Shown: in pieces, positions 1 through 64,000 of the stretch
Layout of the letters: every line of letters starts with the position of its first letter
Position numbering within the stretch: the stretch's first letter is position 1
From: a virus
Virus record (IMG/VR): IMGVR_UViG_3300028840_006907
Coordinates: 288,001-352,000 of that record
Strand: one strand, 5' to 3'
DNA: 64,000 nt
The notes under the pieces: generated by a model
Told to the model about the DNA's origin: nothing
The model's database searches: none
What the model saw: only the letters and a program-made list of their open reading frames with translations
Program-made: the position numbers and the translations under genes

Positions 1-1
1 T

Positions 2-706
2 ATGAATTCGGTCGGAAAAAGAATTTGGATTGGGGCTGATGATCCTAAAAATTTGACCTTAAGAGTAGTAGACGAAAATTTAGACTATGCTTTTGAGATA
101 GGTATGTCTGATATGAAAGATACAGCACATTTATTAAATGCTCAAGAAATCGAAGTTTTCCGAAATAGCAAAGACCACTGGAGATTGGTGAAGGATGTCA
201 AGATCACTGAGCATCAGAAATATCTAATTAGTCATTCTTATTTCAATGGTATGGCGGATTATTTGAGTAGAATTTACAGTCAAGAGTCGTACTTTAGTGA
301 TTTACGGTTGAATGGTGAGATCAAGATATTAAAAGAAGGCGAATTACCTTTATACGATATTAATCCAGAAAAAGAAACCTATTGTTTTGGTGAGGATGGT
401 GAAGAGTTAATAAAGGTTGGATTTAAAAACAGAGTATATGTCCCTCTTTTTGAGATAGCCCAATGTCCTTTAAAAAAGTATAACTCTGTATGGGATGTAA
501 AGGTAGACGATTTTATTACCAATAATGATTTATTGGAATATGAGAACGATTTTTATGAAAGAATCGTAAAGGAGATAGGGACAAAAGTTAAGATAATTAT
601 CCCTATAAGAACTCCTATAACTGTTTTACCAGTGACTAACTGGGTTAAAGGTGAATTTGGTTTTTCATCTTTTATTATTCTTGGGATCGGAGTATTTAAA
701 CAGTGA
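2..706 (+). CDS. hypothetical protein (5' end may lie outside window)
   Basis: 234-aa ORF open from the window edge; its stop overlaps the next start (GTGA 703-706); no recognisable motif. Confidence 0.5.
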   Translation: MNSVGKRIWIGADDPKNLTLRVVDENLDYAFEIGMSDMKDTAHLLNAQEIEVFRNSKDHWRLVKDVKITEHQKYLISHSYFNGMADYLSRIYSQESYFSDLRLNGEIKILKEGELPLYDINPEKETYCFGEDGEELIKVGFKNRVYVPLFEIAQCPLKKYNSVWDVKVDDFITNNDLLEYENDFYERIVKEIGTKVKIIIPIRTPITVLPVTNWVKGEFGFSSFIILGIGVFKQ

Positions 707-1434
707 TTGATATTTTTATGACCACATGGTTTCGAGAAGAGTTCACACGTAAGTCTATTGAATTGATTCATGAAAGGACTAAACCTGGCACTTTCCAACT
801 TCATATTTTTGATAATAACAGTGGCCCGAAGATGCGCGAGTATTTAATAGGGCTTTTAAAAAATAAGAAAATAGCATCATTACATCTTGATTCTCGGAAT
901 ACCGGATGTCTTTATAATAAAGGTATTTTTCATATGATGGTGGAGGATTTTTGTAAATATTATATATGTACAGATAATGATGTCTATCCGCCTAAACTCT
1001 CTCCTGATTGGCTATCCCAGATGATTAAAATTATGGATGCTCATCCTGAACTAGCCTTTCTTGTCCCTCAGATACCCCCTCAGTGGCTTCAGGAACCTGA
1101 TCTTGCTAATTTAAAGGATGATATCGTTTATTGTAAAGCTGTTGGAAACACTTTTAAATTAGTTCGTAGAAAAGCGTTTCCTATATCAGAATTCCGTCCT
1201 GTACTAGGAGCATATGGTGATGATGCTCAGGTATGTGAACAGGTAAAATTACGAAATTATAAAGTAGCGTTTTGTCGGAATATTTTTTGTTATCATGCAG
1301 GACAATGTGAAAATTGGGGTTATAAAAAAGAAGAGATAGATTTGGATCCTCGTAAAGATGGTTACGGTAAACCGTTTAGCTATAAATTAATGAATGAAGA
1401 AACCTATGAACCTTTTCCGGAGAACAAAATATGA
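703..1434 (+). CDS. putative GT-A fold (family 2-like) glycosyltransferase
   Basis: HIFDNNSG and CTDNDVYPP (DxD-like) motifs typical of GT-A enzymes; start is GTG 703 or ATG 718; stop overlaps next start (ATGA at 1431). Confidence 0.5.
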   Translation: MIDIFMTTWFREEFTRKSIELIHERTKPGTFQLHIFDNNSGPKMREYLIGLLKNKKIASLHLDSRNTGCLYNKGIFHMMVEDFCKYYICTDNDVYPPKLSPDWLSQMIKIMDAHPELAFLVPQIPPQWLQEPDLANLKDDIVYCKAVGNTFKLVRRKAFPISEFRPVLGAYGDDAQVCEQVKLRNYKVAFCRNIFCYHAGQCENWGYKKEEIDLDPRKDGYGKPFSYKLMNEETYEPFPENKI

Positions 1435-1778
1435 AAAAGGCCACAGTAATAAGTCTGAGTGTAATAGTAGCTATTCTGGCAATAATTATTATAGTTACAA
1501 TAACTCATAACAGTGGAATAAATCTTACCAATCTTCATGTATCTGAAGATAAAAAAATTGAAGTAAATGAATGGGAACCTATAAAAACAGCCGGTGAAGA
1601 TGAACTAGTAAAAGTAGTTTGGGATCAGAAATATGGAGCTACGAAGACTGAGAATTGTAAAGTTGTATTTGAGAATAAGAAAAAGAAATTGTATAAATTA
1701 ATTGCCCCTGGTCTGGAAGTAGTAATAGAGCGTTCAAATATAAATGATATCTCATTTGAGATTATTAAAAAACAATAG
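1431..1778 (+). CDS. small membrane-anchored protein
   Basis: N-terminal hydrophobic helix ATVISLSVIVAILAIIIIVTI; translationally coupled to upstream gene. Confidence 0.5.
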   Translation: MKKATVISLSVIVAILAIIIIVTITHNSGINLTNLHVSEDKKIEVNEWEPIKTAGEDELVKVVWDQKYGATKTENCKVVFENKKKKLYKLIAPGLEVVIERSNINDISFEIIKKQ

Positions 1779-1844
1779 TGGTTCGAATAGATAGACCTAT
1801 ATATGGCACTATTCATTTAACTTTGATGTGTAAAGGAGATTGAA

Positions 1845-2657
1845 ATGAGTGAGTATATTCCTCAAATTTGTATTAGTGCTAGTGATCCTGTTAATTCGGT
1901 AAAAAGTCTACAGGGAAGTATTATAGGTATTCTATTTGAAAAAAAGGGTAAAGAAATTAAAAGTTCTATTTATGATAGACTCAAATCAATAGATAATAAA
2001 ATCAAAGAATATGAATCAGTATGTGGTAAGACTGAATCATTTGTGGAAGAGAAAGAGAAAGAACTAAAATCTTTAAAGGAATTTCATCAAACAAAAGAAG
2101 ACGAAAAAAAGGCTCTATTATTGCCTATTAAAAAGGAAATTGAAGAAAAAATAAAAAGAGCCAATGATATTACTTATGAATTTGATCTTAGTGTGTTTAA
2201 TGCAACAAAAGAGAAAGCGATTGAATTTGAAAAAGGTTTTGATGATATTAAAAATAAATTTGATGAGATAGATAATTTACTTATAAAAGATAGAGCTGTT
2301 ATTAAAGGTGCCAGAGGTATTCAGGGTTCAACAGGTCTTATGGGAGAAACGGGGATTCAGGGAGAACCTGTTCACGGTATAGGTTATGGAAGTGATGGTA
2401 ATATAGGAATAGGTACTGATAACCCTGATTCTATTCTTCATATGGGGACTGATCCAGGAGATAAAGCATATAGTAGATTAAATACACTTAATAATCTTTT
2501 AAAAAAATATATCAATAAACTGGAATCATTAAAAGAAGGTATTAATAGATTGAAAGAAGAAAAGAGACGTCTTCAATTAACCTATGATAATATTGATGAA
2601 TCCAGGGATTACAAATTAGATCTTAATATGTTGTCTGCTTTCGGTTTCGAAAAATAA
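1845..2657 (+). CDS. collagen-like / coiled-coil fibre protein
   Basis: RBS aaaggag; seven uninterrupted Gly-X-Y triplets GARGIQGSTGLMGETGIQGEP (nt 2307-2369) flanked by Lys/Glu-rich segments; IGIGTDNPDSILHMG resembles the VGIGLSSPLDALHIQ motif of the fibre at 59979. Confidence 0.6.
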   Translation: MSEYIPQICISASDPVNSVKSLQGSIIGILFEKKGKEIKSSIYDRLKSIDNKIKEYESVCGKTESFVEEKEKELKSLKEFHQTKEDEKKALLLPIKKEIEEKIKRANDITYEFDLSVFNATKEKAIEFEKGFDDIKNKFDEIDNLLIKDRAVIKGARGIQGSTGLMGETGIQGEPVHGIGYGSDGNIGIGTDNPDSILHMGTDPGDKAYSRLNTLNNLLKKYINKLESLKEGINRLKEEKRRLQLTYDNIDESRDYKLDLNMLSAFGFEK

Positions 2658-2670
2658 CTGGAGGAATGTT

Positions 2671-3144
2671 ATGAAAATTGTAAAAGCAATGAAAAAAATT
2701 GCCCGGTTGAAAGGGGAAGTACGCGAATTAAAGAAACGCATGAGCCGTTGTTTAAATACCCTAGAAGATAATGAAGATTTTGTTGAATCCTATAAGGATT
2801 TAGAGAAAGAATTACTTCATAAAATTACGATGATTATAAATTTGAAAAGTATTATTATGAAAGCAAATATTGATAATAATATGTTTTCTGTTATTGTGAA
2901 TTTGGGTGAACTTAAGAGTTATATGGAATATTTAAAAGAACTTGAACCTAAATCGGGTTTTAATAGTTTAAATGATTATTCAGATAAAAATGCTGAATTT
3001 AAATCACAATTGACTATAAAAGAAAAGAATGATAAAATTTCTGAATGTCAAAAAGCTATTAATGATTTGACAGATCTATTGGACGATTTTAATGCTACAA
3101 CTAATGTAGAATTTACAGAAATAGATTTAAAATTATTTGAATAA
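2671..3144 (+). CDS. hypothetical coiled-coil protein
   Basis: RBS ggagg 8 nt upstream; charged helical-looking sequence; no enzymatic motif. Confidence 0.5.
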   Translation: MKIVKAMKKIARLKGEVRELKKRMSRCLNTLEDNEDFVESYKDLEKELLHKITMIINLKSIIMKANIDNNMFSVIVNLGELKSYMEYLKELEPKSGFNSLNDYSDKNAEFKSQLTIKEKNDKISECQKAINDLTDLLDDFNATTNVEFTEIDLKLFE

Positions 3145-3149
3145 ATAAA

Positions 3150-3340
3150 AAGTGTAGTTGTCCGATGAATAGGTTATAATTTAGTTCAGTTCCGATTGAG
3201 CTTTTTTATAATTTATAAAAAATACATGGTATAAAGATATTGATATTTTCTTAATAATCGTCTTAGGTTTTACAAGTTTTTAGTTTTCAGTTGAGTCGAA
3301 TATCATTGTTCTTTTTTAGTTTTAGTTGACAACTACACTT
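3150..3340. repeat. 13-bp perfect inverted repeat pair flanking a 165-bp AT-rich segment
   Basis: AAGTGTAGTTGTC at 3150-3162 is the exact reverse complement of GACAACTACACTT at 3328-3340; TTTAGTT-containing imperfect direct repeats lie inside. Confidence 0.7.
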
Positions 3341-3361
3341 CCTTTATTAGATAGGAATAAT

Positions 3362-3652
3362 ATGGGTAAACTTCATAAAGAACTTTTTAAAGGATTAAAA
3401 TGGGTCCTTATTGCTATACTTATTATAGCGTTTATGGTGGGAGCCTGGGTAGGGTTGGCATGGTCAATAGGTTGGTTTGTAAATAGATTTTTTGATTTAC
3501 AAAATTTCAGCCCTGAGAGTTACATTTCATTCGGATCTATTATGCTGGTCTTTAATCTAATATTACAAATAATAACTGTAATTATCACCGTATGGGCTCT
3601 TCTTGCCTGGGGAAAATCCCGAGGAATGAATAATTTAAAGGGGGTCAAGTGA
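3362..3652 (+). CDS. small integral membrane protein
   Basis: ORF track starts at TTG 3326, but ATG 3362 (MGKLHKEL) is more plausible; hydrophobic stretches WVLIAILIIAFMVGAWVGLAW and IMLVFNLILQIITVIITVWALLAW. Confidence 0.5.
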   Translation: MGKLHKELFKGLKWVLIAILIIAFMVGAWVGLAWSIGWFVNRFFDLQNFSPESYISFGSIMLVFNLILQIITVIITVWALLAWGKSRGMNNLKGVK

Positions 3653-4134
3653 ATCGTACAATAGAGATTGATGCTGAATTTTTTGAGCACCTTTTAAATT
3701 GTATGGCAAATCAGAAGTATATCGGATCCCAATTACCTGAAAAAGCTGCCGAGAAACAAAAGATTATTGATGAGGCATGGCGAAAAGGTATGGATATATT
3801 AAATCCTATCGTTAAAACGAAAGATAAAGCAGAGGATGCTTTAAAAAAATTCAATAAGAAACTTCATAAAGATCTCCCCCTTATTACAAAAAAGATAAAA
3901 GATGTAATGGATGACAATAAATATCCAAAGGATTATGTCACTGAATATGCTATGAAGTGGACTTCTGTAAGACAAGATTGTGAGATGTATTGTCTTATAG
4001 CAGAATCGGTAGATAAAGAAGAATTCGAAAAGTTATGTGAAGACAGAAGTTATACCCGGAATATGAGAGATTATATCATAGAGGTTTTAAAACATGTAGG
4101 GTTAGGAGATAATCTTGAACTGGGACATGAATAG
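3649..4134 (+). CDS. hypothetical protein
   Basis: 161-aa ORF; GTG start overlaps upstream stop (GTGA); no motif recognised. Confidence 0.5.
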   Translation: MNRTIEIDAEFFEHLLNCMANQKYIGSQLPEKAAEKQKIIDEAWRKGMDILNPIVKTKDKAEDALKKFNKKLHKDLPLITKKIKDVMDDNKYPKDYVTEYAMKWTSVRQDCEMYCLIAESVDKEEFEKLCEDRSYTRNMRDYIIEVLKHVGLGDNLELGHE

Positions 4135-4315
4135 GTTTGAAAGATGGTTTTTAAAACGGCTTTGTAGAAAGATAGTGACACAGGGTGATCATAAGAGGCG
4201 TATTATTGAACATTATAAAATATTAATGGAAGCTGCAAAAGAAGAATTTACAGAAGAAAATAAGTATGGTCTTGATAGTTTCATGCAAGAATGTTTTGAA
4301 AAAGCACTTAAATAG
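4127..4315 (+). CDS. hypothetical small protein
   Basis: ORF track 4115 (TTG); ATG at 4127 overlaps upstream stop by 8 nt. Confidence 0.4.
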   Translation: MNRFERWFLKRLCRKIVTQGDHKRRIIEHYKILMEAAKEEFTEENKYGLDSFMQECFEKALK

Positions 4316-4335
4316 TAAAGGAAGATAATTGAAAT

Positions 4336-7320
4336 ATGGCAGAGCAATTAAAAGTTGGATGGGTCGGATATGGGGGTAATAGTTGGATGGCTGAGGATCT
4401 TCGGCCAGTTATAGAAAAGCTAGGAATGACTTTATTCACGATTCATGAACATGATAACGCAGATATTAAATGGGAAAAGGATAACTGGTTCAATCATTTA
4501 AAAAAAGCTGATATAGTTATAGCTCCAGCTAATTATAAAAAACAACCTGCAAAGAGTGCAAATCGATTAATACAATCAATGTCAATGGGTAAACCTGTCA
4601 TATGTTCTCCTTTACCTGCATATTTAGATGTGGCTAAAAAACATCCTGGTTCATTTCTTCTAGCTGATGTCCCGGAAGAATGGGAGGAATGTTTAAAATT
4701 GCTTAGAGATAATCCTTCTTTTCGTAAACAGATGAGTGAGAAGGCTCTAGAAGCTGTTGAAGATTTTTCGATAAATGTCATAGGAAATAAGTGGCTAGAA
4801 TTATTAGAGAAAGATGTACCAATAAAAAAAGATACTGAATCGAATAAAGTTCTTATTACAGATATAATCATACCTACATATAAAAATCTTCGTGGCTTGA
4901 AGTTATGTATTGAGAGTATTCTGGAGTGTACGTTAGTGCCGTACAATATTATAATTGTAAATAATGGAACTGATGAGGAATTGCATAACTATTGTTCTCA
5001 ATTGGTAAATGTAACTTACATAAAAAAAGACAGACTTAATTTTGCCCAAGCCATGAATGTCGGGATTAAAGCAGGTGATTCTGATTTAGTCGTTCTATTA
5101 AATGATGATGTTATTGTCAGTAAAGGATGGCTTATGAATTTGAAATATGCCTGTACTGAAGATGTGGGTGCAGTAGGACCTTTAAGTAATTGTGATAAAT
5201 CCTGGCTCCATAATCATGATATCAATATTGGTGGAGTAGAATTACTGCCTGGTTCAAATACTTTTGAACAAATTGAGCCTATTATTTCTCAGATATATAA
5301 TTATGAATCTCCTTTTTTAGAAGAACCTGAACGAAAATGGGTTGCATTTTATGCTACTTTAATTCCTCGGTCAGTAATAGAAGAAGTAGGTTTTTTAGAT
5401 GAGTCCTTTACAAATTCGGGAGAGGATGTTGATTATTGTAACAGGATTATGAAGTTAGGGTATAAAATAAAACAGACCTATAAAAGTTTTGTATTTCATT
5501 TCGGAGCTGTAAGTAGGAAATTACTGGAGCAGGAAGATAAGGGCACTTATCAGAAAGCTGATGAGGAGACTCAAGAATATTTAAAGATCAAGTATTCAAA
5601 ACCAACAGTAATAATCTATTCCGGTGCCAGTTGGGAGAGATGGAGTTATAAGTCTCTTGAACAGGGGGGTATTGGTGGTAGTGAAGTTTGGCAGATAAAT
5701 GTTTGTCGTGAGTTAAATAAATTGGGTTATAGAGTAATCAGTTTTAATGATTCCCCGGAAAAGGAAATGTGGGAAGATGGGATTCAATATCTTCATTATG
5801 GAGAATTTTCGAAATGGTGTGATGGTAACTATGCCGATTACGCAATTATAAGTAGAACAACCGATCCTTTACATCATCCTTTAAGAGCTGGAAAAATATT
5901 TATAATGGTTCACGATGTCTGGTTACTTTCTGCTAGAGATCAATTATTCCTTGATAAAGTAGATAAATTTTGTGTACTTAGTAAATGGCATTGGGATTTT
6001 TTTAAAGGTCACCATGGAATCCAAGATGAATCAAAATTGGCGTTGACTTCTAATGGGATAGATTTTAATCGTTATGATAACAAAAATATTGAAAGACATC
6101 CTTATAAAATGTTTTACAGTTCTTCCCCGGATCGAGGTCTTGATACACTCCTTTACCTATTTCCCTTTATTAAGGAAAAAATTCCAGAACTTGAACTCCA
6201 TATTTATTATGGATTTAACAATTGGGAAAAGGCAGTGAAGATGAGAAAAAACCAGATTGAGATAGATAGAATGAATAAAATAAAAAAGGATATGGAACAA
6301 CCTGGGGTATTTTATCATGGCCGAGTTGGTCAGAAGGAGCTAGCTGAAGCGCAATTAGAATGTTCTCTTTGGGCCTATCCGACGGATTTTGAAGAAGTTT
6401 TTTGCATCACTGCTATTGAGGCTCAAAGAGCCAGAATCCCTGTATTAGCAACGAATTACGCTGCTTTACAGACAACAGTAGGTGACTCAGGAATTCTAAT
6501 AGGAAATGGCATGAAAGGAGAATCTTATACACGAGATTATCGATTAAAATTTGTAGATGAGTGTATAAAAGTTTTAACAGATAAAGAATATAGAGAACAC
6601 TGGATTGAGAAAGGTTTAAAAAATACGGAGAAATATTCTTGGGAACAAGTGGCTAAAAATTGGAAGAAATTGTTTGAAAAAAGTGATCAAAAAGTAGAAG
6701 CAAAAATTATAGATGAAAAAGAATACAAGAAAGATCGAGTGCTAGTTCATGAAATGAAAATAAGTTCTAATTATATGCCAGATCCTCACAGCCATTTAAA
6801 TAATGAGAGAGATCGTTTTCATTATTATAAAACACTTAATGCTTTCGTTTCATCAAATTCATGTAGTGCATTGGATGTGGGTTGTTTTGATGGGTGGATT
6901 GATTTTCTTCTTATAGAACAAGGATTTAAATTAACTGGAGTTGAGTTGATGGAACCTCTTGTTCAAGCTGCTCGAAAATATGCAGAAGTTAAACAACTTG
7001 ATTATACAATTTATCAGGGTTTTTTTGAAGAGATTGAGATAGACCAGAAATTTGATTTAGTGATATGTTTGGAGACTTTGGAACATATTGATTTAAAACT
7101 TGTCCCTGAGTATATACAAAAAATGAAAAGTCTTGCTACAAAGGGTCTTTTCATATCACTCCCGGATCAGAAACATGAAGATAATACCCAGCATTTATGG
7201 ACACCTACTGAAAATTTAATAAGAAAAATGTGGGGTAATAAAAAGAATTTTTCATTGGAATACCATACTTATCAGGATTCAAATTTACCCGCTAATTGGT
7301 TAATTTATTTCGAAGTGTAG
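4336..7320 (+). CDS. 994-aa multidomain glycosyltransferase / methyltransferase fusion
   Basis: Four segments. ~4336-4830: GT-B C-terminal-half-like. ~4858-5536: GT2 (IIIPTYKN, LLNDDVIVSKGW, GEDVDYCNR). ~5608-6676: GT4/GT1 (GGIGGSEVW, EVFCITAIEAQRARIPVLATN). ~6825-7320: class I SAM methyltransferase (ALDVGCFDGW, LVICLETLEHI). Confidence 0.85.
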   Translation: MAEQLKVGWVGYGGNSWMAEDLRPVIEKLGMTLFTIHEHDNADIKWEKDNWFNHLKKADIVIAPANYKKQPAKSANRLIQSMSMGKPVICSPLPAYLDVAKKHPGSFLLADVPEEWEECLKLLRDNPSFRKQMSEKALEAVEDFSINVIGNKWLELLEKDVPIKKDTESNKVLITDIIIPTYKNLRGLKLCIESILECTLVPYNIIIVNNGTDEELHNYCSQLVNVTYIKKDRLNFAQAMNVGIKAGDSDLVVLLNDDVIVSKGWLMNLKYACTEDVGAVGPLSNCDKSWLHNHDINIGGVELLPGSNTFEQIEPIISQIYNYESPFLEEPERKWVAFYATLIPRSVIEEVGFLDESFTNSGEDVDYCNRIMKLGYKIKQTYKSFVFHFGAVSRKLLEQEDKGTYQKADEETQEYLKIKYSKPTVIIYSGASWERWSYKSLEQGGIGGSEVWQINVCRELNKLGYRVISFNDSPEKEMWEDGIQYLHYGEFSKWCDGNYADYAIISRTTDPLHHPLRAGKIFIMVHDVWLLSARDQLFLDKVDKFCVLSKWHWDFFKGHHGIQDESKLALTSNGIDFNRYDNKNIERHPYKMFYSSSPDRGLDTLLYLFPFIKEKIPELELHIYYGFNNWEKAVKMRKNQIEIDRMNKIKKDMEQPGVFYHGRVGQKELAEAQLECSLWAYPTDFEEVFCITAIEAQRARIPVLATNYAALQTTVGDSGILIGNGMKGESYTRDYRLKFVDECIKVLTDKEYREHWIEKGLKNTEKYSWEQVAKNWKKLFEKSDQKVEAKIIDEKEYKKDRVLVHEMKISSNYMPDPHSHLNNERDRFHYYKTLNAFVSSNSCSALDVGCFDGWIDFLLIEQGFKLTGVELMEPLVQAARKYAEVKQLDYTIYQGFFEEIEIDQKFDLVICLETLEHIDLKLVPEYIQKMKSLATKGLFISLPDQKHEDNTQHLWTPTENLIRKMWGNKKNFSLEYHTYQDSNLPANWLIYFEV

Positions 7321-7322
7321 TT

Positions 7323-7610
7323 ATGAATAGGTATGACATTATTTTGGGTAACAATAGTCGGTTAGCGATGATGGAAAAATGGTCCCCTAAAGATTATAGA
7401 CAGGAATATTTAGGGGAATTCGTAAAACCAACATGTTCAGTTTCTGATGGTCATAATAATTATTGCCCATCAAAACCAGAACATTTTTTTGAGTATCATG
7501 GTAAAGAAGTGGGTTTATGTAAAGACTGCTATTTACATTATTTAAATGGACATTTTGATAAAAGATTTCAGAAAAAGAATTATGGTTATACCATCTATCA
7601 AATCGATTAA
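7323..7610 (+). CDS. Cys/His-rich hypothetical protein
   Basis: ATG 7323 just after upstream stop (track start 7296 overlaps); CSVSDGHNNYC...CKDCYLHY suggests a metal-binding knuckle. Confidence 0.45.
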   Translation: MNRYDIILGNNSRLAMMEKWSPKDYRQEYLGEFVKPTCSVSDGHNNYCPSKPEHFFEYHGKEVGLCKDCYLHYLNGHFDKRFQKKNYGYTIYQID

Positions 7611-7611
7611 A

Positions 7612-8247
7612 ATGAAAAAAGGGCTATTTTTTACTTTTGAAGGTATTGATGGTTGTGGCAAAAGTACTCAATTAAGATTATCTACAGAATATCTTAAAAC
7701 TAAAAATATCCCTCATATAGTGACCCGAGAACCGGGAGGTACACCACTAGCAGAGAAAGTCAGAGAAATAATATTATCCCCACAGAATGATATTAAAGAT
7801 CGAGCTGAAGTTTTATTATACCTTGCTTCTAGAGCACAACATGTGGAAGAAAAGATAATCCCGGCAATGGAGCAAGGTAAAATTGTGCTTTGTGATCGTT
7901 TTCAGGAAGCTACATTTGCTTATCAAGGATTTGGTCGTGGTTTTTTAAGAGAGACTTTAGAAGTTTTAAATAATTTCTCTACTGATGGGTTGCAGCCAAC
8001 AAGGACCTTTATTTTTGATGTGAGTCTTAAATGTGCTAGTGAGAGATTAAAGAAGACCGGTAAAGCTCCGGATCGGCTTGAGCAAAATTCTCTTGAATTT
8101 TTTAGTAAAGTACGACAGGGTTTTTTTTCTCTAGCTGAAATTCATTCTGATCGAATACATCTTATTAATAGTGAGAAACCTATAGATGAAATTTTTGAAA
8201 TTGTTAAAAAAGATATAAACAAATATATAGATTATGGAAGCATATAA
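7612..8247 (+). CDS. tmk: thymidylate kinase
   Basis: FFTFEGIDGCGKSTQ P-loop, TREPGGT, LLYLASRAQH and LCDRF...AYQG motifs; ATG 7612 follows upstream stop (track start 7546 is upstream-extended). Confidence 0.9.
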   Translation: MKKGLFFTFEGIDGCGKSTQLRLSTEYLKTKNIPHIVTREPGGTPLAEKVREIILSPQNDIKDRAEVLLYLASRAQHVEEKIIPAMEQGKIVLCDRFQEATFAYQGFGRGFLRETLEVLNNFSTDGLQPTRTFIFDVSLKCASERLKKTGKAPDRLEQNSLEFFSKVRQGFFSLAEIHSDRIHLINSEKPIDEIFEIVKKDINKYIDYGSI

Positions 8248-8401
8248 ACTTTGTCCTCGATGTGGGGAATTGGTACCATTCAATACATATTTTGGTGGGT
8301 ATTTTTGTAAGTGTGGTTGGAAAGATGATACTTTTGATAAAGAGCGTATTGCTGCTATGAGAAAATGGAAACTACCAAAATCTTCAGATGGAATTATTTA
8401 A
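8234..8401 (+). CDS. 55-aa zinc-ribbon protein (below ORF-track size cutoff)
   Basis: My translation: MEAYKLCPRCGELVPFNTYFGGYFCKCGWKDD...; CPRC...CKC pairs; overlaps tmk 3' end by 14 nt. Confidence 0.4.
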   Translation: MEAYKLCPRCGELVPFNTYFGGYFCKCGWKDDTFDKERIAAMRKWKLPKSSDGII

Positions 8402-8681
8402 GTTCATACCATTCTGGCATTGCTTCTTTTTTTGAAAGTTTTCGTTGTACCTTTATAGATGTTTTAGGTTCATTTTTAACATATACTTTGTTATATCCCA
8501 GGGATTCCTGGGGATTTAATTCCATATCATTTGTTATTTCAAAAGAGATACCAGAAAAATCACTCTCTATTCTAACTCTTCTTTTATTATTCTCCTTCGA
8601 TTTTTTAACTGCTCTAAGAAGTTCTCTTAATGTTTTTTCGGTAAGATGTATCGTACTTTTATCGATATTTATATGAGGCAT
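8394..8681 (-). CDS. hypothetical protein
   Basis: MPHINIDKSTIHLTEKTLRELL... reads as a normal soluble protein, unlike the low-complexity + strand ORF 8365-8676; convergent with tmk operon. Confidence 0.4.
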   Translation of the reverse strand: MPHINIDKSTIHLTEKTLRELLRAVKKSKENNKRRVRIESDFSGISFEITNDMELNPQESLGYNKVYVKNEPKTSIKVQRKLSKKEAMPEWYELK

Positions 8682-8930
8682 ATTCCCACCCAATAAATTT
8701 TATAGCCGATCAAAAATTAAAGATAATATAATGCATTTCTAAATTTCAAATTTCCTTTAATTCAAAGGGTATTTCAGTGTCTCTTTGTGGCTCTTCAGTT
8801 TAATAATCATTTAATATTAGCTTCTAATTAGGTAGAGTTATACAAGAAATATTTATGAATAAATTCGATTATCTATTAATAGTTAACCGTTTTAAAAGCA
8901 TAGAAAATCTTAGGAATAAAAAGAGGCTGT

Positions 8931-10280
8931 ATGGAACAAAAATTATCGGTTATAGGATTAGGTAAATTGGGCTGTACAATGATGGTATGTTTTGCTCATA
9001 AAGGATGGGAAGTTATAGGGGTTGATGTTAATGAATTAACTATTGAAACTATTCTACGAGGTCGGAGTCCTATCGATGAACCTTTTGTAGAAGAGATGAT
9101 AAGTGATAATGCAGAAAGGATAAGAGTAACATCTGATTGTGAAAATGCTGTTTTAAATAGTGATGTAAGTTTTGTAATAGTTCCTACTCCCAGTAAGGAA
9201 GATGGGTCTTTTTCGACAGAATATGTTGAAAATGCTACAATGGAAGTTGCGAAAGCTTTGACAAAAAAGAACTCTTATCATTTAATTGTAATTACTTCTA
9301 CTGTTCTTCCTGGAGACAGTCTTCGAATTTCTTATGAGATTGCTCGGGAGTCAGGGAAAGAACTAGGAAAGGATTTCGGTGTTGTTTATAATCCTGATTT
9401 CATAGCACTCGGTAAAATTGTCAGCGATTTTTTAAACCCTGACATGATCCTTATCGGTGAGTACGATGAGAAGTCAGGAGATATCATTCAAGACATACAC
9501 CTGAAACTTATAGATAGTAATCCTACTTTTCATAGGATGAATTTCTTTAATGCTGAACTGGCGAAAATTTCTCTTAATGCCTACTGTACTTTGAAAATTA
9601 CTTTTGCGAACATAATCGCGGAGATATGTGAGAATTTACCTGGCGGTGATTCTAATAAAGTCTTAAGTGCTGTAGGAGCTGATAGTCGGGTGGGTCAAAA
9701 ATATCTCAAAGGTGGTTTGGGGTACAGCGGACCATGTTTTCCGCGTGATAATCGAGCCCTCGCCCATTCTGCAAGGTTCTTTGGCACTACAAATTATTTC
9801 TGTGAGATGACAGATGCAATAAACAACTATCATAAAACAGAAAGAATATGCAATCTTTTATTGGGGTACATGGAAGAAAAGAACACAAAAGAATTAGCTA
9901 TACTTGGTTTATCCTATAAGGAAGATACTCCTGTGATTGAAGAATCTGTATCTATTTCAGTTATAAAAACTCTTTGGGAAAAAGGAATGAATATAAAAGT
10001 TTTTGATCCGGTTGCTATGGAAAATGCAAAAAGAGAATTAGAAGGTTATGATAATATTTATTATGCCTCTTCTGAATATGATTGTATAGATGGTACTTCC
10101 GTTTGTTTTATAGCTACTCCTTGGAAACAGTTCTTTAGTTTGAATCATCAAGAAGTAATAAAAAGAATGAAAAAGAGTTCTATTATTCTTGACTCATGGG
10201 GAGTATTACCTTATGACAGAGCAACTAATAGAGGCAAAAAAGTAGAGGTAAAACAACTAGGGAAAAATTATCAATCGTAA
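8931..10280 (+). CDS. nucleotide-sugar dehydrogenase (UDP-glucose/GDP-mannose dehydrogenase family)
   Basis: N-terminal Rossmann VIGLGKLGCTMMVCFAHKGWEVIGVDVN; catalytic-Cys region GGLGYSGPCFPRDNRAL; family-typical length of 449 aa. Confidence 0.85.
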   Translation: MEQKLSVIGLGKLGCTMMVCFAHKGWEVIGVDVNELTIETILRGRSPIDEPFVEEMISDNAERIRVTSDCENAVLNSDVSFVIVPTPSKEDGSFSTEYVENATMEVAKALTKKNSYHLIVITSTVLPGDSLRISYEIARESGKELGKDFGVVYNPDFIALGKIVSDFLNPDMILIGEYDEKSGDIIQDIHLKLIDSNPTFHRMNFFNAELAKISLNAYCTLKITFANIIAEICENLPGGDSNKVLSAVGADSRVGQKYLKGGLGYSGPCFPRDNRALAHSARFFGTTNYFCEMTDAINNYHKTERICNLLLGYMEEKNTKELAILGLSYKEDTPVIEESVSISVIKTLWEKGMNIKVFDPVAMENAKRELEGYDNIYYASSEYDCIDGTSVCFIATPWKQFFSLNHQEVIKRMKKSSIILDSWGVLPYDRATNRGKKVEVKQLGKNYQS

Positions 10281-10342
10281 AAATTAGATATAAGAAGTCT
10301 CATTGAGACTATTCAATAAAATAATAAATAGGAATAAAAAAG

Positions 10343-11146
10343 ATGCCGAGATTAAGCTTTATTGTCACTGGACGAAATGACAATTATGACCAAAATTTTA
10401 ATGAACGTTTAACCATCGCTTTAAGAAGAAATATAAAATCCCTTCCAGACGCTGAATTCATTTTTGTAGAATGGAATCCTTATTTAGACCGCCCATTAAC
10501 ATGTTCAAAATTAAAAAGGACTTTTGGAGATCGAGTTAAATATTATGTAGTTCATCCTAAATATCATAAATATTATTGTAACATTGATGGTTTTCTTGAA
10601 TACCCTCCAAAAAATATCGGAATACGTAAGGCTACAGGTGAATTTATTATTTGTACAAATTCAGATGTAATTTTTTGTCCAGATCTAGTTCATTGTATGA
10701 ATATGCATTTGGAAAAAAATGTCCTTTATCGTGCTACTCGAATTGATATCCGACCAGATTATCTTAATGTAAGTTTCCCCCTTCATCCAAAATTTAAGCT
10801 TGAAACAAATCAAGGTCCTATGAATGCAGCGGGTGATTTTCTTTTAATGCATCGGGATCTATGGTATAAAACTACTGGTTATTGCGAGGAATACCCGTGG
10901 CAGAGATTACATAAAGATGCTCAGATAGTTTATTTGCTTTCTAATAAAAGAGGGTATGAAGTTCGAAACATAGGATCTATGACACATTGGAGACATCCTA
11001 GCTCCTGGTCTAATGGAAAATGTCGAGCTAGAGTAGGTGATGTGAATTGGGATTTTCAAAAATGTAATTACAAAATGAATAAAAAAACATGGGGTCTCAC
11101 GTTTACAGATGAGGTCGAAAAAGACGGCATAATTTGGCTAATTTAA
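10343..11146 (+). CDS. putative glycosyltransferase (GT-A-like)
   Basis: LSFIVTGRNDNY N-terminus and ICTNSDVIF acidic motif resemble GT2/GT7-type enzymes; assignment tentative. Confidence 0.4.
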   Translation: MPRLSFIVTGRNDNYDQNFNERLTIALRRNIKSLPDAEFIFVEWNPYLDRPLTCSKLKRTFGDRVKYYVVHPKYHKYYCNIDGFLEYPPKNIGIRKATGEFIICTNSDVIFCPDLVHCMNMHLEKNVLYRATRIDIRPDYLNVSFPLHPKFKLETNQGPMNAAGDFLLMHRDLWYKTTGYCEEYPWQRLHKDAQIVYLLSNKRGYEVRNIGSMTHWRHPSSWSNGKCRARVGDVNWDFQKCNYKMNKKTWGLTFTDEVEKDGIIWLI

Positions 11147-11176
11147 ATTTACATATAGATATTGAAAGGAGATTGT

Positions 11177-12151
11177 ATGAAACGTATATTGGTTACTGGA
11201 GCAGGCGGTTTTATTGGAGGCCATTTAGTCACTCGATTGAAAGAGGAGGGCTATTGGGTTCGTGGAGTTGATATTAAAGAGCATGAATATAAGAAGACTG
11301 ATGCAGATGAATTTTATCTTAAAGATTTGAGAATAATGCAAAATTGTCTTACTTCATGCGCTGATATTGATGAATGTTATACATTAGCTGCTGACATGGG
11401 TGGTGCAGGATTTGTTTTTACTGGTGAGAATGATGCTGATATCATGCATAATTCTGCGAAGATAAATTTAAATATGGCTGAAGCTTGCCGAATACAAGGA
11501 GTAAAGAAGATATTTTATTCCTCTTCAGCGTGCATGTATCCTGCTCATAATCAAACCGATCCGGATAATCCTTTACTTTCTGAGGATTCTGCTTATCCTG
11601 CAGCTCCCGATAGTGAATACGGGTGGGAAAAACTTTTCTCAGAACATCTTTATTTAGCTTATAACAAAAATTATGGACTGGATGTTCGTGTGGCAAGATT
11701 TCATAATATTTTTGGAGTTTTGGGAACATGGCAAGGTGGAAGAGAAAAAGCTCCTGCTGCATTGAATCGTAAAGTAGCTATGGCTAAAGATGGTGATGTA
11801 ATCGAAGTGTGGGGACCTGGTACTCAAACACGTTCTTTCCTTTATATAGAGGAATGTATTGAAGCAGTACGTCGTTTCATGGAATCAGATTTTTTAGGCC
11901 CTGTAAATATAGGTTCTGAAGAAATGATTTCAATAAACGATCTTGCGAAAATGGCCATAGATATTAGTGGTAAAAAACTTACTATCAAAAATGTGGAAGG
12001 TCCTGTAGGAGTTATGGGCCGTAATTCAGATAATAATTTATATGAAGAAAAGGTTGGATGGAGACCTTCAAAACCTTTACATTATGGTATGGAAAAGACT
12101 TATGCTTGGATAAGTGATCAAATTAAACAAATTTATCCCTTTAGAAAATAG
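11177..12151 (+). CDS. GDP-mannose 3,5-epimerase homologue (extended SDR)
   Basis: RBS aaaggag, ATG 11177. VTGAGGFIGGHL. Long collinear similarity to plant GME recalled from memory: DEFYLKDLR, LAADMGGAGF, SSSACMYP, RFHNIFGVLGTWQGGREKAPAA, TRSFLYIEEC, NIGSEEMISIN, GRNSDNNL. Confidence 0.85.
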   Translation: MKRILVTGAGGFIGGHLVTRLKEEGYWVRGVDIKEHEYKKTDADEFYLKDLRIMQNCLTSCADIDECYTLAADMGGAGFVFTGENDADIMHNSAKINLNMAEACRIQGVKKIFYSSSACMYPAHNQTDPDNPLLSEDSAYPAAPDSEYGWEKLFSEHLYLAYNKNYGLDVRVARFHNIFGVLGTWQGGREKAPAALNRKVAMAKDGDVIEVWGPGTQTRSFLYIEECIEAVRRFMESDFLGPVNIGSEEMISINDLAKMAIDISGKKLTIKNVEGPVGVMGRNSDNNLYEEKVGWRPSKPLHYGMEKTYAWISDQIKQIYPFRK

Positions 12152-12154
12152 CTT

Positions 12155-12856
12155 ATGGAATTAATAACAAAAGCAGTTATAATGGCTGGTGGAGAGGGTA
12201 CTCGGTTAAGACCTTATACAGAAATGACTCCTAAAGCAATGTTAGAGGTTAACGGTATTCCTCTCTTACGTTTAATGATAGAGAGACTTCATAGTTTTGG
12301 TATAACTCATTTCTATTTAAGTGTAAATTATCTCTCGAAAGTAATCTGTGATTATTTCGGTGATGGATCTAAATTTGGGATTAATATCACTTATATAAAA
12401 GAACCTTATTCGATGGGGACCGCAGGTTCAATTAGTATGGTTGATATTGAAGAACCTTTTTTGGTTATAAATGGAGATGTTTATACCAGTCTTGATTTTA
12501 GAGATCTCTTTGTAGAATTTAGAAGATCTAAATCAGATCTATTAATATGTTGTAGGGAGCAATTATTAAAAACAGATTATGGTGTTATTGTAAAAGAAGA
12601 TGACAGGATAACTTCCTGGGTTGAAAAACCTGAGTTTACTCATTACATAAGTTGTGGTATCTATGTATTCAAACCAGAGATTGTAAAATATATACCTAAA
12701 GAACATTTTTTTAATATGAATCATTTAGCTGAAGCGGTTATTGAAAAGAATAAAAAAGCTGGATTTTATTTAATGGATGATCTAGATATCTGGATTGATA
12801 TAGGAACTATTGAAGAATATAATAAGGTCAAGGAATTGTTAACAGTAAAAAAATAA
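12155..12856 (+). CDS. sugar-1-phosphate nucleotidyltransferase
   Basis: AVIMAGGEGTRLRPYTEMTPKAMLEV matches the GGxGTRLxPxTxxxPK NTP_transferase signature. Confidence 0.85.
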   Translation: MELITKAVIMAGGEGTRLRPYTEMTPKAMLEVNGIPLLRLMIERLHSFGITHFYLSVNYLSKVICDYFGDGSKFGINITYIKEPYSMGTAGSISMVDIEEPFLVINGDVYTSLDFRDLFVEFRRSKSDLLICCREQLLKTDYGVIVKEDDRITSWVEKPEFTHYISCGIYVFKPEIVKYIPKEHFFNMNHLAEAVIEKNKKAGFYLMDDLDIWIDIGTIEEYNKVKELLTVKK

Positions 12857-12865
12857 GAGGATAAA

Positions 12866-13759
12866 GTGAGAGTTGTATTTATTGGTTGCGTCAATTTCAG
12901 TAAAGCAATGTTGGAATATGCTTTAGAAATAGAGTGCCTTGAAATAGTGGGTATCGTGACAAAATCAGAATCCAATTTTAATACAGATTTCTGTTCTTTG
13001 GCCCCTTTAGCCCAGGAACATAATATTTCTTATCTTTTATACGATCAATTAAAATCGGAAAGTGGACTCAATAGTTGGGTTGAATTAAAATTTCCTGATG
13101 TGATCTTTTGTTTTGGTTGGTCCCATTTATTAAAAGCTGAACTTATAGAAATTCCTAAAATAGGAGTCATAGGACATCATCCTACAATGCTTCCTAAGAA
13201 TAGAGGGCGACATCCAGTAATATGGGCGTTAGCTTTAGGATTGGAGTATACTGCTTCAACTTTTTTCTTTATAGATCCTGGGGTGGATTCTGGGGATATT
13301 CTAGATCAAATCCCTGTAAATATAAATTTTGATGATGATGCTAGTATTCTCTATCAGAAGATCACAGTGACTGCAGGAAAGCAATTAAAAACATTTTCTC
13401 CTCTTTTGGAGAAAGGAGAATATATAGTTGTTAAACAAGATATGAGTAAAGCTACATGGTGGAGAAAAAGGTCAAAAGCTGATGGATATATTGATTGGCG
13501 TATGAGTTGTTTTTCCATTCATAATTTAGTCCGGGCTTTGACTTGTCCTTATGTAGGGGCTCATTGTGAATTTAACAATAGGGATATAAAGATCTGGAAA
13601 GTTAGAATAATGTATAAAGGATTAGATGATATTGAACCAGGTAAAATAATCGATTTAAATAGAAATAAAAATGAAATCTATATAAAGTGCGGGGATGGAG
13701 TTATGTGTATCTATGATCATGAATTTGATCCTCTGCCTGAGATCGGAACTTATTTATGA
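12866..13759 (+). CDS. sugar N-formyltransferase (Fmt/ArnA-N family)
   Basis: GTG start with RBS aagagg; HHPTMLPKNRGRHPVIWAL (SLLPxxRG-type) and IDPGVDSGDIL motifs; C-terminal Fmt-like domain. Confidence 0.8.
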   Translation: MRVVFIGCVNFSKAMLEYALEIECLEIVGIVTKSESNFNTDFCSLAPLAQEHNISYLLYDQLKSESGLNSWVELKFPDVIFCFGWSHLLKAELIEIPKIGVIGHHPTMLPKNRGRHPVIWALALGLEYTASTFFFIDPGVDSGDILDQIPVNINFDDDASILYQKITVTAGKQLKTFSPLLEKGEYIVVKQDMSKATWWRKRSKADGYIDWRMSCFSIHNLVRALTCPYVGAHCEFNNRDIKIWKVRIMYKGLDDIEPGKIIDLNRNKNEIYIKCGDGVMCIYDHEFDPLPEIGTYL

Positions 13760-14415
13760 AAATTATTGCCATTGCACCTCATCCTGATGATGAGACTCTG
13801 GGATGTGGTGGTACACTCTTGAAGCATCGGGATGCCTCAGATGATATTTATTTGGTTCTTGTTACTACAGCAGGTTCTGAATACAGTGAAGAGCATATCA
13901 ATAATAAATACAAAGAAATAGATAATGCCAACGAGATTTTTGAATTTAAGACTATCTTCGATTTGGGTTTCCCTGTTACTCATATTGGTTCTATAGATAT
14001 ATCAGAAATAATTGGTAAACTAATGGACACATTTAAATTAGTGGGTCCCGATATTATTTATGTTCCTTTCCCGTATGATATTCATACTGATCATCAAGTT
14101 GTTTTTGATGCGGTTTCTTCGTGTACAAAATGGTTCAGAATACCTACTTTGAAAAGAATACTAGCCTATGAAACTATATCTGAAACAGATTTTATTATTA
14201 GACCCGGTCCTTCTTTTATCCCTAATGTTTTTGTCAATATTGAAGATCACATTGATAAAAAGATAGAGGCTATGAAATGCTATGCTAGTGAAATTGCTAT
14301 GCCTCCTTTTCCTCGTAGTGAGGAGAATATCAGAGCCCTGGCAACATTAAGAGGTTCAACATCTGGTTTCAAAGCTGCGGAAGCTTTCATGTTGTTAAAG
14401 GAGATAGATGAATGA
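13756..14415 (+). CDS. PIG-L/LmbE family deacetylase
   Basis: AIAPHPDDETLGCGGTLLKH signature; HTDH downstream; ATGA coupling to upstream gene. Confidence 0.85.
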   Translation: MKIIAIAPHPDDETLGCGGTLLKHRDASDDIYLVLVTTAGSEYSEEHINNKYKEIDNANEIFEFKTIFDLGFPVTHIGSIDISEIIGKLMDTFKLVGPDIIYVPFPYDIHTDHQVVFDAVSSCTKWFRIPTLKRILAYETISETDFIIRPGPSFIPNVFVNIEDHIDKKIEAMKCYASEIAMPPFPRSEENIRALATLRGSTSGFKAAEAFMLLKEIDE

Positions 14416-15380
14416 GTAAAAAAGTTTTAGTTACTGGTGCAGGAGGATTTATAGGATCTCATTTAGTAAAACGGCTCATGGAATATGGGTATGATGTTAC
14501 AGCACTGGTAAAATATAATGCAAATGGTTCTTGGGGCTGGTTAGACACATTTCATCGTTCTGTAATCAAAGATATTAGAGTAGAGTTGGGTGATGTTCGG
14601 GATCCGGAACAAATGATGAGATATAAAAACATGGATATTATTTTCCATTTAGCTGCTTTGATAGGTATCCCTTATTCCTATGTAGCTCCTCGTTCATATG
14701 TCGATACCAATATAAACGGTACTTTAAACATGCTTCAGGTTTGTCGGGAAAATGGAGCTACTTATATTCATACATCAACTTCTGAGGTATATGGTACAGC
14801 CCTTTATGAACCTATTGATGAAAAACATCCTATCCAAACACAGAGTCCATATTCAGCTACAAAAAGTGCTGGAGATAGTTTAGCAAAGAGTTATTATCTT
14901 TCCTTCGATTTGCCCGTTATTATAGTAAGACCATTCAATACTTTTGGAACACGTCAATCTTTAAGAGCTGTTATTCCCACTATTATCAGTCAGGCATGTA
15001 AAGATGATGTTATAAAACTTGGAGATCCAAGTACCATGAGAGATTTCATTTTTGTGGATGATACTGTAGAAGGCTTTATAAAGGCCGCTGAGAGGGGAAA
15101 ATCTGGAGAGACTTATAATATAGGTTATGGCAAAAAAAGGTCAATAAGAAGTATTGTGGATGACGTAGGCAATATATTAGGTAAAGTTTTAAAAATTGAA
15201 TCGGAACCAGAGAGAATGCGACCTCCGAAGAGTGAGGTAAGAGTTCTTGTTTGTAATAATGAAAAAGCAAAAAAAGAATTGGGATGGGATATTAAATGGC
15301 CTTTTAAAAAAGGGTTGGAATATTTGATCTACGATTGGCAACGAGAAAACAAAGAAAGTAAAGATTTTTATCATGTCTAG
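14412..15380 (+). CDS. NAD-dependent nucleotide-sugar 4,6-dehydratase/decarboxylase-type SDR
   Basis: VTGAGGFIGSHL, TSTSEVYG, YSATKSAGD (YxxxK). Confidence 0.85.
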   Translation: MSKKVLVTGAGGFIGSHLVKRLMEYGYDVTALVKYNANGSWGWLDTFHRSVIKDIRVELGDVRDPEQMMRYKNMDIIFHLAALIGIPYSYVAPRSYVDTNINGTLNMLQVCRENGATYIHTSTSEVYGTALYEPIDEKHPIQTQSPYSATKSAGDSLAKSYYLSFDLPVIIVRPFNTFGTRQSLRAVIPTIISQACKDDVIKLGDPSTMRDFIFVDDTVEGFIKAAERGKSGETYNIGYGKKRSIRSIVDDVGNILGKVLKIESEPERMRPPKSEVRVLVCNNEKAKKELGWDIKWPFKKGLEYLIYDWQRENKESKDFYHV

Positions 15381-16449
15381 TATATTTTTACACATACCTC
15401 ATATAGGGGAAGAGGAAAAGGCAGAAGTAAATAAGGCTCTTAATACTGGAGAATTGACCTGTGGAAATTATTTAAATCAATTTGAAAAAGAATTAAGTGA
15501 AAGGATAAATTCTCCTGTTGTTTTATGCTCTTCTGGAACAGCAGCTTTGCAATTAGGTCTACATGCTATGGGTATAGGTCCAGGAGATGAAGTAATTGTT
15601 CCTAATATGTCTTTTGTTTCGACTATAAATTCTGTTTTATATATGGGTGCTACCCCAGTTTTGTGCGATGTAGGTGATCCTGAATACGAGCTTTCCATTG
15701 ATCCTGAAGAAATAATCGATCTCATAACTCCTCGAACTAAAGCTATAATGGTATCTCATCTTTGTGGGGGATACGGTGACATTGAAAAGATATTAGATAT
15801 AGCTAGTGCGTATAAAGTTGATGTCATTGAAGATGCTGCTCAGGCAGTAGGTTGTACTATGAATGGCAAAGCTTTGGGAACATTTGGAAAGTTTGGTGTC
15901 TATTCATTTAATGGGAATAAAATTATCACCACAGGTGGTGGAGGCACTCTTTTAACTTCAGATCGTGGAATGAGTCAGAGAGTACGAAATCTTCTTAATC
16001 AAGCGAAAGACATTTTAAATCCTTTTTCTCATATAGAGATGGGGTATAATTATAGAATCAGTAATATCCATGCTGCGATAGGTTGTGCTCAATTAAAAAA
16101 ATTAGACTCTTTTATTGATAAGAAAAAATTTATTCATGAGACCTATAAAAAGAAGTTAGACATAATAACTTATAAGGAAAAATCCAATTATTGGTTGAAT
16201 GTTTATAAAGTAAAAAAATTTAATCCTTATGAAGCTGTTTGGAATCTGGATTACAAAAGCATAGAGACTCGTCCTATTTATACCCCTTTTCATATGATGG
16301 ATTTTCTTAAAAAATATGGTGAGGATGAATACCCGGTTTCAGAGAAATTATATAACAGTCTTTTTTGTTTGCCATCTTATTTATCTCTTGATGAAGAGAT
16401 AATCGATAAAGTAGTGGATGAAATAAATAATTTGGAGAATAGTGAATGA
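15373..16449 (+). CDS. DegT/DnrJ/EryC1/StrS family sugar aminotransferase
   Basis: SGTAALQLGLHAMGIGPGDEVIVPNMSFVST and SFNGNKIITTGGGG (PLP lysine region). Confidence 0.9.
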   Translation: MSSIFLHIPHIGEEEKAEVNKALNTGELTCGNYLNQFEKELSERINSPVVLCSSGTAALQLGLHAMGIGPGDEVIVPNMSFVSTINSVLYMGATPVLCDVGDPEYELSIDPEEIIDLITPRTKAIMVSHLCGGYGDIEKILDIASAYKVDVIEDAAQAVGCTMNGKALGTFGKFGVYSFNGNKIITTGGGGTLLTSDRGMSQRVRNLLNQAKDILNPFSHIEMGYNYRISNIHAAIGCAQLKKLDSFIDKKKFIHETYKKKLDIITYKEKSNYWLNVYKVKKFNPYEAVWNLDYKSIETRPIYTPFHMMDFLKKYGEDEYPVSEKLYNSLFCLPSYLSLDEEIIDKVVDEINNLENSE

Positions 16450-17141
16450 AAAAACATATCCTTTTGATGTTTAATATGGGAAATAGTGGTGGGAAGTATT
16501 TCGAAGATATTTGTAATACTCACGAAGATGTTCAGATATGGCAAGAAGCAAATCACCTTTTAAAAGTAGATCATCTTGAGACACCAGTTCAGTTCGACAG
16601 GGTATATGCTTTTTTCATGAAACAGTATGAAGAAAATAAGAAAAAAACCATCGGATTAATAAAAGCTTTTGATCATCGGTTAATAGGATTGGCTGAAAGA
16701 ACTGGTGGGTCTATCATGCAGATGTTCAGACATCCTGTAGGTGTGGTGGGTTTTAAGACAGGCCATAAAATGGCTGAGTGTGAACAGAGAGGTTTGTTTG
16801 ACAAACTAGACACACCTGAAAAGATTTTTGAAGCTCATGTGGATTTTTATGCCTCAATATATAATTCCTATACGAAGAATGCTCATAAGTGGCCTGTTGT
16901 TAAATTAGAGGATTTAAAAAAGTCTTTACGGGAAAGAACTCCGTATTTTGAAGATGTAATGAAAAAAGCGCTGAAAGTTGACTGGCAACCGAAACATACA
17001 AAAAAAGTTATTAATATGGGAGGGCTTGAAGAGAATAGAGATCATTTTGATATTTGGAAATCATGGGAAGATTGGAAGAAAGATATTTTTCTGAAGTATT
17101 TCCAGGAAATAATGAAATTGTATATGTATGAATGGGAATGA
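16446..17141 (+). CDS. sulfotransferase-fold-like protein, paralogue A
   Basis: MFNMGNSGGKYF (P-loop-like) and MFRHPVGVV (RxP) motifs; clear paralogue of 20367-21158 (IGLIKAFDH, HVDFY, LEDL, IWKSWEDWKK). Confidence 0.4.
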   Translation: MKKHILLMFNMGNSGGKYFEDICNTHEDVQIWQEANHLLKVDHLETPVQFDRVYAFFMKQYEENKKKTIGLIKAFDHRLIGLAERTGGSIMQMFRHPVGVVGFKTGHKMAECEQRGLFDKLDTPEKIFEAHVDFYASIYNSYTKNAHKWPVVKLEDLKKSLRERTPYFEDVMKKALKVDWQPKHTKKVINMGGLEENRDHFDIWKSWEDWKKDIFLKYFQEIMKLYMYEWE

Positions 17142-17155
17142 TAGGAGGACGAAGT

Positions 17156-18151
17156 ATGAAAAATTTGGAAATCATAGCTGAGTTCGGAACTAATCATGTC
17201 GATCCTAATGGTAAAGTTCTTGAAAATATTGAGGATTTGATACATACACTAGCAGACAAAGGAGCGACTGCAGTTAAATTTCAGCTTTTTAAAGCTGATA
17301 ATTTAGTAGAAAAGAATACTGAAGTACATGGCCTTATAAAAAATTTGGAAATTGCTCTTGAAGAGCATGTCAGATTAAAAAAGATCTGCGAAGAAATAGG
17401 TTTGCGGTATCTTTGCACTCCTTTTTGCGTTGAGTCTTTGGATGCTCTTCTTAGTATAGGAGTAAAGGAAATAAAAATAGCCAGTTGTGATTGTGGTAAT
17501 TTACAATTGATGTCAGATATTGTACAACGTCATAACAAAATTCATCGAGTTATAATGGCTACAGGTATGTCAACATTGAATGAAATTGGTGTTTCCATTG
17601 ACATCCTTATTGATGGAGGATTTAATATTGATCTTTTACATTGTACAAGTGTTTACCCTACACCGATATACCGAGCTTCTCTAGACATGATAAGAGTCTT
17701 AAAAAAGAAGTGGGGTTTATTTAATATAGGATATTCGGATCATACATTGGGGACTGAAGTGGTGGGTATAGCCCGAGCTATGGGTTGTACCATTTTTGAA
17801 AAGCATGTAACTCCTGATAGAACAATGCCCGGTTTTGATCATGCTTATTCTTTTCCTATTGATGAATTTGATAAATATGTCGATGCTATCAAGAATGTCG
17901 ATCAGATAATAGGAGAAGAAAGAAAATACGTAGATAAAAAAGAAGCAGTATCTCGTGATGCCATGAAAAGAGGCATATGGTTTAAAAAAGAAGTGTTTAA
18001 AGGGCAGAAAATAACCAGAGATGATATCATTGTACGAAGACCGTTGAAAGGGGCCGTTAACCAGACTTACTATTTTTCTGTTCTTGGTAAAAAAGTAAAG
18101 AAGAATTTTAATGAGGATGATCCCGTTTTAACGGAGAATTTATATGAGTAA
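17156..18151 (+). CDS. nonulosonic acid synthase (NeuB/PseI/LegI family)
   Basis: RBS taggagg, ATG 17156; IIAEFGTNH...AVKFQLF N-terminal signature; YSDHTLG; C-terminal SAF-like segment. Confidence 0.85.
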   Translation: MKNLEIIAEFGTNHVDPNGKVLENIEDLIHTLADKGATAVKFQLFKADNLVEKNTEVHGLIKNLEIALEEHVRLKKICEEIGLRYLCTPFCVESLDALLSIGVKEIKIASCDCGNLQLMSDIVQRHNKIHRVIMATGMSTLNEIGVSIDILIDGGFNIDLLHCTSVYPTPIYRASLDMIRVLKKKWGLFNIGYSDHTLGTEVVGIARAMGCTIFEKHVTPDRTMPGFDHAYSFPIDEFDKYVDAIKNVDQIIGEERKYVDKKEAVSRDAMKRGIWFKKEVFKGQKITRDDIIVRRPLKGAVNQTYYFSVLGKKVKKNFNEDDPVLTENLYE

Positions 18152-19052
18152 AATAGGAATTCGATGTGATTGTGGACCGGTAATGGGCATGGGTCATATA
18201 TCTAGGCAGAAACTTATTTATGAAGAACTCATGAAATTGGACCACGAAGTTTCTTTTTTTGTAAAAAGAGAACGGAACATAGTTAAATCAATGGGACTTC
18301 CACTTTCAAATAAGATTTTAATGGATACAATGGATACTTTGATAATTGATTTAGTGGAAGGTTTTGAGGATTATGATTTTCCTCGAACTAAAATAGTTTT
18401 TTATGATGGTCCGGAAATGATACATTGTGATGCTGATATCATTTTTGCTTTAAATTATAAACAACAGAAATCCTGGTATAGAGGAACGGGTTATTATGTT
18501 GGGCTAGATTATATCCCGATGGATCCCAGCATTTCTAAAATAGAGAAAGAATTTGGTAATTTAGAAAAAATATTAATTATGACAAGTGGAATCGATCCTT
18601 GGGATATGCCAGGACAAATAGTTAGAGTTATTAAGGATCTGGGTTATGACATCACAGTTAAATTATCTAATGCTTATCCAAAAGATTGGATCAGTAAACT
18701 TGAGAAACATGCTGAGATAATTTTAAATGTGGATAGTGTTGCTTCATTATATGAAGAATATGATTTAATGATATGTACTGCAGGAAATGTGTTGTTCGAG
18801 GCTGCTGTAGCTGGTTTACCCTGTATAAGTTTTTCGACGGGTAAAGTTCAGGAGGGCCATGGGGCGTTTATGAGTGACAAAGGTTTTTCAGTTCATCTTG
18901 GAGGCTTTTGGAATAATACTGCTGAAGTTGGTTATTTGTCTGATGCTATAAAATTTTTAGCTGATAGATCGGATAGAGAACAAAGATCTGAGATAGGTCG
19001 TTCTATTTGTGATGGTAAAGGATTAGAAAGGATAATAAATATTATAGGGTAA
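18144..19052 (+). CDS. PseG-like nucleotide-sugar hydrolase / GT28-type protein
   Basis: IGIRCDCGPVMGMGHISRQ resembles the PseG GxGHxxR start; C-terminal TAGNVLFEAAVAGLPCI resembles the MurG/GT28 C-domain. Confidence 0.55.
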   Translation: MSKIGIRCDCGPVMGMGHISRQKLIYEELMKLDHEVSFFVKRERNIVKSMGLPLSNKILMDTMDTLIIDLVEGFEDYDFPRTKIVFYDGPEMIHCDADIIFALNYKQQKSWYRGTGYYVGLDYIPMDPSISKIEKEFGNLEKILIMTSGIDPWDMPGQIVRVIKDLGYDITVKLSNAYPKDWISKLEKHAEIILNVDSVASLYEEYDLMICTAGNVLFEAAVAGLPCISFSTGKVQEGHGAFMSDKGFSVHLGGFWNNTAEVGYLSDAIKFLADRSDREQRSEIGRSICDGKGLERIINIIG

Positions 19053-19055
19053 AAT

Positions 19056-19718
19056 ATGAAAACTATCGCATTTACATTGCCAGTAAGAAAGAACAGTCAA
19101 AGAGTAAAAAATAAAATGTTAAGACCTTTTGCAGGGAGAAGTTTATTTGAGATCTATTTGGATAAAATCGAATGTTTCAAACATTTGGTTTATGTTGTTG
19201 CCTATGAAGAAGAATTTATTAACATAGCTAAAAAAAGGGGATTTAAATATCTTCATAGAAGTGAAGAGTCTGCTAATGGGGAAACTTCTCCAGTTATCCA
19301 TAGTTATTTAAATGAGATGAAAGAAGATTTCATTTTTATGGCAACTGCGTGTTGTCCTTTGATGAAGACAGAGACTTTGAAAAATATCATGGTAGAGCTA
19401 TGTTCAAAACTCCATGATCCTAATTATCACGGTTTAATAACTGTAAAAAGATGTGGTAATGCTATTTGGAATTCAGAGAAGAAAGTAATGAATGATGATG
19501 TTCGAACTTTCAATACTAAGTTAAGAAAACCTTTTTACATCGAGACTAGTTCCGTTTTTGTTTTTAGACGTGAAAGATTTCTTAAACTAGGTGCATATTG
19601 GGATTTTGGTGATAAAGATCCCGATCTTTATGAAATTAATTCAATTGAAGCTACTGATATTGATACAATGGATGATTTCGAAGTAGCTGAAATACTTTAC
19701 AAAAGAAGGTTGTCATGA
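19056..19718 (+). CDS. CMP-nonulosonate cytidylyltransferase family (NeuA/PseF-like)
   Basis: LPVRKNSQRVKNKMLRPFAGRSL resembles the R-x-S-x-R-x-x-x-KN...G-x-(S/P)-L signature; ~220 aa. Confidence 0.6.
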   Translation: MKTIAFTLPVRKNSQRVKNKMLRPFAGRSLFEIYLDKIECFKHLVYVVAYEEEFINIAKKRGFKYLHRSEESANGETSPVIHSYLNEMKEDFIFMATACCPLMKTETLKNIMVELCSKLHDPNYHGLITVKRCGNAIWNSEKKVMNDDVRTFNTKLRKPFYIETSSVFVFRRERFLKLGAYWDFGDKDPDLYEINSIEATDIDTMDDFEVAEILYKRRLS

Positions 19719-20374
19719 AAAATTATGGCTATGCTGATATGAGTGAAAAAGAAAAATTATCTAAAGAACAAGTATTAGAATTTTGGAAAAATCCTATAAA
19801 CGATAATACTAATAAAAATGAGAACAATGATCCTGAGCATTATTTGAGTGGGGAAAAACGTAGCCGATATCTCGTTGAATTAATTAAAAGGCATTTACAT
19901 AAAGAAGCAAAAATATTAGAGATTGGTTGTAATGTCGGGAGGAATTTGCATTATCTATATGAAACAGGTTATAACAATTTAAATGGGATAGAAATTAATG
20001 ATAATGCTGTTCAAGTGATGCATAAAAATTATCCCGAATTATATGGAAGTGTAGGAATTTATAATTGTCCGGTTGAATCTATTATTACATCTTTTTCCGA
20101 TGAAGCCTATGACTTGGTCTTTACAATGGCTGTTTTAGAGCACATTCATTATGAGAGTGATTTCATTTTCTCTGAGATAGCTCGGGTAGCCAAAAGATGT
20201 ATAATTACAATTGAAGATGAAAAAACTACCTGGAGTAACAGACATTTTCCTCGTAATTATAAGGAGGTGTTTGAGAAGATCGGGAATTGGGTACAGATTT
20301 ATGATATGAATTGTGGTGGGATTAATATACTTGATGATCGATTTTGGGTAAGGGTATTTAAAAAGAATGTCTAA
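19715..20374 (+). CDS. class I SAM-dependent methyltransferase
   Basis: ILEIGCNVGRNL (motif I) and DLVFTMAVLEHI. Confidence 0.75.
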   Translation: MKNYGYADMSEKEKLSKEQVLEFWKNPINDNTNKNENNDPEHYLSGEKRSRYLVELIKRHLHKEAKILEIGCNVGRNLHYLYETGYNNLNGIEINDNAVQVMHKNYPELYGSVGIYNCPVESIITSFSDEAYDLVFTMAVLEHIHYESDFIFSEIARVAKRCIITIEDEKTTWSNRHFPRNYKEVFEKIGNWVQIYDMNCGGINILDDRFWVRVFKKNV

Positions 20375-21158
20375 ACGAATAGTGTTAGTCAGAAATATGG
20401 GAAACAGTGGCGGTGCCTGGTTAATGAAGGTATTTAATATGCATGAAAACATATTAATGTTTCAGGAATTAAACCAGATACTGAGGTTAAGATATGATTA
20501 TTCGGATATAAATAAGAAGAATCTAAATTACCCTCATGTTGACTATGATGTAAAAATAGCTCAACGGAGTCGTGATCTTAAAGGATTTTTATTTAATAGT
20601 AGAACTCAGTGTCATATAGCAACTAGTTTTCTTTTATATCAATATGATATTAGAAAAGAAGATGCGATTGGGTTAATAAAATGTTTTGATCATGAATCTA
20701 TAAGAGAATGTAGAGTAAAATGTCCTTCTGTTAAAGTTGTACAAGTTTTAAGAAATCCTATTGGTATAATAGATTTTTATATGAGTCAGGAAAATTTAAG
20801 GCAAATAGCCCATCATGATCCATATGAAATATCTTTTAAAAAACATGTGGATTTCTTTCATAATAAATTTATAGATTTTTGGGAAAATAATGAAAAAAAA
20901 GGTGAGAAAATTATACGACTAGAAGATTTGAATATATCATTGAAAGATGGAAATCCTTTCTTAAAAGACACTATGGAAGATTTATTTGAAGTTAATTTCT
21001 CAAATGAATTTATTGAAAAAATCAAACAAAATTTAGGTTATGGGAATGAAGGTAACCAGAATAAAGAGATATGGCAAAACTGGGAAGGATGGAAAAAAGA
21101 ATATTTCAAGAAATATTTCGAAAATCTAATGATGAATCTTGGCTATGAATTGAGGTGA
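20367..21158 (+). CDS. sulfotransferase-fold-like protein, paralogue B
   Basis: LVRNMGNSGGAWL and VLRNPIGIIDFY; paralogue of 16446-17141. Confidence 0.4.
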   Translation: MSKRIVLVRNMGNSGGAWLMKVFNMHENILMFQELNQILRLRYDYSDINKKNLNYPHVDYDVKIAQRSRDLKGFLFNSRTQCHIATSFLLYQYDIRKEDAIGLIKCFDHESIRECRVKCPSVKVVQVLRNPIGIIDFYMSQENLRQIAHHDPYEISFKKHVDFFHNKFIDFWENNEKKGEKIIRLEDLNISLKDGNPFLKDTMEDLFEVNFSNEFIEKIKQNLGYGNEGNQNKEIWQNWEGWKKEYFKKYFENLMMNLGYELR

Positions 21159-21161
21159 TAA

Positions 21162-21737
21162 ATGAATTTATTTGAATCTGCGTACTATACTGAAGAGGAT
21201 CTGAGAAAAGGCGGTTTTAAAAGTGTCGGTAAAAATGTTCAGATTGATAAAAGTTGCACGATAATAGGCTTAGATAAAATCACTCTAGGAGATAATGTTC
21301 GAATCGATGGTTACTGTTGTATTATTGCCACAAAAGAGGAAGTGATTTTCGGTTCTTATATTCATATAGGTTCGTTTTGTCATCTCTGTGGAACTGCAGG
21401 TCTTATAATGAAAGATTTTTCAGGTTTGTCACAAGGAGTTCGAATTTACTCCTCTTCTGATGATTATTCAGGAAAGTTTTTAACTAATCCAACTGTTCCC
21501 GATAAATACACAGGTATAATAAGAGAACCAGTTATTATAGGTAAACATGTTATAATCGGGGCTAATACTGTTATTCTTCCAGGAGTTGTTATAGGTGATG
21601 GGTCAGCTATTGGTGCCATGTCCCTTGTAACAAAAGACGTAGATAAAAATAGTGTCTATGCAGGTTGTCCAGCGAAATTTATAAAAACACGTTCAAAAAG
21701 AATATTTGATTTAGAGAAGAGGTTATTAAATGAATAA
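21162..21737 (+). CDS. left-handed beta-helix (hexapeptide repeat) acetyltransferase
   Basis: Hexapeptide periodicity, e.g. GKHVIIGANTVILPGVVIGDGSAIGAMSLVTKDV. Confidence 0.85.
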   Translation: MNLFESAYYTEEDLRKGGFKSVGKNVQIDKSCTIIGLDKITLGDNVRIDGYCCIIATKEEVIFGSYIHIGSFCHLCGTAGLIMKDFSGLSQGVRIYSSSDDYSGKFLTNPTVPDKYTGIIREPVIIGKHVIIGANTVILPGVVIGDGSAIGAMSLVTKDVDKNSVYAGCPAKFIKTRSKRIFDLEKRLLNE

Positions 21738-22443
21738 ATCAATTTTCATATGTTCAGGAGGTCGATGTGGTACACATTGGGTTCGGCCTATTCTTGCTCA
21801 GCTTTTAGATTTACAAACTGGGTTTGATTGGAAAGGATATAATCCAAATAAAATTCCCTTTAAAACAGAACCTGGAGCTATTTGGAAAATAAAGATGGTA
21901 GAAAAGAGAGAGCCAGGAGGAAGGATTTATTCAGGGCATATGCCAATTACAGAACTTCTACCTATTATCAGTTTAGTAAATATAATAATTCTTATAAGAG
22001 ATCCTAGAGATATGTGTGTTTCGGCTGCATATTATACTCCAGAAAGAAGAGTATTAACTCAAGAAGAATTTGAATCTAAATTTAATAATTTATTAATACA
22101 AGGAAGCCCGAATCCTGATTTTCATGAATCTTATATAGAAAGTAAGAATAAAATACCTCATTTTTTATTAAAATATGAAGATATGATTCATGATGATTAT
22201 GGCTCAATAGTTAAATTTTTAAATAATTCAGGTTATAAATTTGAAGAAGAAAAATTAAAATATGTACTTGATAAAAACTCATTCAAGAATTTATCAGGTG
22301 GACGAGAAGCCGGTGAGGAGGATAATACCGCTTTTTATAGAAAAGGTATTGTGGGTGATTGGGTAAATTATCTCTCTAATGGTTTACTTGAACAATATAC
22401 CGATAGGCATAAAACTTTGTTGGAAGAATGGGGGTATATGTAA
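21730..22443 (+). CDS. sulfotransferase (Sulfotransfer_1-like)
   Basis: 5'-PSB-like GGRCGTHW, 3'-PB-like IRDPRDMCVSAAYY, and FYRKGIVGDWVNY (RKGxxGDW). Confidence 0.8.
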   Translation: MNKSIFICSGGRCGTHWVRPILAQLLDLQTGFDWKGYNPNKIPFKTEPGAIWKIKMVEKREPGGRIYSGHMPITELLPIISLVNIIILIRDPRDMCVSAAYYTPERRVLTQEEFESKFNNLLIQGSPNPDFHESYIESKNKIPHFLLKYEDMIHDDYGSIVKFLNNSGYKFEEEKLKYVLDKNSFKNLSGGREAGEEDNTAFYRKGIVGDWVNYLSNGLLEQYTDRHKTLLEEWGYM

Positions 22444-22444
22444 T

Positions 22445-23116
22445 ATGGAAGATTATTTTGAACAAATGGTAACAGTTTTTAAAAAGTACTTTAAAGAGTA
22501 TTATCGTAATGTATTCACAAATCAATCAGTGGAAACCTGTACAGGTATTTATAATCTTTGTAAAAAAGAAAATCCAGATCAAGTAGTGGAAATGGGAACC
22601 AATCATGGGGCTTCTACTCTTTCTATAGTAAAAGCACTGACTGATTTAGGGAAAGATTTGTCTATTATTACTTCAATTGATTTAGACCACGAGAAATGGA
22701 AGGCAACATTTAATATACAAAAAGAATTGATTAAAAAGTATGATTTAAATTTAGGAAAAGTAAAATTAATAACTCAAGATTTTAATTCAGTAGATCCTGT
22801 AGAAATAATTGACCCTGAAAAGAAAGTATTTATTTTTTATGATATGCATGATCATCGAGGCCCATGGTCACAGAGACTACTTGATTTATGGGTACCTTTA
22901 GTTAAGAATGGTGTCTTCTCTATTCATGATGTAACTCCTGTAAGTGAATCCTTTGAAATAGTTCAGGATAAAATTTCCCCTCGAACAAAGATACAGTATA
23001 AGAGTGGGCAGTATTTTGCAGGTTTCAATGAATGTTTTCGAATAATAAAATGGGCAAATACAAATAACATAAATATAGAGATATTTCCAGGAGGAGTATA
23101 TTTCAGAAATGGCTAA
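22445..23116 (+). CDS. putative class I methyltransferase-like protein
   Basis: ATG 22445 follows upstream stop (track start 22379 overlaps); VVEMGTNHGASTL glycine-rich loop; FIFYDMHDH. Confidence 0.45.
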   Translation: MEDYFEQMVTVFKKYFKEYYRNVFTNQSVETCTGIYNLCKKENPDQVVEMGTNHGASTLSIVKALTDLGKDLSIITSIDLDHEKWKATFNIQKELIKKYDLNLGKVKLITQDFNSVDPVEIIDPEKKVFIFYDMHDHRGPWSQRLLDLWVPLVKNGVFSIHDVTPVSESFEIVQDKISPRTKIQYKSGQYFAGFNECFRIIKWANTNNINIEIFPGGVYFRNG

Positions 23117-23795
23117 CATTTTTATTGGAAAAAATATGTCAAATATAAAAAATATTCCTGGTTTAAATAAAATAACAAAGATACATGATGTGGCTGATTA
23201 TGTGAGATTAGCTGATTTTGTCTATAAAACAATTTCCCATTCTATGGATAGTGGGATTGATTTAGATTATTCTGTTAATCAATTGTATTGGCAATTTGTG
23301 AATAAAAAGAGATTTGGATGGTGCTATATGCATGCTCTGTATTATCATCTTATAGTACAAGAATATGGTCGTGAATCTTTTGTTTATGATTATGGCTTAC
23401 CAGCGCCACAATTAACTCATAGTGTTGTTGTAGTAACTTTACGTGATGATAAGTATTTAATTGATCCTTATTTTAATCGTTATTATGTAACAGAAAAAGG
23501 GAATCCGTATACATTTCCTGACTTATTGGCTATGATAAAAACTGATCCAACAAAAATTTATAGTAAATATGGACCTGGTTTGAAAGAAGTTAAACAGGGA
23601 GATAAATATATAGAAACTTCTCCTGAACAATTTGAAAAAGGAGTATTGGAATCGTGGCGAGTAAATCAGAATTATGATAAAATAATGATGGAAAAATTTA
23701 ATAGCACAAATGCATTATTATTAATGCATTGTAAAGTACAAAAAGCTAAAGTATGTAAAAAAATAGATGGGACAAAGTATTTTGACTTTTTCTAA
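23109..23795 (+). CDS. hypothetical protein
   Basis: 228-aa ORF coupled to upstream gene (ATG overlaps stop); GWCYMHALYY could be a Cys-His site, but the fold was not recognised. Confidence 0.4.
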   Translation: MANIFIGKNMSNIKNIPGLNKITKIHDVADYVRLADFVYKTISHSMDSGIDLDYSVNQLYWQFVNKKRFGWCYMHALYYHLIVQEYGRESFVYDYGLPAPQLTHSVVVVTLRDDKYLIDPYFNRYYVTEKGNPYTFPDLLAMIKTDPTKIYSKYGPGLKEVKQGDKYIETSPEQFEKGVLESWRVNQNYDKIMMEKFNSTNALLLMHCKVQKAKVCKKIDGTKYFDFF

Positions 23796-24570
23796 TGTTA
23801 TATCCTTTATCAGTGCATTTAAAAAGTTTAAACCTCCTTATGGTATGATACAGCATTCTGCTATGTATTCATGGAATGCTAATAATATTGAAGTATTTGT
23901 TCCAGATAATGAGGTTGGAGTTAAAGATGCTTGTCAGAGTTATCCTAATATTAAATTAATCCCCGATGTTAAACGGGCTCGGGAAATGGGCTTTTCAAAT
24001 CAGTCTCCTATGGTAAAAGATCTGATTGCAAAAGCTCTACCTTTAATCAATACTCCGATGGTAGCTTTAATTAATTCAGACATTATAATTCAACCTGATT
24101 TTATAGAAAGAATAGAAAAAATACTGAAAGAATACGGTTTTGATATTTATATGGTGGGAACTCGATTTGATATTAAATTGGATATTCATATAAGTTCGGA
24201 AGAGACATATAAACAGGTATTGAGTTCAGAACGAAAAAGTTATGATGGCAGTACTTCTTCAGATATATTTATAGCTTCTAAATTTACCTGGAGGAAGATA
24301 GTTCATGAAATGCCTGATTTTATTCTAGGTCGGTATGGGTGGGATAATTGGTTACATATGATTGCAGAACTTAAAGGATATCGTAAATTTAATTGTACAG
24401 ATGCTTTGACTATTCTTCATTGTGAGCATGATCATAAGCATATAGTTCTTCAGGAAAAGGCTGAAAAACAAAGTGCTCCAAGTTCACAGCATAATTTAAA
24501 GTTATGGAATGAAGTAAAAAATGTTTATGGGACGACCAGGATAAATGCATGGCCAAAAATTGAAATATAA
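23767..24570 (+). CDS. hypothetical protein, possible glycosyltransferase
   Basis: ALINSDIIIQPDF acidic motif; start uncertain (23767 or ATG 23845). Confidence 0.35.
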   Translation: MGQSILTFSNVISFISAFKKFKPPYGMIQHSAMYSWNANNIEVFVPDNEVGVKDACQSYPNIKLIPDVKRAREMGFSNQSPMVKDLIAKALPLINTPMVALINSDIIIQPDFIERIEKILKEYGFDIYMVGTRFDIKLDIHISSEETYKQVLSSERKSYDGSTSSDIFIASKFTWRKIVHEMPDFILGRYGWDNWLHMIAELKGYRKFNCTDALTILHCEHDHKHIVLQEKAEKQSAPSSQHNLKLWNEVKNVYGTTRINAWPKIEI

Positions 24571-24598
24571 TAGGGGTAAAGAAGTTTCTCTACCCCTA
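24571..24598 (+). terminator. stem-loop after gene 23767-24570 (no U-tract)
   Basis: TAGGGGTA (24571-24578) pairs with TACCCCTA (24591-24598) around a 12-nt loop; no following T-run, so terminator function is uncertain. Confidence 0.3.
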
Positions 24599-24661
24599 CA
24601 TGCACATTTTAACCACAATCCCATCTTATGGCTAAAAATATAATAAAAGGATGATACAAGA

Positions 24662-25480
24662 ATGAACCTTCTTCAGAGAGTAAAAAAATATTGGGATGAT
24701 AGACCCTGTAATATACGCCATTCAAAGGAACCCGTTGGAACCAGAAATTATTTCAATGAGGTTGAATATAAAAAATATAAAGTTGAACCGCATATATCAG
24801 GTTTCGCTGATTTTAATAAATGGAAGGATAAAAAGGTCCTTGAGATAGGCTGTGGGCTGGGCACTGAGACTATAAATTTTGCTAGAGCTGGTGCTAGGGT
24901 TGTCGCTGTGGATATGTCTGAGAAATCTTTGGAGCTGGCTAAGAAACGAGCGGAAGTTTTTGGCTTGTCCGATAAGATTACATTTTATCAGGGAAATGCT
25001 GAAGAACTTGATAAATTTATCCCAGCTCAGAAATTTGATCTTATCTGGTCTTTTGGTGTTATTCATCATACCCCGAATCCTGAGAACGTTATTGAATGTA
25101 TCAAGAAGTACCTGTCTCCAAGCAGTGAATTACGAATGATGGTTTATAATAAATTTAGTTGGAAAGTATTCTGGATCCTTTTTAAGTACGGGAAGTTTAA
25201 GTTTTGGGATATTGATAAATTCATAGCTCAAAATTCAGAAGCTCAGACCGGGTGCCCAATCACCTACACTTATACAAATAAATCAGTTCAAAAATTACTA
25301 AAAGGGTTTGTAATCGATAATATTAAAATTGAGCATATTTTTCCTTATAAAATTCGTGAATATAAGGAGAATAAATTCAAATTTATCTGGTATTTTAGAT
25401 ACCTGCCCAAATGGTTTTTTCATTGGTTAGAAAAGAGAATCGGTTGGCATATGTGCATAATCGCCAGATGGAGAATTTAG
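24662..25480 (+). CDS. class I SAM-dependent methyltransferase
   Basis: VLEIGCGLGTETINFARAGARVVAVDMSEKSLELAKKR and FDLIWSFGVIHH. Confidence 0.8.
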   Translation: MNLLQRVKKYWDDRPCNIRHSKEPVGTRNYFNEVEYKKYKVEPHISGFADFNKWKDKKVLEIGCGLGTETINFARAGARVVAVDMSEKSLELAKKRAEVFGLSDKITFYQGNAEELDKFIPAQKFDLIWSFGVIHHTPNPENVIECIKKYLSPSSELRMMVYNKFSWKVFWILFKYGKFKFWDIDKFIAQNSEAQTGCPITYTYTNKSVQKLLKGFVIDNIKIEHIFPYKIREYKENKFKFIWYFRYLPKWFFHWLEKRIGWHMCIIARWRI

Positions 25481-25482
25481 GG

Positions 25483-25567
25483 GTGGCCAGCCCCGCGTAG
25501 GCGGGGAAAAGGGATACGATAAGAAAAAATCTGCTCTGTGGAACAGCCCCACGAAAGTGGGGAATAA
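25483..25567 (-). CRISPR. two-repeat mini-array / solitary CRISPR-repeat-like hairpins (reverse orientation)
   Basis: Minus-strand copies CTTTTCCCCGCCTACGCGGGGCTGGCCAC (25483-25511) and TTATTCCCCACTTTCGTGGGGCTGTTCCA (25539-25567) match the repeat of the 51.4-kb array; 27-nt intervening sequence; sits between convergent genes. Confidence 0.55.
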
Positions 25568-25631
25568 TGCCACCCATTTTAAAAGATAGTATTGGGTGGT
25601 CTTTTAAATCAACTCTAAATTTTCCAGGAGT

Positions 25632-26096
25632 TTACAACCAGTCATCTTCTTTTCGGATAGATATTTTAGATAAAGTATCATTGTTAAGAAAAAGAGTTAC
25701 AATATAACGAACCCATTGATCATCATAATACCCAAATTCTTGTATTTCACTATTATCTGGAAATGAATCTACTATAACACTAGGTCCATAAACTTTCAGG
25801 ATTTTTCTTTTTGACATTCCAATCTTTAAATTTTGAAATTTACCTTCTTTAATTTCGATGTTATATAATCGGTGAGCAAAGATGTAACAAACCATATTCG
25901 GATAGTGCATATAAAGATCACTTTTAATAGTATCAATTTTTATAGGTTCTCCGAATTTTTCTATAACATCTTTAACAGTAAGGTCTTTTCGAAGATCGAA
26001 ATCAGGTCCGAATGGGAAGACACCGCAACTGTCGATTGAACGACTGAAGCATAAACTTACAAAAAGTATGATTGATATTAAAGTTTTCATATTCAC
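25632..26096 (-). CDS. secreted protein (signal peptide)
   Basis: N-terminus MNMKTLISIILFVSLCFS is a typical signal peptide. Confidence 0.55.
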   Translation of the reverse strand: MNMKTLISIILFVSLCFSRSIDSCGVFPFGPDFDLRKDLTVKDVIEKFGEPIKIDTIKSDLYMHYPNMVCYIFAHRLYNIEIKEGKFQNLKIGMSKRKILKVYGPSVIVDSFPDNSEIQEFGYYDDQWVRYIVTLFLNNDTLSKISIRKEDDWL

Positions 26097-26195
26097 TCCT
26101 CTCTATATATTATACCAGTCAAATAGCCATTTTATACCAAAAAAAATTGTAATAATCTTTTAATTGCGATGTAACGTAATGAAAAGGGGTAAATT

Positions 26196-26963
26196 ATGAT
26201 AGATGCGAAAAGAGTCGTTTTTTCATACTTAAATTTAAAAGTTGCCAAAGATATGACACCAGAAGAGGCAAAGAAAATAGTGGATAAAATGCCTCCAGGA
26301 AGATTTGATAAAATTAAAAAATTGTTACAGCCTTTTGCTAGATTGTTTAAAAAATCTTTTAATGTAAGAGATGCTGGTGTCCTTGATACTTTAGGAAAAT
26401 TAAGTAGGGCTAAGGGAATTCCTCTTGTTGAATTGTTAGCAGTAGCTTCTATCATGTTTGGTGCTACTGTTCCGTCTTATGCTGACACTGCTAAAGAAAA
26501 AGCTCCAATAGTTCAAGTAAAAGAGAAAAGGCCCATTTCTGAGGTAAGAGCGGATCTAGAAAAAGTTTTTGAATTACCAAAAGGTTTAATGACTCTTGTA
26601 AAAGTTACTCCTCAATTAGCAATAAATTTAAAAGGTATAGATGGATTTGTAGAGACCGTGGGTAAAAATCTCGATAAGAGTATAACTCCTGAAGTTTCAG
26701 TATTGTTAAATCAAGTCCCAGATAATCAATGGCCTGAATTATTGTCTGGTTTAGTAATGCAGAAAATTCAAGAAGATGATAAAGTTGATAAGAAATTTAA
26801 AAAGTTTATTAAACACCATAAAACTAGCCCTCAAAATATGAAAAAAGAGATAGCAAAAGTTGTCTCACAAGAGAAATCTGGCATTCAAAAATTTGTTGAT
26901 AAAGGCATGGCTGAGAAGGGCCTAGCTAAAAAAGCCCATGAAAGAGGCTATTTAATTTCATAA
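26196..26963 (+). CDS. hypothetical Lys-rich protein
   Basis: RBS aaaagggg; 255 aa; preferred over antisense ORF 26132-26455. Confidence 0.5.
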   Translation: MIDAKRVVFSYLNLKVAKDMTPEEAKKIVDKMPPGRFDKIKKLLQPFARLFKKSFNVRDAGVLDTLGKLSRAKGIPLVELLAVASIMFGATVPSYADTAKEKAPIVQVKEKRPISEVRADLEKVFELPKGLMTLVKVTPQLAINLKGIDGFVETVGKNLDKSITPEVSVLLNQVPDNQWPELLSGLVMQKIQEDDKVDKKFKKFIKHHKTSPQNMKKEIAKVVSQEKSGIQKFVDKGMAEKGLAKKAHERGYLIS

Positions 26964-27496
26964 ATAGCTGTCTTTGTAGTTTTCATACCGAAAAGTTTAA
27001 ATGGATATTTCCCTAAAAACAATTCTATTGCATCTTGGTATACGTATTCTACAGGATTTTGAAGAATTATAATTCCTCCTTTTCTCACTTTTGGAACAGC
27101 CTCTTTGATACAAGAAGATCTTGATCTACCATTTATGAAAATGATATCAAAAGAATGATCAGCAAAGTTATTTATATAATTTACATAGTCTCTAAAATTC
27201 TTATATAAATAAGCCGGTACAGTACTTCCGAAGCTCTCATGGCTGTAAGGAAAGGGTTTAGGGTCATCGATAGGTTCTATTAATTCATAAGTAAAATTTC
27301 CTTTATTAGGTCCTATCTGTTTTTTTAATGTCTCATATGTTTCTCTGTCATGTTCCACTGATACTACAGCTTTAACAGTTCTTCTGAAATAAATAGTAGA
27401 ATCTCCTGATCCATATTCAAAAGTGATCATGTCATATTCAATGAAACTTTTTAACCAGTCTATAGCTTCAGGTTCAATTGGGGGGTAAACTTCCAT
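26948..27496 (-). CDS. putative class I methyltransferase-like protein
   Basis: FEYGSGDSTIYF glycine-rich loop, DIIFINGRSR, KGGIIILQN. Confidence 0.5.
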   Translation of the reverse strand: MEVYPPIEPEAIDWLKSFIEYDMITFEYGSGDSTIYFRRTVKAVVSVEHDRETYETLKKQIGPNKGNFTYELIEPIDDPKPFPYSHESFGSTVPAYLYKNFRDYVNYINNFADHSFDIIFINGRSRSSCIKEAVPKVRKGGIIILQNPVEYVYQDAIELFLGKYPFKLFGMKTTKTAIYEIK

Positions 27497-27856
27497 TTAT
27501 TCTTCCTCTATTCTTTTTAGTCCAATATTTCCAAGTTCTTCATCATTAAGTTTTTCTAATTTTATATGTTCATTCATGATAATTACATAAAATGGAATAT
27601 CAATAGATGATTGAAAGATGTCAATTAAATCTTGTGCTTGTGCCTCGGTAACAGGCATTTTAGGTCTTATAATGACAAGATCATCTTCTTTCAATTGTAA
27701 CTTTTCTAATTGGTAATTTATAACGATGTTTTCTACATATTGTTCAGCTACCTCTTTTGGATTGTGGCTCAAAGTATATCCGCATTTGTCACATTTGCCT
27801 GTATAAAAATCGATAGCTTCATCTCTACATTCAGGGCATTCTATTTTTTTATCCAT
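27497..27856 (-). CDS. zinc-ribbon protein
   Basis: CPECRDEAIDFYTGKCDKCG (CxxC...CxxC). Confidence 0.45.
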   Translation of the reverse strand: MDKKIECPECRDEAIDFYTGKCDKCGYTLSHNPKEVAEQYVENIVINYQLEKLQLKEDDLVIIRPKMPVTEAQAQDLIDIFQSSIDIPFYVIIMNEHIKLEKLNDEELGNIGLKRIEEE

Positions 27857-27858
27857 TT

Positions 27859-28485
27859 CTAAAATTTCCTTTCTACAGTATCTTTGAATTTAATCATTTT
27901 CCCAGTTCCGGTTCCTATGTGAGGAAAAGGAGTTTCAAATTCATATTTAATGACACATTTTGGCCAAGTCATGGTTGATTTTCCTCTTCTTTGTACTTTT
28001 GTTGTTGTCACACTTCTATTGTTATCTTCTATAATGAATGTGCAAGGTAAATCCCAACCATCTACATAACGAACAGCTTCATAAAAATGTCCTTCATCTT
28101 CAGCTCCATCTCCAATAAAACACCATACTTTATTTTTGCTTTTCTCCATTTTTAAAGATAAGGCTATTCCGGTAGCTATAGAAGCGGTTCCTGCTAGTAT
28201 AGAAGATGACAGGAAATTTAATTTTTTATCGAAGACATGCATTGAATCCCCGTTTAATAATATCTTTTCAAGATCTTTTTCATTTCCTCCTGCTAGTAAA
28301 TAATGGTAGTGGGATCGATGGGTAGAAAGAATATAATCTCCTTCATTAACTTTTTTGAATATTTCAATAATTTGATCTTCATTTCCTCCATTTAAATATA
28401 TCAAATAAGGAAGAAGCCCTTCTTCAAAGAGTTCAATTACTCTCTTTTCAAAAGAGATAAGTTCATTTTTTGTTTTATTAAACAT
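27859..28485 (-). CDS. TPP-dependent dehydrogenase E1 alpha-like subunit
   Basis: HRSHYHYLLAGG and FIGDGAEDEGHFYEAVRYVDGWDLPCTFIIEDNNRSV match the GDG-x(~25)-NN TPP-binding motif of E1 alpha. Confidence 0.75.
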   Translation of the reverse strand: MFNKTKNELISFEKRVIELFEEGLLPYLIYLNGGNEDQIIEIFKKVNEGDYILSTHRSHYHYLLAGGNEKDLEKILLNGDSMHVFDKKLNFLSSSILAGTASIATGIALSLKMEKSKNKVWCFIGDGAEDEGHFYEAVRYVDGWDLPCTFIIEDNNRSVTTTKVQRRGKSTMTWPKCVIKYEFETPFPHIGTGTGKMIKFKDTVERKF

Positions 28486-29545
28486 AGTTATCTCCGTAAC
28501 ATTCTATTATTTGATGTATTATCTTATTTTTTGCCTCATTAGCACATTGATGTGTACAAGATATGTCAGGTCTAAAATTTTGAAAGAAATTTTCTGTATC
28601 TCGTGAGAACCAGGTTTCACTGAATTTTTTATTTTTAATGGATCCTACCAATCCTTTTGGAGAATAAGCCATATTGTGACAAGTATAGATATTGAGATCA
28701 GCTCCAATTACAGGTACTATTAACGAGAAGAAACATTTTTTGTATTCTCTTTTATTTACCATAGGAGATATATTGTAACTGTCAAAAACATCAATACCTT
28801 CAATTTGACTAGCATATATAGTATCCAATTGTTCTCTTACTTGATATTTAATGGTATTGTGATAGTTATAAAAATCAGGAACCCACACCGGGGAGAATCG
28901 TATATTATCTACACCCATTTTATGTACAAGTTGAAAAGCTTCTATTAAGAATTCACAATTTTCTTTTGTTATGATATAGTTGACCCCGAGATTACAGGAA
29001 CTTTCTTTTTTTGAAAAGTTAAGAACATTTTCTACTATTTGATGAAACATTTTAGGGGATGCTTTTCTCGATTCGATAAAACTTTTTTCATCCCAGTAAT
29101 CGATAGAAACTCTAATCCATTTAGCATGAGTCATAATATCAGCTATGTTTCCACTGAGGAATTGACCATTTGTTAATATGGAAAGATCTATTTTACACTC
29201 AAGAGTTTTTTCAAGTATTTTCTCAATACCTTTATGAATTAATGGCTCTCCTCCACCAGAATAGGTAATAGCTTTAACACCAATGTCTTGAAGATCCTCT
29301 AATATTTCCATCATCTTTTCTGTGGGAATTTCATCCACTCTTTTCATATCGTCATGCATTTTAGAAAAGGAATAGTTGTACACACAGAAGTAACAATTAT
29401 GACAACATCTATTGGTAGGTTTTATTCTGACATAGATAGGAGAAGTTACAACATCATTTCGAAACGATTTCAATTTATCAGGAAACCACACTATTTTATA
29501 GTTGTTGTATTTATTATTCATTGTCATAGAAACCTCGTGTTTCAA
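28478..29545 (-). CDS. radical SAM enzyme
   Basis: TNRCCHNCYFCVY (CxxxCxxC), YSGGGEPL, SILTNG; start uncertain (29545/29527/29521). Confidence 0.8.
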   Translation of the reverse strand: MKHEVSMTMNNKYNNYKIVWFPDKLKSFRNDVVTSPIYVRIKPTNRCCHNCYFCVYNYSFSKMHDDMKRVDEIPTEKMMEILEDLQDIGVKAITYSGGGEPLIHKGIEKILEKTLECKIDLSILTNGQFLSGNIADIMTHAKWIRVSIDYWDEKSFIESRKASPKMFHQIVENVLNFSKKESSCNLGVNYIITKENCEFLIEAFQLVHKMGVDNIRFSPVWVPDFYNYHNTIKYQVREQLDTIYASQIEGIDVFDSYNISPMVNKREYKKCFFSLIVPVIGADLNIYTCHNMAYSPKGLVGSIKNKKFSETWFSRDTENFFQNFRPDISCTHQCANEAKNKIIHQIIECYGDNYV

Positions 29546-30038
29546 TTAGCATCATAGAGGTTTCCCATTTTGCTGCCTCTTTATAATGGTATAAAATTTC
29601 TTCTGAGTTATTTAATCTGATAACAGGAAAATCTACCATTTTCGATACAGCTTCAGTATGGTCCTGGACATGAGTTATGCAACTATATAAAGGTTTTTCT
29701 TTTTTCCCAATGACAACTCTTATAATCACTTTAGGATCGTAATCACCGTTTGACATAACTTTTATTTTGTCTAAATGATTTACTATTGAATCTAGTGCAT
29801 TTAAAACAAAATCAAATCGTTCAAAATAAACAATTGGTTTGTATCCTCTGATGCTCATTCCTATGGCCATTCCTGCCATTAAGTTCTCGGCTACAGGTGT
29901 TTCGATTAATTGAGATTCCGGAACATCAATTAAGGTATTAGCTGCTCTAGTGTATTTTGTATTATATCCTATAAATACTGTTTTTTCTTGTTTAGCCAAT
30001 TCATTCATCGAGTATTTAAGAGCATCTATATATCGCAT
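29514..30038 (-). CDS. E1 beta-like (transketolase pyrimidine-binding) subunit, lacks the C-terminal domain
   Basis: MRYIDALKYSMNELAKQEKTVFIGYN...LIETPVAENLMAGMAIGMSIRGYKPIV follows the E1 beta N-terminal pattern; only 174 aa. Confidence 0.7.
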   Translation of the reverse strand: MRYIDALKYSMNELAKQEKTVFIGYNTKYTRAANTLIDVPESQLIETPVAENLMAGMAIGMSIRGYKPIVYFERFDFVLNALDSIVNHLDKIKVMSNGDYDPKVIIRVVIGKKEKPLYSCITHVQDHTEAVSKMVDFPVIRLNNSEEILYHYKEAAKWETSMMLIETRGFYDNE

Positions 30039-30656
30039 CTATTTAACCTTTTCTTTTGGTGTAATAATCAGATAACCTTGGTCTCGGTAATCTTTTGTGA
30101 CATCGTGTGTCTCTTTAAACATTTCAACAATGTAATTAGTACCATTTAAACCGTATTTAGGTCTGAAGTATCTGTAACGTGCTATTAAATTACCTGTTTC
30201 AAATGGCCCATCTTCATGATGATTTAGATCATCAATAATCATGACGTCTTTACCTTTTCGATATTTTTTTATCATTTCGAGTTCTAAGTTTAAAGGAAAT
30301 TTCAATCTTTTTGGAAGATCTTCATCATAGTGATGTCCATCTATCTGAAAGTCAGCTCCGGGAAAATGAGCATCTAAAAAGAAAAGAACTACATCAGTTT
30401 CTTTAACTTCATTTTTAAATAGTGATTCGAGTCCTACTGGAGATTCACAATTCAAAAAATTAATTCGTGGGTCTACAATATTTTTTGAGGTTTCATTGAA
30501 AAGTTTTTCGATAATTTCAATAGAGTGTATTTTTTCAAAAGGAAATCCTAATGCATATGTTACTCCTTCTCCTTTTCCCGTACCTGTCTCTATCATAATA
30601 TTGCATCCGTAATCTCTGATATACTCATCAAGTTTATGCTTGTTTAGAGTTCCCAT
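30039..30656 (-). CDS. methyltransferase-like protein, FLDAHFPGADF family, copy 1
   Basis: ETGTGKGEG glycine-rich loop, FFLDAHFPGADF, IIDDL, QGYLIITPK; paralogue of 32001-32615. Confidence 0.45.
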   Translation of the reverse strand: MGTLNKHKLDEYIRDYGCNIMIETGTGKGEGVTYALGFPFEKIHSIEIIEKLFNETSKNIVDPRINFLNCESPVGLESLFKNEVKETDVVLFFLDAHFPGADFQIDGHHYDEDLPKRLKFPLNLELEMIKKYRKGKDVMIIDDLNHHEDGPFETGNLIARYRYFRPKYGLNGTNYIVEMFKETHDVTKDYRDQGYLIITPKEKVK

Positions 30657-31513
30657 TATATTTCCCTTTGGTTAAAGTTTGGTGTATAAAATTGTTGAAT
30701 CGCTTTATAATCATGTGGTAAAAAGTATTTCTTTATCCATGTATATGTAGGCATTCTATTGTAGATATTTTGATCATGAGTTTTTATGAATAATTTATGA
30801 GGAGGAAGTACTTTACAACATAAAATAGCACAGAAAGAATCGCACCCAACATAATAACCTGCGTATTTTGACAGGGCTATTATTGAAGTTAAAGGAATGT
30901 CTTTTGGGGCTATGAAATGATTTAAAGTAGGTGCAACAGGTGTGTCTGAAATAATGAGAACCTTTAAGCCAGTCTTTATTGACAGGTTATTTATAAATTC
31001 CCAATCATCATTATTGATAACCGCTATATCACTTCGTGGTCTTGAAGAGGTTGGATAGTGCATTAAGATATATTTAAAAGGTTCTATTTTTAATCCATTC
31101 CAATCAATATCATCAACACTAGCGCTCATTAAAAATGATGACCCTTGAAAAGTTCTATTGGTATCCATTATCATTGGTACCATGTCTACGGGACGTACAT
31201 CATCTTCAGGTTTTATATTAAGTAATTCTTTTCCTATTGTGTAATCAGGTTCGATGTCAGATCTAAAATGCCAGAAGGTATCTTTTATCGGGCTAGATTG
31301 AAAGGTCCTTCTCATATTTTTTCTACCTACTTCTTCATCTATGAAGTGATGCTTTTTTACTCTGTAATAGATATTATGATCAATTATAGGAGCTATGCAT
31401 TTCCCAAATCTGCATGGCCAGTATATTTCAGTTATAGATTCTCTTTCTTTTTGAGTCATTAAAGCATCGATACACATCATATCTCCGATGCCGACAGAGA
31501 AGTAAATTTTCAT
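30656..31513 (-). CDS. putative GT-B (GT9-like) glycosyltransferase, GIGD family, copy 1
   Basis: N-terminal IYFSVGIGDMMC and C-terminal YVGCDSFCAILC loosely resemble heptosyltransferase motifs; tentative. Confidence 0.35.
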   Translation of the reverse strand: MKIYFSVGIGDMMCIDALMTQKERESITEIYWPCRFGKCIAPIIDHNIYYRVKKHHFIDEEVGRKNMRRTFQSSPIKDTFWHFRSDIEPDYTIGKELLNIKPEDDVRPVDMVPMIMDTNRTFQGSSFLMSASVDDIDWNGLKIEPFKYILMHYPTSSRPRSDIAVINNDDWEFINNLSIKTGLKVLIISDTPVAPTLNHFIAPKDIPLTSIIALSKYAGYYVGCDSFCAILCCKVLPPHKLFIKTHDQNIYNRMPTYTWIKKYFLPHDYKAIQQFYTPNFNQREI

Positions 31514-32001
31514 TATTTTTCTCCAAAAATCATAAATGAGTGAAATAGGTCCCTTTCGGAAGCATAAATATTTTTATAGCCTTTGTTTTTCATGTAATCT
31601 TGGATAATTTTAGGTGTAAAGATATGCCTATGTTTTCTATTGTTCCATGGCCTCCAATATTCTTGTTCATAATGAGGAAGGTATAAGAACAATATCCCTC
31701 CTTCTTTTAAAATTTCATACCAATAATCCATGGCATCTATCCAGTTTTCGATATGTTCTAAGCAATGACTTGAGAAGACATAATCGACATCTTTCTTTGG
31801 TAAATTTAAAGCATGATACCCATCATCGAAGATTAGGTCAATAGGAATAGCTCCAGGTAAAGCCCAGGATCCTTTTCTGCATCCTATGTCATAACCTGTA
31901 CCTTTACATAATTGTTGGGCATAAGGTATAGCGAATTTGGCTGCATAACCTTCTGCTTGAAAATGGGGGTAAAATTTATTATTGAATTCTATTAATTCCA
32001 T
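31513..32001 (-). CDS. class I SAM-dependent methyltransferase
   Basis: GYDIGCRKG, VDYVFSSHCLEHI, LKEGGILFLYLP. Confidence 0.7.
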   Translation of the reverse strand: MELIEFNNKFYPHFQAEGYAAKFAIPYAQQLCKGTGYDIGCRKGSWALPGAIPIDLIFDDGYHALNLPKKDVDYVFSSHCLEHIENWIDAMDYWYEILKEGGILFLYLPHYEQEYWRPWNNRKHRHIFTPKIIQDYMKNKGYKNIYASERDLFHSFMIFGEK

Positions 32002-32615
32002 TATTCCTCTCGTTTTGGTGTTATTATCATATATCCTTGTGATTGGAAATCTCTAGTAAGAGAATGTGTCTTTCCGAATGCATCAAAAAGGAATTTTGAT
32101 CCGGAGGTAGGAGATATTTCATGGGCTAAAGTATTCGGTCCATCTGTAAAGGGGCCACTCTCATAAAGGCGTAAATCATCAGTTATAATTATATCATTTG
32201 TGACATCTTTTAAAGATGTGATTACTTCTACTTCTTTCTCACATGGGAGTCTCGTATTATAATCAGGTTCACTATTATAATAGGTATAATGGAAGTCAGC
32301 TCCTGGGAAATGAGCATCTAAAAAGAACAGTGTGTTGCCTTTCAAGTCCTTTATGATTTCGGGCAGAATTTTAAATGAGTTACCGTGATAAATTTTACAA
32401 TTTTTCCCTTTTTCTTTTGATAGAGCATCAAATTTTTTTACTGCTTTTTTATATATCTGATCATAAATCTCTATTGAATAAAAATTTTCAAAGGAATAAT
32501 TTAATGCATATTCCAAGCAATCACCTTCACCGGTACCAGTTTCAACATAATTTTTGAGGTTAAACGATTTAATCCATTTTTCCATTTCTGTAATAACTTG
32601 ATTTATGTGTCCCAT
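32001..32615 (-). CDS. methyltransferase-like protein, FLDAHFPGADF family, copy 2
   Basis: ETGTGEGDC, FFLDAHFPGADF, IITDDL, QGYMIITPK. Confidence 0.45.
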   Translation of the reverse strand: MGHINQVITEMEKWIKSFNLKNYVETGTGEGDCLEYALNYSFENFYSIEIYDQIYKKAVKKFDALSKEKGKNCKIYHGNSFKILPEIIKDLKGNTLFFLDAHFPGADFHYTYYNSEPDYNTRLPCEKEVEVITSLKDVTNDIIITDDLRLYESGPFTDGPNTLAHEISPTSGSKFLFDAFGKTHSLTRDFQSQGYMIITPKREE

Positions 32616-32623
32616 TTAATTCC

Positions 32624-33286
32624 TTATCTATAATTGTAATTGACTTTGAATAAGTCTTTGAGGTGGTAATAGTTCTTTGGTCCCCATCTTGAAAAGAGAT
32701 CAATCTTTTTTGCCTTTAAAGTAAGCTTTTCCATTATGTAATTAAACACTGTATCGATTAATTGAATCTCTTCAGCATTTTCAATTACTTTGGACCAATC
32801 AATTACATTAAAACCTTCATAAAGAGTATTATCTATTATTCTTAAATTAGTGGTAATTGGTATGGGAAAACATTTACTATGAGGAGGAGTACCATAATGA
32901 ATATTTCTAAAGACATATCTCTCATTATCTTTTAAACCTAGTATTTTATAATAAAGTTCATTTTCTTTCTTAGGGAATCTTTTAAAATTAAAGTAATTGG
33001 TCCAATCCCTGTGATCCAGTCCTACTAATTTATACTTTCCTTCCATGATAGGACCTGGAATTATTTGATCCGCATTTTGTAGATCTACATAGAGGTCTAT
33101 ATTATCGGGTTGGCCAAGAGGTACGAATTCGACTCCTGGGCTTATGAGGTAATCATTATACCATAAAAATTCTTTTCTGACGGGCCATTTTACTTGATAG
33201 CCTTGGTGCACAAAGTGCTGACCAATTTTTTGACAGAAAAAGACATCTCCAATGCCAGCCGGTTGATTTATTACGCATAGTTTCAT
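32624..33286 (-). CDS. hypothetical, GIGD family, copy 2 (possible GT)
   Basis: N-terminus MKLCVINQPAGIGDVFFCQ parallels 30656-31513. Confidence 0.3.
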   Translation of the reverse strand: MKLCVINQPAGIGDVFFCQKIGQHFVHQGYQVKWPVRKEFLWYNDYLISPGVEFVPLGQPDNIDLYVDLQNADQIIPGPIMEGKYKLVGLDHRDWTNYFNFKRFPKKENELYYKILGLKDNERYVFRNIHYGTPPHSKCFPIPITTNLRIIDNTLYEGFNVIDWSKVIENAEEIQLIDTVFNYIMEKLTLKAKKIDLFSRWGPKNYYHLKDLFKVNYNYR

Positions 33287-34090
33287 TTATCCAATAATAT
33301 CCTTTAAGTATTTGTCGTATAAGATATCTTCAATTATGTCATACTGTAAGGCAATTTTGAAATTATTCTCAATATATTCCATCAAGGAATAATACAATTC
33401 AGGGGATAAATCCGATACATCAAAGTCATCTTTTAATGTTATGATACCACGACTATCAAAAAACTCTCCTACATCGGGACTCCCATGATATACTGGAACT
33501 GTACCAGTAGTAAAACAGTCCAATATTTTTTCAGTCCAGTAAGTTTCATATTGTGAATTTTCAATTGTAACGGAGAACATGTAATCTACCAGAGCAATTT
33601 CTTTTTTCTCTATTTCATTAAACCCTCTGCCGTAAAGATCTAATTTATCTCTTAATTTATTTACCCATGCTAGTCTGAAATTATGGCCAGCACACATCCT
33701 TTTAGCAGAACTCATCATTGAGGCTAATTTAGTCTTCTTATAAATTTTAGGTTCCTTTATCCAGTACCCGTGAGAGGTGATGTAATGGAAATTATCTGCA
33801 AGGCTGTAGATTCTTTTGTCATGGGTAAATAGGAGAGGATAGGATTCTGAAATTTCTTTTGCATGGGCTATTATGTTGTCTATTACATTAGGAATAATTG
33901 AACTGGATTCTACTACCCAGGCAATTTTATTCGTTTTATTATTTATGTTCGGAACTATTTGTTCATCTACGAAAAAAGTCAGATCTTCTTGTTTACCTTT
34001 AGACCAATCAAAGTACGTAGGTTTTTTCCATAGTGTAGAAGAATAAGCATGTTGGAACCAACCACCTATAAGTCCTATTTTCTTTTTCAT
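33287..34090 (-). CDS. GT10 (alpha-1,3/4-fucosyltransferase-like) glycosyltransferase
   Basis: YMFSVTIENSQYETYWTEKILDCFTTGTVPVYHGSPDVGEFF aligns with the Helicobacter FucT motif FNLCFENTQGYGYVTEKIIDAYFSHTIPIYWGSP (from memory). Confidence 0.8.
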   Translation of the reverse strand: MKKKIGLIGGWFQHAYSSTLWKKPTYFDWSKGKQEDLTFFVDEQIVPNINNKTNKIAWVVESSSIIPNVIDNIIAHAKEISESYPLLFTHDKRIYSLADNFHYITSHGYWIKEPKIYKKTKLASMMSSAKRMCAGHNFRLAWVNKLRDKLDLYGRGFNEIEKKEIALVDYMFSVTIENSQYETYWTEKILDCFTTGTVPVYHGSPDVGEFFDSRGIITLKDDFDVSDLSPELYYSLMEYIENNFKIALQYDIIEDILYDKYLKDIIG

Positions 34091-34710
34091 TACAGACCGC
34101 CCTTGATATAGAATGCATCACCCCATGTCCCTCCATCCCATGTGGTCTCAGCTCTTTCAAAACCGTATTTTGAAAGGAAAGAATCCAACTCAGTTACCAT
34201 GCAACAATTTTCATAGACTTGATCACGATTTACTTCAGCAATGATATAGTCAATCTTTCTTAATGTCTCTGTGCCCCCTTTAAAAACTTCCAGCTCAAAT
34301 CCCTGGACATCAATATTAATGAGGTTGCTAAAATCAGAAAAATAAAAGTTGTCTAATTTTTCTACTCTTATCTCATCCGATTCTTCAAACTTAATATGTG
34401 GGTACTGTCTTAAATGTATCAGTGGTTTTAATAAGGAGCTAGATTCTCCTTGATTGGATGATTTATAGAAAGTCTTAAAACATTCTTCCGGACCTAAAGC
34501 AATGTTATAAATTCTTACTCTAGAGTCGTCTTTGATATTCTCGTATAGTACTTTAAAGGAATCTGGATCGGGTTCGAAAAAGTTCATCTCTTTTATTGAA
34601 TCATATTTTATATAAATTTTATATTCTTCCCCATAATGGGCTCCTATATGAATGATCCCAGTAACATTCATGTCGTATTTGTTTATTAATCTATCGAAAT
34701 CAAGTAGCAT
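34090..34710 (-). CDS. FkbM-family methyltransferase
   Basis: IHIGAHYGEE, NIDVQGFELEVFKGG, IIAEV. Confidence 0.7.
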   Translation of the reverse strand: MLLDFDRLINKYDMNVTGIIHIGAHYGEEYKIYIKYDSIKEMNFFEPDPDSFKVLYENIKDDSRVRIYNIALGPEECFKTFYKSSNQGESSSLLKPLIHLRQYPHIKFEESDEIRVEKLDNFYFSDFSNLINIDVQGFELEVFKGGTETLRKIDYIIAEVNRDQVYENCCMVTELDSFLSKYGFERAETTWDGGTWGDAFYIKGGL

Positions 34711-36765
34711 TTAATCCTCCCACTTAAGTTCAATCTCTTGATGTGGGGAAATATTTTTTACCCCTTTAATATTTCTGATAGATAGTTTACGGCCTTCCAA
34801 ATATTTCTGATTAAATTCTCCTGCTGAAATATTACCATGTCTGTTAGGGTAAGCTCCAACAAGATTTACAGGTATATTAACAATTTTAGATTCGTCATAA
34901 CAGAGCATCATAGGTCTTTCTGGAATCTGTTTCATAAGAGCATCTTCGAAAGTATTAGGATTGTTATAGGTACCGTTTTTTATTGCACTCATTAAATCAG
35001 GTGTACGATAGATATTTCCATCAACACTCATGGGATACCCCCAATCCCCGGCATAATTTTTCCATTCCCATTTATTTTCTGAAGAAAGATCGGGAGGCGG
35101 AGATGGTATGTTTTGGGGATAACAGAAATTGATCCTAGAGCATAATCTCAAAGAGATGCTTAAGATCTCATCTGGATTTAATTTGTCAAAGTCATTTCTT
35201 AATTTGTACGGTTCTTTGAATACAATGTCATCAACTAAAAACATTGTATATTCTTTTTCGGTATTTACAGCATTTATAACTGAATCTTTAAAATCATTAG
35301 TTTGTTTATAAAAGTAGAATCCTGGATGATCTGAGATAACTTTATCATAACCAGCTTTAAAATCATCGTTACTGTATGTCCATATAATAGTTATTTTGAA
35401 TTCGTACCAGTTTTCCCAAAGTTCCTTTATACTTCTTAATAATAAATCTAGTTGACATGCCCGATCTTTACTGAAAATAACAACATTCATATTTTTTAGT
35501 CTTTTATAGGGAGGTCTTTGGAAGATCCCATGAGCACAGTCCCTCTGTGTAGACCCTCTTTTATGGTCATTGACATCACTTTCAGTATTATAGATGTAGT
35601 TAAATGAAGTTAATAATTTAGCGTGTGAAGGACCTGCCATTTCGAGCATGGGTATCATGAATGACAAATCTCCTGCCATATGCCAGAAAGTGTCACCAGA
35701 GATAAAATCTCTTTTATCTATTTTTCTAAACAGCCATGTTTTAAAGGTCCTTAAATGAGTGGCTCTCCAGTCGGTGGTTTTTCTGAGAAGGTCCCAATTG
35801 GGCATTTTTGCCCATCCATCTCGTTCACCTCTTCCATTATATTCTCTAAATTGTCCGAATGAGATCCAGGTATCCGGGTCTTTATAAGCTTCAAGGACTC
35901 TTTCAAAAACCTTATTGTCATCTGGTAGCCAGTCATCTCCATCAATATTTATACAAATATCTTGATTATTAATTTCGGGTCTATGTAAAGTATGATAATA
36001 ATTTCCGCTGACATATCTTTTTTCGGTATTATTTATAATAACAAATCGATCATCTCCGTAAGTATGCCTTTCAATAAAATCAAGACTGTTATCTGTAGAT
36101 AGGTCATTACAGATATAACATTTCCAGTTTCTTACTGATTGGTTTTTTATACTGTTGATACATCGGATAATGTATTTACCTGCATTCCAACATGGAGTGA
36201 CAATTCGTAATGTATTTTTTTCTTCTTGATATTCTTGTAACACTTTGACTTCAGGTTTGGTCTCTTCTTTTTGGATACTCTTTTTTCGAACAACAATTTC
36301 GAAGGACCATTCTCCGTACATTTTTAAGTCGTAACGTTCATGATGGATAAGTTCTACACCACCTATTTTTTGAAGAATTTCCCAGAGATCTTCCCAGCCA
36401 AAATGATGGATATGTTTTTTGTTACATCTTGGATCATCTAATGGATGATAATATTCTTTGTCTACTTGGTAGAGGACTAGATATCCATCATCTTTGAGTA
36501 TTCTGAGCCACTCTCTGAGGGTTGCTTCGGTATCATATATTTCTTCCAATAAATGACTGGAATAGACATAATCAAAATGTTTATCAGGGTAGCAGGGCAT
36601 GAGACGGGCGTCTATGGGCATGTCTGCGAAAGGACTTAAAAGATCTATCCCTATAGCATCAATTTTTATTTTTGTATTACCACAGCCTAAGTCAACTCCT
36701 TGACCTTGACAGTATTTGAGTAATCTATTTCTGCAATTATCTGTTTCTCCTTTATGTCTTTCCAT
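34711..36765 (-). CDS. 684-aa methyltransferase-GT2-unknown domain fusion
   Basis: ~36765-36271: class I MTase (VDLGCGNTKI, FDYVYSSHLLEEI). ~36213-35506: GT2 (IVTPCWNAGKYIIRCINSIKNQ, NIDGDDWL). ~35476-34711: uncharacterised domain starting VVIFSKDRACQLDLLLRSI. Confidence 0.8.
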   Translation of the reverse strand: MERHKGETDNCRNRLLKYCQGQGVDLGCGNTKIKIDAIGIDLLSPFADMPIDARLMPCYPDKHFDYVYSSHLLEEIYDTEATLREWLRILKDDGYLVLYQVDKEYYHPLDDPRCNKKHIHHFGWEDLWEILQKIGGVELIHHERYDLKMYGEWSFEIVVRKKSIQKEETKPEVKVLQEYQEEKNTLRIVTPCWNAGKYIIRCINSIKNQSVRNWKCYICNDLSTDNSLDFIERHTYGDDRFVIINNTEKRYVSGNYYHTLHRPEINNQDICINIDGDDWLPDDNKVFERVLEAYKDPDTWISFGQFREYNGRGERDGWAKMPNWDLLRKTTDWRATHLRTFKTWLFRKIDKRDFISGDTFWHMAGDLSFMIPMLEMAGPSHAKLLTSFNYIYNTESDVNDHKRGSTQRDCAHGIFQRPPYKRLKNMNVVIFSKDRACQLDLLLRSIKELWENWYEFKITIIWTYSNDDFKAGYDKVISDHPGFYFYKQTNDFKDSVINAVNTEKEYTMFLVDDIVFKEPYKLRNDFDKLNPDEILSISLRLCSRINFCYPQNIPSPPPDLSSENKWEWKNYAGDWGYPMSVDGNIYRTPDLMSAIKNGTYNNPNTFEDALMKQIPERPMMLCYDESKIVNIPVNLVGAYPNRHGNISAGEFNQKYLEGRKLSIRNIKGVKNISPHQEIELKWED

Positions 36766-36788
36766 TTTATTCCTCTAATTTAAATATG

Positions 36789-37337
36789 TTATCTGTTATC
36801 TTTTACAATCTGTTCTAATTGAGCTATACGATTTTTTAACTCAGTATTTTCAGTTTTTAATTTTTCTAATTCTTTCTCTTCTTCAATTTCGGTGTCTTTT
36901 ATCATAATGGAAAGAATTTCAATTTCAGCAGGTTTAATAATTTCTGGAAAATGTTCGAAATTAATTAAATAGAAATCTATTTCGATTTCTTCCTCCAGAA
37001 TTGAGTTGATTTCAGTAAAGAGTTTTTCATATTTATTTTTTAAATCAATAAGTTCAATTTTGAATTGAGGATTTTCTGCAACACCTTTAAATTCTTCGTT
37101 CTCGATGATGGGGGCATTATTTTCGTCTCTATCCACATATTTGGCACAAAGGTTTAGTCTCTTTTCTTCAAATTCATTTAAATCTTTTTGAAGGTTATCT
37201 AATATTTCGAGTTCTTCTTTTATCTTGTTTTTATTTTTTAATAAACCTAGTCCAAACCATTTGGATGCATCTATAATACTAACTCTTTGTATTGATTCGT
37301 TAATTTTTTTGATTTCTCCTCTTTTTATTTTAGCCAT
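36789..37337 (-). CDS. hypothetical coiled-coil protein
   Basis: 182-aa ORF; Glu/Lys-rich with C-terminal ELEKLKTENTELKNRIAQLEQ. Confidence 0.5.
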   Translation of the reverse strand: MAKIKRGEIKKINESIQRVSIIDASKWFGLGLLKNKNKIKEELEILDNLQKDLNEFEEKRLNLCAKYVDRDENNAPIIENEEFKGVAENPQFKIELIDLKNKYEKLFTEINSILEEEIEIDFYLINFEHFPEIIKPAEIEILSIMIKDTEIEEEKELEKLKTENTELKNRIAQLEQIVKDNR

Positions 37338-37344
37338 TTTTTTC

Positions 37345-37842
37345 TCACTCTGTCCTTGTTATGTTGTAAACTTCAGTTTTTATCTTATCTAATTTTTTAA
37401 GAGTATCTTTTAAATTTTTCTCTATATCAAAGATTTCTTTCACAAATACTTCACTAGCGTTATATTGACCTTTTTTTATTTGCATTATAGCTATTTGTCT
37501 ATGTTCCGGTTCTGAAAGTACAAGAACGGTATTATCAGGAATTTTTCTTGAAATTATAACAGTAGCTCCCCACATATAACCCATAATACCATTTCTTATA
37601 GATTCTTTTCTTGTCTCCATATCAATTGAATCTTTACAAAATTTTCTAATATCAACATAAGATCTAGAATTCATTAAAACTTCATTTACTCTATTTTCAT
37701 GTTTTTCTATTTCTGCAAATCCATCAGCTAAAATATCGGGTATAAAATTAGGAATAGGGCTTTTAATAATTTTCCTAATATTTAATGACTTGATGAATTC
37801 TTCATATTCTATGTCTTTTAATTCTTTCGATAGGTATGCCAC
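37345..37842 (-). CDS. hypothetical protein (shares xWGA motif with 38393 and 38722 genes)
   Basis: GIMGYMWGATVIISRKIPDNTVLVL resembles KIWGAQIWIAPEATEIKAY and GFLWKTPVLLIEEATEVKVY of neighbours. Confidence 0.5.
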   Translation of the reverse strand: MAYLSKELKDIEYEEFIKSLNIRKIIKSPIPNFIPDILADGFAEIEKHENRVNEVLMNSRSYVDIRKFCKDSIDMETRKESIRNGIMGYMWGATVIISRKIPDNTVLVLSEPEHRQIAIMQIKKGQYNASEVFVKEIFDIEKNLKDTLKKLDKIKTEVYNITRTE

Positions 37843-38393
37843 TATTCATCCCCTTTAAAGATAGTATCTAAAAGTGAACCTTTATTATCCGATAATATGC
37901 AATTTTCGAAATAGGTTTTGAAAGATAAAGCATTTATTAATCGTTGAAAATCGACTCTTATTATTTTAAAGAAATAGTCATAAGCACAAGATGGGCATAT
38001 ATGATATATTTCAGGTTTTCCAGAGTTTTCTGAAACAATATCATATTTAATACATGTACTCTTAGCAGGGATATTACATCCTTTGATAGAACATTTTTGA
38101 GCCCATTCAATTATCTCTATGAATACTCTTCCTTTTTCACCATTATAGAAATTTGTGTAGAAAGGATTTATTTTCATATAAGTAATAGGGAATATATTAT
38201 ATACAGTAAGAACCGTATGGGGCTCTTTCATTGTTGCATCGATATCTTCTGAATTTCGTGAAATATATAATTCAGAGTCACATTGCATAATTTCTTTAGC
38301 CTTATTTTTATCACTAGTGGCTATTACTACTCTGTATGAGAAATTCAAAAGATTATCAAAATATTTATCAGTTGTAAATACTTCTAAATTCAT
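37842..38393 (-). CDS. hypothetical Cys-rich protein
   Basis: CSIKGCNIPAKSTC...ICPSCAY putative zinc site. Confidence 0.5.
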   Translation of the reverse strand: MNLEVFTTDKYFDNLLNFSYRVVIATSDKNKAKEIMQCDSELYISRNSEDIDATMKEPHTVLTVYNIFPITYMKINPFYTNFYNGEKGRVFIEIIEWAQKCSIKGCNIPAKSTCIKYDIVSENSGKPEIYHICPSCAYDYFFKIIRVDFQRLINALSFKTYFENCILSDNKGSLLDTIFKGDE

Positions 38394-38731
38394 TATAATC
38401 CTAATCTTTTAATAGTATGAGCTATATTTGGGAAATCCTCTTTTAATATATTAAATTGATTTTTACTATATGCTTTGATTTCGGTTGCTTCAGGAGCTAT
38501 CCAAATTTGAGCACCCCATATTTTTGCACAACATCCTTTTTCAAAACGTTCCTTATTTTTTTCAAAATCAAAAAAATTGTATACTTCTCTTGCGTAAAAC
38601 CAGTCTTGTGGGCCTATAATTATATGATCAACTTCTTCTTTAGCGCTTCGTATTTTTGAAAATATCTGTCCAAAATATCCGATTATATCTTCTTCATTCA
38701 TTTTTTTTAAAATTGACATGTCTACTCCCAT
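38393..38731 (-). CDS. hypothetical protein, tandem paralogue 1
   Basis: Shares the ...W(G/K)...EATE(I/V)K(A/V)Y...F...(K/M)KDFPN pattern with 38722-39081; start 38731 or 38719. Confidence 0.5.
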   Translation of the reverse strand: MGVDMSILKKMNEEDIIGYFGQIFSKIRSAKEEVDHIIIGPQDWFYAREVYNFFDFEKNKERFEKGCCAKIWGAQIWIAPEATEIKAYSKNQFNILKEDFPNIAHTIKRLGL

Positions 38732-39081
38732 CGTACTTTTTGTAATAATAGATTGTTAGGGAAGTCTTTTTTCATATCACTGAAATTTCCTTCGTGGTAA
38801 ACTTTGACTTCAGTTGCTTCTTCAATTAATAATACAGGGGTTTTCCATAGGAAACCCACTAGTCCATCTTGAGAGTGTTCATGTTTTTCGATAGAGTCGG
38901 TGTCTAAATATTCTCTGATACCTGATAAGGATGTGAGATAATCCCAATCAATTCGATTTATTATCATATAGCGTGGTTTTTTCTCTTGTCTGATAAAGAG
39001 CAAAGAGATGTGATTAATTACTTTATTCTTTTTAGTATTTTTATTACCGGTTTTTCCAGCGATTTCTTTTAAGCTTGGCAT
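38722..39081 (-). CDS. hypothetical protein, tandem paralogue 2
   Basis: See 38393-38731. Confidence 0.5.
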   Translation of the reverse strand: MPSLKEIAGKTGNKNTKKNKVINHISLLFIRQEKKPRYMIINRIDWDYLTSLSGIREYLDTDSIEKHEHSQDGLVGFLWKTPVLLIEEATEVKVYHEGNFSDMKKDFPNNLLLQKVRWE

Positions 39082-39084
39082 TTA

Positions 39085-39759
39085 CTATTCCCGGTAAAAA
39101 GGTGGAAAGGAAACCCAATCTTTCATTCCTTTTAGAACGAGTCCATCTACATCTACCTGCATTCCTCCTACTATTTGGATCATGGGTTTGAACTTTTCAC
39201 AAATTCTTTTTATAAATCGGAAATCATGTTCAGGTTCATGTCTCCAAGGTTCTTCGATGGCCCATTCTCTTTTTACTATATAACAAGGAGTACCTACGTG
39301 GCATATGATAGGAAACATATGAATATCAATTTCAGGAACAAGAACAATTGTCTCGGGATCTCCATCTTTATACATCCGGGATTGCTGACATGACATCTGT
39401 ACTATACCAATCATGTTGTCACGGCAATTTGAGATGAGTGTTTCGAGATAAGTATCTTTGTAACGATCATCATCATCACAAAATACTAGGTATTGTCCCC
39501 GAGAAATTTTTATACCGTGATTTCGTGGTTTCGTTCCTGGAGAGATATCCATATTACCGTAATCTTTTTCGATATTACAGAATTGTGTCCAGGGTCCAGC
39601 AGTTTTCATTAAGTTAATGACATCTACAGGAGGTGGTCCATCATATACTATTATATGTTCAAAATTTTTAAAAGTTTGGTTTTTGAAATCGTTAAGTAAA
39701 TTTGATAGTTCTCTTACACCGCGAGAAGCAGGGGTAATAACACTGATAGTTGGTCCCAT
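39085..39759 (-). CDS. GT2 family glycosyltransferase
   Basis: ISVITPASRGVRELSNLLNDFKNQTFKNFEHIIVYDG and VFCDDDD (DxD). Confidence 0.8.
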   Translation of the reverse strand: MGPTISVITPASRGVRELSNLLNDFKNQTFKNFEHIIVYDGPPPVDVINLMKTAGPWTQFCNIEKDYGNMDISPGTKPRNHGIKISRGQYLVFCDDDDRYKDTYLETLISNCRDNMIGIVQMSCQQSRMYKDGDPETIVLVPEIDIHMFPIICHVGTPCYIVKREWAIEEPWRHEPEHDFRFIKRICEKFKPMIQIVGGMQVDVDGLVLKGMKDWVSFPPFYRE

Positions 39760-40011
39760 TTTGTCTCCAAGCCAATTTTAAAAAAGATAAATAAAAATTA
39801 GGTCTCATCATAGTAAAAAATATTAAAAGAATATTAAAATACCCTTTACATGCCATATAAATACTTTTTTCTTTTAGAAGTCCTTATAGTCCAGTAGGTT
39901 ATATATCAATTTAATTATCTTTTAATACAAAATTCCTTTGTATAGATCTAAATTTTCTTTAAAATAGAGATATTAAATTCAAATCTAAATCAAATAGTGA
40001 AAGGATTCCTA
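39760..40011. promoter_or_regulatory. AT-rich divergent intergenic region (strand switch)
   Basis: 252-bp gene-free region between the minus block ending at 39759 and the plus block starting at 40012; no promoter elements confidently placed. Confidence 0.4.
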
Positions 40012-41475
40012 ATGGTAACAGAGTTTACAAAAGGCAAAAATCAAAAATTTGTAGCAACTATATCCTTCAGTCTTAATTGGGATGATAGAGATATTAAATC
40101 TATTAAGATAAAAGAGGGTCAGGAACTTTTCTATGATGGTGAAGTAGCTACTGTAGAAAATGGTGCTGGACAAGTAAAAGGTCGGTGTATGGGGTTAAAA
40201 TCAGCCATTAATGTTATGAATTGGTTGGTTCCTGTGGAAAATGGGGGGTCTTCAAAAACTCCTGAAGTACCAAAAATAGTTAGTGATAGTTTATTTGAGA
40301 ATGATGATTATAAACCAGGAATAGGTGGAAATCTTGACACTTATATCGAACGAACTAATGAAATTGGTGGGAAACGAGAAATTATCAAGGAAGAAGATTT
40401 GATTGTTAAAACTGTCTCACCTATTAATAAGAGAGAAGAGCAACCTAAGAAAGGAAAATTGGAAATAGCAGGAGATCAAGTTGAAGTCCCTAAAGACCGC
40501 CTTTTAGTAAGTAGTACCACTATAAGAACAAAGTCGAGTAAAAGAGATGTCACAATAACCAGAGCTGATGAAATGGGAGCTGATTCGGTACAACCTCTTA
40601 AAAAGGTTAAAGGAACAACTGCTAAAAAAGAAAAGAAAAAAAGTTTTACAGTTGATGATACTACTCCAAGACAAATTCATGAAGATATGAAATTGGATGA
40701 GATCCATCGTATCACTAAAGTTGTAAATGCTGATGAGTCTCAAGATGCTAAAGTTGTAAAGAAAATCGATAGATCTAAAGTAGAAGTCAAAGAAATTGAG
40801 GGAGTTACATTAAAGAGAACCGATTCTCCAAAAGATGTTAAGTTTAATAAAACAACTTCTCCTACTGAAGTTTCTATAAAAACTACTGTTGGTTCTGGAA
40901 GTAATTATTCCGCAGGAGATCAAGGTGGTGTGGTTGTAGGTAGATCTAAAGTTGCTAAAACTGGAGTTGAGAAAAAAGGTCAAGATTTAATTGATGATAT
41001 TTTTGAGGAAGCTCCAGTAATTACTGAAGAGGAAAAACAAAAACAAGCTAAAAAATTAGCTGAGAGAACAAAAAAAGCCCAAGAACGAGCGGCCAGCAGG
41101 AAAAAAAGTTCTAAAGAAACACAGAAAATGATGGAAAAGGAGAAAGAAGTTCAGAATGTAGAAGTTGAAATCCCTGCTGATAAGGCACCTGATCTTATTG
41201 AAGAAGTAAAAGCAGATGATTTAACAAAAATTACATCAGTGGAAATAGATGGTGATTTAACTGAAATAACTTCTGTAAAAGAAGATACTGTTGATTATCT
41301 ATTAATGTTGCCCGATAATTGGAACAAACTACATTGGGTAAAGAAGGAAAAATTTATAAAAGAAGTAACAGATGCTTCCTTTATAAGGTTTATTCTTTCT
41401 ATGGAAATAACCAAAGCAGTCAGAAATGCTTGTTTAGAAAGGTTAGAAGAACTTGGACAGAAAGAGTCAGGCTAA
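40012..41475 (+). CDS. Lys/Glu-rich hypothetical protein
   Basis: ATG 40012 (track GTG 39997); long charged low-complexity middle, e.g. KQKQAKKLAERTKKAQERAASRKK. Confidence 0.5.
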   Translation: MVTEFTKGKNQKFVATISFSLNWDDRDIKSIKIKEGQELFYDGEVATVENGAGQVKGRCMGLKSAINVMNWLVPVENGGSSKTPEVPKIVSDSLFENDDYKPGIGGNLDTYIERTNEIGGKREIIKEEDLIVKTVSPINKREEQPKKGKLEIAGDQVEVPKDRLLVSSTTIRTKSSKRDVTITRADEMGADSVQPLKKVKGTTAKKEKKKSFTVDDTTPRQIHEDMKLDEIHRITKVVNADESQDAKVVKKIDRSKVEVKEIEGVTLKRTDSPKDVKFNKTTSPTEVSIKTTVGSGSNYSAGDQGGVVVGRSKVAKTGVEKKGQDLIDDIFEEAPVITEEEKQKQAKKLAERTKKAQERAASRKKSSKETQKMMEKEKEVQNVEVEIPADKAPDLIEEVKADDLTKITSVEIDGDLTEITSVKEDTVDYLLMLPDNWNKLHWVKKEKFIKEVTDASFIRFILSMEITKAVRNACLERLEELGQKESG

Positions 41476-43231
41476 ACGAATACTTGCGAATGTTGTCGAT
41501 TTTGATATGCATAACCTTTTTCCTCCACGAACCTTTATGGAGAATCTGGAAGATGCATCATCAGGAGAGTTTACATCTCAGCCTCAAAAAACTCTTAGGG
41601 AACGCCCTTATGGTACTCAACCATTAATGGTAACCCCTAAGTATGAGGGTGATTTCCTGAAAAAGTTACGGAAACCCGAACTAGAAGGCAAACCTGTAAT
41701 GCCTTTGGAAAATGTCGTGAATGTTTATGCTGCAAATCCAAATAATTTATGGGATTTCAGTATGCCTTCTGAATGGTTAAAACATCAGGAACGGCCTTTT
41801 CCCCGTAACCTCGTGGATCTCTATTATGAAACAAATAGGCCAGGTGAGGGTGTTGGAGAAAAAACTCTTGATGAATACCATGATCGGGGTTGGGATGCAG
41901 ATGATGCTCCTGAAATGTCAGAAGACAAACCTATTCGTAGAGGACCTTTTCCTGGGAAACCTTTAAAAGTTCCTTTTCATTCGGCATCAAAAAGAGTGGT
42001 GGCGTCATATTTATCTGAGTTTACGGAAAAAGATGAATGTTGTGGACCGAATGTAGGGATAGTTGTAGCATCATATTTAATGAATTGTGTTCCTTCTGAA
42101 TTTATTGTTAATTTTGAAAATATTAAAACCGCTATGTTATTAGAGGGGTTAGAAGAAAGTCGGATTGATAGTAAAACAAAAGGACTTCATAAATTAGAGA
42201 CTGGGGATGTGGTTGTAAGACCTTATAGAAATAGCCCTAAACAGGGTAAATGGATTTTTAAAACATTCTCAGGTCCAAGACCACCTGCAGCAATAGAGTG
42301 GCCTTATACTACAACTTTTGAGTTTATACCACATGGAAGAGAAAAACGAGTAAATAAACTTCATGTAAGAACGAGTTGCACTTGTCCTTCCTGGCTTTTT
42401 TGGGGTGCTCAATATAATGCTACTATGCAGGATTATAGGTATGGTCCTATAAGACCTAAGTTTGCTCCTCCTGACAAAAGAGATAAAAGGCGTAAGTTTT
42501 TAGCCTGTAAACATATCATAGCTTGTATTCCATATTTAGTTGGAACAGGACAACGTGGTAAATTTACCGATGAAGGTTTTTCTCTTCATATGATTGATGT
42601 TCCTGTAGAAAAGAGAAAACGGATCATAAAAGCTCCTAAATTTCAAATAATGAAAAAGGCTCCGATAGAAGAGTTAAGAATACCCCAGGAATTAATGAAA
42701 GCAGGTAAGAAGCCTGAAGTAAGATCTATTGTTTCTGAGTGGAAAACTGCTACTCCGCGTTTAAGAAAATCCATGTTGAAAAAGTTGGATGATGTTCAGG
42801 ATGTCTCTTACATAGCTCATAGGTTTCCTGAATCAGCTACTCATTTAGTTGCTGAGAGATTGAAGGAAATTGGTGATAAGACAAAACAGATGGATGTCAA
42901 GAAAGATGCGGTGGAGGAAATAAAAGTAATAGAGAAGATTGAGGATAAAGTTGAAAAAGCTCTTCCAGAAGTTCCGGCTGAATTGAGTCATTTTGAAGAT
43001 GATGAGAAGATCCAAAATTTATTAAAGGACATTAAAGAAACTCCTGGTTGGGAAAGAAAAAGTACACTTTTGAAGGAACAGGATGATGCTGATGCTCTTG
43101 CATATATGGCAATAGCTTTATATCGAGAGGATTTTGATGAAAGTGTTAATATTATCCTTGAAAAATTAAGTGATATGGTTAAGGAAAAGGGTGATCCAAA
43201 AGCCAAGAAATGGTCGGAGTATATTTATTAA
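41453..43231 (+). CDS. SWIM zinc-finger-containing protein
   Basis: SCTCPSW ... FLACKHIIAC fits the CxC-x(n)-CxH SWIM pattern. Confidence 0.6.
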   Translation: MDRKSQAKRILANVVDFDMHNLFPPRTFMENLEDASSGEFTSQPQKTLRERPYGTQPLMVTPKYEGDFLKKLRKPELEGKPVMPLENVVNVYAANPNNLWDFSMPSEWLKHQERPFPRNLVDLYYETNRPGEGVGEKTLDEYHDRGWDADDAPEMSEDKPIRRGPFPGKPLKVPFHSASKRVVASYLSEFTEKDECCGPNVGIVVASYLMNCVPSEFIVNFENIKTAMLLEGLEESRIDSKTKGLHKLETGDVVVRPYRNSPKQGKWIFKTFSGPRPPAAIEWPYTTTFEFIPHGREKRVNKLHVRTSCTCPSWLFWGAQYNATMQDYRYGPIRPKFAPPDKRDKRRKFLACKHIIACIPYLVGTGQRGKFTDEGFSLHMIDVPVEKRKRIIKAPKFQIMKKAPIEELRIPQELMKAGKKPEVRSIVSEWKTATPRLRKSMLKKLDDVQDVSYIAHRFPESATHLVAERLKEIGDKTKQMDVKKDAVEEIKVIEKIEDKVEKALPEVPAELSHFEDDEKIQNLLKDIKETPGWERKSTLLKEQDDADALAYMAIALYREDFDESVNIILEKLSDMVKEKGDPKAKKWSEYIY

Positions 43232-43578
43232 TGAAAATCGTTCCAGACATAATTTATTCAAAATGTAAAACTAGCTTGTATTGTAAAGGAGGAGAGACTC
43301 TAAATGATTCTTTGAATTACGGTTTCGCCTATATAGAACAACAGGATCATATCGTTGAATACATTGTGGCAAACAATCGTGTGATGAAAAGGATTTTGGG
43401 AGAAATCGGTGATTCAAAATTGAAACCTGAAAAACAATTTATTGGAGAACTCTGGACAGCAAAATTATTATTGTCGAATAAATTGCATGATTCACAAATA
43501 CTTTTTTCTAACAGTGTTTTTTCAATAGTTATAAATCTAAATCTAAATCCAAAGGAAGTTGACAATGCCTACATATGA
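43231..43578 (+). CDS. hypothetical protein
   Basis: ATG 43231 overlaps upstream stop (TAATG). Confidence 0.45.
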   Translation: MKIVPDIIYSKCKTSLYCKGGETLNDSLNYGFAYIEQQDHIVEYIVANNRVMKRILGEIGDSKLKPEKQFIGELWTAKLLLSNKLHDSQILFSNSVFSIVINLNLNPKEVDNAYI

Positions 43579-43954
43579 CTATTCCTGTTCTTCTTGTAAG
43601 GTAGTAGAAGAGCATATACACCCAATAAATGATGAACCAAAATATAAATGCCCTAAATGCGGTAAAGTAATGAAAAAAATAATTTCAGGTAGTTTCGGAG
43701 GATTTATAATGAAGGGTGGAACACCTGCTATTCATTATAGAGAGAAACAGCAACGCTTAAAAAATAGTGAAAAAATGGAGAAAAAACAGAGGCAAACATG
43801 GGGAGACTCTGGGCCTAAGATAGCCCCCAATATAGCGGGTGTGAGAACTGATTCTTGGTCAGATGCTCAGAAGATGGCTAAAGAGGCAGGAATGAATCAT
43901 GAGAGTTATACACCATATGTAGAGAAGGAAAAGAAGAAAAAAATCATCATTTAA
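43565..43954 (+). CDS. FmdB-family zinc-ribbon protein
   Basis: MPTYDYSCSSCKVVEEH...YKCPKCG is the characteristic CxxC_CxxC N-terminus; RBS aaggaag. Confidence 0.7.
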   Translation: MPTYDYSCSSCKVVEEHIHPINDEPKYKCPKCGKVMKKIISGSFGGFIMKGGTPAIHYREKQQRLKNSEKMEKKQRQTWGDSGPKIAPNIAGVRTDSWSDAQKMAKEAGMNHESYTPYVEKEKKKKIII

Positions 43955-44005
43955 GTCTTAATAATCTTTTGATATCGGTTTTATATTAAAATAAGGAATT
44001 TATCT

Positions 44006-44647
44006 ATGAATAGTTTTATTGAACCTCTTTATAAAGCAGTCGATTTGATCAAATTTGGTTGGAGTCGAGAAGCTGGTGCAGTCTCATATAATATGTATGT
44101 AGGACAGACTTCAGGGTCTTTATCACAACTTTACACAGATATACCTGATGTAGCAAGCAAACAACCCGTTGGACTAGGGAAAGTTATCCGTGATGCAACG
44201 ATAGAAGATGTAAGATCGACTTTAAGTCTAGCAAGTACAGTTAATTTTGGTAATAGGACGTTGTATTTTGCCATCACTTATGTAGACTCAGTAGGAGCAG
44301 AAAGTGCCCTAGCTGATTCCAGAATAGTAGAAGTACCCCCAGTTGGCATAACTCCAAAAACTATGAAAGATGATCCAACAATCAGAAGACAGGGATTTGT
44401 CTATAGTGAGGATTTATTAAAATGGGTAAAAATGGCTGGTTCCGCAAGTGGTGCTTTAATTACAAGTGAATCGAGTTTTTATTCAGATAATATTACAACT
44501 GAATATACTTATGACGGAACAAATCTATCGACTGAGAAGTCTTATTTAAGTGATGCCACGACTGCAGGGTCACCGGCAAAATTAAAGACATATACTTATT
44601 CTGGGAGTGATTTAATTAAGGTTGTAGTAACGGACAGCACCGTTTAA
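44006..44647 (+). CDS. hypothetical protein (possible virion protein)
   Basis: 213-aa Ser/Thr-rich beta-type composition; FGWSREAGAVSYNMYVG hints at an FN3/Ig-like fold; not verifiable here. Confidence 0.5.
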   Translation: MNSFIEPLYKAVDLIKFGWSREAGAVSYNMYVGQTSGSLSQLYTDIPDVASKQPVGLGKVIRDATIEDVRSTLSLASTVNFGNRTLYFAITYVDSVGAESALADSRIVEVPPVGITPKTMKDDPTIRRQGFVYSEDLLKWVKMAGSASGALITSESSFYSDNITTEYTYDGTNLSTEKSYLSDATTAGSPAKLKTYTYSGSDLIKVVVTDSTV

Positions 44648-44723
44648 TAATCTATTGATACGGAAAAAATAGTATATCTCAGGATTATAATGACAATTTA
44701 TTAATAGCTAAGGAGGAAATACC

Positions 44724-44990
44724 ATGGCAATTCCTACAGTAATAGTCAACTATGATGGTACTGATTACGGCAGAGTTTATCTAGGTGATGTTGGTCGAAG
44801 ACATCAGCTCGGAGGTGCGAAGGGCCTTTATTCTTTAGGTCAAGATCGTTATCTCAGTAGTGGTCAAGATGCAACATTTATCGCTACAAGTGATGTAATC
44901 ATGAGTGCCACATATGCCGGAGCAGATAGAACCGGTCAGATTAAGAACATGGAAGACAGGGGTGCCTTTACAGTTACTGACACCTTTTAA
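44724..44990 (+). CDS. small, probably highly expressed protein
   Basis: Strong RBS aaggagg; followed by a strong intrinsic terminator. Confidence 0.55.
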   Translation: MAIPTVIVNYDGTDYGRVYLGDVGRRHQLGGAKGLYSLGQDRYLSSGQDATFIATSDVIMSATYAGADRTGQIKNMEDRGAFTVTDTF

Positions 44991-45031
44991 ACGGTCATAA
45001 AGATGTAATGTATTAGAAATCAGCCCTTAAG

Positions 45032-45067
45032 AAGGCCACCGTTATTTTTAAGGGTGGCCTTTTTTTA
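45032..45067 (+). terminator. rho-independent terminator
   Basis: AAGGCCACC (45032-45040) pairs with GGTGGCCTT (45053-45061); followed by a T-run. Confidence 0.75.
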
Positions 45068-45113
45068 TAAGATATTAGATAACAGATTTAAATATTAGAT
45101 AAGAGAGTTTTTT

Positions 45114-45410
45114 ATGGACGAAAATGAAATTATTACTGATGACAGTTTTGATGCTTCATCTGGCTATCAAACATGTGATTTATATTTGGCAGCTTTTTTT
45201 CTTTCTGCTGGATGTGAAATGATGAAATCAGTACGGAATAAGAGAACAAAAAGAGTTTATTTTCTTTTTGAAAAGAATCCAACACTGAAAGATTTAAAAT
45301 TAGATTACTTTAGCCGTAAAGCTAAAATTGATGCTTTAACATTTGCTGATAATGTGAAATCTCTTAAAAGTCTATGCCATAATATATCGACTATGAGGGA
45401 TATGAGTTAA
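45114..45410 (+). CDS. hypothetical protein
   Basis: 98-aa ORF. Confidence 0.5.
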   Translation: MDENEIITDDSFDASSGYQTCDLYLAAFFLSAGCEMMKSVRNKRTKRVYFLFEKNPTLKDLKLDYFSRKAKIDALTFADNVKSLKSLCHNISTMRDMS

Positions 45411-45428
45411 ATCTAAAAGGGGGCATAA

Positions 45429-45599
45429 ATGGCTACCACTATTGTAAATCAAGAAAGAGAAAAGGTGATTTCTCCTACTCTAGGAGATAAAATGTCTTCA
45501 TCAGAGCCTAGTGTTTATTATGTTACACATAAATGGGTTCTTGATTCTACGAGCAATGTGCCTGTTGGTACTCAAGTCGAAATAAGTTTTCCTTCTTAA
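45429..45599 (+). CDS. 56-aa hypothetical protein (below ORF-track cutoff)
   Basis: RBS aaggggg 5 nt upstream; my translation MATTIVNQEREKVISPTLGDK...VEISFPS. Confidence 0.4.
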   Translation: MATTIVNQEREKVISPTLGDKMSSSEPSVYYVTHKWVLDSTSNVPVGTQVEISFPS

Positions 45600-45613
45600 A
45601 AGGTTTATAATAT

Positions 45614-46051
45614 ATGTTGCTAAATGATTTTGTTCGAGTTGTCAATGCAGCGAAAAAATTCAAAATAAAAGATAAATTTGAATTTATTTCGTTTGATGAT
45701 ATTACTCATGAAACAGGTGGATTGAAAGATGATCCCGAAAGTATTGAAATTTGGGCTGCTGTAAAAATCTTTTATGAAGGCGAACTCCCCGATAGTTATA
45801 AAGCACTCAATCTTATTATCGGGGATTGGGTAGAAAAGAATAAAAGTGAATTAACAAAAGTCCTTCATTCTGAATTGAAATATCACTTTAAAGAAAAATA
45901 TAAAGACAGTGATTCGGAAGAACTGGATAAACTTGATGATTCAGCTATATGGGCGGATCAACTAGATTATATGCCTGCTACAGTTGAAGGTGAAAAAGCA
46001 TTAATGATTGAAATTGAACTTGTTCTTCACGCTGAACCTATCGAGGAATAA
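45614..46051 (+). CDS. hypothetical acidic protein
   Basis: 145-aa ORF. Confidence 0.5.
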   Translation: MLLNDFVRVVNAAKKFKIKDKFEFISFDDITHETGGLKDDPESIEIWAAVKIFYEGELPDSYKALNLIIGDWVEKNKSELTKVLHSELKYHFKEKYKDSDSEELDKLDDSAIWADQLDYMPATVEGEKALMIEIELVLHAEPIEE

Positions 46052-46053
46052 TT

Positions 46054-46431
46054 ATGAGGAAATCTAATGAATCTACTGATAGAGCATGTAATGCTGTTGT
46101 TGACTATATAGATGAAGGATCATTATACTCTGCCGGTAGATTGGTTATTTATCGGCAAGATTCTAGTGTCATGTCAATTCATAGCCTTTCTGATCCAGCA
46201 TGTATAGACTCAACTGATGGGACCGCAGTATTTAATACTATCTATGATGCTACAGCTATGCTAGACGGTACAGCAACAACATTCGATGTATTAAATAAAG
46301 ATGCAAGTAATGTCTTTGATGGAAGCGTATCCTTAACAAATGGCTCAGGTGATCTGAAATTACCTGCTACAACCATATATCAGGATTCCACCATTAATAT
46401 CTCATATGCCTTTTACTCTGTCCCACGGTAA
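46054..46431 (+). CDS. hypothetical protein
   Basis: 125-aa ORF, tight spacing in operon. Confidence 0.5.
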   Translation: MRKSNESTDRACNAVVDYIDEGSLYSAGRLVIYRQDSSVMSIHSLSDPACIDSTDGTAVFNTIYDATAMLDGTATTFDVLNKDASNVFDGSVSLTNGSGDLKLPATTIYQDSTINISYAFYSVPR

Positions 46432-46437
46432 GGTCCT

Positions 46438-47013
46438 ATGGATATTTATGACGGAAAACTATCCCTTGTTGATAGTACCCATATTAGTGAATTTATAGGG
46501 AGTATTACTCTTACTAGTTCTCTTCGACTTGTTGATACCACTCATACCGTTTCCCTTACTGGGTATGTCTTAAATGACTCAACTTATCTCCCTGGTGATG
46601 CTACCTTTGCTCAAGGCAGTGAGCTAACTTCTGCTGATATGACGGTTGTCTTTGCTGACTGGACATATGCTCACGGTGTTCCGAATATTGATGGTACCCT
46701 TGTAGATGGGACTTTAGGTTATAGATGGTTTGATCCATATAGAATTCATTACAGTATTTATTATATGGATTATGATACCTCTGATTTTAATCTTATCGGA
46801 TATAGGTATCGAGAACCAGGTCGTCAAAATGTAGGTTTATATTTTGCCCCTATGATAGTAGGGCAACCTGGTCATTACGAAAATAGATGGGTATATCAAA
46901 GAGAAGTATTGGGCTATTCTCAAGAAATAAGACAAAAATTTACTTCTATGTCCAGTGGCCTGGACGCTATGAGAGATTACCCAGTGGATTCCACTAGTGG
47001 TGACAGTACGTAA
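46438..47013 (+). CDS. hypothetical protein
   Basis: 191-aa ORF. Confidence 0.5.
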   Translation: MDIYDGKLSLVDSTHISEFIGSITLTSSLRLVDTTHTVSLTGYVLNDSTYLPGDATFAQGSELTSADMTVVFADWTYAHGVPNIDGTLVDGTLGYRWFDPYRIHYSIYYMDYDTSDFNLIGYRYREPGRQNVGLYFAPMIVGQPGHYENRWVYQREVLGYSQEIRQKFTSMSSGLDAMRDYPVDSTSGDST

Positions 47014-47027
47014 ATGGAGGATTTAAA

Positions 47028-47807
47028 ATGAAAATATCGAATTTAACTTTAGAACTTGATAAAATAGCGGATGAAATCCAGGTCCAGGATCCTACTATAG
47101 CCCTTGCTATTGATAAAATATCTGATGCTTTGGAGAATCCTAAAAAGAAAATCGATCCTTCAACTTTAACAGATGAACAAATTAAAAAGATGAAAGTTCA
47201 TCTTAGAGTCAGAACTGCTCGATATGTTATTAGTAGTGAAACTTTGCATATGTTAAAGGAAGCAGGTCTTAAGGAAGATTTTGATAAAATATTCAGTAAA
47301 GGTAAAGCCACATGGTTTAATTTATGGAATAAAATTAAAGATAAAACTCTTATGGCTGAAATAAAAGCTTTAAATTCTGTCCATGCTATCAAAGAATTCC
47401 TTAAAAAAAATCCTGCAATGAAATGGACTGTATTAAGTGCTATTGCCTTAGGTCTCATATCTTTGCCTTTGGCAGCGAATGTCGATATCATATCTCCAAG
47501 TAATTTAATTGATCTTGTCACTAGTATCGATATTGATATAGTGATGGATCCATCTGGATTCCCTTCTCTTGAAATCACTATTGATGATTCATGGATACAG
47601 GAAGTAGCTCAAGAAAGTATGATGGATGCAAAATCTAAAGAGCAGTTAAAATCCAATCTTAAAGATAGTCTTATGGAGATTTTAACTGAAAAGTATGAAA
47701 GAAGTCCTTTGAAAAAAGTTATTAAAAAAGAACAGATAATTCCACATCTCCAACGAATTATTAAAGAGCAATTATGGCCAAAAATTTTAAAATATTTAGT
47801 TATATAA
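47028..47807 (+). CDS. hypothetical protein with one hydrophobic segment
   Basis: RBS ggagg; WTVLSAIALGLISLPLAA hydrophobic stretch. Confidence 0.5.
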   Translation: MKISNLTLELDKIADEIQVQDPTIALAIDKISDALENPKKKIDPSTLTDEQIKKMKVHLRVRTARYVISSETLHMLKEAGLKEDFDKIFSKGKATWFNLWNKIKDKTLMAEIKALNSVHAIKEFLKKNPAMKWTVLSAIALGLISLPLAANVDIISPSNLIDLVTSIDIDIVMDPSGFPSLEITIDDSWIQEVAQESMMDAKSKEQLKSNLKDSLMEILTEKYERSPLKKVIKKEQIIPHLQRIIKEQLWPKILKYLVI

Positions 47808-47822
47808 TAAAGGAGATATAAG

Positions 47823-47966
47823 ATGCCTACTAGAAAAGTTTATGGTGGTAAAAATTATGATTGGAATTATGGTAGAACCAGAGATGATTTAAAAGCTGAA
47901 GCAAAATGGAAAGAATCAAAAGACCGGAAAGAACGTCAAGAACAAGACAAAAGAAATAAGAAATAA
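47823..47966 (+). CDS. 47-aa basic protein (below ORF-track cutoff)
   Basis: RBS aaggag; MPTRKVYGGKNYDWNYGRTRDD...; stop directly abuts next ATG (TAAATG). Confidence 0.35.
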   Translation: MPTRKVYGGKNYDWNYGRTRDDLKAEAKWKESKDRKERQEQDKRNKK

Positions 47967-48536
47967 ATGTTTTATAGAAGAGAATTAATTGATCTAAATT
48001 CTAGTGAAGGAAAGACTCTAATGGAATGTATGTTGCCAGGTTGTCAGGGCAATGAGTTTAAAGAGACTGTTGCCAATAGATTAAGAAAAGTCTCACGGAT
48101 ACTTAAGGCTCAATTCTATGACATCGATCCTGAAATGCTCCTGAGACTATATCAGGATTATCTCGAAGAAATGCCTGATAATTGGAATTATATCCTTCCA
48201 CCTGAACTTAATGAAATTATAAAAAGTGGTCAGGCTAGTAATTATTTTCTACTTGATATTCGGAAACCTGAAGATTTTCAGGAAGTTCGTATACCAGGTA
48301 CAGTAAATATCTATTGGCAAGATGTATTGAAAAAAGAAAATTTAAATAAATTGCCTATTGATAAAGAAATAATAATTATTTGTTATCTTGGTCATACAAG
48401 TTCTCAGATCTTGGTTATTTTGTCCACATTAGGTTACCGTTGTAGATCTCTGAAGTTCGGGATGGGTAAAAGTCCCGATGTAAAAGTACTTATAAAGGGT
48501 TGGTTGGATTATAATTTCCCAGTGATAAAACAATAG
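47967..48536 (+). CDS. rhodanese-domain protein
   Basis: LLDIRKPEDFQEVRIPGTVNI and active-site loop CYLGHTS (compare GlpE CYHGNSS). Confidence 0.75.
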   Translation: MFYRRELIDLNSSEGKTLMECMLPGCQGNEFKETVANRLRKVSRILKAQFYDIDPEMLLRLYQDYLEEMPDNWNYILPPELNEIIKSGQASNYFLLDIRKPEDFQEVRIPGTVNIYWQDVLKKENLNKLPIDKEIIIICYLGHTSSQILVILSTLGYRCRSLKFGMGKSPDVKVLIKGWLDYNFPVIKQ

Positions 48537-48543
48537 ATTTATT

Positions 48544-49032
48544 ATGAATAAGCAATCGTTTAATAAAGAAAATGTTACAGAACTTCTTAGTCAATTGAAA
48601 AAAGTAGTTAATCGGGATTTGGGTGATGAATATAATCAGGAATTAATAGAATTAAGTAGGAAAATAGACCGAAATTTTAAAAAGAGAAAATTAGTAATGC
48701 GGGTGGCTTCTAATTTTTTAAAAACTATTCTTGCTACAATGGCATATAGTACTCATGGTAAATGGTCACCTTCAAAAGAGATTTATAAAACTGAAAAAGA
48801 ACGTGGTAATAAAGTTGATAAACTTCTTTTACAAGAAAATTATGACGCTATTTGGGTATGCCCTAAACCAGAAGATTGTGTAAGATATAATAGAAGTAGT
48901 GATGAAGAAGATGATCCTGTAACACAGGAAGAAATTGATGAACTCGTCAAAGTCAATTTGAGTGGAGCTACACACGTAAAATCTATGGATGATGGTGATG
49001 GCGGGGAATTATGGATTAGAAAGGCAAAGTAG
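48544..49032 (+). CDS. hypothetical protein
   Basis: 162-aa ORF. Confidence 0.5.
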   Translation: MNKQSFNKENVTELLSQLKKVVNRDLGDEYNQELIELSRKIDRNFKKRKLVMRVASNFLKTILATMAYSTHGKWSPSKEIYKTEKERGNKVDKLLLQENYDAIWVCPKPEDCVRYNRSSDEEDDPVTQEEIDELVKVNLSGATHVKSMDDGDGGELWIRKAK

Positions 49033-49610
49033 TGATTTGTTCTGATGAATATCAATTCATATTTTATGCAGTCCCTAAAACCGGTTCTCGATCCATGCAA
49101 AATTTTCTTCAACGTTACGGTCGTCGCTCTGTAACTGGCTGGTCACCTAATCATAATAATTATGAAGAAGTAAAAAGTGATGTAGGTATAGAAAAAAGTA
49201 ATAAATATTTTAAGTTTGCTTTTTTCAGAAATCCATGGGCTATGCTTGTATCCATGTATTTCTATAATATGCATATATGGGGACTAAATGCCAAAAAAGA
49301 TTCTGTTGTAAATTGGCTTAATACATATAAAGGCGGGGATCCTTATATTCCTTATATTTTTGATAATGAAGGAAATGCCATTTTGGATTTTATGGGTAAG
49401 TTAGAAAATTCCAGAGAAGATTTAAAAACTGTCTGTAAAATGTTAAAGATCCCGATCTCAGGAGAATTGTCCCATATAGGAAAACAACATGTAAAAGGAA
49501 GATTGGATTATAGAGCGTATTATGAAAGTCCAGTACTAGTGGAAAAAATAAGAAAGATATTTTCAAAAAGTCTTAGTGTGTTAAATTATGACTTTAATGA
49601 AGGGGTTTAA
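49032..49610 (+). CDS. sulfotransferase (family 2-like)
   Basis: GTG start; FYAVPKTGSRSM (PKxGS/T) and FFRNPWAMLVSMY (RNPxxxxVS). Confidence 0.7.
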   Translation: MICSDEYQFIFYAVPKTGSRSMQNFLQRYGRRSVTGWSPNHNNYEEVKSDVGIEKSNKYFKFAFFRNPWAMLVSMYFYNMHIWGLNAKKDSVVNWLNTYKGGDPYIPYIFDNEGNAILDFMGKLENSREDLKTVCKMLKIPISGELSHIGKQHVKGRLDYRAYYESPVLVEKIRKIFSKSLSVLNYDFNEGV

Positions 49611-49673
49611 CTTAAATATAAAGCTAGGGTCTTATAAGTTGTGATGGGCTTATATATGACTAAAGTGTGGTAA

Positions 49674-49715
49674 GTGGTCAAGGTTCTTAGAGAGGTCCCT
49701 TGACCACTTTTATTT
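49674..49715 (+). terminator. rho-independent terminator
   Basis: GTGGTCAAGG (49674-49683) pairs with CCTTGACCAC (49698-49707); followed by TTTTATTT. Confidence 0.7.
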
Positions 49716-49764
49716 AATTTAAGTATATTAATTTCCCAGAGAGCATAACTAATGCAAAGAAGTT

Positions 49765-49807
49765 TAGGTTGTGGGACCAAGGTCAGGGTTCTGCAACCTA
49801 TTTTTTT
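49765..49807 (+). terminator. second terminator-like hairpin (possible sRNA 3' end)
   Basis: TAGGTTG (49765-49771) pairs with CAACCTA (49794-49800), with an inner GACC/GGTC stem, then T7. Confidence 0.45.
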
Positions 49808-49949
49808 ATCCTATAATACCTCCCATAATTTATGCCCATTAAAGAGGCCAGTAAAAATTTATTTTCTGGCATTTTTTGTAATAAACTTCTAATATCTGTA
49901 ACCTCCGATAAAGGGAAAGCGACTATTACCCTAAAAAGGAGGTCCGTTT

Positions 49950-50816
49950 ATGGACAAAAAATATGAAGACCGAATGCTTGTCGTTTTTATCTTAGTGGGT
50001 CTAGTTGGTGGGTCACTGTTCTATTTCCTTAAAGATGGTCAGCCTCTCAGCTCAATTTTCATGACTTTCGCTCTATCAAGTATCCTCTATCGATTCCTGG
50101 GTGGAATTGGCCAAGGCACAAAATTCAGTGTCGGAGCATTTCGGTTAGGTGGTAGTGCAGCCTTCATGATCGGCTGTATCTTTTTTATCAACGAGTACAT
50201 TTTCCCAAAACCAGAAATCAACACCATTGTTTTAAGTACTCCCCAGGATCGATGGGTTCCTGTTAAATACCCTACAGGTGAGTATGTGAATGTTAAGGTA
50301 TTAACTCCTTCTGGAGATACTATTATTCATGGTATAAGTAGTGTAGAAATGGATGCTTTAAAAAAAAGGGAATACTGCATCACAAAAGAAGGGGAGAATT
50401 TTTATATCTGTTCTAATGCTGATTCAACGGTAATAGGCCATCTTAAGTTTGAAGATGTTTTTAAAGCTATTGAAAATGATATCCATATCACAGTCCAAGA
50501 TTTTCGGGTTTTTAAATTATACCCTAATCCTATAAATGACCCAAAAGATCAAGAAAAGAAATATAAAACTACTGATTCACTTGATGCTGTAAGTCAGACT
50601 TTTCCCATAGTAATCGAAGTCGATAAAACTAATATGAATATAAAGACAAAGGATGACAGTTTATTAACATCAGATGTACCTCGTAGTGAAAAATTCTATT
50701 TAGTTGATATTGAAAATGAGTATTTTATAGTTACAATATTACATGCTAATTTAGAAACATCAGAAAGTAAATGGTATTCTGAGTTTCTTGTTGGAAAAGT
50801 ATCTATTAATCGATAG
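49950..50816 (+). CDS. membrane protein with C-terminal soluble domain
   Basis: RBS aaaggagg; three N-terminal hydrophobic helices (MLVVFILVGLVGGSLFYF, IFMTFALSSILYRFLGG, GGSAAFMIGCIFFI). Confidence 0.55.
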   Translation: MDKKYEDRMLVVFILVGLVGGSLFYFLKDGQPLSSIFMTFALSSILYRFLGGIGQGTKFSVGAFRLGGSAAFMIGCIFFINEYIFPKPEINTIVLSTPQDRWVPVKYPTGEYVNVKVLTPSGDTIIHGISSVEMDALKKREYCITKEGENFYICSNADSTVIGHLKFEDVFKAIENDIHITVQDFRVFKLYPNPINDPKDQEKKYKTTDSLDAVSQTFPIVIEVDKTNMNIKTKDDSLLTSDVPRSEKFYLVDIENEYFIVTILHANLETSESKWYSEFLVGKVSINR

Positions 50817-50823
50817 AGGTAAT

Positions 50824-51252
50824 ATGAGCAATATGAAAATTGCAATAGCTTCTTATATGCGTTATACAGTTGTTTTAGCCAACTTGAAAGAGCATTTCAA
50901 AAGAGAACTCGATCTAGCTGGCCTATTTGATAAAGACTCCGATTATAATGGAATGATAGGTAACGCTGTTATGGACCTGTGTAAAGTCTTCTCTGATCAG
51001 GGCCATAGCGGGTTCTCCGCGAACTGGGTTCTGAAATTGTTCGATACTCTTGGTCACTATAAAACGTTGACTCCTATTACAGATAATCCGAAAGAGTGGA
51101 TGAAGGTTACAGATGGCCTCGGTAGAGATGAACCGGTCTGGCAGAGTAATCGAAATCCTTCCCTTTTTTCTAATAATGGTGGAAAGAGTTATTATGATGT
51201 AGACGATAAGAAGCGTAAGAAGATCCGCTCTAAAAAGTTTAAAAAGAAATAA
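50824..51252 (+). CDS. hypothetical protein
   Basis: ATG 50824 follows upstream stop (track start 50788 overlaps); basic C-terminal tail. Confidence 0.5.
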   Translation: MSNMKIAIASYMRYTVVLANLKEHFKRELDLAGLFDKDSDYNGMIGNAVMDLCKVFSDQGHSGFSANWVLKLFDTLGHYKTLTPITDNPKEWMKVTDGLGRDEPVWQSNRNPSLFSNNGGKSYYDVDDKKRKKIRSKKFKKK

Positions 51253-51414
51253 TTTTTCTGAATAAATCAGGTTTTTTTCTTATTCTTTCGATAATTTCTC
51301 TTCTCTTTTTTCTCATAATTTATTATAATTATATATAGTATCTATAGCTCTTTGAAATTGGTAGAAATTTACTGAATCCGTAAGCCCTTGATCTTATGAT
51401 ATTTATGTTTTAGT
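51253..51414 (+). promoter_or_regulatory. AT-rich CRISPR leader-like region
   Basis: 162-bp gene-free AT-rich segment immediately 5' of the first repeat in the I-E repeat orientation; possible TTGATC(51388)-17 nt-TAGTAT(51411) promoter, weak. Confidence 0.45.
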
Positions 51415-52313
51415 ATATTCCCCGCGTATGCGGGGCTGGGCCGATAAATCTTAAAATGGGTAAGATAAAAACCTGAATATTCCCCGCCCATGCGGGGCTG
51501 ATGCGTAATATAAATAATTTTTGATCAATTATAGGACATATTCCCCGCCCCTGCGGGGATTCCCCGAAAATATTGATGTTTTTTTGTATATATCAAAAAT
51601 ATTCCCCGCCCCTGCGGGGTTGATGCGAATACCGAACAAGTGCAGGGCCTGCAGATTATATATTCCCCGCGTATGCGGGGCTGGCGCGTAGGAGGTAAAA
51701 ATGAAATCGAAACATATTCCCCGCGTATGCGGGGCTGGTTCTAGAATTGAATGAAGCGCTGAATTTTCCCCGCCCATGCGGGGCTGAACCGACCGGGAAA
51801 TCATATCTATCCATAAATCTTGCATATTCCCCGCGTATGCGGGGCTGAACCGATACTAGATTGGGACATGTGTTTACCCAGAACATATTCCCCGCCCATG
51901 CGGGGCTGAACCGATTTCAAAAAACACGACCAGATAAAGATGAATATTCCCCGCGTATGCGGGGCTGTGTCAGGGTGAGAGGCTCGTGACGAATAATTTT
52001 TCATATTCCCCGACTCTTCGGGGTTGCCCCTCAGGAAGCTATTGAATTGCAAAAAACTGTATTCCCCGTCTATGCGGGGCTGTCTCTCCACATGCAAATG
52101 TAAGTAGTAAATACTGAATATTCCCCGGCATTCCGGGGCTGATCCCGTCTGGTAAAAACATAAAATGGTTCATCATAAGTATTCCCCGCCCATGCGAGGT
52201 TGGGCCATCCAGTACTGCTACTGCTAGGACCGTATTCCCCGCCCATGCGGGGCTGATCCTACGACTGGGACAGAAGTATTCATTGGTTTCACCCCGGCCT
52301 TTCCGGGGTCTAA
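51415..52313 (+). CRISPR. type I-E-like CRISPR array, 16 repeats, no adjacent cas genes
   Basis: Best repeats ATATTCCCCGCGTATGCGGGGCTGAACCG at 51824 and 51885 (51763 differs slightly). The TTCCCC anchor recurs at 51418, 51480, 51541, 51602, 51663, 51717, 51766, 51827, 51888, 51947, 52006, 52062, 52121, 52182 and 52235, plus a degenerate copy near 52288. Unique intervening sequences. Confidence 0.85.
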
Positions 52314-52316
52314 AAT

Positions 52317-52355
52317 AAGGATCTGAGATTTTTTTCTTAGATCCTTATATTTTTA
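52317..52355 (+). terminator. rho-independent terminator immediately after the array
   Basis: AAGGATCTGAG (52317-52327) pairs with CTTAGATCCTT (52336-52346) with one G-U; 8-nt loop; T-rich tail. Confidence 0.65.
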
Positions 52356-52409
52356 ATAATGTATTTATATTATTCCTTTAAATAATATCAAAATAAAAAA
52401 GGAAAAAGT

Positions 52410-53315
52410 ATGGCAATTGCGTTTATGAGAGGAAGCACCACTAATCAGAATGATTTGACCATAACGGTACGTGATACATCCAATAATTTGATCGACCCGT
52501 ATTCGTTGGAGTATGCTGTCTTCGATTACACTAGTGGCACTGAGGTCCTCATCGGATCCCCTGTTAATACTCCGCTCAAGTTGTCAACAGGAGAATATTG
52601 GGCGGAGGTTGTAATAGCAGCCGATGCCAATATAGGTCTCTGGCGCATCCGTTGGACAATTCAAGAAACAGCAGTCAGTCCTGTTTATCAATCGGTTCAG
52701 GAATTTCAAGTAGTAGGTTCCAGTGTTGTGACGAGTGTAACCGGAGATGCAAATTTTGATGCATTGGTCCATTCTTTACGAGTGATACTCCGAGACAACA
52801 ATCCGGACCGCAACTACAGATTTCGTCCCCCAGCTTCCGAGAAATTTATCCAAGGTCAGACCCAAGTCTTTGGATTCATTTGGGAAGATGAAGAGCTTGT
52901 AGAGTATATATACATGGCTATTGACGACTTCAATTCACGCCCCCCGACTACAGGTATAGATGTGGCCAATCTTTGGGGAACTGAGAGACGGTGGAGAACT
53001 ACAATTATTTTAAGAGCAGCAGCTTTTGCATGTTTCGCTATAACAATGAATTGGATCGCTGACGAATTTTCTTATTCAATTTCTGGAGTATCTCTTGACA
53101 TTGAGAAATCTTCGAAGTATCAATCTATGAAAGAGAATTATATCAATGAATATGACAAGCTTGTCGAGGCCAATAAGAGATCCATAAAAATTATAAAAGG
53201 TCTTAGGCAATATCGGTACGGGGTGGGCATCACGAGCGCCCTGGGACCCATGAACAGACCTGGAGTTCAAAGTAGAAGAAACCTTATAAGTCCAAGTTAT
53301 GGCCCTTATTTCTAA
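52410..53315 (+). CDS. hypothetical protein (possible virion protein)
   Basis: 301-aa ORF; visibly less AT-rich than its surroundings; no motif recognised. Confidence 0.5.
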   Translation: MAIAFMRGSTTNQNDLTITVRDTSNNLIDPYSLEYAVFDYTSGTEVLIGSPVNTPLKLSTGEYWAEVVIAADANIGLWRIRWTIQETAVSPVYQSVQEFQVVGSSVVTSVTGDANFDALVHSLRVILRDNNPDRNYRFRPPASEKFIQGQTQVFGFIWEDEELVEYIYMAIDDFNSRPPTTGIDVANLWGTERRWRTTIILRAAAFACFAITMNWIADEFSYSISGVSLDIEKSSKYQSMKENYINEYDKLVEANKRSIKIIKGLRQYRYGVGITSALGPMNRPGVQSRRNLISPSYGPYF

Positions 53316-53408
53316 TGAGTTATGGAGATGATAGCTTTTTCTGTAAATCTAAATTATTCTATATGATTTTATAAAGAATATTTGTAGACTTGGACCTAGG
53401 GCAGTACC

Positions 53409-55859
53409 TTATATTTTATTATTTTTTCTAAGGAGAGCTATCTGACGTTTAATCCATCGAGGAGTTTCTTCAAGAGTTTCAGCCATTTGATTTCTTGTCA
53501 TCTTTCCACGATTATCTATTATGAATTGGAGCTTTTCTTCAGTCTTTCTATCTTTGGTACAACCAATAGGGTTTTTTGTAGATAATGTACCTTTTTTTTG
53601 TAAGAATTTTATTTGAGATTTAACCCATCGCTCTGTTTCATTGAGAGCTTTAGATAATTCTTTTTTAGTTTTATTTTTATAATTAGTGATTATATACTGC
53701 GTTTTTTCAGGGGTTCTTCTACATTTTGTTGAGAATTTAGAAATCTCTTTTAAATAGGTAAATTTCTCAGTGGGTTGTTTAATATTTATATCTTCAATAC
53801 ATTTTGAATTATATATTTCTTTTTCTCTTTTAGGATAAGGTTTAGTAACATAATTTTTTAATTTGTTAATTTTTTTCTTATCTCTTTTATTTTCACCTAT
53901 TAATAAGACATATTTATGTTTTCTTTCAGTAATAAATTTTTGAGCTTCAGATAATATATTTTTATTCCAATTATTCCATTGAACTTTAATTCCTTCTGGT
54001 ATGGTACTCATATTTTTAAAACCATTTTCTTTAAACCATTCCTTTTGAGAAATAATCCCTTGATTTTTACACCATTTTTTAAATGCTGATGTACGTTTTA
54101 GAGATTGAGCTGAAAAAGTCCTATTATTTTTAATGGAAGGATGTTTATATAAGTATGAACTTCCAAAGTTATTTCCTAGATAATCAAATCCACAAGCTTG
54201 GTAAATAGTCCCTATTTCAAGAGCTTTAGGATCAGCATAACCTATGAAAGCTCTTTTAGAAGTGTTATTAGCCATCCAATTACAAGCAAACCTTATAAGA
54301 CGGCTACCCAGGTTTTTCGGGGTCCATGAGGCAGTGGCACCTCTTTGAATTAAAGCTTCATATTTGGGAGTATCTTTACCTAGAATTTTGGAATATGCTG
54401 TGGGTTCATTTATAAATAATACTCCTGCGAGAATATTATTGTATCTGGCTGTGAAGCACCATTTTGGTATTACTCCAATTGTTCCTAACCATTCATATTT
54501 TTTTATAAATTGGACCATTTCATTATTAAATTTTTCTTCAGATAATGTAAAAGAAGTAGCTTTTAAAGAAGAGTGATTGAAATCGATATTTTTTTTATCT
54601 TCATCAATCCATTGAAGTTTCTTTTTATATTGGTGGCATATAAAAGTGGTCTTGTTTTTACTGTTAATTTTATTTTTTATTAAATCAATGATAATACCTT
54701 TTCGGATAGCTTCTTTTACATCATCAGACCAAAATCTAATCAAATTGGGTATATTTTTATTTTGGATTTCATCATTCTTAATATTTTCTTTTATTTTTAA
54801 TGCCCTTGGAGACGTATCATTTTCTCTTATTTCTTTACCATGCCAATAATTACCATCATATTGTACCCATAAGTTATAGCGAGGCATATAGAAATCAATT
54901 ACATGTTTAATAATTGGGTGCATAACTTGATGTTCTACAAAAGGATCAAATACAATAAGATAATTAAAAAAGTTATTTTCTTCATCTGAGGATGAGAAGG
55001 AATTATTTAGTTTAACTGTTTTATATGTTTTTTCTTTTATTTCAACATTCTGTTGGGGATTTTCAACGCCATATCTTTCAATATTAGTTTCAGTGATTTT
55101 TTTCTTAATCTCTGGAGATTGGAATACATTGTCAACCCCGTATCTTGATTGTACTGTTACTTTAACTTTTCTTTTTACTTCTTTAGATTGAGAGGGGTAT
55201 TCTACTCCTCGTTTTTCAATATTAGATTGACGGGATTTTTCTTTCATTGAGTTTAGTTGAGTAGAATATTCTACGCCATAACGTTTTTTAATAGTTTCGT
55301 TATTATGTTTAACTATATCTTCATTTATTTTATCTCGATTCCTTCTTAATCCTAGTTTAATAGCTCTTTCTCGGATGGCTTTCCAGGTCCTGTTTTCAAA
55401 GTAGAGCATAATAAATTCCATAGAATTCTTTTCATATACTTCTTTTAAAAGATCATCTTCTTTGGGTGACCAGAAGTCTTCCCTAGCAGGAGCGCTTTTA
55501 CCACCATCAATCATTTCTTGTTTAATTATTTCAGGATTTCTTTGAAGGTTTAATTTTTGAGCATTACTTCGGATGCTTTGCCATGATCGATTCTTGAATT
55601 TAGAAAGGATAAATTCTTTTGAATTATTTTCATATATATTTTTAAGAATATTTATCTCTTCGGTTGTCCAGGAATCTTTTCTTGGTCCTCTTTTTTTACG
55701 GTCTTCATTTATAAGGTCAGGATTACGGTGAAGATTTAGCTTACGTGCTTTTCTACAGATGGTTGTCCAAGATTTATTTAATTTGGAGATAATAAATTCT
55801 TTTGAATTATTTTTATATATTTCTTTTAATAAATTTTCTTCTTCTATTTTCCAACGCAT
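53409..55859 (-). CDS. free-standing homing-endonuclease-like mosaic protein (Myb/SANT x3, HNH-associated repeats, PD-(D/E)xK-like core, Mom/GNAT-like domain, C-terminal HTH repeats)
   Basis: ATG 55859 with RBS aagagg (track start 55916 less likely). Three W-x2-EE-x2-L...Y...W...I repeats. Four (R/K)(Y/R)GVExxxQ repeats. VIDFYMPRYNLWVQYDGNYWHG. NLGSRLIRF...FIGYADPKALEIGTIYQACGFDYLG. Confidence 0.65.
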   Translation of the reverse strand: MRWKIEEENLLKEIYKNNSKEFIISKLNKSWTTICRKARKLNLHRNPDLINEDRKKRGPRKDSWTTEEINILKNIYENNSKEFILSKFKNRSWQSIRSNAQKLNLQRNPEIIKQEMIDGGKSAPAREDFWSPKEDDLLKEVYEKNSMEFIMLYFENRTWKAIRERAIKLGLRRNRDKINEDIVKHNNETIKKRYGVEYSTQLNSMKEKSRQSNIEKRGVEYPSQSKEVKRKVKVTVQSRYGVDNVFQSPEIKKKITETNIERYGVENPQQNVEIKEKTYKTVKLNNSFSSSDEENNFFNYLIVFDPFVEHQVMHPIIKHVIDFYMPRYNLWVQYDGNYWHGKEIRENDTSPRALKIKENIKNDEIQNKNIPNLIRFWSDDVKEAIRKGIIIDLIKNKINSKNKTTFICHQYKKKLQWIDEDKKNIDFNHSSLKATSFTLSEEKFNNEMVQFIKKYEWLGTIGVIPKWCFTARYNNILAGVLFINEPTAYSKILGKDTPKYEALIQRGATASWTPKNLGSRLIRFACNWMANNTSKRAFIGYADPKALEIGTIYQACGFDYLGNNFGSSYLYKHPSIKNNRTFSAQSLKRTSAFKKWCKNQGIISQKEWFKENGFKNMSTIPEGIKVQWNNWNKNILSEAQKFITERKHKYVLLIGENKRDKKKINKLKNYVTKPYPKREKEIYNSKCIEDINIKQPTEKFTYLKEISKFSTKCRRTPEKTQYIITNYKNKTKKELSKALNETERWVKSQIKFLQKKGTLSTKNPIGCTKDRKTEEKLQFIIDNRGKMTRNQMAETLEETPRWIKRQIALLRKNNKI

Positions 55860-55962
55860 ATGAGTACCTCTTTTTAGTATATTACTTATTATAACAGGTA
55901 TTAGAGTTATTGTCAATATTTCATTTAATAAATATGGAATTCATTAATTTATAGGGAAAAAG

Positions 55963-56316
55963 ATGGAAATTGAAATTTATGGAAAAGAATTTGTTTCTTG
56001 TAATATTTTAAGGGCTGAAGTAGGTACAAATTGCCCACAGGGGGGAGATACAGGACATGGTGGTCGAACTATTTTAAGATTGATTGATGAAGCAGCTACT
56101 GATATAAGTATAAAAGTAGATGGTCAGCCTTTAGGTAGTATAAAAACTTTGGAAATATTATTAGGTGGCGATACTGAGTGCGACACTTTTATGAATGCTC
56201 TTAATTTTGCCTTGAATGTATTAAAAGATCATAATCCAAATTATGAAATGGATCCACATATAAGAGGTTCTGGGAAGGGATTGATACAAAAAGATTATAA
56301 AATAGAAACATTATGA
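55963..56316 (+). CDS. hypothetical protein, upstream partner of ATPase
   Basis: 117 aa; GTNCPQGGDTGHGGRT Gly-rich loop; stop overlaps ATPase start (ATGA). Confidence 0.5.
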   Translation: MEIEIYGKEFVSCNILRAEVGTNCPQGGDTGHGGRTILRLIDEAATDISIKVDGQPLGSIKTLEILLGGDTECDTFMNALNFALNVLKDHNPNYEMDPHIRGSGKGLIQKDYKIETL

Positions 56317-56861
56317 TTACAAAGATAGAATTATTAGAAAAATACAGAACTTTAAAACCGTTTGTTATGGAGCCTAATCTAGGAGTCAATCTTATTGTTG
56401 GTGAGAATGGTTCGGGTAAATCCTCATTGTTAAATATTATAAAGGAAAATGCTCCTGAGGTAAGATTAGAAATTGAAGGTACTATAAATTATTACCATTT
56501 TGATACGGAAAAGGACAATCCTCGAACTCAAGGCACTCTTCCATTTAATGCTCCTGGTGATGTTTATGCCTATCATCTGACGTCACATTTCCAGAGTCAT
56601 GGTGAAGTACTATTTCCTATTTTAAATCTTATGAGAACTTTTGAGAACAGGATTTTATTCTATGATGAACCGGAGAGTGGGGTCTCGATTAATAATCAGT
56701 TAAAGGCATGTACTGCGATAAGAAAAGCGGTAAGGAATGGTTGTCAACTTTTTATTGCGACTCATTCTTATATATTTATAAAAAAATTTAAAAAAGTCTT
56801 TGATTTAAAGACATATCAATTTGTAAAATCAGAGGATTGGTTATCTCAATTTAGGATATAA
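56313..56861 (+). CDS. minimal ABC/SMC-type P-loop ATPase (182 aa)
   Basis: Walker A GENGSGKSSLL, Walker B + D-loop ILFYDEPESGV, H-loop FIATHS. Confidence 0.75.
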   Translation: MITKIELLEKYRTLKPFVMEPNLGVNLIVGENGSGKSSLLNIIKENAPEVRLEIEGTINYYHFDTEKDNPRTQGTLPFNAPGDVYAYHLTSHFQSHGEVLFPILNLMRTFENRILFYDEPESGVSINNQLKACTAIRKAVRNGCQLFIATHSYIFIKKFKKVFDLKTYQFVKSEDWLSQFRI

Positions 56862-56862
56862 C

Positions 56863-57000
56863 ATGATACCAGAATGGGTTTATAGATTAATGGTTGAAGA
56901 TCGAGAACGATGTATGATAAATCATTTAGAAAAAAGGAATTATATTGACGAGGAAGAGATAAAAGAGAATACTCTTTCTGATATCTCTGAAAAGGATTAA
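56863..57000 (+). CDS. 45-aa hypothetical ORF
   Basis: ATG 2 nt after ATPase stop; MIPEWVYRLMVEDRERC...; no other support. Confidence 0.25.
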   Translation: MIPEWVYRLMVEDRERCMINHLEKRNYIDEEEIKENTLSDISEKD

Positions 57001-57073
57001 AATATGACTCTCATGGATTTACATAAATAAATTTTATTTCACATATTTTTTAACTTTACATAAGGAGACATAC

Positions 57074-57913
57074 ATGCACAAAATAATAGTCTTATTATTA
57101 GTTTTGTTAGTGAATGTTTTTTCTGTAACGCCTGAATATTTGTGGGTAGGTTCCTACACTATTGAGCATTACAATAATGGTGTTTATTTGGCTTATAGTC
57201 ATAAGCAAGCTTCTGCTTTTACTTCTCTAATGAGTTGGCTTATTAATTGGAAAAATCTTGATATTGATTATAAGTGGAATCATAACTATAAGGATGCTGC
57301 TGTTAATGAGACAGTATTCGAAGGACAGGATTTTAATATTAATGAATTTCTCATTTTTGTTAGTCATGGTTATCGGGGAGGAATGGTCATTAATAAATAT
57401 AATACTTCGACTACTTATGCAATGGATATCTCTAATCAATATCCTAATACCAGATCATGGGATTTTGGTAATTCTTATACCAAATGGATTATCATGGGTT
57501 CTTGTCATACAATCCTGGATGAGCATGTGACTGTGTGGGGGACCACTTTTTATTTTTACGATCAGATTTTTGATGGTGTGCATAGTATTATGGGCTATAA
57601 ATCTGATGGTAGAAACGTTTATGATGGTGGTCCGATAGGAAGATTCCCATTAGAGTGGGTTCATAATCGACGTTCTATTTGGAATGCATGGCGTGTGTCG
57701 GTCCGGGAAGAAGTATATGAAGGTTGCAACCAAGATGTGACACCTTCCATGGTAGGTGTTTGGGGAACTGTGAATGGGCAAGATTGGGATGCAGATACTG
57801 AATTGTTTTATGCTGTGTATGATGCCTTAACACCTCATAATGAAACTTTGGGGGCTTGGATAGGTTATGGTATGATGTATCGTCATGTTGAATATGGCGA
57901 TCCGGAATATTAA
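57074..57913 (+). CDS. secreted protein, possible clan CD (caspase-fold) cysteine peptidase
   Basis: Signal peptide MHKIIVLLLVLLVNVFS; hydrophobic strand + His-Gly (LIFVSHG) and hydrophobic strand + Cys (WIIMGSCH) in dyad order. Confidence 0.4.
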   Translation: MHKIIVLLLVLLVNVFSVTPEYLWVGSYTIEHYNNGVYLAYSHKQASAFTSLMSWLINWKNLDIDYKWNHNYKDAAVNETVFEGQDFNINEFLIFVSHGYRGGMVINKYNTSTTYAMDISNQYPNTRSWDFGNSYTKWIIMGSCHTILDEHVTVWGTTFYFYDQIFDGVHSIMGYKSDGRNVYDGGPIGRFPLEWVHNRRSIWNAWRVSVREEVYEGCNQDVTPSMVGVWGTVNGQDWDADTELFYAVYDALTPHNETLGAWIGYGMMYRHVEYGDPEY

Positions 57914-57930
57914 AAAAGGGAGATAAAGAG

Positions 57931-58848
57931 ATGAAAAAAGTATTTATTATAATAGTATTGTTTTGTGCTTATGGATTTTCAGAAATATCTGTGTCAGATA
58001 TTGTTAAATCATTTGTGGATAATCCAAAGACTTTCAGATCTAGATTGTTGAAATATGAAGTTATTCCAGACCATGTTGATTTACCAATAGAATTTGTCGA
58101 TGATGAAGATGAAAGTTTATGGAAAACTAAGAAAAAGGTTAATTATATAATAGATTATTCAAAGATGTCGAAATGTGCTGATAAATTTAGAGATCTTTTT
58201 GCATATGAAGGATTGACTGAATATCAGTATATGGATCAGTCAAACCTTTTGGTATTTAATCATCCTAATGGTGGCCGTGAAGTATCCGCACAGATTGTCA
58301 GGGATTTGATTAATACTAGAACAGAGGCAGAATTAAAAAATATAGGATTGACTTTAGGTGAAAAGCTCTTTGCCATTTTTAAGAATAAAATAGAATTTCA
58401 ATGTACGGAAATAGAGTATACAAGGGGTCATACGAATTTAAACCAAATAAGTAAATACTCTATTCGATATAGGCGTATTTTTAATGATGGTATTGTCTTA
58501 CAGAATATTTCCTATATAATGTTAACTCTGGAAGGACTTGGTGATTTGATTGAAGTCGAGATTAAATGGCCTAAATTTAAAAAATGTGAAAATATAAAGA
58601 ATGGCATTTTAATTAAGGACGCTTTAATATTAGCTAAACAAGAGTATAATGAAATCGCTTCTCGAAAAGTTGATGAATTCTTAAATATTGAAGCTATCGA
58701 TAGACTTTCTATAACTGGATCTTGTTTTGGATGGACTCATGAGATCATTGATGGTGTTAATTTATTAAAACCTAGTTATGGGTTTGTGGGAATAGCTGAA
58801 ACAAAGAATGGTAAAAAAGAACATCATTATATAAATATCGATAAATGA
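57931..58848 (+). CDS. secreted hypothetical protein
   Basis: Signal peptide MKKVFIIIVLFCAYGFS; RBS gggag. Confidence 0.5.
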   Translation: MKKVFIIIVLFCAYGFSEISVSDIVKSFVDNPKTFRSRLLKYEVIPDHVDLPIEFVDDEDESLWKTKKKVNYIIDYSKMSKCADKFRDLFAYEGLTEYQYMDQSNLLVFNHPNGGREVSAQIVRDLINTRTEAELKNIGLTLGEKLFAIFKNKIEFQCTEIEYTRGHTNLNQISKYSIRYRRIFNDGIVLQNISYIMLTLEGLGDLIEVEIKWPKFKKCENIKNGILIKDALILAKQEYNEIASRKVDEFLNIEAIDRLSITGSCFGWTHEIIDGVNLLKPSYGFVGIAETKNGKKEHHYINIDK

Positions 58849-58888
58849 TCTATTTTTTTGATACAGTTTTGTAGAAATGGGCTAAATC

Positions 58889-59614
58889 TTGCAACAACAA
58901 ATTTTCGGGTGTTTAAAAGATACTCTTTCGATTCTGATTGTTTTAAAAGATCCTACAGTTGTTAAAAAGATTATAAGGTTTATTCAGCCTACTTATATTT
59001 ATAATATCACAATAGTTAATTCGGTTAAAGGAGCACAGGAAGTTCTTGACAAAGAAAGAGTTCATCTCTGTCTTCTGGGTTCTGAATTTAAAGAATTTGC
59101 TATTATAAATAAATATTTATATACTTCGTTTATAATATTTGTAATTGATGATATAAATTATCATGAGATTTTTAATTATGTGAAATTAGGAGTTAAGACT
59201 CTAATTGACAAAGGTAGTATTAACTTCTCTTTGATAAAAATAATTAATCATTTTTCTCTTAGGAATGTTATTAATCCATTCTATAGAAGAGGTTTCGAAG
59301 ATATTTTATCTGTTTCCACTGAAAAATTAATTGAAAGAAATCCTAGTGGAGTAACTGACTGGGCTTCTGATTGTGGTATATCAGAAAGACAATTAAGATG
59401 GATATGGAATATAAGATTTAAAGTAAAAACTAGAATCGTATTATTTATTTATAAAATTTATAAAACTGCTTTTGATGTTAAAAACCCTTTAGACAAAAAG
59501 ACCTTCGAACAATTAACTTTTTTCTTTATTTCCCATAAAAATGAAATAATAGATTATATCAATTACTTACAATTAAAAGATGTTCCTGTCTACAAAATGT
59601 TCTTTCAATCGTAA
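58889..59614 (+). CDS. possible pseudo-receiver / HTH regulator
   Basis: TTG start (uncertain); ILIVLKD...HLCLLG resembles a receiver domain lacking the acidic pair; GVTDWASDCGISERQLRWIW resembles an HTH. Confidence 0.3.
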   Translation: MQQQIFGCLKDTLSILIVLKDPTVVKKIIRFIQPTYIYNITIVNSVKGAQEVLDKERVHLCLLGSEFKEFAIINKYLYTSFIIFVIDDINYHEIFNYVKLGVKTLIDKGSINFSLIKIINHFSLRNVINPFYRRGFEDILSVSTEKLIERNPSGVTDWASDCGISERQLRWIWNIRFKVKTRIVLFIYKIYKTAFDVKNPLDKKTFEQLTFFFISHKNEIIDYINYLQLKDVPVYKMFFQS

Positions 59615-59695
59615 TAAACTTCTAATACTCTATTCAATGTAATAATCAATTGATATTTAGCTCTGTTTTAAAGACTATCTGATAAGGAGCAAAAA

Positions 59696-59941
59696 ATGGC
59701 TTTTGAAGTTGAATATTTTGAATTGTCACCGAGCGATGCAACAAATGAGTATGTCTCATTAGGGGGTGTTCCAGTGGTTGCTGATAATGTTGCAATAGAT
59801 CTTGTGGGAGGTACAGCCCAAGCATTAACGAATGATTTTGCCGTTGATGGAACAAGAATTGTATGGGATAGTACATCCTATAATTTAAATGGACTGCTTG
59901 CTACTGGTGACAAAATGAGAGCTATCTACGATAGATCCTAA
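59696..59941 (+). CDS. small fibre-associated protein
   Basis: RBS aaggag; 81 aa; immediately upstream of fibre gene. Confidence 0.5.
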   Translation: MAFEVEYFELSPSDATNEYVSLGGVPVVADNVAIDLVGGTAQALTNDFAVDGTRIVWDSTSYNLNGLLATGDKMRAIYDRS

Positions 59942-59978
59942 CACCTATAACTAATCGATTTTAAAGGAGTTAGAGCAA

Positions 59979-62900
59979 ATGGCTCAAGTAGAAAGAAAAT
60001 GGATCCAGGACCAAGCAATTTCCAATGAAAAAGTAGATCCCACTGATATTTATACCATTACAGGTTTAAGAGTTGATGAAACCAATGCCATTGGGAGAGT
60101 AGGAATAGGTTTATCTAGCCCTTTGGATGCTCTTCATATTCAACGAACTGATTCTTCTTCTGGAATGATGCTGGATCTTAGTGATGGTACAAATGGTAAA
60201 CTTTATAAGATATATTCAGGAGCTAATGGTTTACTGAATTTTACTGATGCTACAGATGGGGGCATATTCACCTATGGTGAATCAGGTTCGATAGGTCGAG
60301 TTGGTATCAATACCGCATCTATCCAAGATCACCTTCATGTAAGTTCCCCTTTAACAGATGCTGCGTTAAGACTTGATTTAGATGATGGACTCAATGGTCG
60401 AGCTTATCGTCTTGTCTCAGATACAGATGGAGCTTTTAGGATAATTGATGTTGATGCGGGTAATGTAAATAGACTTCAGATTGCTAATACAGGAACTTTA
60501 ACTGTCTCAGGTGATGCAACTTTTGATAGTAATTTTCAAATTAATGGTACTGTTACAGTTATTAATACTGAAATTGTCATTGCAGATCAATTAGAAATAA
60601 ATCAAACTGACAATCAGGCAGCATTGATAGTAAGTCAAGATACAGGTGGTGCTACAGCCACTGTAATGAGAATTGAAAATGCTGGCACAGGCCATGCTTT
60701 AACCGTAGATTCTGGTAATGTAGGTATTGGTACTTTAACTCCGGCTGCTCCTCTTCATGTTCAAGGTGATATAATTACTGCCAATGGGTATAATATCGGA
60801 GACACCACTCATAGAATTGGTACTCTTTGGATGGCTTCTACTGTAGATTATTTGACTGACCTTAATTTTAGTTCAGGTGGAACAAATGTTACTTTTGCAA
60901 CCGGTGGAAATGTCGGGATAGGTTCTGGTACTCCTACCCAGGCCCTGGATGTGGTTGGAACTATAGAAAATACAGGTGATATCATAACAACTGGTTCTTA
61001 TCCTTCCGGTTTAATAAGAGGAGCTTATTTAACGATAACTACTGGAAATTCGACTTTCCAAGGAAGAGTGGGAATTGGTGTTACAAGTCCGTCTTATCCT
61101 CTTCATGTTGGTGGAGACATTTATTCCAATACAGGTAATATTGTAGCCACTGCTGGAACTGTGACAGGTGGATCTGGTTTAATAGCTACTACAGGTGGTG
61201 TTATAGCCTCTGCTGGAAATATAACAGCGACCTTGGGTGATCTCATCGCTTCTGCGGGTTCTGTAACTGCTAATACAAATGTAACTGCTACGAATGGAAA
61301 TATAGTTGCTTCTAATGGAAATATTTCTGCTACGAATGGTACAGTAACAGGAGGCACCGGTTTAATAGCTACCACAGGGGGTGTGACCGCTACGAATGGA
61401 AATATAGTTGCTTCTAATGGAAATATTTCTGCTACGAATGGTACAGTAACAGGAGGCACCGGTTTAATAGCTACCACAGGGGGTGTGACCGCTTTAGCTG
61501 GTAATATCTCTGCTTCGGCTGGTTCTGTAACTGCTAATACTAATATAACAGCCACGAATGGTAATATTGTTGCTTCTAATGGAAATATTTCTGCTACAAA
61601 TGGTACGGTAACAGGAGGCACCGGTTTAATAGCGACTACAGGTGGTGTAACCGCTACGGCTGGAAATATCACTGCTTCAAATGGTAGTTTTGTCGCTCCA
61701 AATGGAATTGTAAGTGTAGGTTTTGGCGTTATAGCAGCAGGGGGTGATATATTTGCCCAAACGGGTAAAGTAGGAATTTCAACCAGTTCTATTGCAGGAG
61801 GTTATGTATTACATGTTCAAGGAAACGCTTATTGTTCAGGTCAAGTAGATACAAATACTTTGGATGTAGGTAGTGGCAGTTTTACTGTAAGTGCAATTGG
61901 TGCAACAAATATCGGACCAGGCTGGTTAACTTTCGGTCAACATATGTCTGGTGGAGGACAGATTGGATCTGCTTCTACCGTAAATATTGTTTCAACCAGT
62001 GGTGCAACTATGTCAGGAGGTTCAGGCGCTGTCTCAATTACTACTAATAACAGTGGTACGCCAAGTGCGATTAATGTGACCTCTGGAAATAACACCGGAT
62101 CAGGAGTTGGTGGAGCACTCAATCTGAATGCAGGTGATTCGGGAGGAGCTGGTACAGGTGGTGCAGTAACTATTACTGGAGGAACGGCTTCAGGTGGTGG
62201 ATCTACAGGAGGAGACATTTTGCTGCTTCCTGGAAGTGCTGTCTCAAATGGGCGCGTTGAGGTAGGCACAGGTGCCTCTTCGAAAAATTTATGGGTTTCA
62301 GGTAGTGTAACTATAGAAGGAGCTAATTCTGCTTTTGCTCTTTCGATTAATAATACGAATTATGTAGGAGCTTATTGTGCAATAGCAGGAGCATCAACGG
62401 TAGCTGGCTGGTTTGAAAATAGTGGTTCAGATTCAACATCTATGTTTGTGCAACAATTAAATACTGGTAAAGGGCTTTTCGCTACTGGATTAGGATTAAA
62501 TTCTTTTGCAGGATTTTTCCAAAGTACGGGCTATACAACTCTTAGGTCAGAAGTGAGTGGTACTGGAGGTGGTGATTATGCTGTACATGCAATATGTACA
62601 AATGCTGGATCGAGTGCCACTTCAGCAGCAGTTTTTGCTCAAAATTGGGGAGGTGGAAAAGCTATTCAGGCAACCGCAGGAACTGGAACTACTATTCAAG
62701 GGTCAAACACTAATGGTACTGCTATTTATGGGTCTCAAGCAGGAACCTCTGGTAGAGCAGGACGTTTTAGGTGTAATGCTGGATCTTATGCATACAATGC
62801 TGTTGAGGTAGAAGTGACTTCAGGTACAGGAGCTTCAAAAGGGATCTTAGTTAATTATACCGGTTCTGGTAATGCTATAGAAGTAAACGGTGGTAGTGGC

Positions 62901-63665
62901 TATGGTATTGAAGCATACCAAAGTGCAGGAACAGTTTATCATGGGACTAATTCAGGAACTACAGGTAGAGCTGCTTTATTCGAAACTTCTAATACCAGTT
63001 TTAATGGTACTATAGTTGAAATAAGTAGTAATACAACATCACTGAATAATAATTGTTTAGTTTGCAATCATTCAGGTAGTGGTACAGGTCTTACTGTTAA
63101 CTCCAATGCAGCGGGTGCTAGTTTTGGTATTAACAGCTTTATGCCGGGTGTCTCTGGAACTGGAAGAGCTATTAATGGCTACTGTGTTTCAGCATCAGGA
63201 TTTGCCGGTTATTTTACTGGGAATGTACATATTGCGGGTACTCTTTCTAAAACTGCGGGTGGTTTTAAAATTGATCATCCAATTGAACCTGAGACAAAGA
63301 ATTTAGTTCATAGTTTTGTTGAAAGCCCTGAGATGAGGAATGTCTATTATGGACGGGCTGTGACTCATGATGGGACAGCATCTATAGGTCTTCCGGATTG
63401 GTGGGTTACATTAAATGGGTCTAATAAGGAAGAGTATAATTATAGTTTAACTACTATTGGTAAATACAGCAGATTATTTATTAGTAAAGAAATAGAGAAC
63501 AATCAATTTGAAGTCTCTTCATTGGATGGAGACTGTACTTTTTCCTGGACTATCTCAGCCATTCGCCATGATACTTATGCTGAGAGCAACAGAATACAAG
63601 TAGAAAAGAACAAAACACAAGAAGAAATAGATGATTATAAAAAAGAGCATGGCATTTCTGTCTAA
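59979..63665 (+). CDS. tail-fibre-like protein (1228 aa) with Gly/Thr/Asn/Ala-rich repeats
   Basis: RBS aaaggag; repeated VGIG...P...LHV motifs; 34-aa repeat ATNGNIVASNGNISATNGTVTGGTGLIATTGGVT x3; long beta-rich G/S/T/A core; conserved C-terminal FKIDHP...VESPEMRNVYYG module. Confidence 0.8.
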   Translation: MAQVERKWIQDQAISNEKVDPTDIYTITGLRVDETNAIGRVGIGLSSPLDALHIQRTDSSSGMMLDLSDGTNGKLYKIYSGANGLLNFTDATDGGIFTYGESGSIGRVGINTASIQDHLHVSSPLTDAALRLDLDDGLNGRAYRLVSDTDGAFRIIDVDAGNVNRLQIANTGTLTVSGDATFDSNFQINGTVTVINTEIVIADQLEINQTDNQAALIVSQDTGGATATVMRIENAGTGHALTVDSGNVGIGTLTPAAPLHVQGDIITANGYNIGDTTHRIGTLWMASTVDYLTDLNFSSGGTNVTFATGGNVGIGSGTPTQALDVVGTIENTGDIITTGSYPSGLIRGAYLTITTGNSTFQGRVGIGVTSPSYPLHVGGDIYSNTGNIVATAGTVTGGSGLIATTGGVIASAGNITATLGDLIASAGSVTANTNVTATNGNIVASNGNISATNGTVTGGTGLIATTGGVTATNGNIVASNGNISATNGTVTGGTGLIATTGGVTALAGNISASAGSVTANTNITATNGNIVASNGNISATNGTVTGGTGLIATTGGVTATAGNITASNGSFVAPNGIVSVGFGVIAAGGDIFAQTGKVGISTSSIAGGYVLHVQGNAYCSGQVDTNTLDVGSGSFTVSAIGATNIGPGWLTFGQHMSGGGQIGSASTVNIVSTSGATMSGGSGAVSITTNNSGTPSAINVTSGNNTGSGVGGALNLNAGDSGGAGTGGAVTITGGTASGGGSTGGDILLLPGSAVSNGRVEVGTGASSKNLWVSGSVTIEGANSAFALSINNTNYVGAYCAIAGASTVAGWFENSGSDSTSMFVQQLNTGKGLFATGLGLNSFAGFFQSTGYTTLRSEVSGTGGGDYAVHAICTNAGSSATSAAVFAQNWGGGKAIQATAGTGTTIQGSNTNGTAIYGSQAGTSGRAGRFRCNAGSYAYNAVEVEVTSGTGASKGILVNYTGSGNAIEVNGGSGYGIEAYQSAGTVYHGTNSGTTGRAALFETSNTSFNGTIVEISSNTTSLNNNCLVCNHSGSGTGLTVNSNAAGASFGINSFMPGVSGTGRAINGYCVSASGFAGYFTGNVHIAGTLSKTAGGFKIDHPIEPETKNLVHSFVESPEMRNVYYGRAVTHDGTASIGLPDWWVTLNGSNKEEYNYSLTTIGKYSRLFISKEIENNQFEVSSLDGDCTFSWTISAIRHDTYAESNRIQVEKNKTQEEIDDYKKEHGISV
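61287..61490 (+). repeat. perfect 102-bp in-frame tandem duplication inside the fibre gene
   Basis: 61287-61388 and 61389-61490 are identical at all 102 nt; a third copy at 61551-61652 differs at 9 positions, all synonymous. Confidence 0.9.
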
Positions 63666-63695
63666 ATTTCTTTTGTAAAAAGGAGTTAAATACTC

Positions 63696-64000
63696 ATGTC
63701 ACAAGTGTTGAGAAAATGGATAGCTGATCAAGCCGTTAATAATGATAAAATAGATCCTACCGATACCTATACAATTACAGGATTGAGAGTCGATGAGACG
63801 AATGCCGTAGGAAGAATAGCAATGGGATTAAGCAGTCCATTAGATGCTATTCATATTAGGAGGACTGATACTTCTGCTGGTATAATAATGGATCTTGATG
63901 ATGGAGGTTCAGGACGATCTTATCAAATAACTTCAGATCAAAGTGGCTTTTTAAATGTAAGAGATAGAGATCTCGATGTTGATCGATTGACTTTATATTC
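63696..64000 (+). CDS. second tail-fibre-like protein (partial, runs off window)
   Basis: RBS aaaggag; MSQVLRKWIADQAVNNDKIDPTDTYTITGLRVDETNAVGR parallels MAQVERKWIQDQAISNEKVDPTDIYTITGLRVDETNAIGR of 59979. Confidence 0.7.
   Translation, partial: MSQVLRKWIADQAVNNDKIDPTDTYTITGLRVDETNAVGRIAMGLSSPLDAIHIRRTDTSAGIIMDLDDGGSGRSYQITSDQSGFLNVRDRDLDVDRLTLY

Follow-up and report, generated by a model that had tools for sequence, protein, structure and literature searches.

The window that we analyzed, the whole 64,000-nucleotide stretch of viral DNA, contains a gene on the minus strand encoding a protein of 816 amino acids (Table 1). This open reading frame is a real gene, and a protein identical to its product (P0001) exists in public data. 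As the earlier note had pointed out, it is the sole minus-strand gene of its neighborhood. The gene has its own predicted sigma-70 promoter, with 28 nt between the promoter end and the ATG; an 11/12 promoter match is kept in two related loci (L003 and L006), and L003 also keeps the same distance to the ATG. The TTG at 55916, which would be the start of a longer version, forms part of the -35 box of the promoter (TTGACA); the ATG start gives the protein of 816 residues. The GC content of the gene (0.286) falls inside the range of its neighbors, which rules out compositional foreignness, and there are no paralogous copies within the 64-kb window. Moreover, the window contains no tRNA genes that might provide a link to tRNA-Gly, and no Rfam families are found across positions 50500-56500. 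The conserved 301-aa neighbor, nb301, has no match in Pfam and PHROG searches. A CRISPR cassette had been placed next door to the 816-aa gene; a repeat array (51406-52257) does lie nearby, at a distance of ~1.15 kb with one gene in between, but this array is atypical for CRISPR.

Table 1. Features of the locus and of the 816-aa protein; positions are those of the window.
Feature	Positions	Strand	Remarks
816-aa coding sequence	53409..55859	-	ends with stop codon 53411-53409 (i.e. 53409-53411)
Predicted promoter of the 816-aa gene	55888..55916	-	TTGACA, 17-nt spacer with TG, TATAAT; 12/12 sigma-70 match
nb301, conserved 301-aa neighbor	52410..53315	+	3' flank is the insertion slot
Three Myb/SANT-like repeats, aa 1-185	55305..55859	-	PHROG 323 in 3 stretches, 5.6e-13; predicted DNA-reading modules
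Four DUF7487 repeats, (Y/R)GV..xQ, aa 186-285	55005..55304	-	Pfam DUF7487 (PF24308)
Vsr-fold (EDxHD-type) nuclease, aa 286-400	54660..55004	-	candidate catalytic residues E294, D322, D335, H340, D363; invariant Q333
Mom-type GNAT, aa 437-678	53826..54551	-	candidate catalytic residues R506, S519, D543, Y553; ends at PYPK motif
Two C-terminal HTH repeats, aa 713-766 and 767-816	53412..53723	-	weak Pfam CggR_N and HTH_11 matches

Searches with the whole 816-aa protein give no match in NCBIfam and only a spurious Hfq match among PDB sequences (phmmer). All five parts of the mosaic described in the earlier note are, however, found in the protein. The three Myb/SANT-like repeats are recovered by PHROG 323, a family labeled 'transcriptional regulator, D5-like', and are discernible in the alignment of relatives, whose records include PF00249/PF13921, although the Pfam Myb match in the 816-aa protein itself is sub-threshold (13.9 bits versus a cutoff of 24.4). 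The four repeats initially written as (Y/R)GVExxxQ, and associated there with homing endonucleases, correspond to Pfam DUF7487 well above the cutoff (62.9 bits versus 27, E=5e-17), and this region also matches PHROGs 12131 and 3339, both labeled 'homing endonuclease', at 5e-15. The phage proteins matched include annotated putative homing endonucleases such as F-LimIII. Finally, the two HTH-like repeats are seen where they were expected, and the same C-terminal module recurs at the N-terminus of LAGLIDADG-methyltransferase genes in two other loci (L015 and L029; 45-55% identity by tblastn), the proteins of which have HTH_11/HTH_24 matches.

The segment that follows the DUF7487 repeats had been described as Vsr/PD-(D/E)xK-like. 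It is a nuclease domain with the Vsr variant of the PD-(D/E)xK fold, but the catalytic lysine of PD-(D/E)xK enzymes is absent; a canonical PD-(D/E)xK site was ruled out because the motif D322...Q333-Y-D335 plus H340, with no lysine, is the Vsr arrangement. Support for this assignment is provided by the Vsr-like fold, for which the validated homing endonuclease I-Bth0305I (PDB 3r3p) is among the top matches, and by the fact that E294, D322, D335, H340 and D363 match the composite EDxHD motif (Vsr E25, D51, H64, H69 and D97, the equivalences following Taylor 2011). The spacings between these residues are 28/13/5/23 compared to 26/13/5/28 in Vsr, and each of the five is invariant or at least 90% conserved among relatives. 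The check on catalytic residues that the earlier note had proposed therefore finds the complete Vsr/EDxHD set. Nevertheless, the sequence-only link to Vsr is weak: a search of PDB sequences with the nuclease-domain profile returns chance matches only and no Vsr, so that the call rests on fold and motif rather than on sequence statistics. Two relatives (P0110 and P0114) carry D...E-I-K at the nuclease motif instead.

Profile and model-based comparisons place residues 437-678 in the Mom family, in agreement with the tentative reading of positions ~54530-54170 as a Mom-family/GNAT segment, although the true span is wider. The Pfam Mom model (PF25680) gives 41.9 bits for residues 505-599 (cutoff 27.1), PHROG 1384 matches residues 451-689 at 5e-18, and a PDB profile search with the domain gives the Mu Mom crystal structure (8bv8) at E=2e-4, with an hhalign probability of 93% for the alignment to Mu Mom. 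In addition, Foldseek comparison of an AF2 model of the domain (pLDDT 91) ranks 8bv8 first and second (E=4.4e-10, TM 0.64, 247 alignment columns), the next GNATs being five orders of magnitude behind at ~1e-5, so that the segment does not fall into an unrelated fold. The candidate catalytic residues R506, S519, D543 and Y553, which correspond to Mu R111, S124, D149 and Y159, are invariant in 20 relatives; the equivalents of S124, D149 and Y159 are placed by HMM and hhalign, and for R111 the placement comes only from a manual register and from the position of the strand in the model. Alanine mutants of R111, S124 and D149 in Mu Mom have lost their activity or have it greatly reduced. The essential Mu R151, however, aligns to K545 at a position that varies in the family (K/E/S/M/Q/A), and Mu H58/Y59 seem, by eye only, to be replaced by the invariant E456/W457, perhaps implying that the donor or the chemistry of the predicted modification differs from that of Mu Mom. 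Mu Mom also has an HTH-like, DNA-binding insertion late in the fold that is essential for activity; the model shows a ~65-residue helical insertion between late strands (model residues 150-216), which corresponds to that of Mu by position only. Conservation within the 816-aa protein is highest in the Mom domain, where the mean identity is 57%.

Comparison of related phages for presence or absence of the gene, as the earlier note had suggested, reveals a clean single-gene insertion. On either side of the gene, the huge-phage loci L007, L008 and L014 align collinearly to L051 (~72% nucleotide identity), and a ~2.3-kb insertion holding just the fusion ORF stands in place of a ~60-bp spacer downstream of nb301. 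The fusion gene is thus a clean presence/absence block at one intergenic slot, and its occurrence is scattered among loci whose nb301 genes are equally related. Importantly, the same slot 3' of nb301 houses other homing-type genes, including the fusion of LAGLIDADG with an N6/N4-methyltransferase in L015 and L029. The fusion and nb301 roughly co-diverge, however (identities of 86/75, 77/63 and 57/54%), which means that much of the history of the fusion may be vertical and that the empty sites could be deletions.

It had also been claimed that a selfish nuclease joined to a DNA-base-modifying domain would be unusual. This is not the case: more than 100 homologs share the fusion architecture, and Iyer et al. 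2021 (Viruses 13:63) had already noted Mom-REase fusions in jumbo phages and proposed a restriction-modification logic for them. Such fusions have previously been predicted computationally only. The same Mom subfamily is separately fused to LAGLIDADG, HNH, REase_MTES_1575 and TnsA-like nucleases, while relatives that have no Mom domain (P0095-P0112) are 42-57% identical over the DUF7487/Vsr-like part. A search of an incomplete literature collection found neither Mom-homing-endonuclease elements nor natural LAGLIDADG-methyltransferase fusions described in any paper.

Taken together, these findings lead us to favor, at roughly an even chance of its being right, the reading that an uncultivated huge phage carries, in the 816-aa gene, a mobile, free-standing gene of the homing-endonuclease type, in which a single-chain restriction-modification logic serves homing. 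That both domains are active, which chemistry the modification has and that it confers immunity to the nuclease are inferred, and the steps would be as follows. Host RNA polymerase would transcribe the gene from its own sigma-70 promoter, and the Myb/SANT, DUF7487 and HTH modules would place the protein on DNA. The Mom domain would then put an aminoacyl or acyl group on adenine N6 of the phage's own double-stranded DNA; Mu Mom takes glycine from Gly-tRNA(Gly) and attaches it to adenine N6 of double-stranded DNA, and by analogy the group here might be glycine from the same donor, rearranging to give carbamoylmethyl-adenine. The nuclease would cut unmarked DNA, meaning the allele without the gene that a co-infecting relative carries and perhaps other DNA lacking the modification, after which recombinational repair would install a copy of the gene in the slot immediately 3' of nb301. 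The modification might also serve as protection from host restriction. A coupling of nuclease and modifier is suggested by the repeated Mom-nuclease fusions, by the slot-sharing LAGLIDADG-methyltransferase genes with the same HTH module, and by the proposal of Iyer et al. 2021. Evidence on the other side is that the adenines modified by Mu Mom are numerous and lie in a loose sequence context, and that homing endonucleases are usually self-immune because their insertion alters the target.

The reading given by Iyer et al. 2021 is that of a single-chain restriction-modification weapon, which would have no part in homing but would cut host or superinfecting-phage DNA fairly broadly while genome-wide Mom marks protect the phage's own DNA. 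We consider this unlikely for the locus described here, given that the nine DNA-reading modules suggest a long, rare target, that homing types (LAGLIDADG and HNH) are among the nucleases joined to Mom in the wider family, and that the gene forms its clean single-gene block at a hotspot common to other homing-type genes. A different possibility is raised by the fact that about half of the Mom subfamily is stand-alone, including a member in a cultured Vibrio phage, which indicates that Mom works without a nuclease; in L091-L094, moreover, a stand-alone copy lies ~3 kb from the same neighbor gene, nb301. Together with the action of Mu Mom alone as an anti-restriction enzyme, these observations are consistent with Mom being anti-restriction cargo on a homing endonuclease, guarding only against host restriction enzymes, in which case the fusion would simply keep a selfish gene attached to a useful one, with no functional link between modification and nuclease. 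Co-mobility requires only adjacency and no fusion, however, and shared targeting is indicated by the fact that nucleases of at least four folds have been joined to Mom independently, as well as by the parallel LAGLIDADG-methyltransferase with its shared HTH module, so that we regard the cargo explanation, too, as improbable.

It might also be that the Mom-like GNAT has a substrate other than DNA, for example aminoacyl-tRNA, like the GNAT toxins TacT and AtaT, or a protein, and that the DNA-binding and nuclease parts are unrelated to this function. GNATs are versatile, the equivalents of Mu R151 and H58/Y59 differ in the 816-aa protein, and Silva et al. state that co-substrate and substrate are not predictable from structure. 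This explanation is nonetheless very unlikely in our view, because in fold and in profile the domain is closest to Mom itself and not to the toxin GNATs, because the helical insertion occupies the place of the essential DNA-binding insertion of Mu Mom, and because the domain is embedded among DNA-binding modules. A DNA-binding regulator with decayed relic enzyme domains, as the label of PHROG 323 and the presence of Myb and HTH modules might imply, is hardly credible when relatives of just 31-75% identity keep both sets of catalytic residues invariant and the most conserved segment is the Mom domain.

Returning to the reading of a homing gene served by restriction-modification logic, we also put forward, tentatively and as possible rather than probable, the idea of modification-immunised homing. 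Unrelated homing folds (Vsr-like, LAGLIDADG and HNH) would repeatedly have been fused to a Mom-type GNAT or an N6/N4 methyltransferase, and the element, rather than depend on divergence of the target sequence, would chemically mark the genome that carries it at the target of its own nuclease. If true, such an element would be a hybrid of a homing endonuclease and a restriction-modification system, and it could invade conserved sites without disrupting them while shielding the phage from host restriction. The only enzyme for which Mom-type hypermodification has been elucidated is the small stand-alone one of Mu, Mom-nuclease fusions being only predicted, and the locus offers a well-delimited test case, with one promoter, one ORF and named candidate catalytic residues in both domains; a close relative supplies a defined empty-site sequence. 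It could show whether a covalent DNA mark serves as the self-immunity device of a homing element, and how added DNA-reading modules target a tRNA-dependent DNA modifier. Were the coupling real, it would link two classes of selfish DNA elements and provide a naturally occurring combination of a base modifier and a programmable-looking nuclease.

Among known systems, the fusions of Iyer, Anantharaman, Krishnan, Burroughs and Aravind (Iyer et al. 2021) resemble the 816-aa protein in that Mom is joined, in very large phages, to a DNase of the restriction-endonuclease fold, although the accessible part of that paper makes no mention of homing, of presence/absence, or of Myb, DUF7487 and HTH modules. 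DUF7487 phage proteins, such as F-LimIII of Dickeya phage LIMEstone1 and the Lak megaphage ORFs, have DUF7487 repeats followed by a Vsr-like core, as here, but they are without the Mom domain and the C-terminal HTH repeats. The likeness to single-chain restriction-modification enzymes is one of architecture alone, in that a nuclease, a modifier and DNA-reading parts are present in one chain. In the type IIG/IIL enzymes BpuSI, DrdV and MmeI, the modifier is a SAM-using adenine methyltransferase and not a GNAT, and these enzymes are not homing-type mobile genes. Mu Mom (8bv8; PF25680), a tRNA-dependent adenine-N6 glycyl/carbamoylmethyl transferase, is the best structural and profile match and has in common with the 816-aa protein the GNAT fold, the equivalents of the four candidate catalytic residues, the C-terminal PYPK motif and, as judged by position in the model, a late helical insertion. 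Its identity to the Mom domain is only ~15%, however, with the R151 equivalent varying and H58/Y59 apparently E/W here, and it is a 241-aa stand-alone enzyme under Com control, whereas the Mom of our protein is one domain of 816 residues to which the Mu chemistry can be assigned only by analogy. Finally, the EDxHD/Vsr-like homing endonucleases (I-Bth0305I, PDB 3r3p; Hef of T4-like phages) have the Vsr-type fold and motif in common with our nuclease, where D335 stands at the position of Vsr H64 (I-Bth0305I has N) and Q333, not an acidic residue, at that of Vsr F62. These enzymes bind via NUMOD2, whereas the 816-aa protein has Myb, DUF7487 and HTH modules instead, and, unlike them, the 816-aa gene does not lie in an intron or intein and carries a predicted DNA-modifying domain.

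The fusion gene lies on the minus strand in an open reading frame that runs without interruption to its end at position 53409. A mechanical ORF scan of the window begins this frame with a TTG at 55916; because that TTG opens a perfect extended sigma-70 promoter (TTGACA-17-TATAAT with TG), of which 55916 is the first base, we place the real start at the ATG at 55859, giving a protein of 816 aa. The promoter consensus is retained at 11/12 in L003 and L006, two of the viral loci fetched for comparison. Public records include an identical 816-aa protein, encoded on contigs as long as 469,617 bp, and on a 388,651-bp JGI contig carrying it all neighbors within 10 kb are on the opposite strand. No second copy of the gene is present in the window. 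An adjacent gene pair, including a minimal ATPase (Table), is kept beside the fusion gene in L003.

Pfam places DUF7487 at aa 186-283 (62.9 bits, cutoff 27) and Mom at aa 505-599 (41.9 bits, cutoff 27.1), with weak matches to HTH_11, CggR_N, Myb and Vsr below cutoff. The PHROG picture is concordant: a 'Mom-like DNA modification protein' family matches aa 451-689 (5e-18), two 'homing endonuclease' families match the DUF7487 repeats, and a 'D5-like regulator' family matches three stretches in the N-terminal region. The sequence and the family alignment both show three Myb/SANT-like repeats, four (Y/R)GV..xQ repeats and, at the C-terminus, two HTH repeats. The mosaic gene described in the earlier note is thus borne out by the uninterrupted frame, the identical recorded protein, the domain matches and these repeats.

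The tentative reading of one segment as Mom/GNAT-like also held, given the Pfam score and the profile and Foldseek matches to 8bv8, a chain of the Mu Mom crystal structure. With a profile of 23 relatives, 8bv8 is the only credible match among PDB sequences (E=2e-4), and hhalign against the Mu Mom sequence (from NC_000929) gives 93% probability. AlphaFold2 models aa 424-695 with confidence (pLDDT 91.1), and for this model Foldseek ranks two 8bv8 chains best (E=4.4e-10, TM 0.64 on target), with ordinary GNAT acetyltransferases coming next, near 1e-5. The substrate of Mu Mom is double-stranded DNA, in which it attaches glycine from Gly-tRNA(Gly) to the N6 of adenine; activity is lost in the R111A and S124A variants and undetectable in R151A, H58, Y59 and Y159 are also important, and D149A had previously been shown to reduce activity greatly (Silva et al. 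2026). In the alignments, S519, D543 and Y553 of the window protein correspond to Mu S124, D149 and Y159, and manual register makes R506 the equivalent of R111. These four residues are invariant in 20 relatives (31-75% identity), and the model places them as expected, at a strand end, the beginning of the helix that follows, the next strand end and the next helix. The position of Mu R151 is occupied by K545, which varies among relatives, and the invariant E456/W457 seem to stand in for H58/Y59. The fold match, the invariant residues and the differing R151 and H58/Y59 positions together argue that the domain truly belongs to the Mom family, as a selected enzyme from a divergent subfamily whose predicted chemistry may differ from that of Mu Mom.

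Sequence evidence alone is weak for the nuclease (Pfam Vsr, E=0.18), and the nuclease-domain profile found no match among PDB sequences. The model of aa 270-424 (pLDDT 89.6), for which Vsr is the top-ranked Foldseek match, provides clear evidence for a predicted Vsr fold. The EDxHD homing family is defined by residues at Vsr positions E25, D51, H64, H69 and D97 (Taylor et al. 2011); the equivalents here, E294, D322, D335, H340 and D363, are invariant or nearly so, with spacings of 28/13/5/23 versus 26/13/5/28 in Vsr. Of the PD-(D/E)xK-like core proposed earlier, the catalytic residues are therefore present as a conserved EDxHD set, but the canonical lysine is absent, as it is in Vsr.

A word-indexed search gave 285 relatives, about the best 100 of which have DUF7487 and Mom together, many of these encoded by contigs 100-590 kb long. 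The fusion gene converges on a conserved ~300-aa gene in each of the four closest contexts, the other flank being variable. We fetched 80 viral loci by anchoring on this neighbor gene and scored each domain of the fusion protein against them. Among loci whose neighbor is 53-58% identical to that in the window, the slot holds the fusion in L006, L007, L008, L014 and L016 and lacks it in L009, L011, L012, L013, L015, L029 and L051. L051 is collinear with L007, L008 and L014 at ~72% nucleotide identity on both sides of the slot, and the sole slot difference is a ~2.3-kb segment with the fusion ORF alone; at the equivalent position, L051 has a ~60-bp spacer between the neighbor stop codon and the next start codon. 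Comparison of related phages, named in the earlier note as a check on homing, thus yields a clean single-gene difference, and the pattern is that expected of a free-standing homing gene. Precise deletion of the fusion could also explain the empty slots.

In some loci, the slot is occupied by 390-560-aa genes on the strand opposite to the fusion, which have a zinc-finger region, DUF7487 repeats and a canonical Vsr motif; the intergenic site 3' of the neighbor is therefore an insertion hotspot. The slot genes of L015 and L029 are, as predicted from sequence, a second case, independent of the first, of a homing-type nuclease fused to a DNA modifier. Their HTH module has 45-55% identity to the C-terminal HTH repeats of the window protein. 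In L015, LAGLIDADG_2 and the methyltransferase both pass the Pfam cutoff, whereas in L029 the methyltransferase passes narrowly and LAGLIDADG_2 narrowly misses.

The neighbor has a GC content of 0.427 (GC3 0.39) versus 0.29-0.36 in surrounding genes, and neither Pfam nor PHROG yields a match for it, though relatives are encoded on >110 viral contigs. In nine loci its homolog is longer (Table), and in several of these tblastn splits it, which suggests an insertion within the gene. The CRISPR-like array (repeat TATTCCCCGC...GCGGGGCTGA) is atypical in its irregular spacing; the repeat loops are variable, some stems show compensatory changes (CCCCGA..TCGGGG, CCCCGG..CCGGGG), and no Rfam family matches the array. 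A search for the repeat in 167 fetched loci located it in the copy of this phage and nowhere else.

Coordinates of features in the window and in fetched viral loci (L handles)
Feature	Locus	Position	Remarks
Gene with Tad3 Pfam match	window	about 50824-51252	just upstream of array
CRISPR-like array	window	51406-52257	15 copies of ~28-nt repeat; spacing 49-62 nt
Neighbor gene	window	52410-53315	plus strand
117-aa gene and overlapping 182-aa minimal ABC/SMC-head-like ATPase	window	55963-56861	AAA_23/SMC_N matches
Zinc-finger/DUF7487/Vsr slot gene	L024	8935-10257	same strand as neighbor; PDF...VEVFGDYWHG
Same	L027	8988-10247	as L024
Same	L053	8979-10151	as L024
Same	L054	2734-4413	as L024
~755-aa slot gene	L015	8968-11253	N-terminal HTH module, LAGLIDADG_2, N6_N4 DNA methyltransferase
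Same	L029	8939-11194	as L015
HTH-LAGLIDADG_2-Mom single ORF	L097	4618-6765	LAGLIDADG_2 54-110 bits (L097-L099)
Same	L098	4660-6780	
Same	L099	4807-6765	
Stand-alone Mom	L091-L094	about 5900-6790	~2-3 kb from neighbor gene
Neighbor gene	L091-L094	about 2050-3920	
Long neighbor homolog	L031, L032, L035, L062, L063, L078, L083-L085	match about 8001-9220	~1,220 bp, not ~900 bp

A scan of viral contigs gave 468 stretches of the Mom subfamily; the best 80 include about 53 stand-alone genes of ~300 aa and 15 DUF7487-Vsr fusions. Single ORFs joining LAGLIDADG_2 to Mom also occur (Table), and a cultured Vibrio phage has a stand-alone Mom gene amid nucleotide-metabolism genes. When 1.84 billion representatives were searched exhaustively with a profile, 151 matches reached E<=1e-30. 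At least 400 aa long are 68 of the best 150, with Mom at or near the C-terminal end in the long representatives inspected. Pfam partners in these 68 are DUF7487 (11), LAGLIDADG (2-3), HNH types (2-4), REase_MTES_1575 (1), a TnsA-like nuclease (1) and an integrase (1); the remaining N-terminal regions are without Pfam recognition. In L091-L094, which come from related phages, the stand-alone Mom has ~276-295 aa and belongs to the same subfamily (57-58% identity); such a gene may have been the donor of the fusion's Mom domain.

Most economically, the fusion is read as a mobile nuclease-modifier, both activities being predicted. Its DNA-reading modules would bring both catalytic domains onto DNA; the Mom domain would put a mark on the carrier genome, and the nuclease would cleave unmarked DNA, leading to gene conversion into empty slots. 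Functional coupling is favored over co-travel because the Mom subfamily is repeatedly fused to unrelated homing-type nucleases, and because the parallel methyltransferase fusion shares its HTH module with the window protein. These fusions speak against the idea that Mom is cargo protecting against host enzymes only, which nevertheless has real weight, stand-alone Moms being common. Real weight also attaches to a restriction-like weapon that does not home (Iyer et al. 2021), although partners that include long-target enzymes such as LAGLIDADG count against bulk DNA degradation. Both rivals retain weight because the activities are predicted and because three observations count against a mobile nuclease-modifier: R151 is not conserved, Mom often stands alone, and the fusion roughly co-diverges with the neighbor gene. 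The earlier observation is confirmed, and its interpretation is supported by the domain, fold, residue and presence/absence results; modification-immunized homing is a tentative and rather doubtful proposal.

New from our analysis are the EDxHD assignment and its named residues, comparisons that directly demonstrate clean presence/absence at a hotspot, and the observation that homing nucleases belonging to several folds pair with modifiers of two kinds, on none of which did a literature search find a paper. Public data hold >100 homologs with the same precomputed DUF7487 and Mom Pfam pair. The closest known systems are Mu Mom, the EDxHD homing endonucleases I-Bth0305I and Hef, the DUF7487 putative homing endonucleases of phages, and the jumbo-phage Mom-REase fusions, for which a restriction-modification logic is already proposed in the one paragraph given to them by Iyer et al. 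(2021). It is to this last predicted class that the window gene belongs.

Follow-up and report, generated by a model that had tools for sequence, protein, structure and literature searches.

The window analysed here, by which is meant the whole 64,000-nucleotide stretch of DNA, carries towards its end a gene for a protein of 1228 amino acids (59979–63665, + strand), taken from the list of open reading frames and preceded by a Shine-Dalgarno-like AAGGAG. Its product is divided into a conserved N-terminal domain (aa 1–330, 59979–60968, delimited by alignment of homologues), which is presumed to be the attachment end, a shaft of about 29 short repeats (aa 383–590, 61125–61748, located by motif scan, Tandem Repeats Finder (TRF) and an AF2 monomer model), and a C-terminal β-rich domain (aa 1060–1228, 63156–63662) containing the motif FKIDHP...VESPEM, which is presumed to be the distal tip and receptor-binding end. 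On the same strand, an ORF of 81 amino acids (59696–59941) forms part of a conserved fibre module: it is always directly ahead of the fibre gene in relatives, and in two of them, L004 and L006, the ORF at the same position is 73% and 67% identical. Downstream there is a second, paralogous fibre gene, of which only the start lies in the window (63696–64000, +) and which continues past its end (13718–17194 of contig L002). In the full contig it encodes 1158 amino acids; it has the N-terminal domain in common with the 1228-residue fibre, and a stretch of 565 bp is 85% identical to 60400–60964.

The N-terminal domain contains repeated GxVGIGxxxPxxxLHV (more generally GxVGIGxxxPxxxLxV) motifs. Its roughly 330 residues are 47–71% identical across 14 homologues with differing distal parts, and in a search of 1.84 billion proteins about 20 cluster representatives align from residue 1, the module at aa 230–330 being widespread. 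L004 and L006 are syntenic relatives, and alignment to them stops near aa 480–500, the distal part not being conserved. Shaft lengths among the homologues cover a wide range, and the tips are swapped, some having the FKIDHP domain, some an S74 chaperone and some other domains. The protein, searched whole and as four sub-regions, matched no Pfam (even at E≤5 on the sub-regions), PHROG or NCBIfam family. This is an uncharacterised fibre family, with an N-terminal domain, a seven-residue shaft and an FKIDHP tip that all lie outside these three collections. A reading made earlier from the sequence alone had called this a fibre gene, and the conserved N-terminus, variable distal part and GxVGIG motifs are indeed the architecture of a virion fibre, despite the lack of a family match.

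The shaft repeat consists of seven, at times six, residues with the pattern A-[ST]-x-G-x-[IV]-x, located by scanning for the motif and setting the register by hand, and a corresponding 21-nt (7-aa) sub-period runs throughout the repeat region (TRF and manual register). The AF2 monomer has a β-strand every ~7 residues, with pLDDT of 70–80 across aa ~375–566, that is, at medium confidence. A Foldseek search of the PDB with the model of aa 330–700 returned only generic β-helix proteins (E>0.1), and phmmer searches of PDB sequences with the shaft and the tip gave nothing meaningful. A collagen-like phage fibre was considered and rejected, the period being seven residues (21 nt) and not G-X-Y triplets. 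The heptad shaft is not known to correspond to any repeat type described before. An idea based on N-glycosylation sequons was set aside as weakly supported (12 seen against 7.0 expected, P ~0.02, with copies that are not independent).

The genome carrying the fibre gene is about 469 kb long and looks like that of a very large and very divergent bacteriophage. Shine-Dalgarno-like motifs precede 34 of 66 ORFs, start/stop overlaps of 4–8 nt are numerous, and the neighbouring genes include Mom-like, Tad3-like and homing-endonuclease-like genes as well as one for a Laminin_G_3 protein. Several independent contigs are each ~469 kb, suggesting a complete small replicon. The phage also has a sugar-biosynthesis island of ~35 kb. 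Megablast of the segment from 56 to 64 kb of the window against GenBank phages gave no match, and two large ORFs nearby, compared with phages by tblastn, yielded only one short match, to a 'tail protein'. Genes for a capsid, terminase, portal or tail sheath were not recognised anywhere in the 64-kb window, and the labels 'phage' and 'virion fibre' therefore rest on indirect evidence.

Within the shaft lie three copies of a 102-bp unit, all in frame in the 1228-residue ORF and all encoding the same 34 amino acids, ATNGNIVASNGNISATNGTVTGGTGLIATTGGVT, which make up five shaft repeats (7+7+7+7+6 residues). Units A (61287–61388, +) and B (61389–61490, +) are adjoining and have the same base at all 102 positions; the sameness extends rightward by 3 nt (GCT) and leftward by 0 nt. 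TRF independently reports a period of 102 bp and 2.1 copies. Unit C (61551–61652, +) has nine mismatches to A and B (T>C, A>T, A>T, G>A, A>G, T>G, C>T, G>T and G>A), every one of them at codon position 3 and synonymous. A recount thus reproduced exactly the coordinates and counts of the sequence-only reading. By the Nei-Gojobori method, A and C have 9 differences at 29.3 synonymous sites and none at 72.7 non-synonymous sites, and under neutrality the probability that all nine would be synonymous is ~1.3e-5. The purifying selection on the unit that had been proposed from these counts is borne out, the independent repeats of the relatives (below) behaving alike. A diversity-generating retroelement target was rejected, since the differences are not adenine-specific; they are also all synonymous. 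An antisense ORF over the same region (61121–61672, − strand, 183 aa) was also rejected as a gene. It is a by-product of the repeat, its wobble positions coinciding with those of the + frame; A and C differ in it by one amino acid (F/L), compared with none in the + frame, and it is the + ORF that has homologues.

Units A and C each have a 60-bp linker directly 5′, linker 1 (61227–61286, +, ATLGDLIASAGSVTANTNVT) and linker 2 (61491–61550, +, ALAGNISASAGSVTANTNIT), and the older repeat is therefore one of 162 bp, of which linker 1 is the first part. The linkers differ by 17 nt and 5 amino acids (pS 0.43, pN 0.23), and the A–C value (pS 0.31) is lower than this, the counts being small. A blastn search of the window with the unit also found older, degenerate partial copies at 61154–61201 (+) and 61653–61713, the first of which is 81% identical to unit positions 51–98 (pS 0.63, pN 0.19).

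As the sequence-only reading had proposed, homologous fibres were compared, and L004 and L006 were found to carry in-frame repeats of their own. In L004 these are 32-aa units, successive pairs of which differ by 4 and then 26 nt (pS 0.14 and 0.79, pN 0 and 0.066), and in L006 they are 52-aa units (pS 0.24, pN 0.045). In both, dN/dS is low, as for the units here. Protein-guided scans of larger collections found one weak locus (L003) in IMG/VR and five loci in a metagenome collection, these being 40–47% identical and having heptad repeats only; among 185,579 GTDB genomes there was no relative, and the N-terminal domain was absent. The 34-aa unit is in none of the loci from the three scans, which consequently provide no comparison of unit number among close relatives.

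Public assemblies contain two alleles of the gene. A protein of 1194 residues (P0001), that is 1228 minus 34, is encoded by two ENA contigs of 469,021 and 469,260 bp, and the 1228-residue protein by three contigs, including JGI 3300017963 (388,651 bp) and an NCBI/JGI contig of 469,617 bp, the longest. Metagenome 3300017963 is from a JGI project of David Valentine, and a literature search turned up no paper on the genome. The one-copy contig L001, from ENA, is exactly the two-copy contig L002 minus one unit over 23,585 bp, and ENA contig k141_1708087 lacks either A or B. The window, like L002, has two copies, but a SNP at 58533 tells the two sequences apart, and they are therefore separate assemblies; L001 and L002 both have T at this position. 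The exact left-junction pattern was absent from the searched copies of IMG/VR and of the JGI metagenome collection, which implies that those copies do not hold this genome. All the one-copy contigs come from ENA, with MEGAHIT-style k141 names, and all the two-copy contigs from JGI/NCBI, and L001 and L002 may have been derived from the same reads. The unit copy number thus probably varies, as judged from assembled contigs in which it tracks the source of the assembly. This is in line with the variation anticipated earlier: proteins of both lengths do exist in public assemblies, with the difference following the assembly source. A phase-variable on/off locus was rejected, since the unit of 102 nt is 34 codons and both alleles (1194 and 1228 aa) keep the full frame.

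The reading that we favour, with a probability of about 0.7, is that the units are building blocks of a rod-like fibre shaft, lengthened in two or more steps of in-frame tandem duplication, in a phage-like genome of ~469 kb. In the first, old step, a 162-bp block consisting of a 20-aa linker and a 34-aa unit would have been duplicated to give A and C, which would since have gained ~0.3 substitutions per synonymous site and no protein-changing ones. In the second and very recent step, the 102-bp unit alone would have been duplicated to give the identical pair A and B. That this duplication is very recent, as the sequence-only reading had it, agrees both with the 0/102 differences and with the existence of a one-copy allele in an otherwise identical 23.6-kb background. 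Adjoining perfect direct repeats of 102 bp invite slippage during replication, or unequal recombination, and a unit is therefore easily gained or lost. Each unit would add roughly 0.8–2.4 nm to the shaft, the lower figure corresponding to 1.6 turns of a single-chain solenoid and the upper to an intertwined triple β-helix of five rungs, 0.48 nm each. The sequence of the unit would be held by the folding and packing of the shaft, with the number of units nearly free. One unit is ~3% of the chain length, and a change of one unit may be without phenotype. In kind, the A, B and C repeats are an ordinary and well-documented instance of a fibre shaft growing through tandem duplication.

The source-dependence of the copy number raises the question of whether the difference between the alleles is an assembly artefact, the number of units being fixed and one pipeline having collapsed the copies or kept a minority path. 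The division of the contigs between ENA and JGI/NCBI is what this would produce, and the complete identity of L001 and L002 elsewhere, including the shared T at 58533, is as expected from the same reads. Furthermore, at k≤99 the one-copy k-mers are a subset of the two-copy set, so that a low-k graph cannot separate the alleles. Against this, each allele has private k-mers across k=119–141 (13–35 for one copy and 115–137 for two copies, the upper values being those at k=141). To assemble either form as a de Bruijn contig consequently takes reads of that form, and a contig labelled k141 would normally imply that such reads were present. Moreover, each allele has been assembled at least twice, the two-copy form in two assemblies separated by a SNP. 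We regard an artefact as unlikely, if well short of negligible; it would in any case leave the duplication itself and the synonymous third copy untouched. Tandem repeats undergo gene conversion, and A and B might alternatively be old copies kept identical by concerted evolution. The lower pS of A and C relative to their linkers could reflect partial conversion in the past, on small counts. However, conversion would have had to erase all differences between A and B yet leave nine in C, just 60 bp away, and it does not explain a one-copy allele in an identical background, which an insertion or deletion explains directly. Neighbouring units in L004 have diverged (pS 0.14 and 0.79), showing that homogenisation is not general, and we consider this explanation very improbable.

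A different doubt concerns the nature of the protein, which might be an adhesin-like fibre, on the surface of or secreted by a bacterium or encoded by another mobile element, and not a virion fibre. Its sole match among PDB sequences is the bacterial fibre Bd2133, its FKIDHP domain is shared with Bacteroidota surface proteins and is also found in proteins that begin with a signal peptide (P0017 and P0018), and the virion hallmark genes were not identified in the window. However, the N-terminus of the fibre (MAQVERKWIQDQ...), judged by eye, is hydrophilic and without a hydrophobic leader, the N-terminal domain occurs in 0 of the 185,579 GTDB genomes, and the predicted fold of the tip has its best structural matches among phage tailspikes and tail fibres. 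The Mom-like, Tad3-like and homing-endonuclease-like neighbours and the recurrent ~469-kb contigs also argue for a phage. An adhesin therefore seems improbable, and the protein is probably a virion fibre, predicted to be trimeric.

Growth of a virion-fibre shaft by duplication, as favoured here, would provide a natural example of shaft lengthening, with an old protein-identical duplication, a new one, and the alleles before and after it in otherwise identical genomes. In practical terms, the repeat region is a point of disagreement between short-read assemblies of this genome, and gene length and protein clustering at the repeat should not be relied on until checked against reads. A much more speculative idea, to which we give little credence, is that gain and loss of a unit is not neutral drift but is under selection, serving a giant phage as a rapidly reversible length switch that maintains a mixture of fibre lengths. 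That the older copy has diverged at synonymous sites only would, on this view, reflect selection for stabilising some units against recombination with one pair left 'hot', and the sugar island might decorate the Asn/Ser/Thr-rich shaft. If true, the switch would allow the receptor to be reached across host surface layers that vary in thickness.

Among known systems, the match to Bd2133 (PDB 8OND) covers aa 235–378 and is weak (phmmer, E 0.0046), being driven by the GNVGIG..P...L motifs. The mosaic adhesive trimeric (MAT) fibres of Bdellovibrio bacteriovorus have β-helical segments with V-G-x-x...P-x-x-x-L capping-loop motifs (PMC10769870). The fibre here would resemble them in being long, with β-helical segments punctuated by such motifs. 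In each family the proximal part is conserved and the tips can be exchanged, with some ending in S74 (the homologue P0006 has PF13884). However, MAT fibres are bacterial and displayed on the surface, whereas the fibre here is leaderless and in a phage-like genome, and its duplicated seven-residue shaft has no counterpart among the solved MAT fragments. Similarity of this order does not justify placing the fibre in the MAT family. Phage tail fibres and tailspikes, such as the cyanophage Pam1 tailspike (7EEA), the P-SSM2 tail-fibre-like protein and the R2 pyocin fibre, have the same modular arrangement of N-terminal anchor and C-terminal receptor-binding tip; the fibre here, by contrast, is without a match in Pfam, PHROGs or NCBIfam, and its location in the virion is putative.

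Trimeric autotransporter adhesins of the YadA/BadA type are likewise repetitive, of short period and rich in G, N, A, T and S, and the number of their stalk or head repeats varies. The trimer is in our case a prediction, and Pfam searches for the YadA anchor and Hep_Hag/YadA-head found no match in the fibre, even at E≤5 on sub-regions. We note that JGI gives one homologue (P0021) the label 'trimeric autotransporter adhesin'. As regards the mode of growth, deletions and insertions in the tape measure protein of TP901-1, which contains repeats, change the length of the tail, and it has been suggested that the repeats facilitate duplication and deletion (PMC5099701); the head-filament gene of phiCbK (gp76) has been expanded by tandem duplication (PMC3556154). 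Both resemble the fibre here in that their tandem repeats are in frame and can be gained or lost with function retained, but their folds differ from it, the former being an α-helical tape measure and the latter a glycine-rich filament. Unlike in TP901-1 and phiCbK, natural one-copy and two-copy alleles of the fibre described here are seen directly in environmental assemblies.

The fibre gene (a 1228-aa ORF on the plus strand, 59979-63665) contains three copies of a 102-bp unit. The two adjacent copies, A (61287-61388) and B (61389-61490), are the same at 102/102 bases, so forming a perfect 204-bp direct repeat, and the third copy, C (61551-61652), differs from them at 9 bases, every one in codon position 3. 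As the sequence-only reading had claimed, all three translate in the frame of the ORF to the identical 34-aa product ATNGNIVASNGNISATNGTVTGGTGLIATTGGVT. Tandem Repeats Finder recovered the 102-bp period independently. By the Nei-Gojobori method, A and C differ at 9 of 29.3 synonymous sites and 0 of 72.7 non-synonymous sites; the probability that 9 out of 9 differences would be synonymous is about 1.3e-5. With pN at 0 against pS at 0.31, the unit is under purifying selection, and the original finding is real and its overall interpretation supported. An antisense ORF at 61121-61672 was rejected as a gene and is a by-product: its wobble positions coincide with those of the plus frame, so that it stays open through repeat composition. 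In its frame A and C differ by 1 amino acid (none on the plus strand), and homologues exist for the plus-strand ORF only.

A 20-aa linker stands directly before unit A (61227-61286) and another before unit C (61491-61550), which means that the older repeat is 162 bp and that the array grew in two steps. Between the two linkers the protein sequence has changed (pS 0.43, pN 0.23); between the units it has not. Degenerate further copies lie on both sides of the array, at 61154-61201 and 61653-61713. The shaft as a whole (aa 383-590, 61125-61748) is built from about 29 seven-residue repeats, or heptads, some of them shortened to six, with the consensus A-[ST]-x-G-x-[IV]-x, and one unit comprises 7+7+7+7+6 residues. 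The extra identity at the A/B junction is just 3 nt (GCT), which implies that in the recent event one 102-bp block was duplicated cleanly, from one heptad start to another like it. It is worth adding, only because the same genome has a large glycosylation island, that N-x-S/T sequons are mildly enriched in the shaft (12 counted, where shuffles gave an expectation of 7.0; P ~0.02), a weak signal given that the copies are non-independent. A short 21-nt tandem (63588-63627, 1.9 copies, 84% matches) is found in the Lys/Glu-rich C-terminal tail of the same gene.

The copy-number variation proposed from the sequence is supported by public assemblies, which hold both a 1194-aa and a 1228-aa form of the protein, with the allele tracking the assembly source. 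The best database match of the fibre protein is 1194 aa, that is 1228 - 34, and is encoded on an ENA contig (L001; ERZ27256798, k141_1708087, 469,021 bp). Removal of one 102-bp unit from the two-copy JGI contig L002 gives L001 exactly, across 23,585 bp. The one-copy protein is found on two contigs and the two-copy protein on three. The window and L002 each have two copies and are one SNP apart, at 58533, showing that they are separate assemblies. This SNP (A vs T) is the sole point difference between the window and both L001 and L002 over 14 kb, and corresponds to E201D in a 305-aa ORF (57931-58848); the window allele is also on a 469,617-bp NCBI/JGI contig. There is a serious caveat, in that all one-copy contigs come from ENA and all two-copy contigs from JGI/NCBI, and L001 and L002 may derive from the same reads. 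Each allele has k-mers of its own at k=119-141 (13-35 for one copy, 115-137 for two), so that to assemble a contig of either form from a de Bruijn graph should take reads of the same form; at k<=99 the one-copy k-mers are a subset of the two-copy k-mers, and alleles with at least 4 copies are indistinguishable from 3 in this analysis. Most likely, both alleles are present in the sequenced populations.

The 1228-aa protein matches no family in Pfam, PHROG or NCBIfam, even at permissive thresholds, but its architecture is that of a fibre. Over the N-terminal ~330 aa, 14 metagenomic homologues (762-1162 aa) with differing distal parts show 47-71% identity. When 1.84 billion representatives were scanned in full with HMMER, about 20 aligned from residue 1, and the N-terminal domain was not found in 185,579 GTDB genomes. 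The module at aa 230-330 (GNVGIGTxxPxxxLHV...) occurs in thousands of giant fibre-like proteins, with up to 31 repeats per protein. Through this motif region comes the one PDB sequence match, to Bd2133 of Bdellovibrio (8OND, E 0.0046), a trimeric intertwined β-helix fibre bearing capping loops of that kind (PMC10769870). The AlphaFold2 monomer model of aa 330-700 has a β-strand every ~7 residues, and its pLDDT is 70-80 in the heptad shaft but low outside it; the model has no significant resemblance to any solved structure.

Related fibres have grown in the same way. The fibre of the syntenic contig L004 has 32-aa units, adjacent copies of which are separated by 4 nt changes, all synonymous, in one comparison and by 26 (pS 0.79, pN 0.066) in another, and those of L006 (also syntenic) and L007 have 52-aa units (pS 0.24, pN 0.045). 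Shaft length ranges from ~7 to ~29 heptads among the homologues and the local paralogue. Given these in-frame repeats, shafts of this kind normally grow by in-frame tandem duplication, after which the copies decay at synonymous sites while the protein stays strongly constrained. A further protein, P0020 (718 aa, 10001-12157 of the 158-kb contig L005), matched through the heptad repeats only, and has many near-identical blocks. Its contig carries giant-virus-like genes, with Myosin_head, Pox_A32 (weak) and RING-finger neighbours, suggestive of a giant eukaryotic virus; the seven-residue shaft motif would then be common to very different viruses, or convergent.

The fibre belongs to a module that is conserved in the related contigs L004 and L006, consisting of a Tad3-like gene, a 301-aa ORF, an 81-aa ORF, the fibre, a ~100-aa ORF, a 92-aa ORF and a ~1300-aa protein. 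The neighbours of the fibre are 48-81% identical, while the fibre itself is alignable over its first ~480-500 residues only. The 81-aa ORF (59696-59941; no family match) is directly upstream of the fibre gene in the relatives without exception, at 67-73% identity, and might act as a partner or chaperone of the fibre. The Tad3-family (anti-Thoeris-like) gene, at 50788-51252, retains 66% identity in L004. Just upstream of the fibre module, a block of 6-7 genes (53409-59614) looks like an inserted accessory island, being absent from L004; it encodes an 835-aa Mom-like + DUF7487/HNH fusion on the minus strand, a 117-aa ORF, a 182-aa AAA_15/AAA_21 ATPase fragment-like protein, and ORFs of 279, 305 and 241 aa. 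The source genome has two tandem fibre paralogues. The second (1158 aa; window 63696-64000, L002 13718-17194) lies directly downstream of the first and shares its N-terminal domain, with 85% identity to 60400-60964 over 565 bp, but its shaft is short (~7 heptads) and its distal part unrelated; recombination between the two could occur. Downstream of both is a 741-aa protein (L002 18031-20256) with two Laminin_G_3 (concanavalin-like lectin) repeats, missing at that position in L004 and L006, which may be a further adhesion protein.

The exact 1228-aa protein is present on contigs of 469,617 bp (NCBI/JGI) and 388,651 bp (JGI 3300017963), and there are sister contigs of 469,541, 469,260 and 469,021 bp, suggesting that the ~469-kb contigs are a complete replicon. 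The window has ~32% GC, no tRNA genes were found in it, and its genes form long same-strand runs with start/stop overlaps of 4-8 nt. Shine-Dalgarno-like motifs precede 34 of its 66 ORFs, the fibre gene among them, and both the Mom-like/HNH fusion and the Tad3-like gene are present. The fibre region has no match among GenBank phages. We infer a very large, very divergent bacteriophage, "bacteriophage" being still an inference because no gene for a capsid, terminase or tail protein could be recognised within the 64-kb window. This apparent ~469-kb phage, which carries a ~35-kb sugar-biosynthesis island (4336-39759), is arguably of more interest than the repeat. The island encodes a GT2+GT1+methyltransferase fusion, UDP-glucose dehydrogenase, two epimerase/dehydratases, a formyltransferase, a DegT aminotransferase, NeuB, a CMP-type cytidylyltransferase, several methyltransferases, a radical SAM enzyme, a GT10-like fucosyltransferase and more GT2s, which together look like a complete nonulosonic-acid pathway.

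From what is generally known of tandem repeats, one unit would be gained or lost when the two perfect copies slip or recombine unequally, at a rate far above that of point mutation, which fits an indel as the sole difference in 23.6 kb. Considerations of fold suggest that in an intertwined triple β-helix each short repeat would form one rung of ~0.48 nm, and a unit would add ~2.4 nm; if the shaft is instead a single-chain solenoid as modelled by AlphaFold2 (~3 strands per turn), the gain would be ~0.8 nm. A three-fold symmetric shaft should tolerate a five-strand insertion, because any whole number of strands would merely permute the chains. One unit more or less probably has little functional effect. 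In the repeat-containing tape measure protein of TP901-1, deletions and insertions alter tail length, and the authors suggest that the repeats ease duplication and deletion (PMC5099701). Similar behaviour is documented for the head filament of phiCbK (PMC3556154). The array described here is a well-resolved example of this known mode of evolution, in a fibre family so far uncharacterised.
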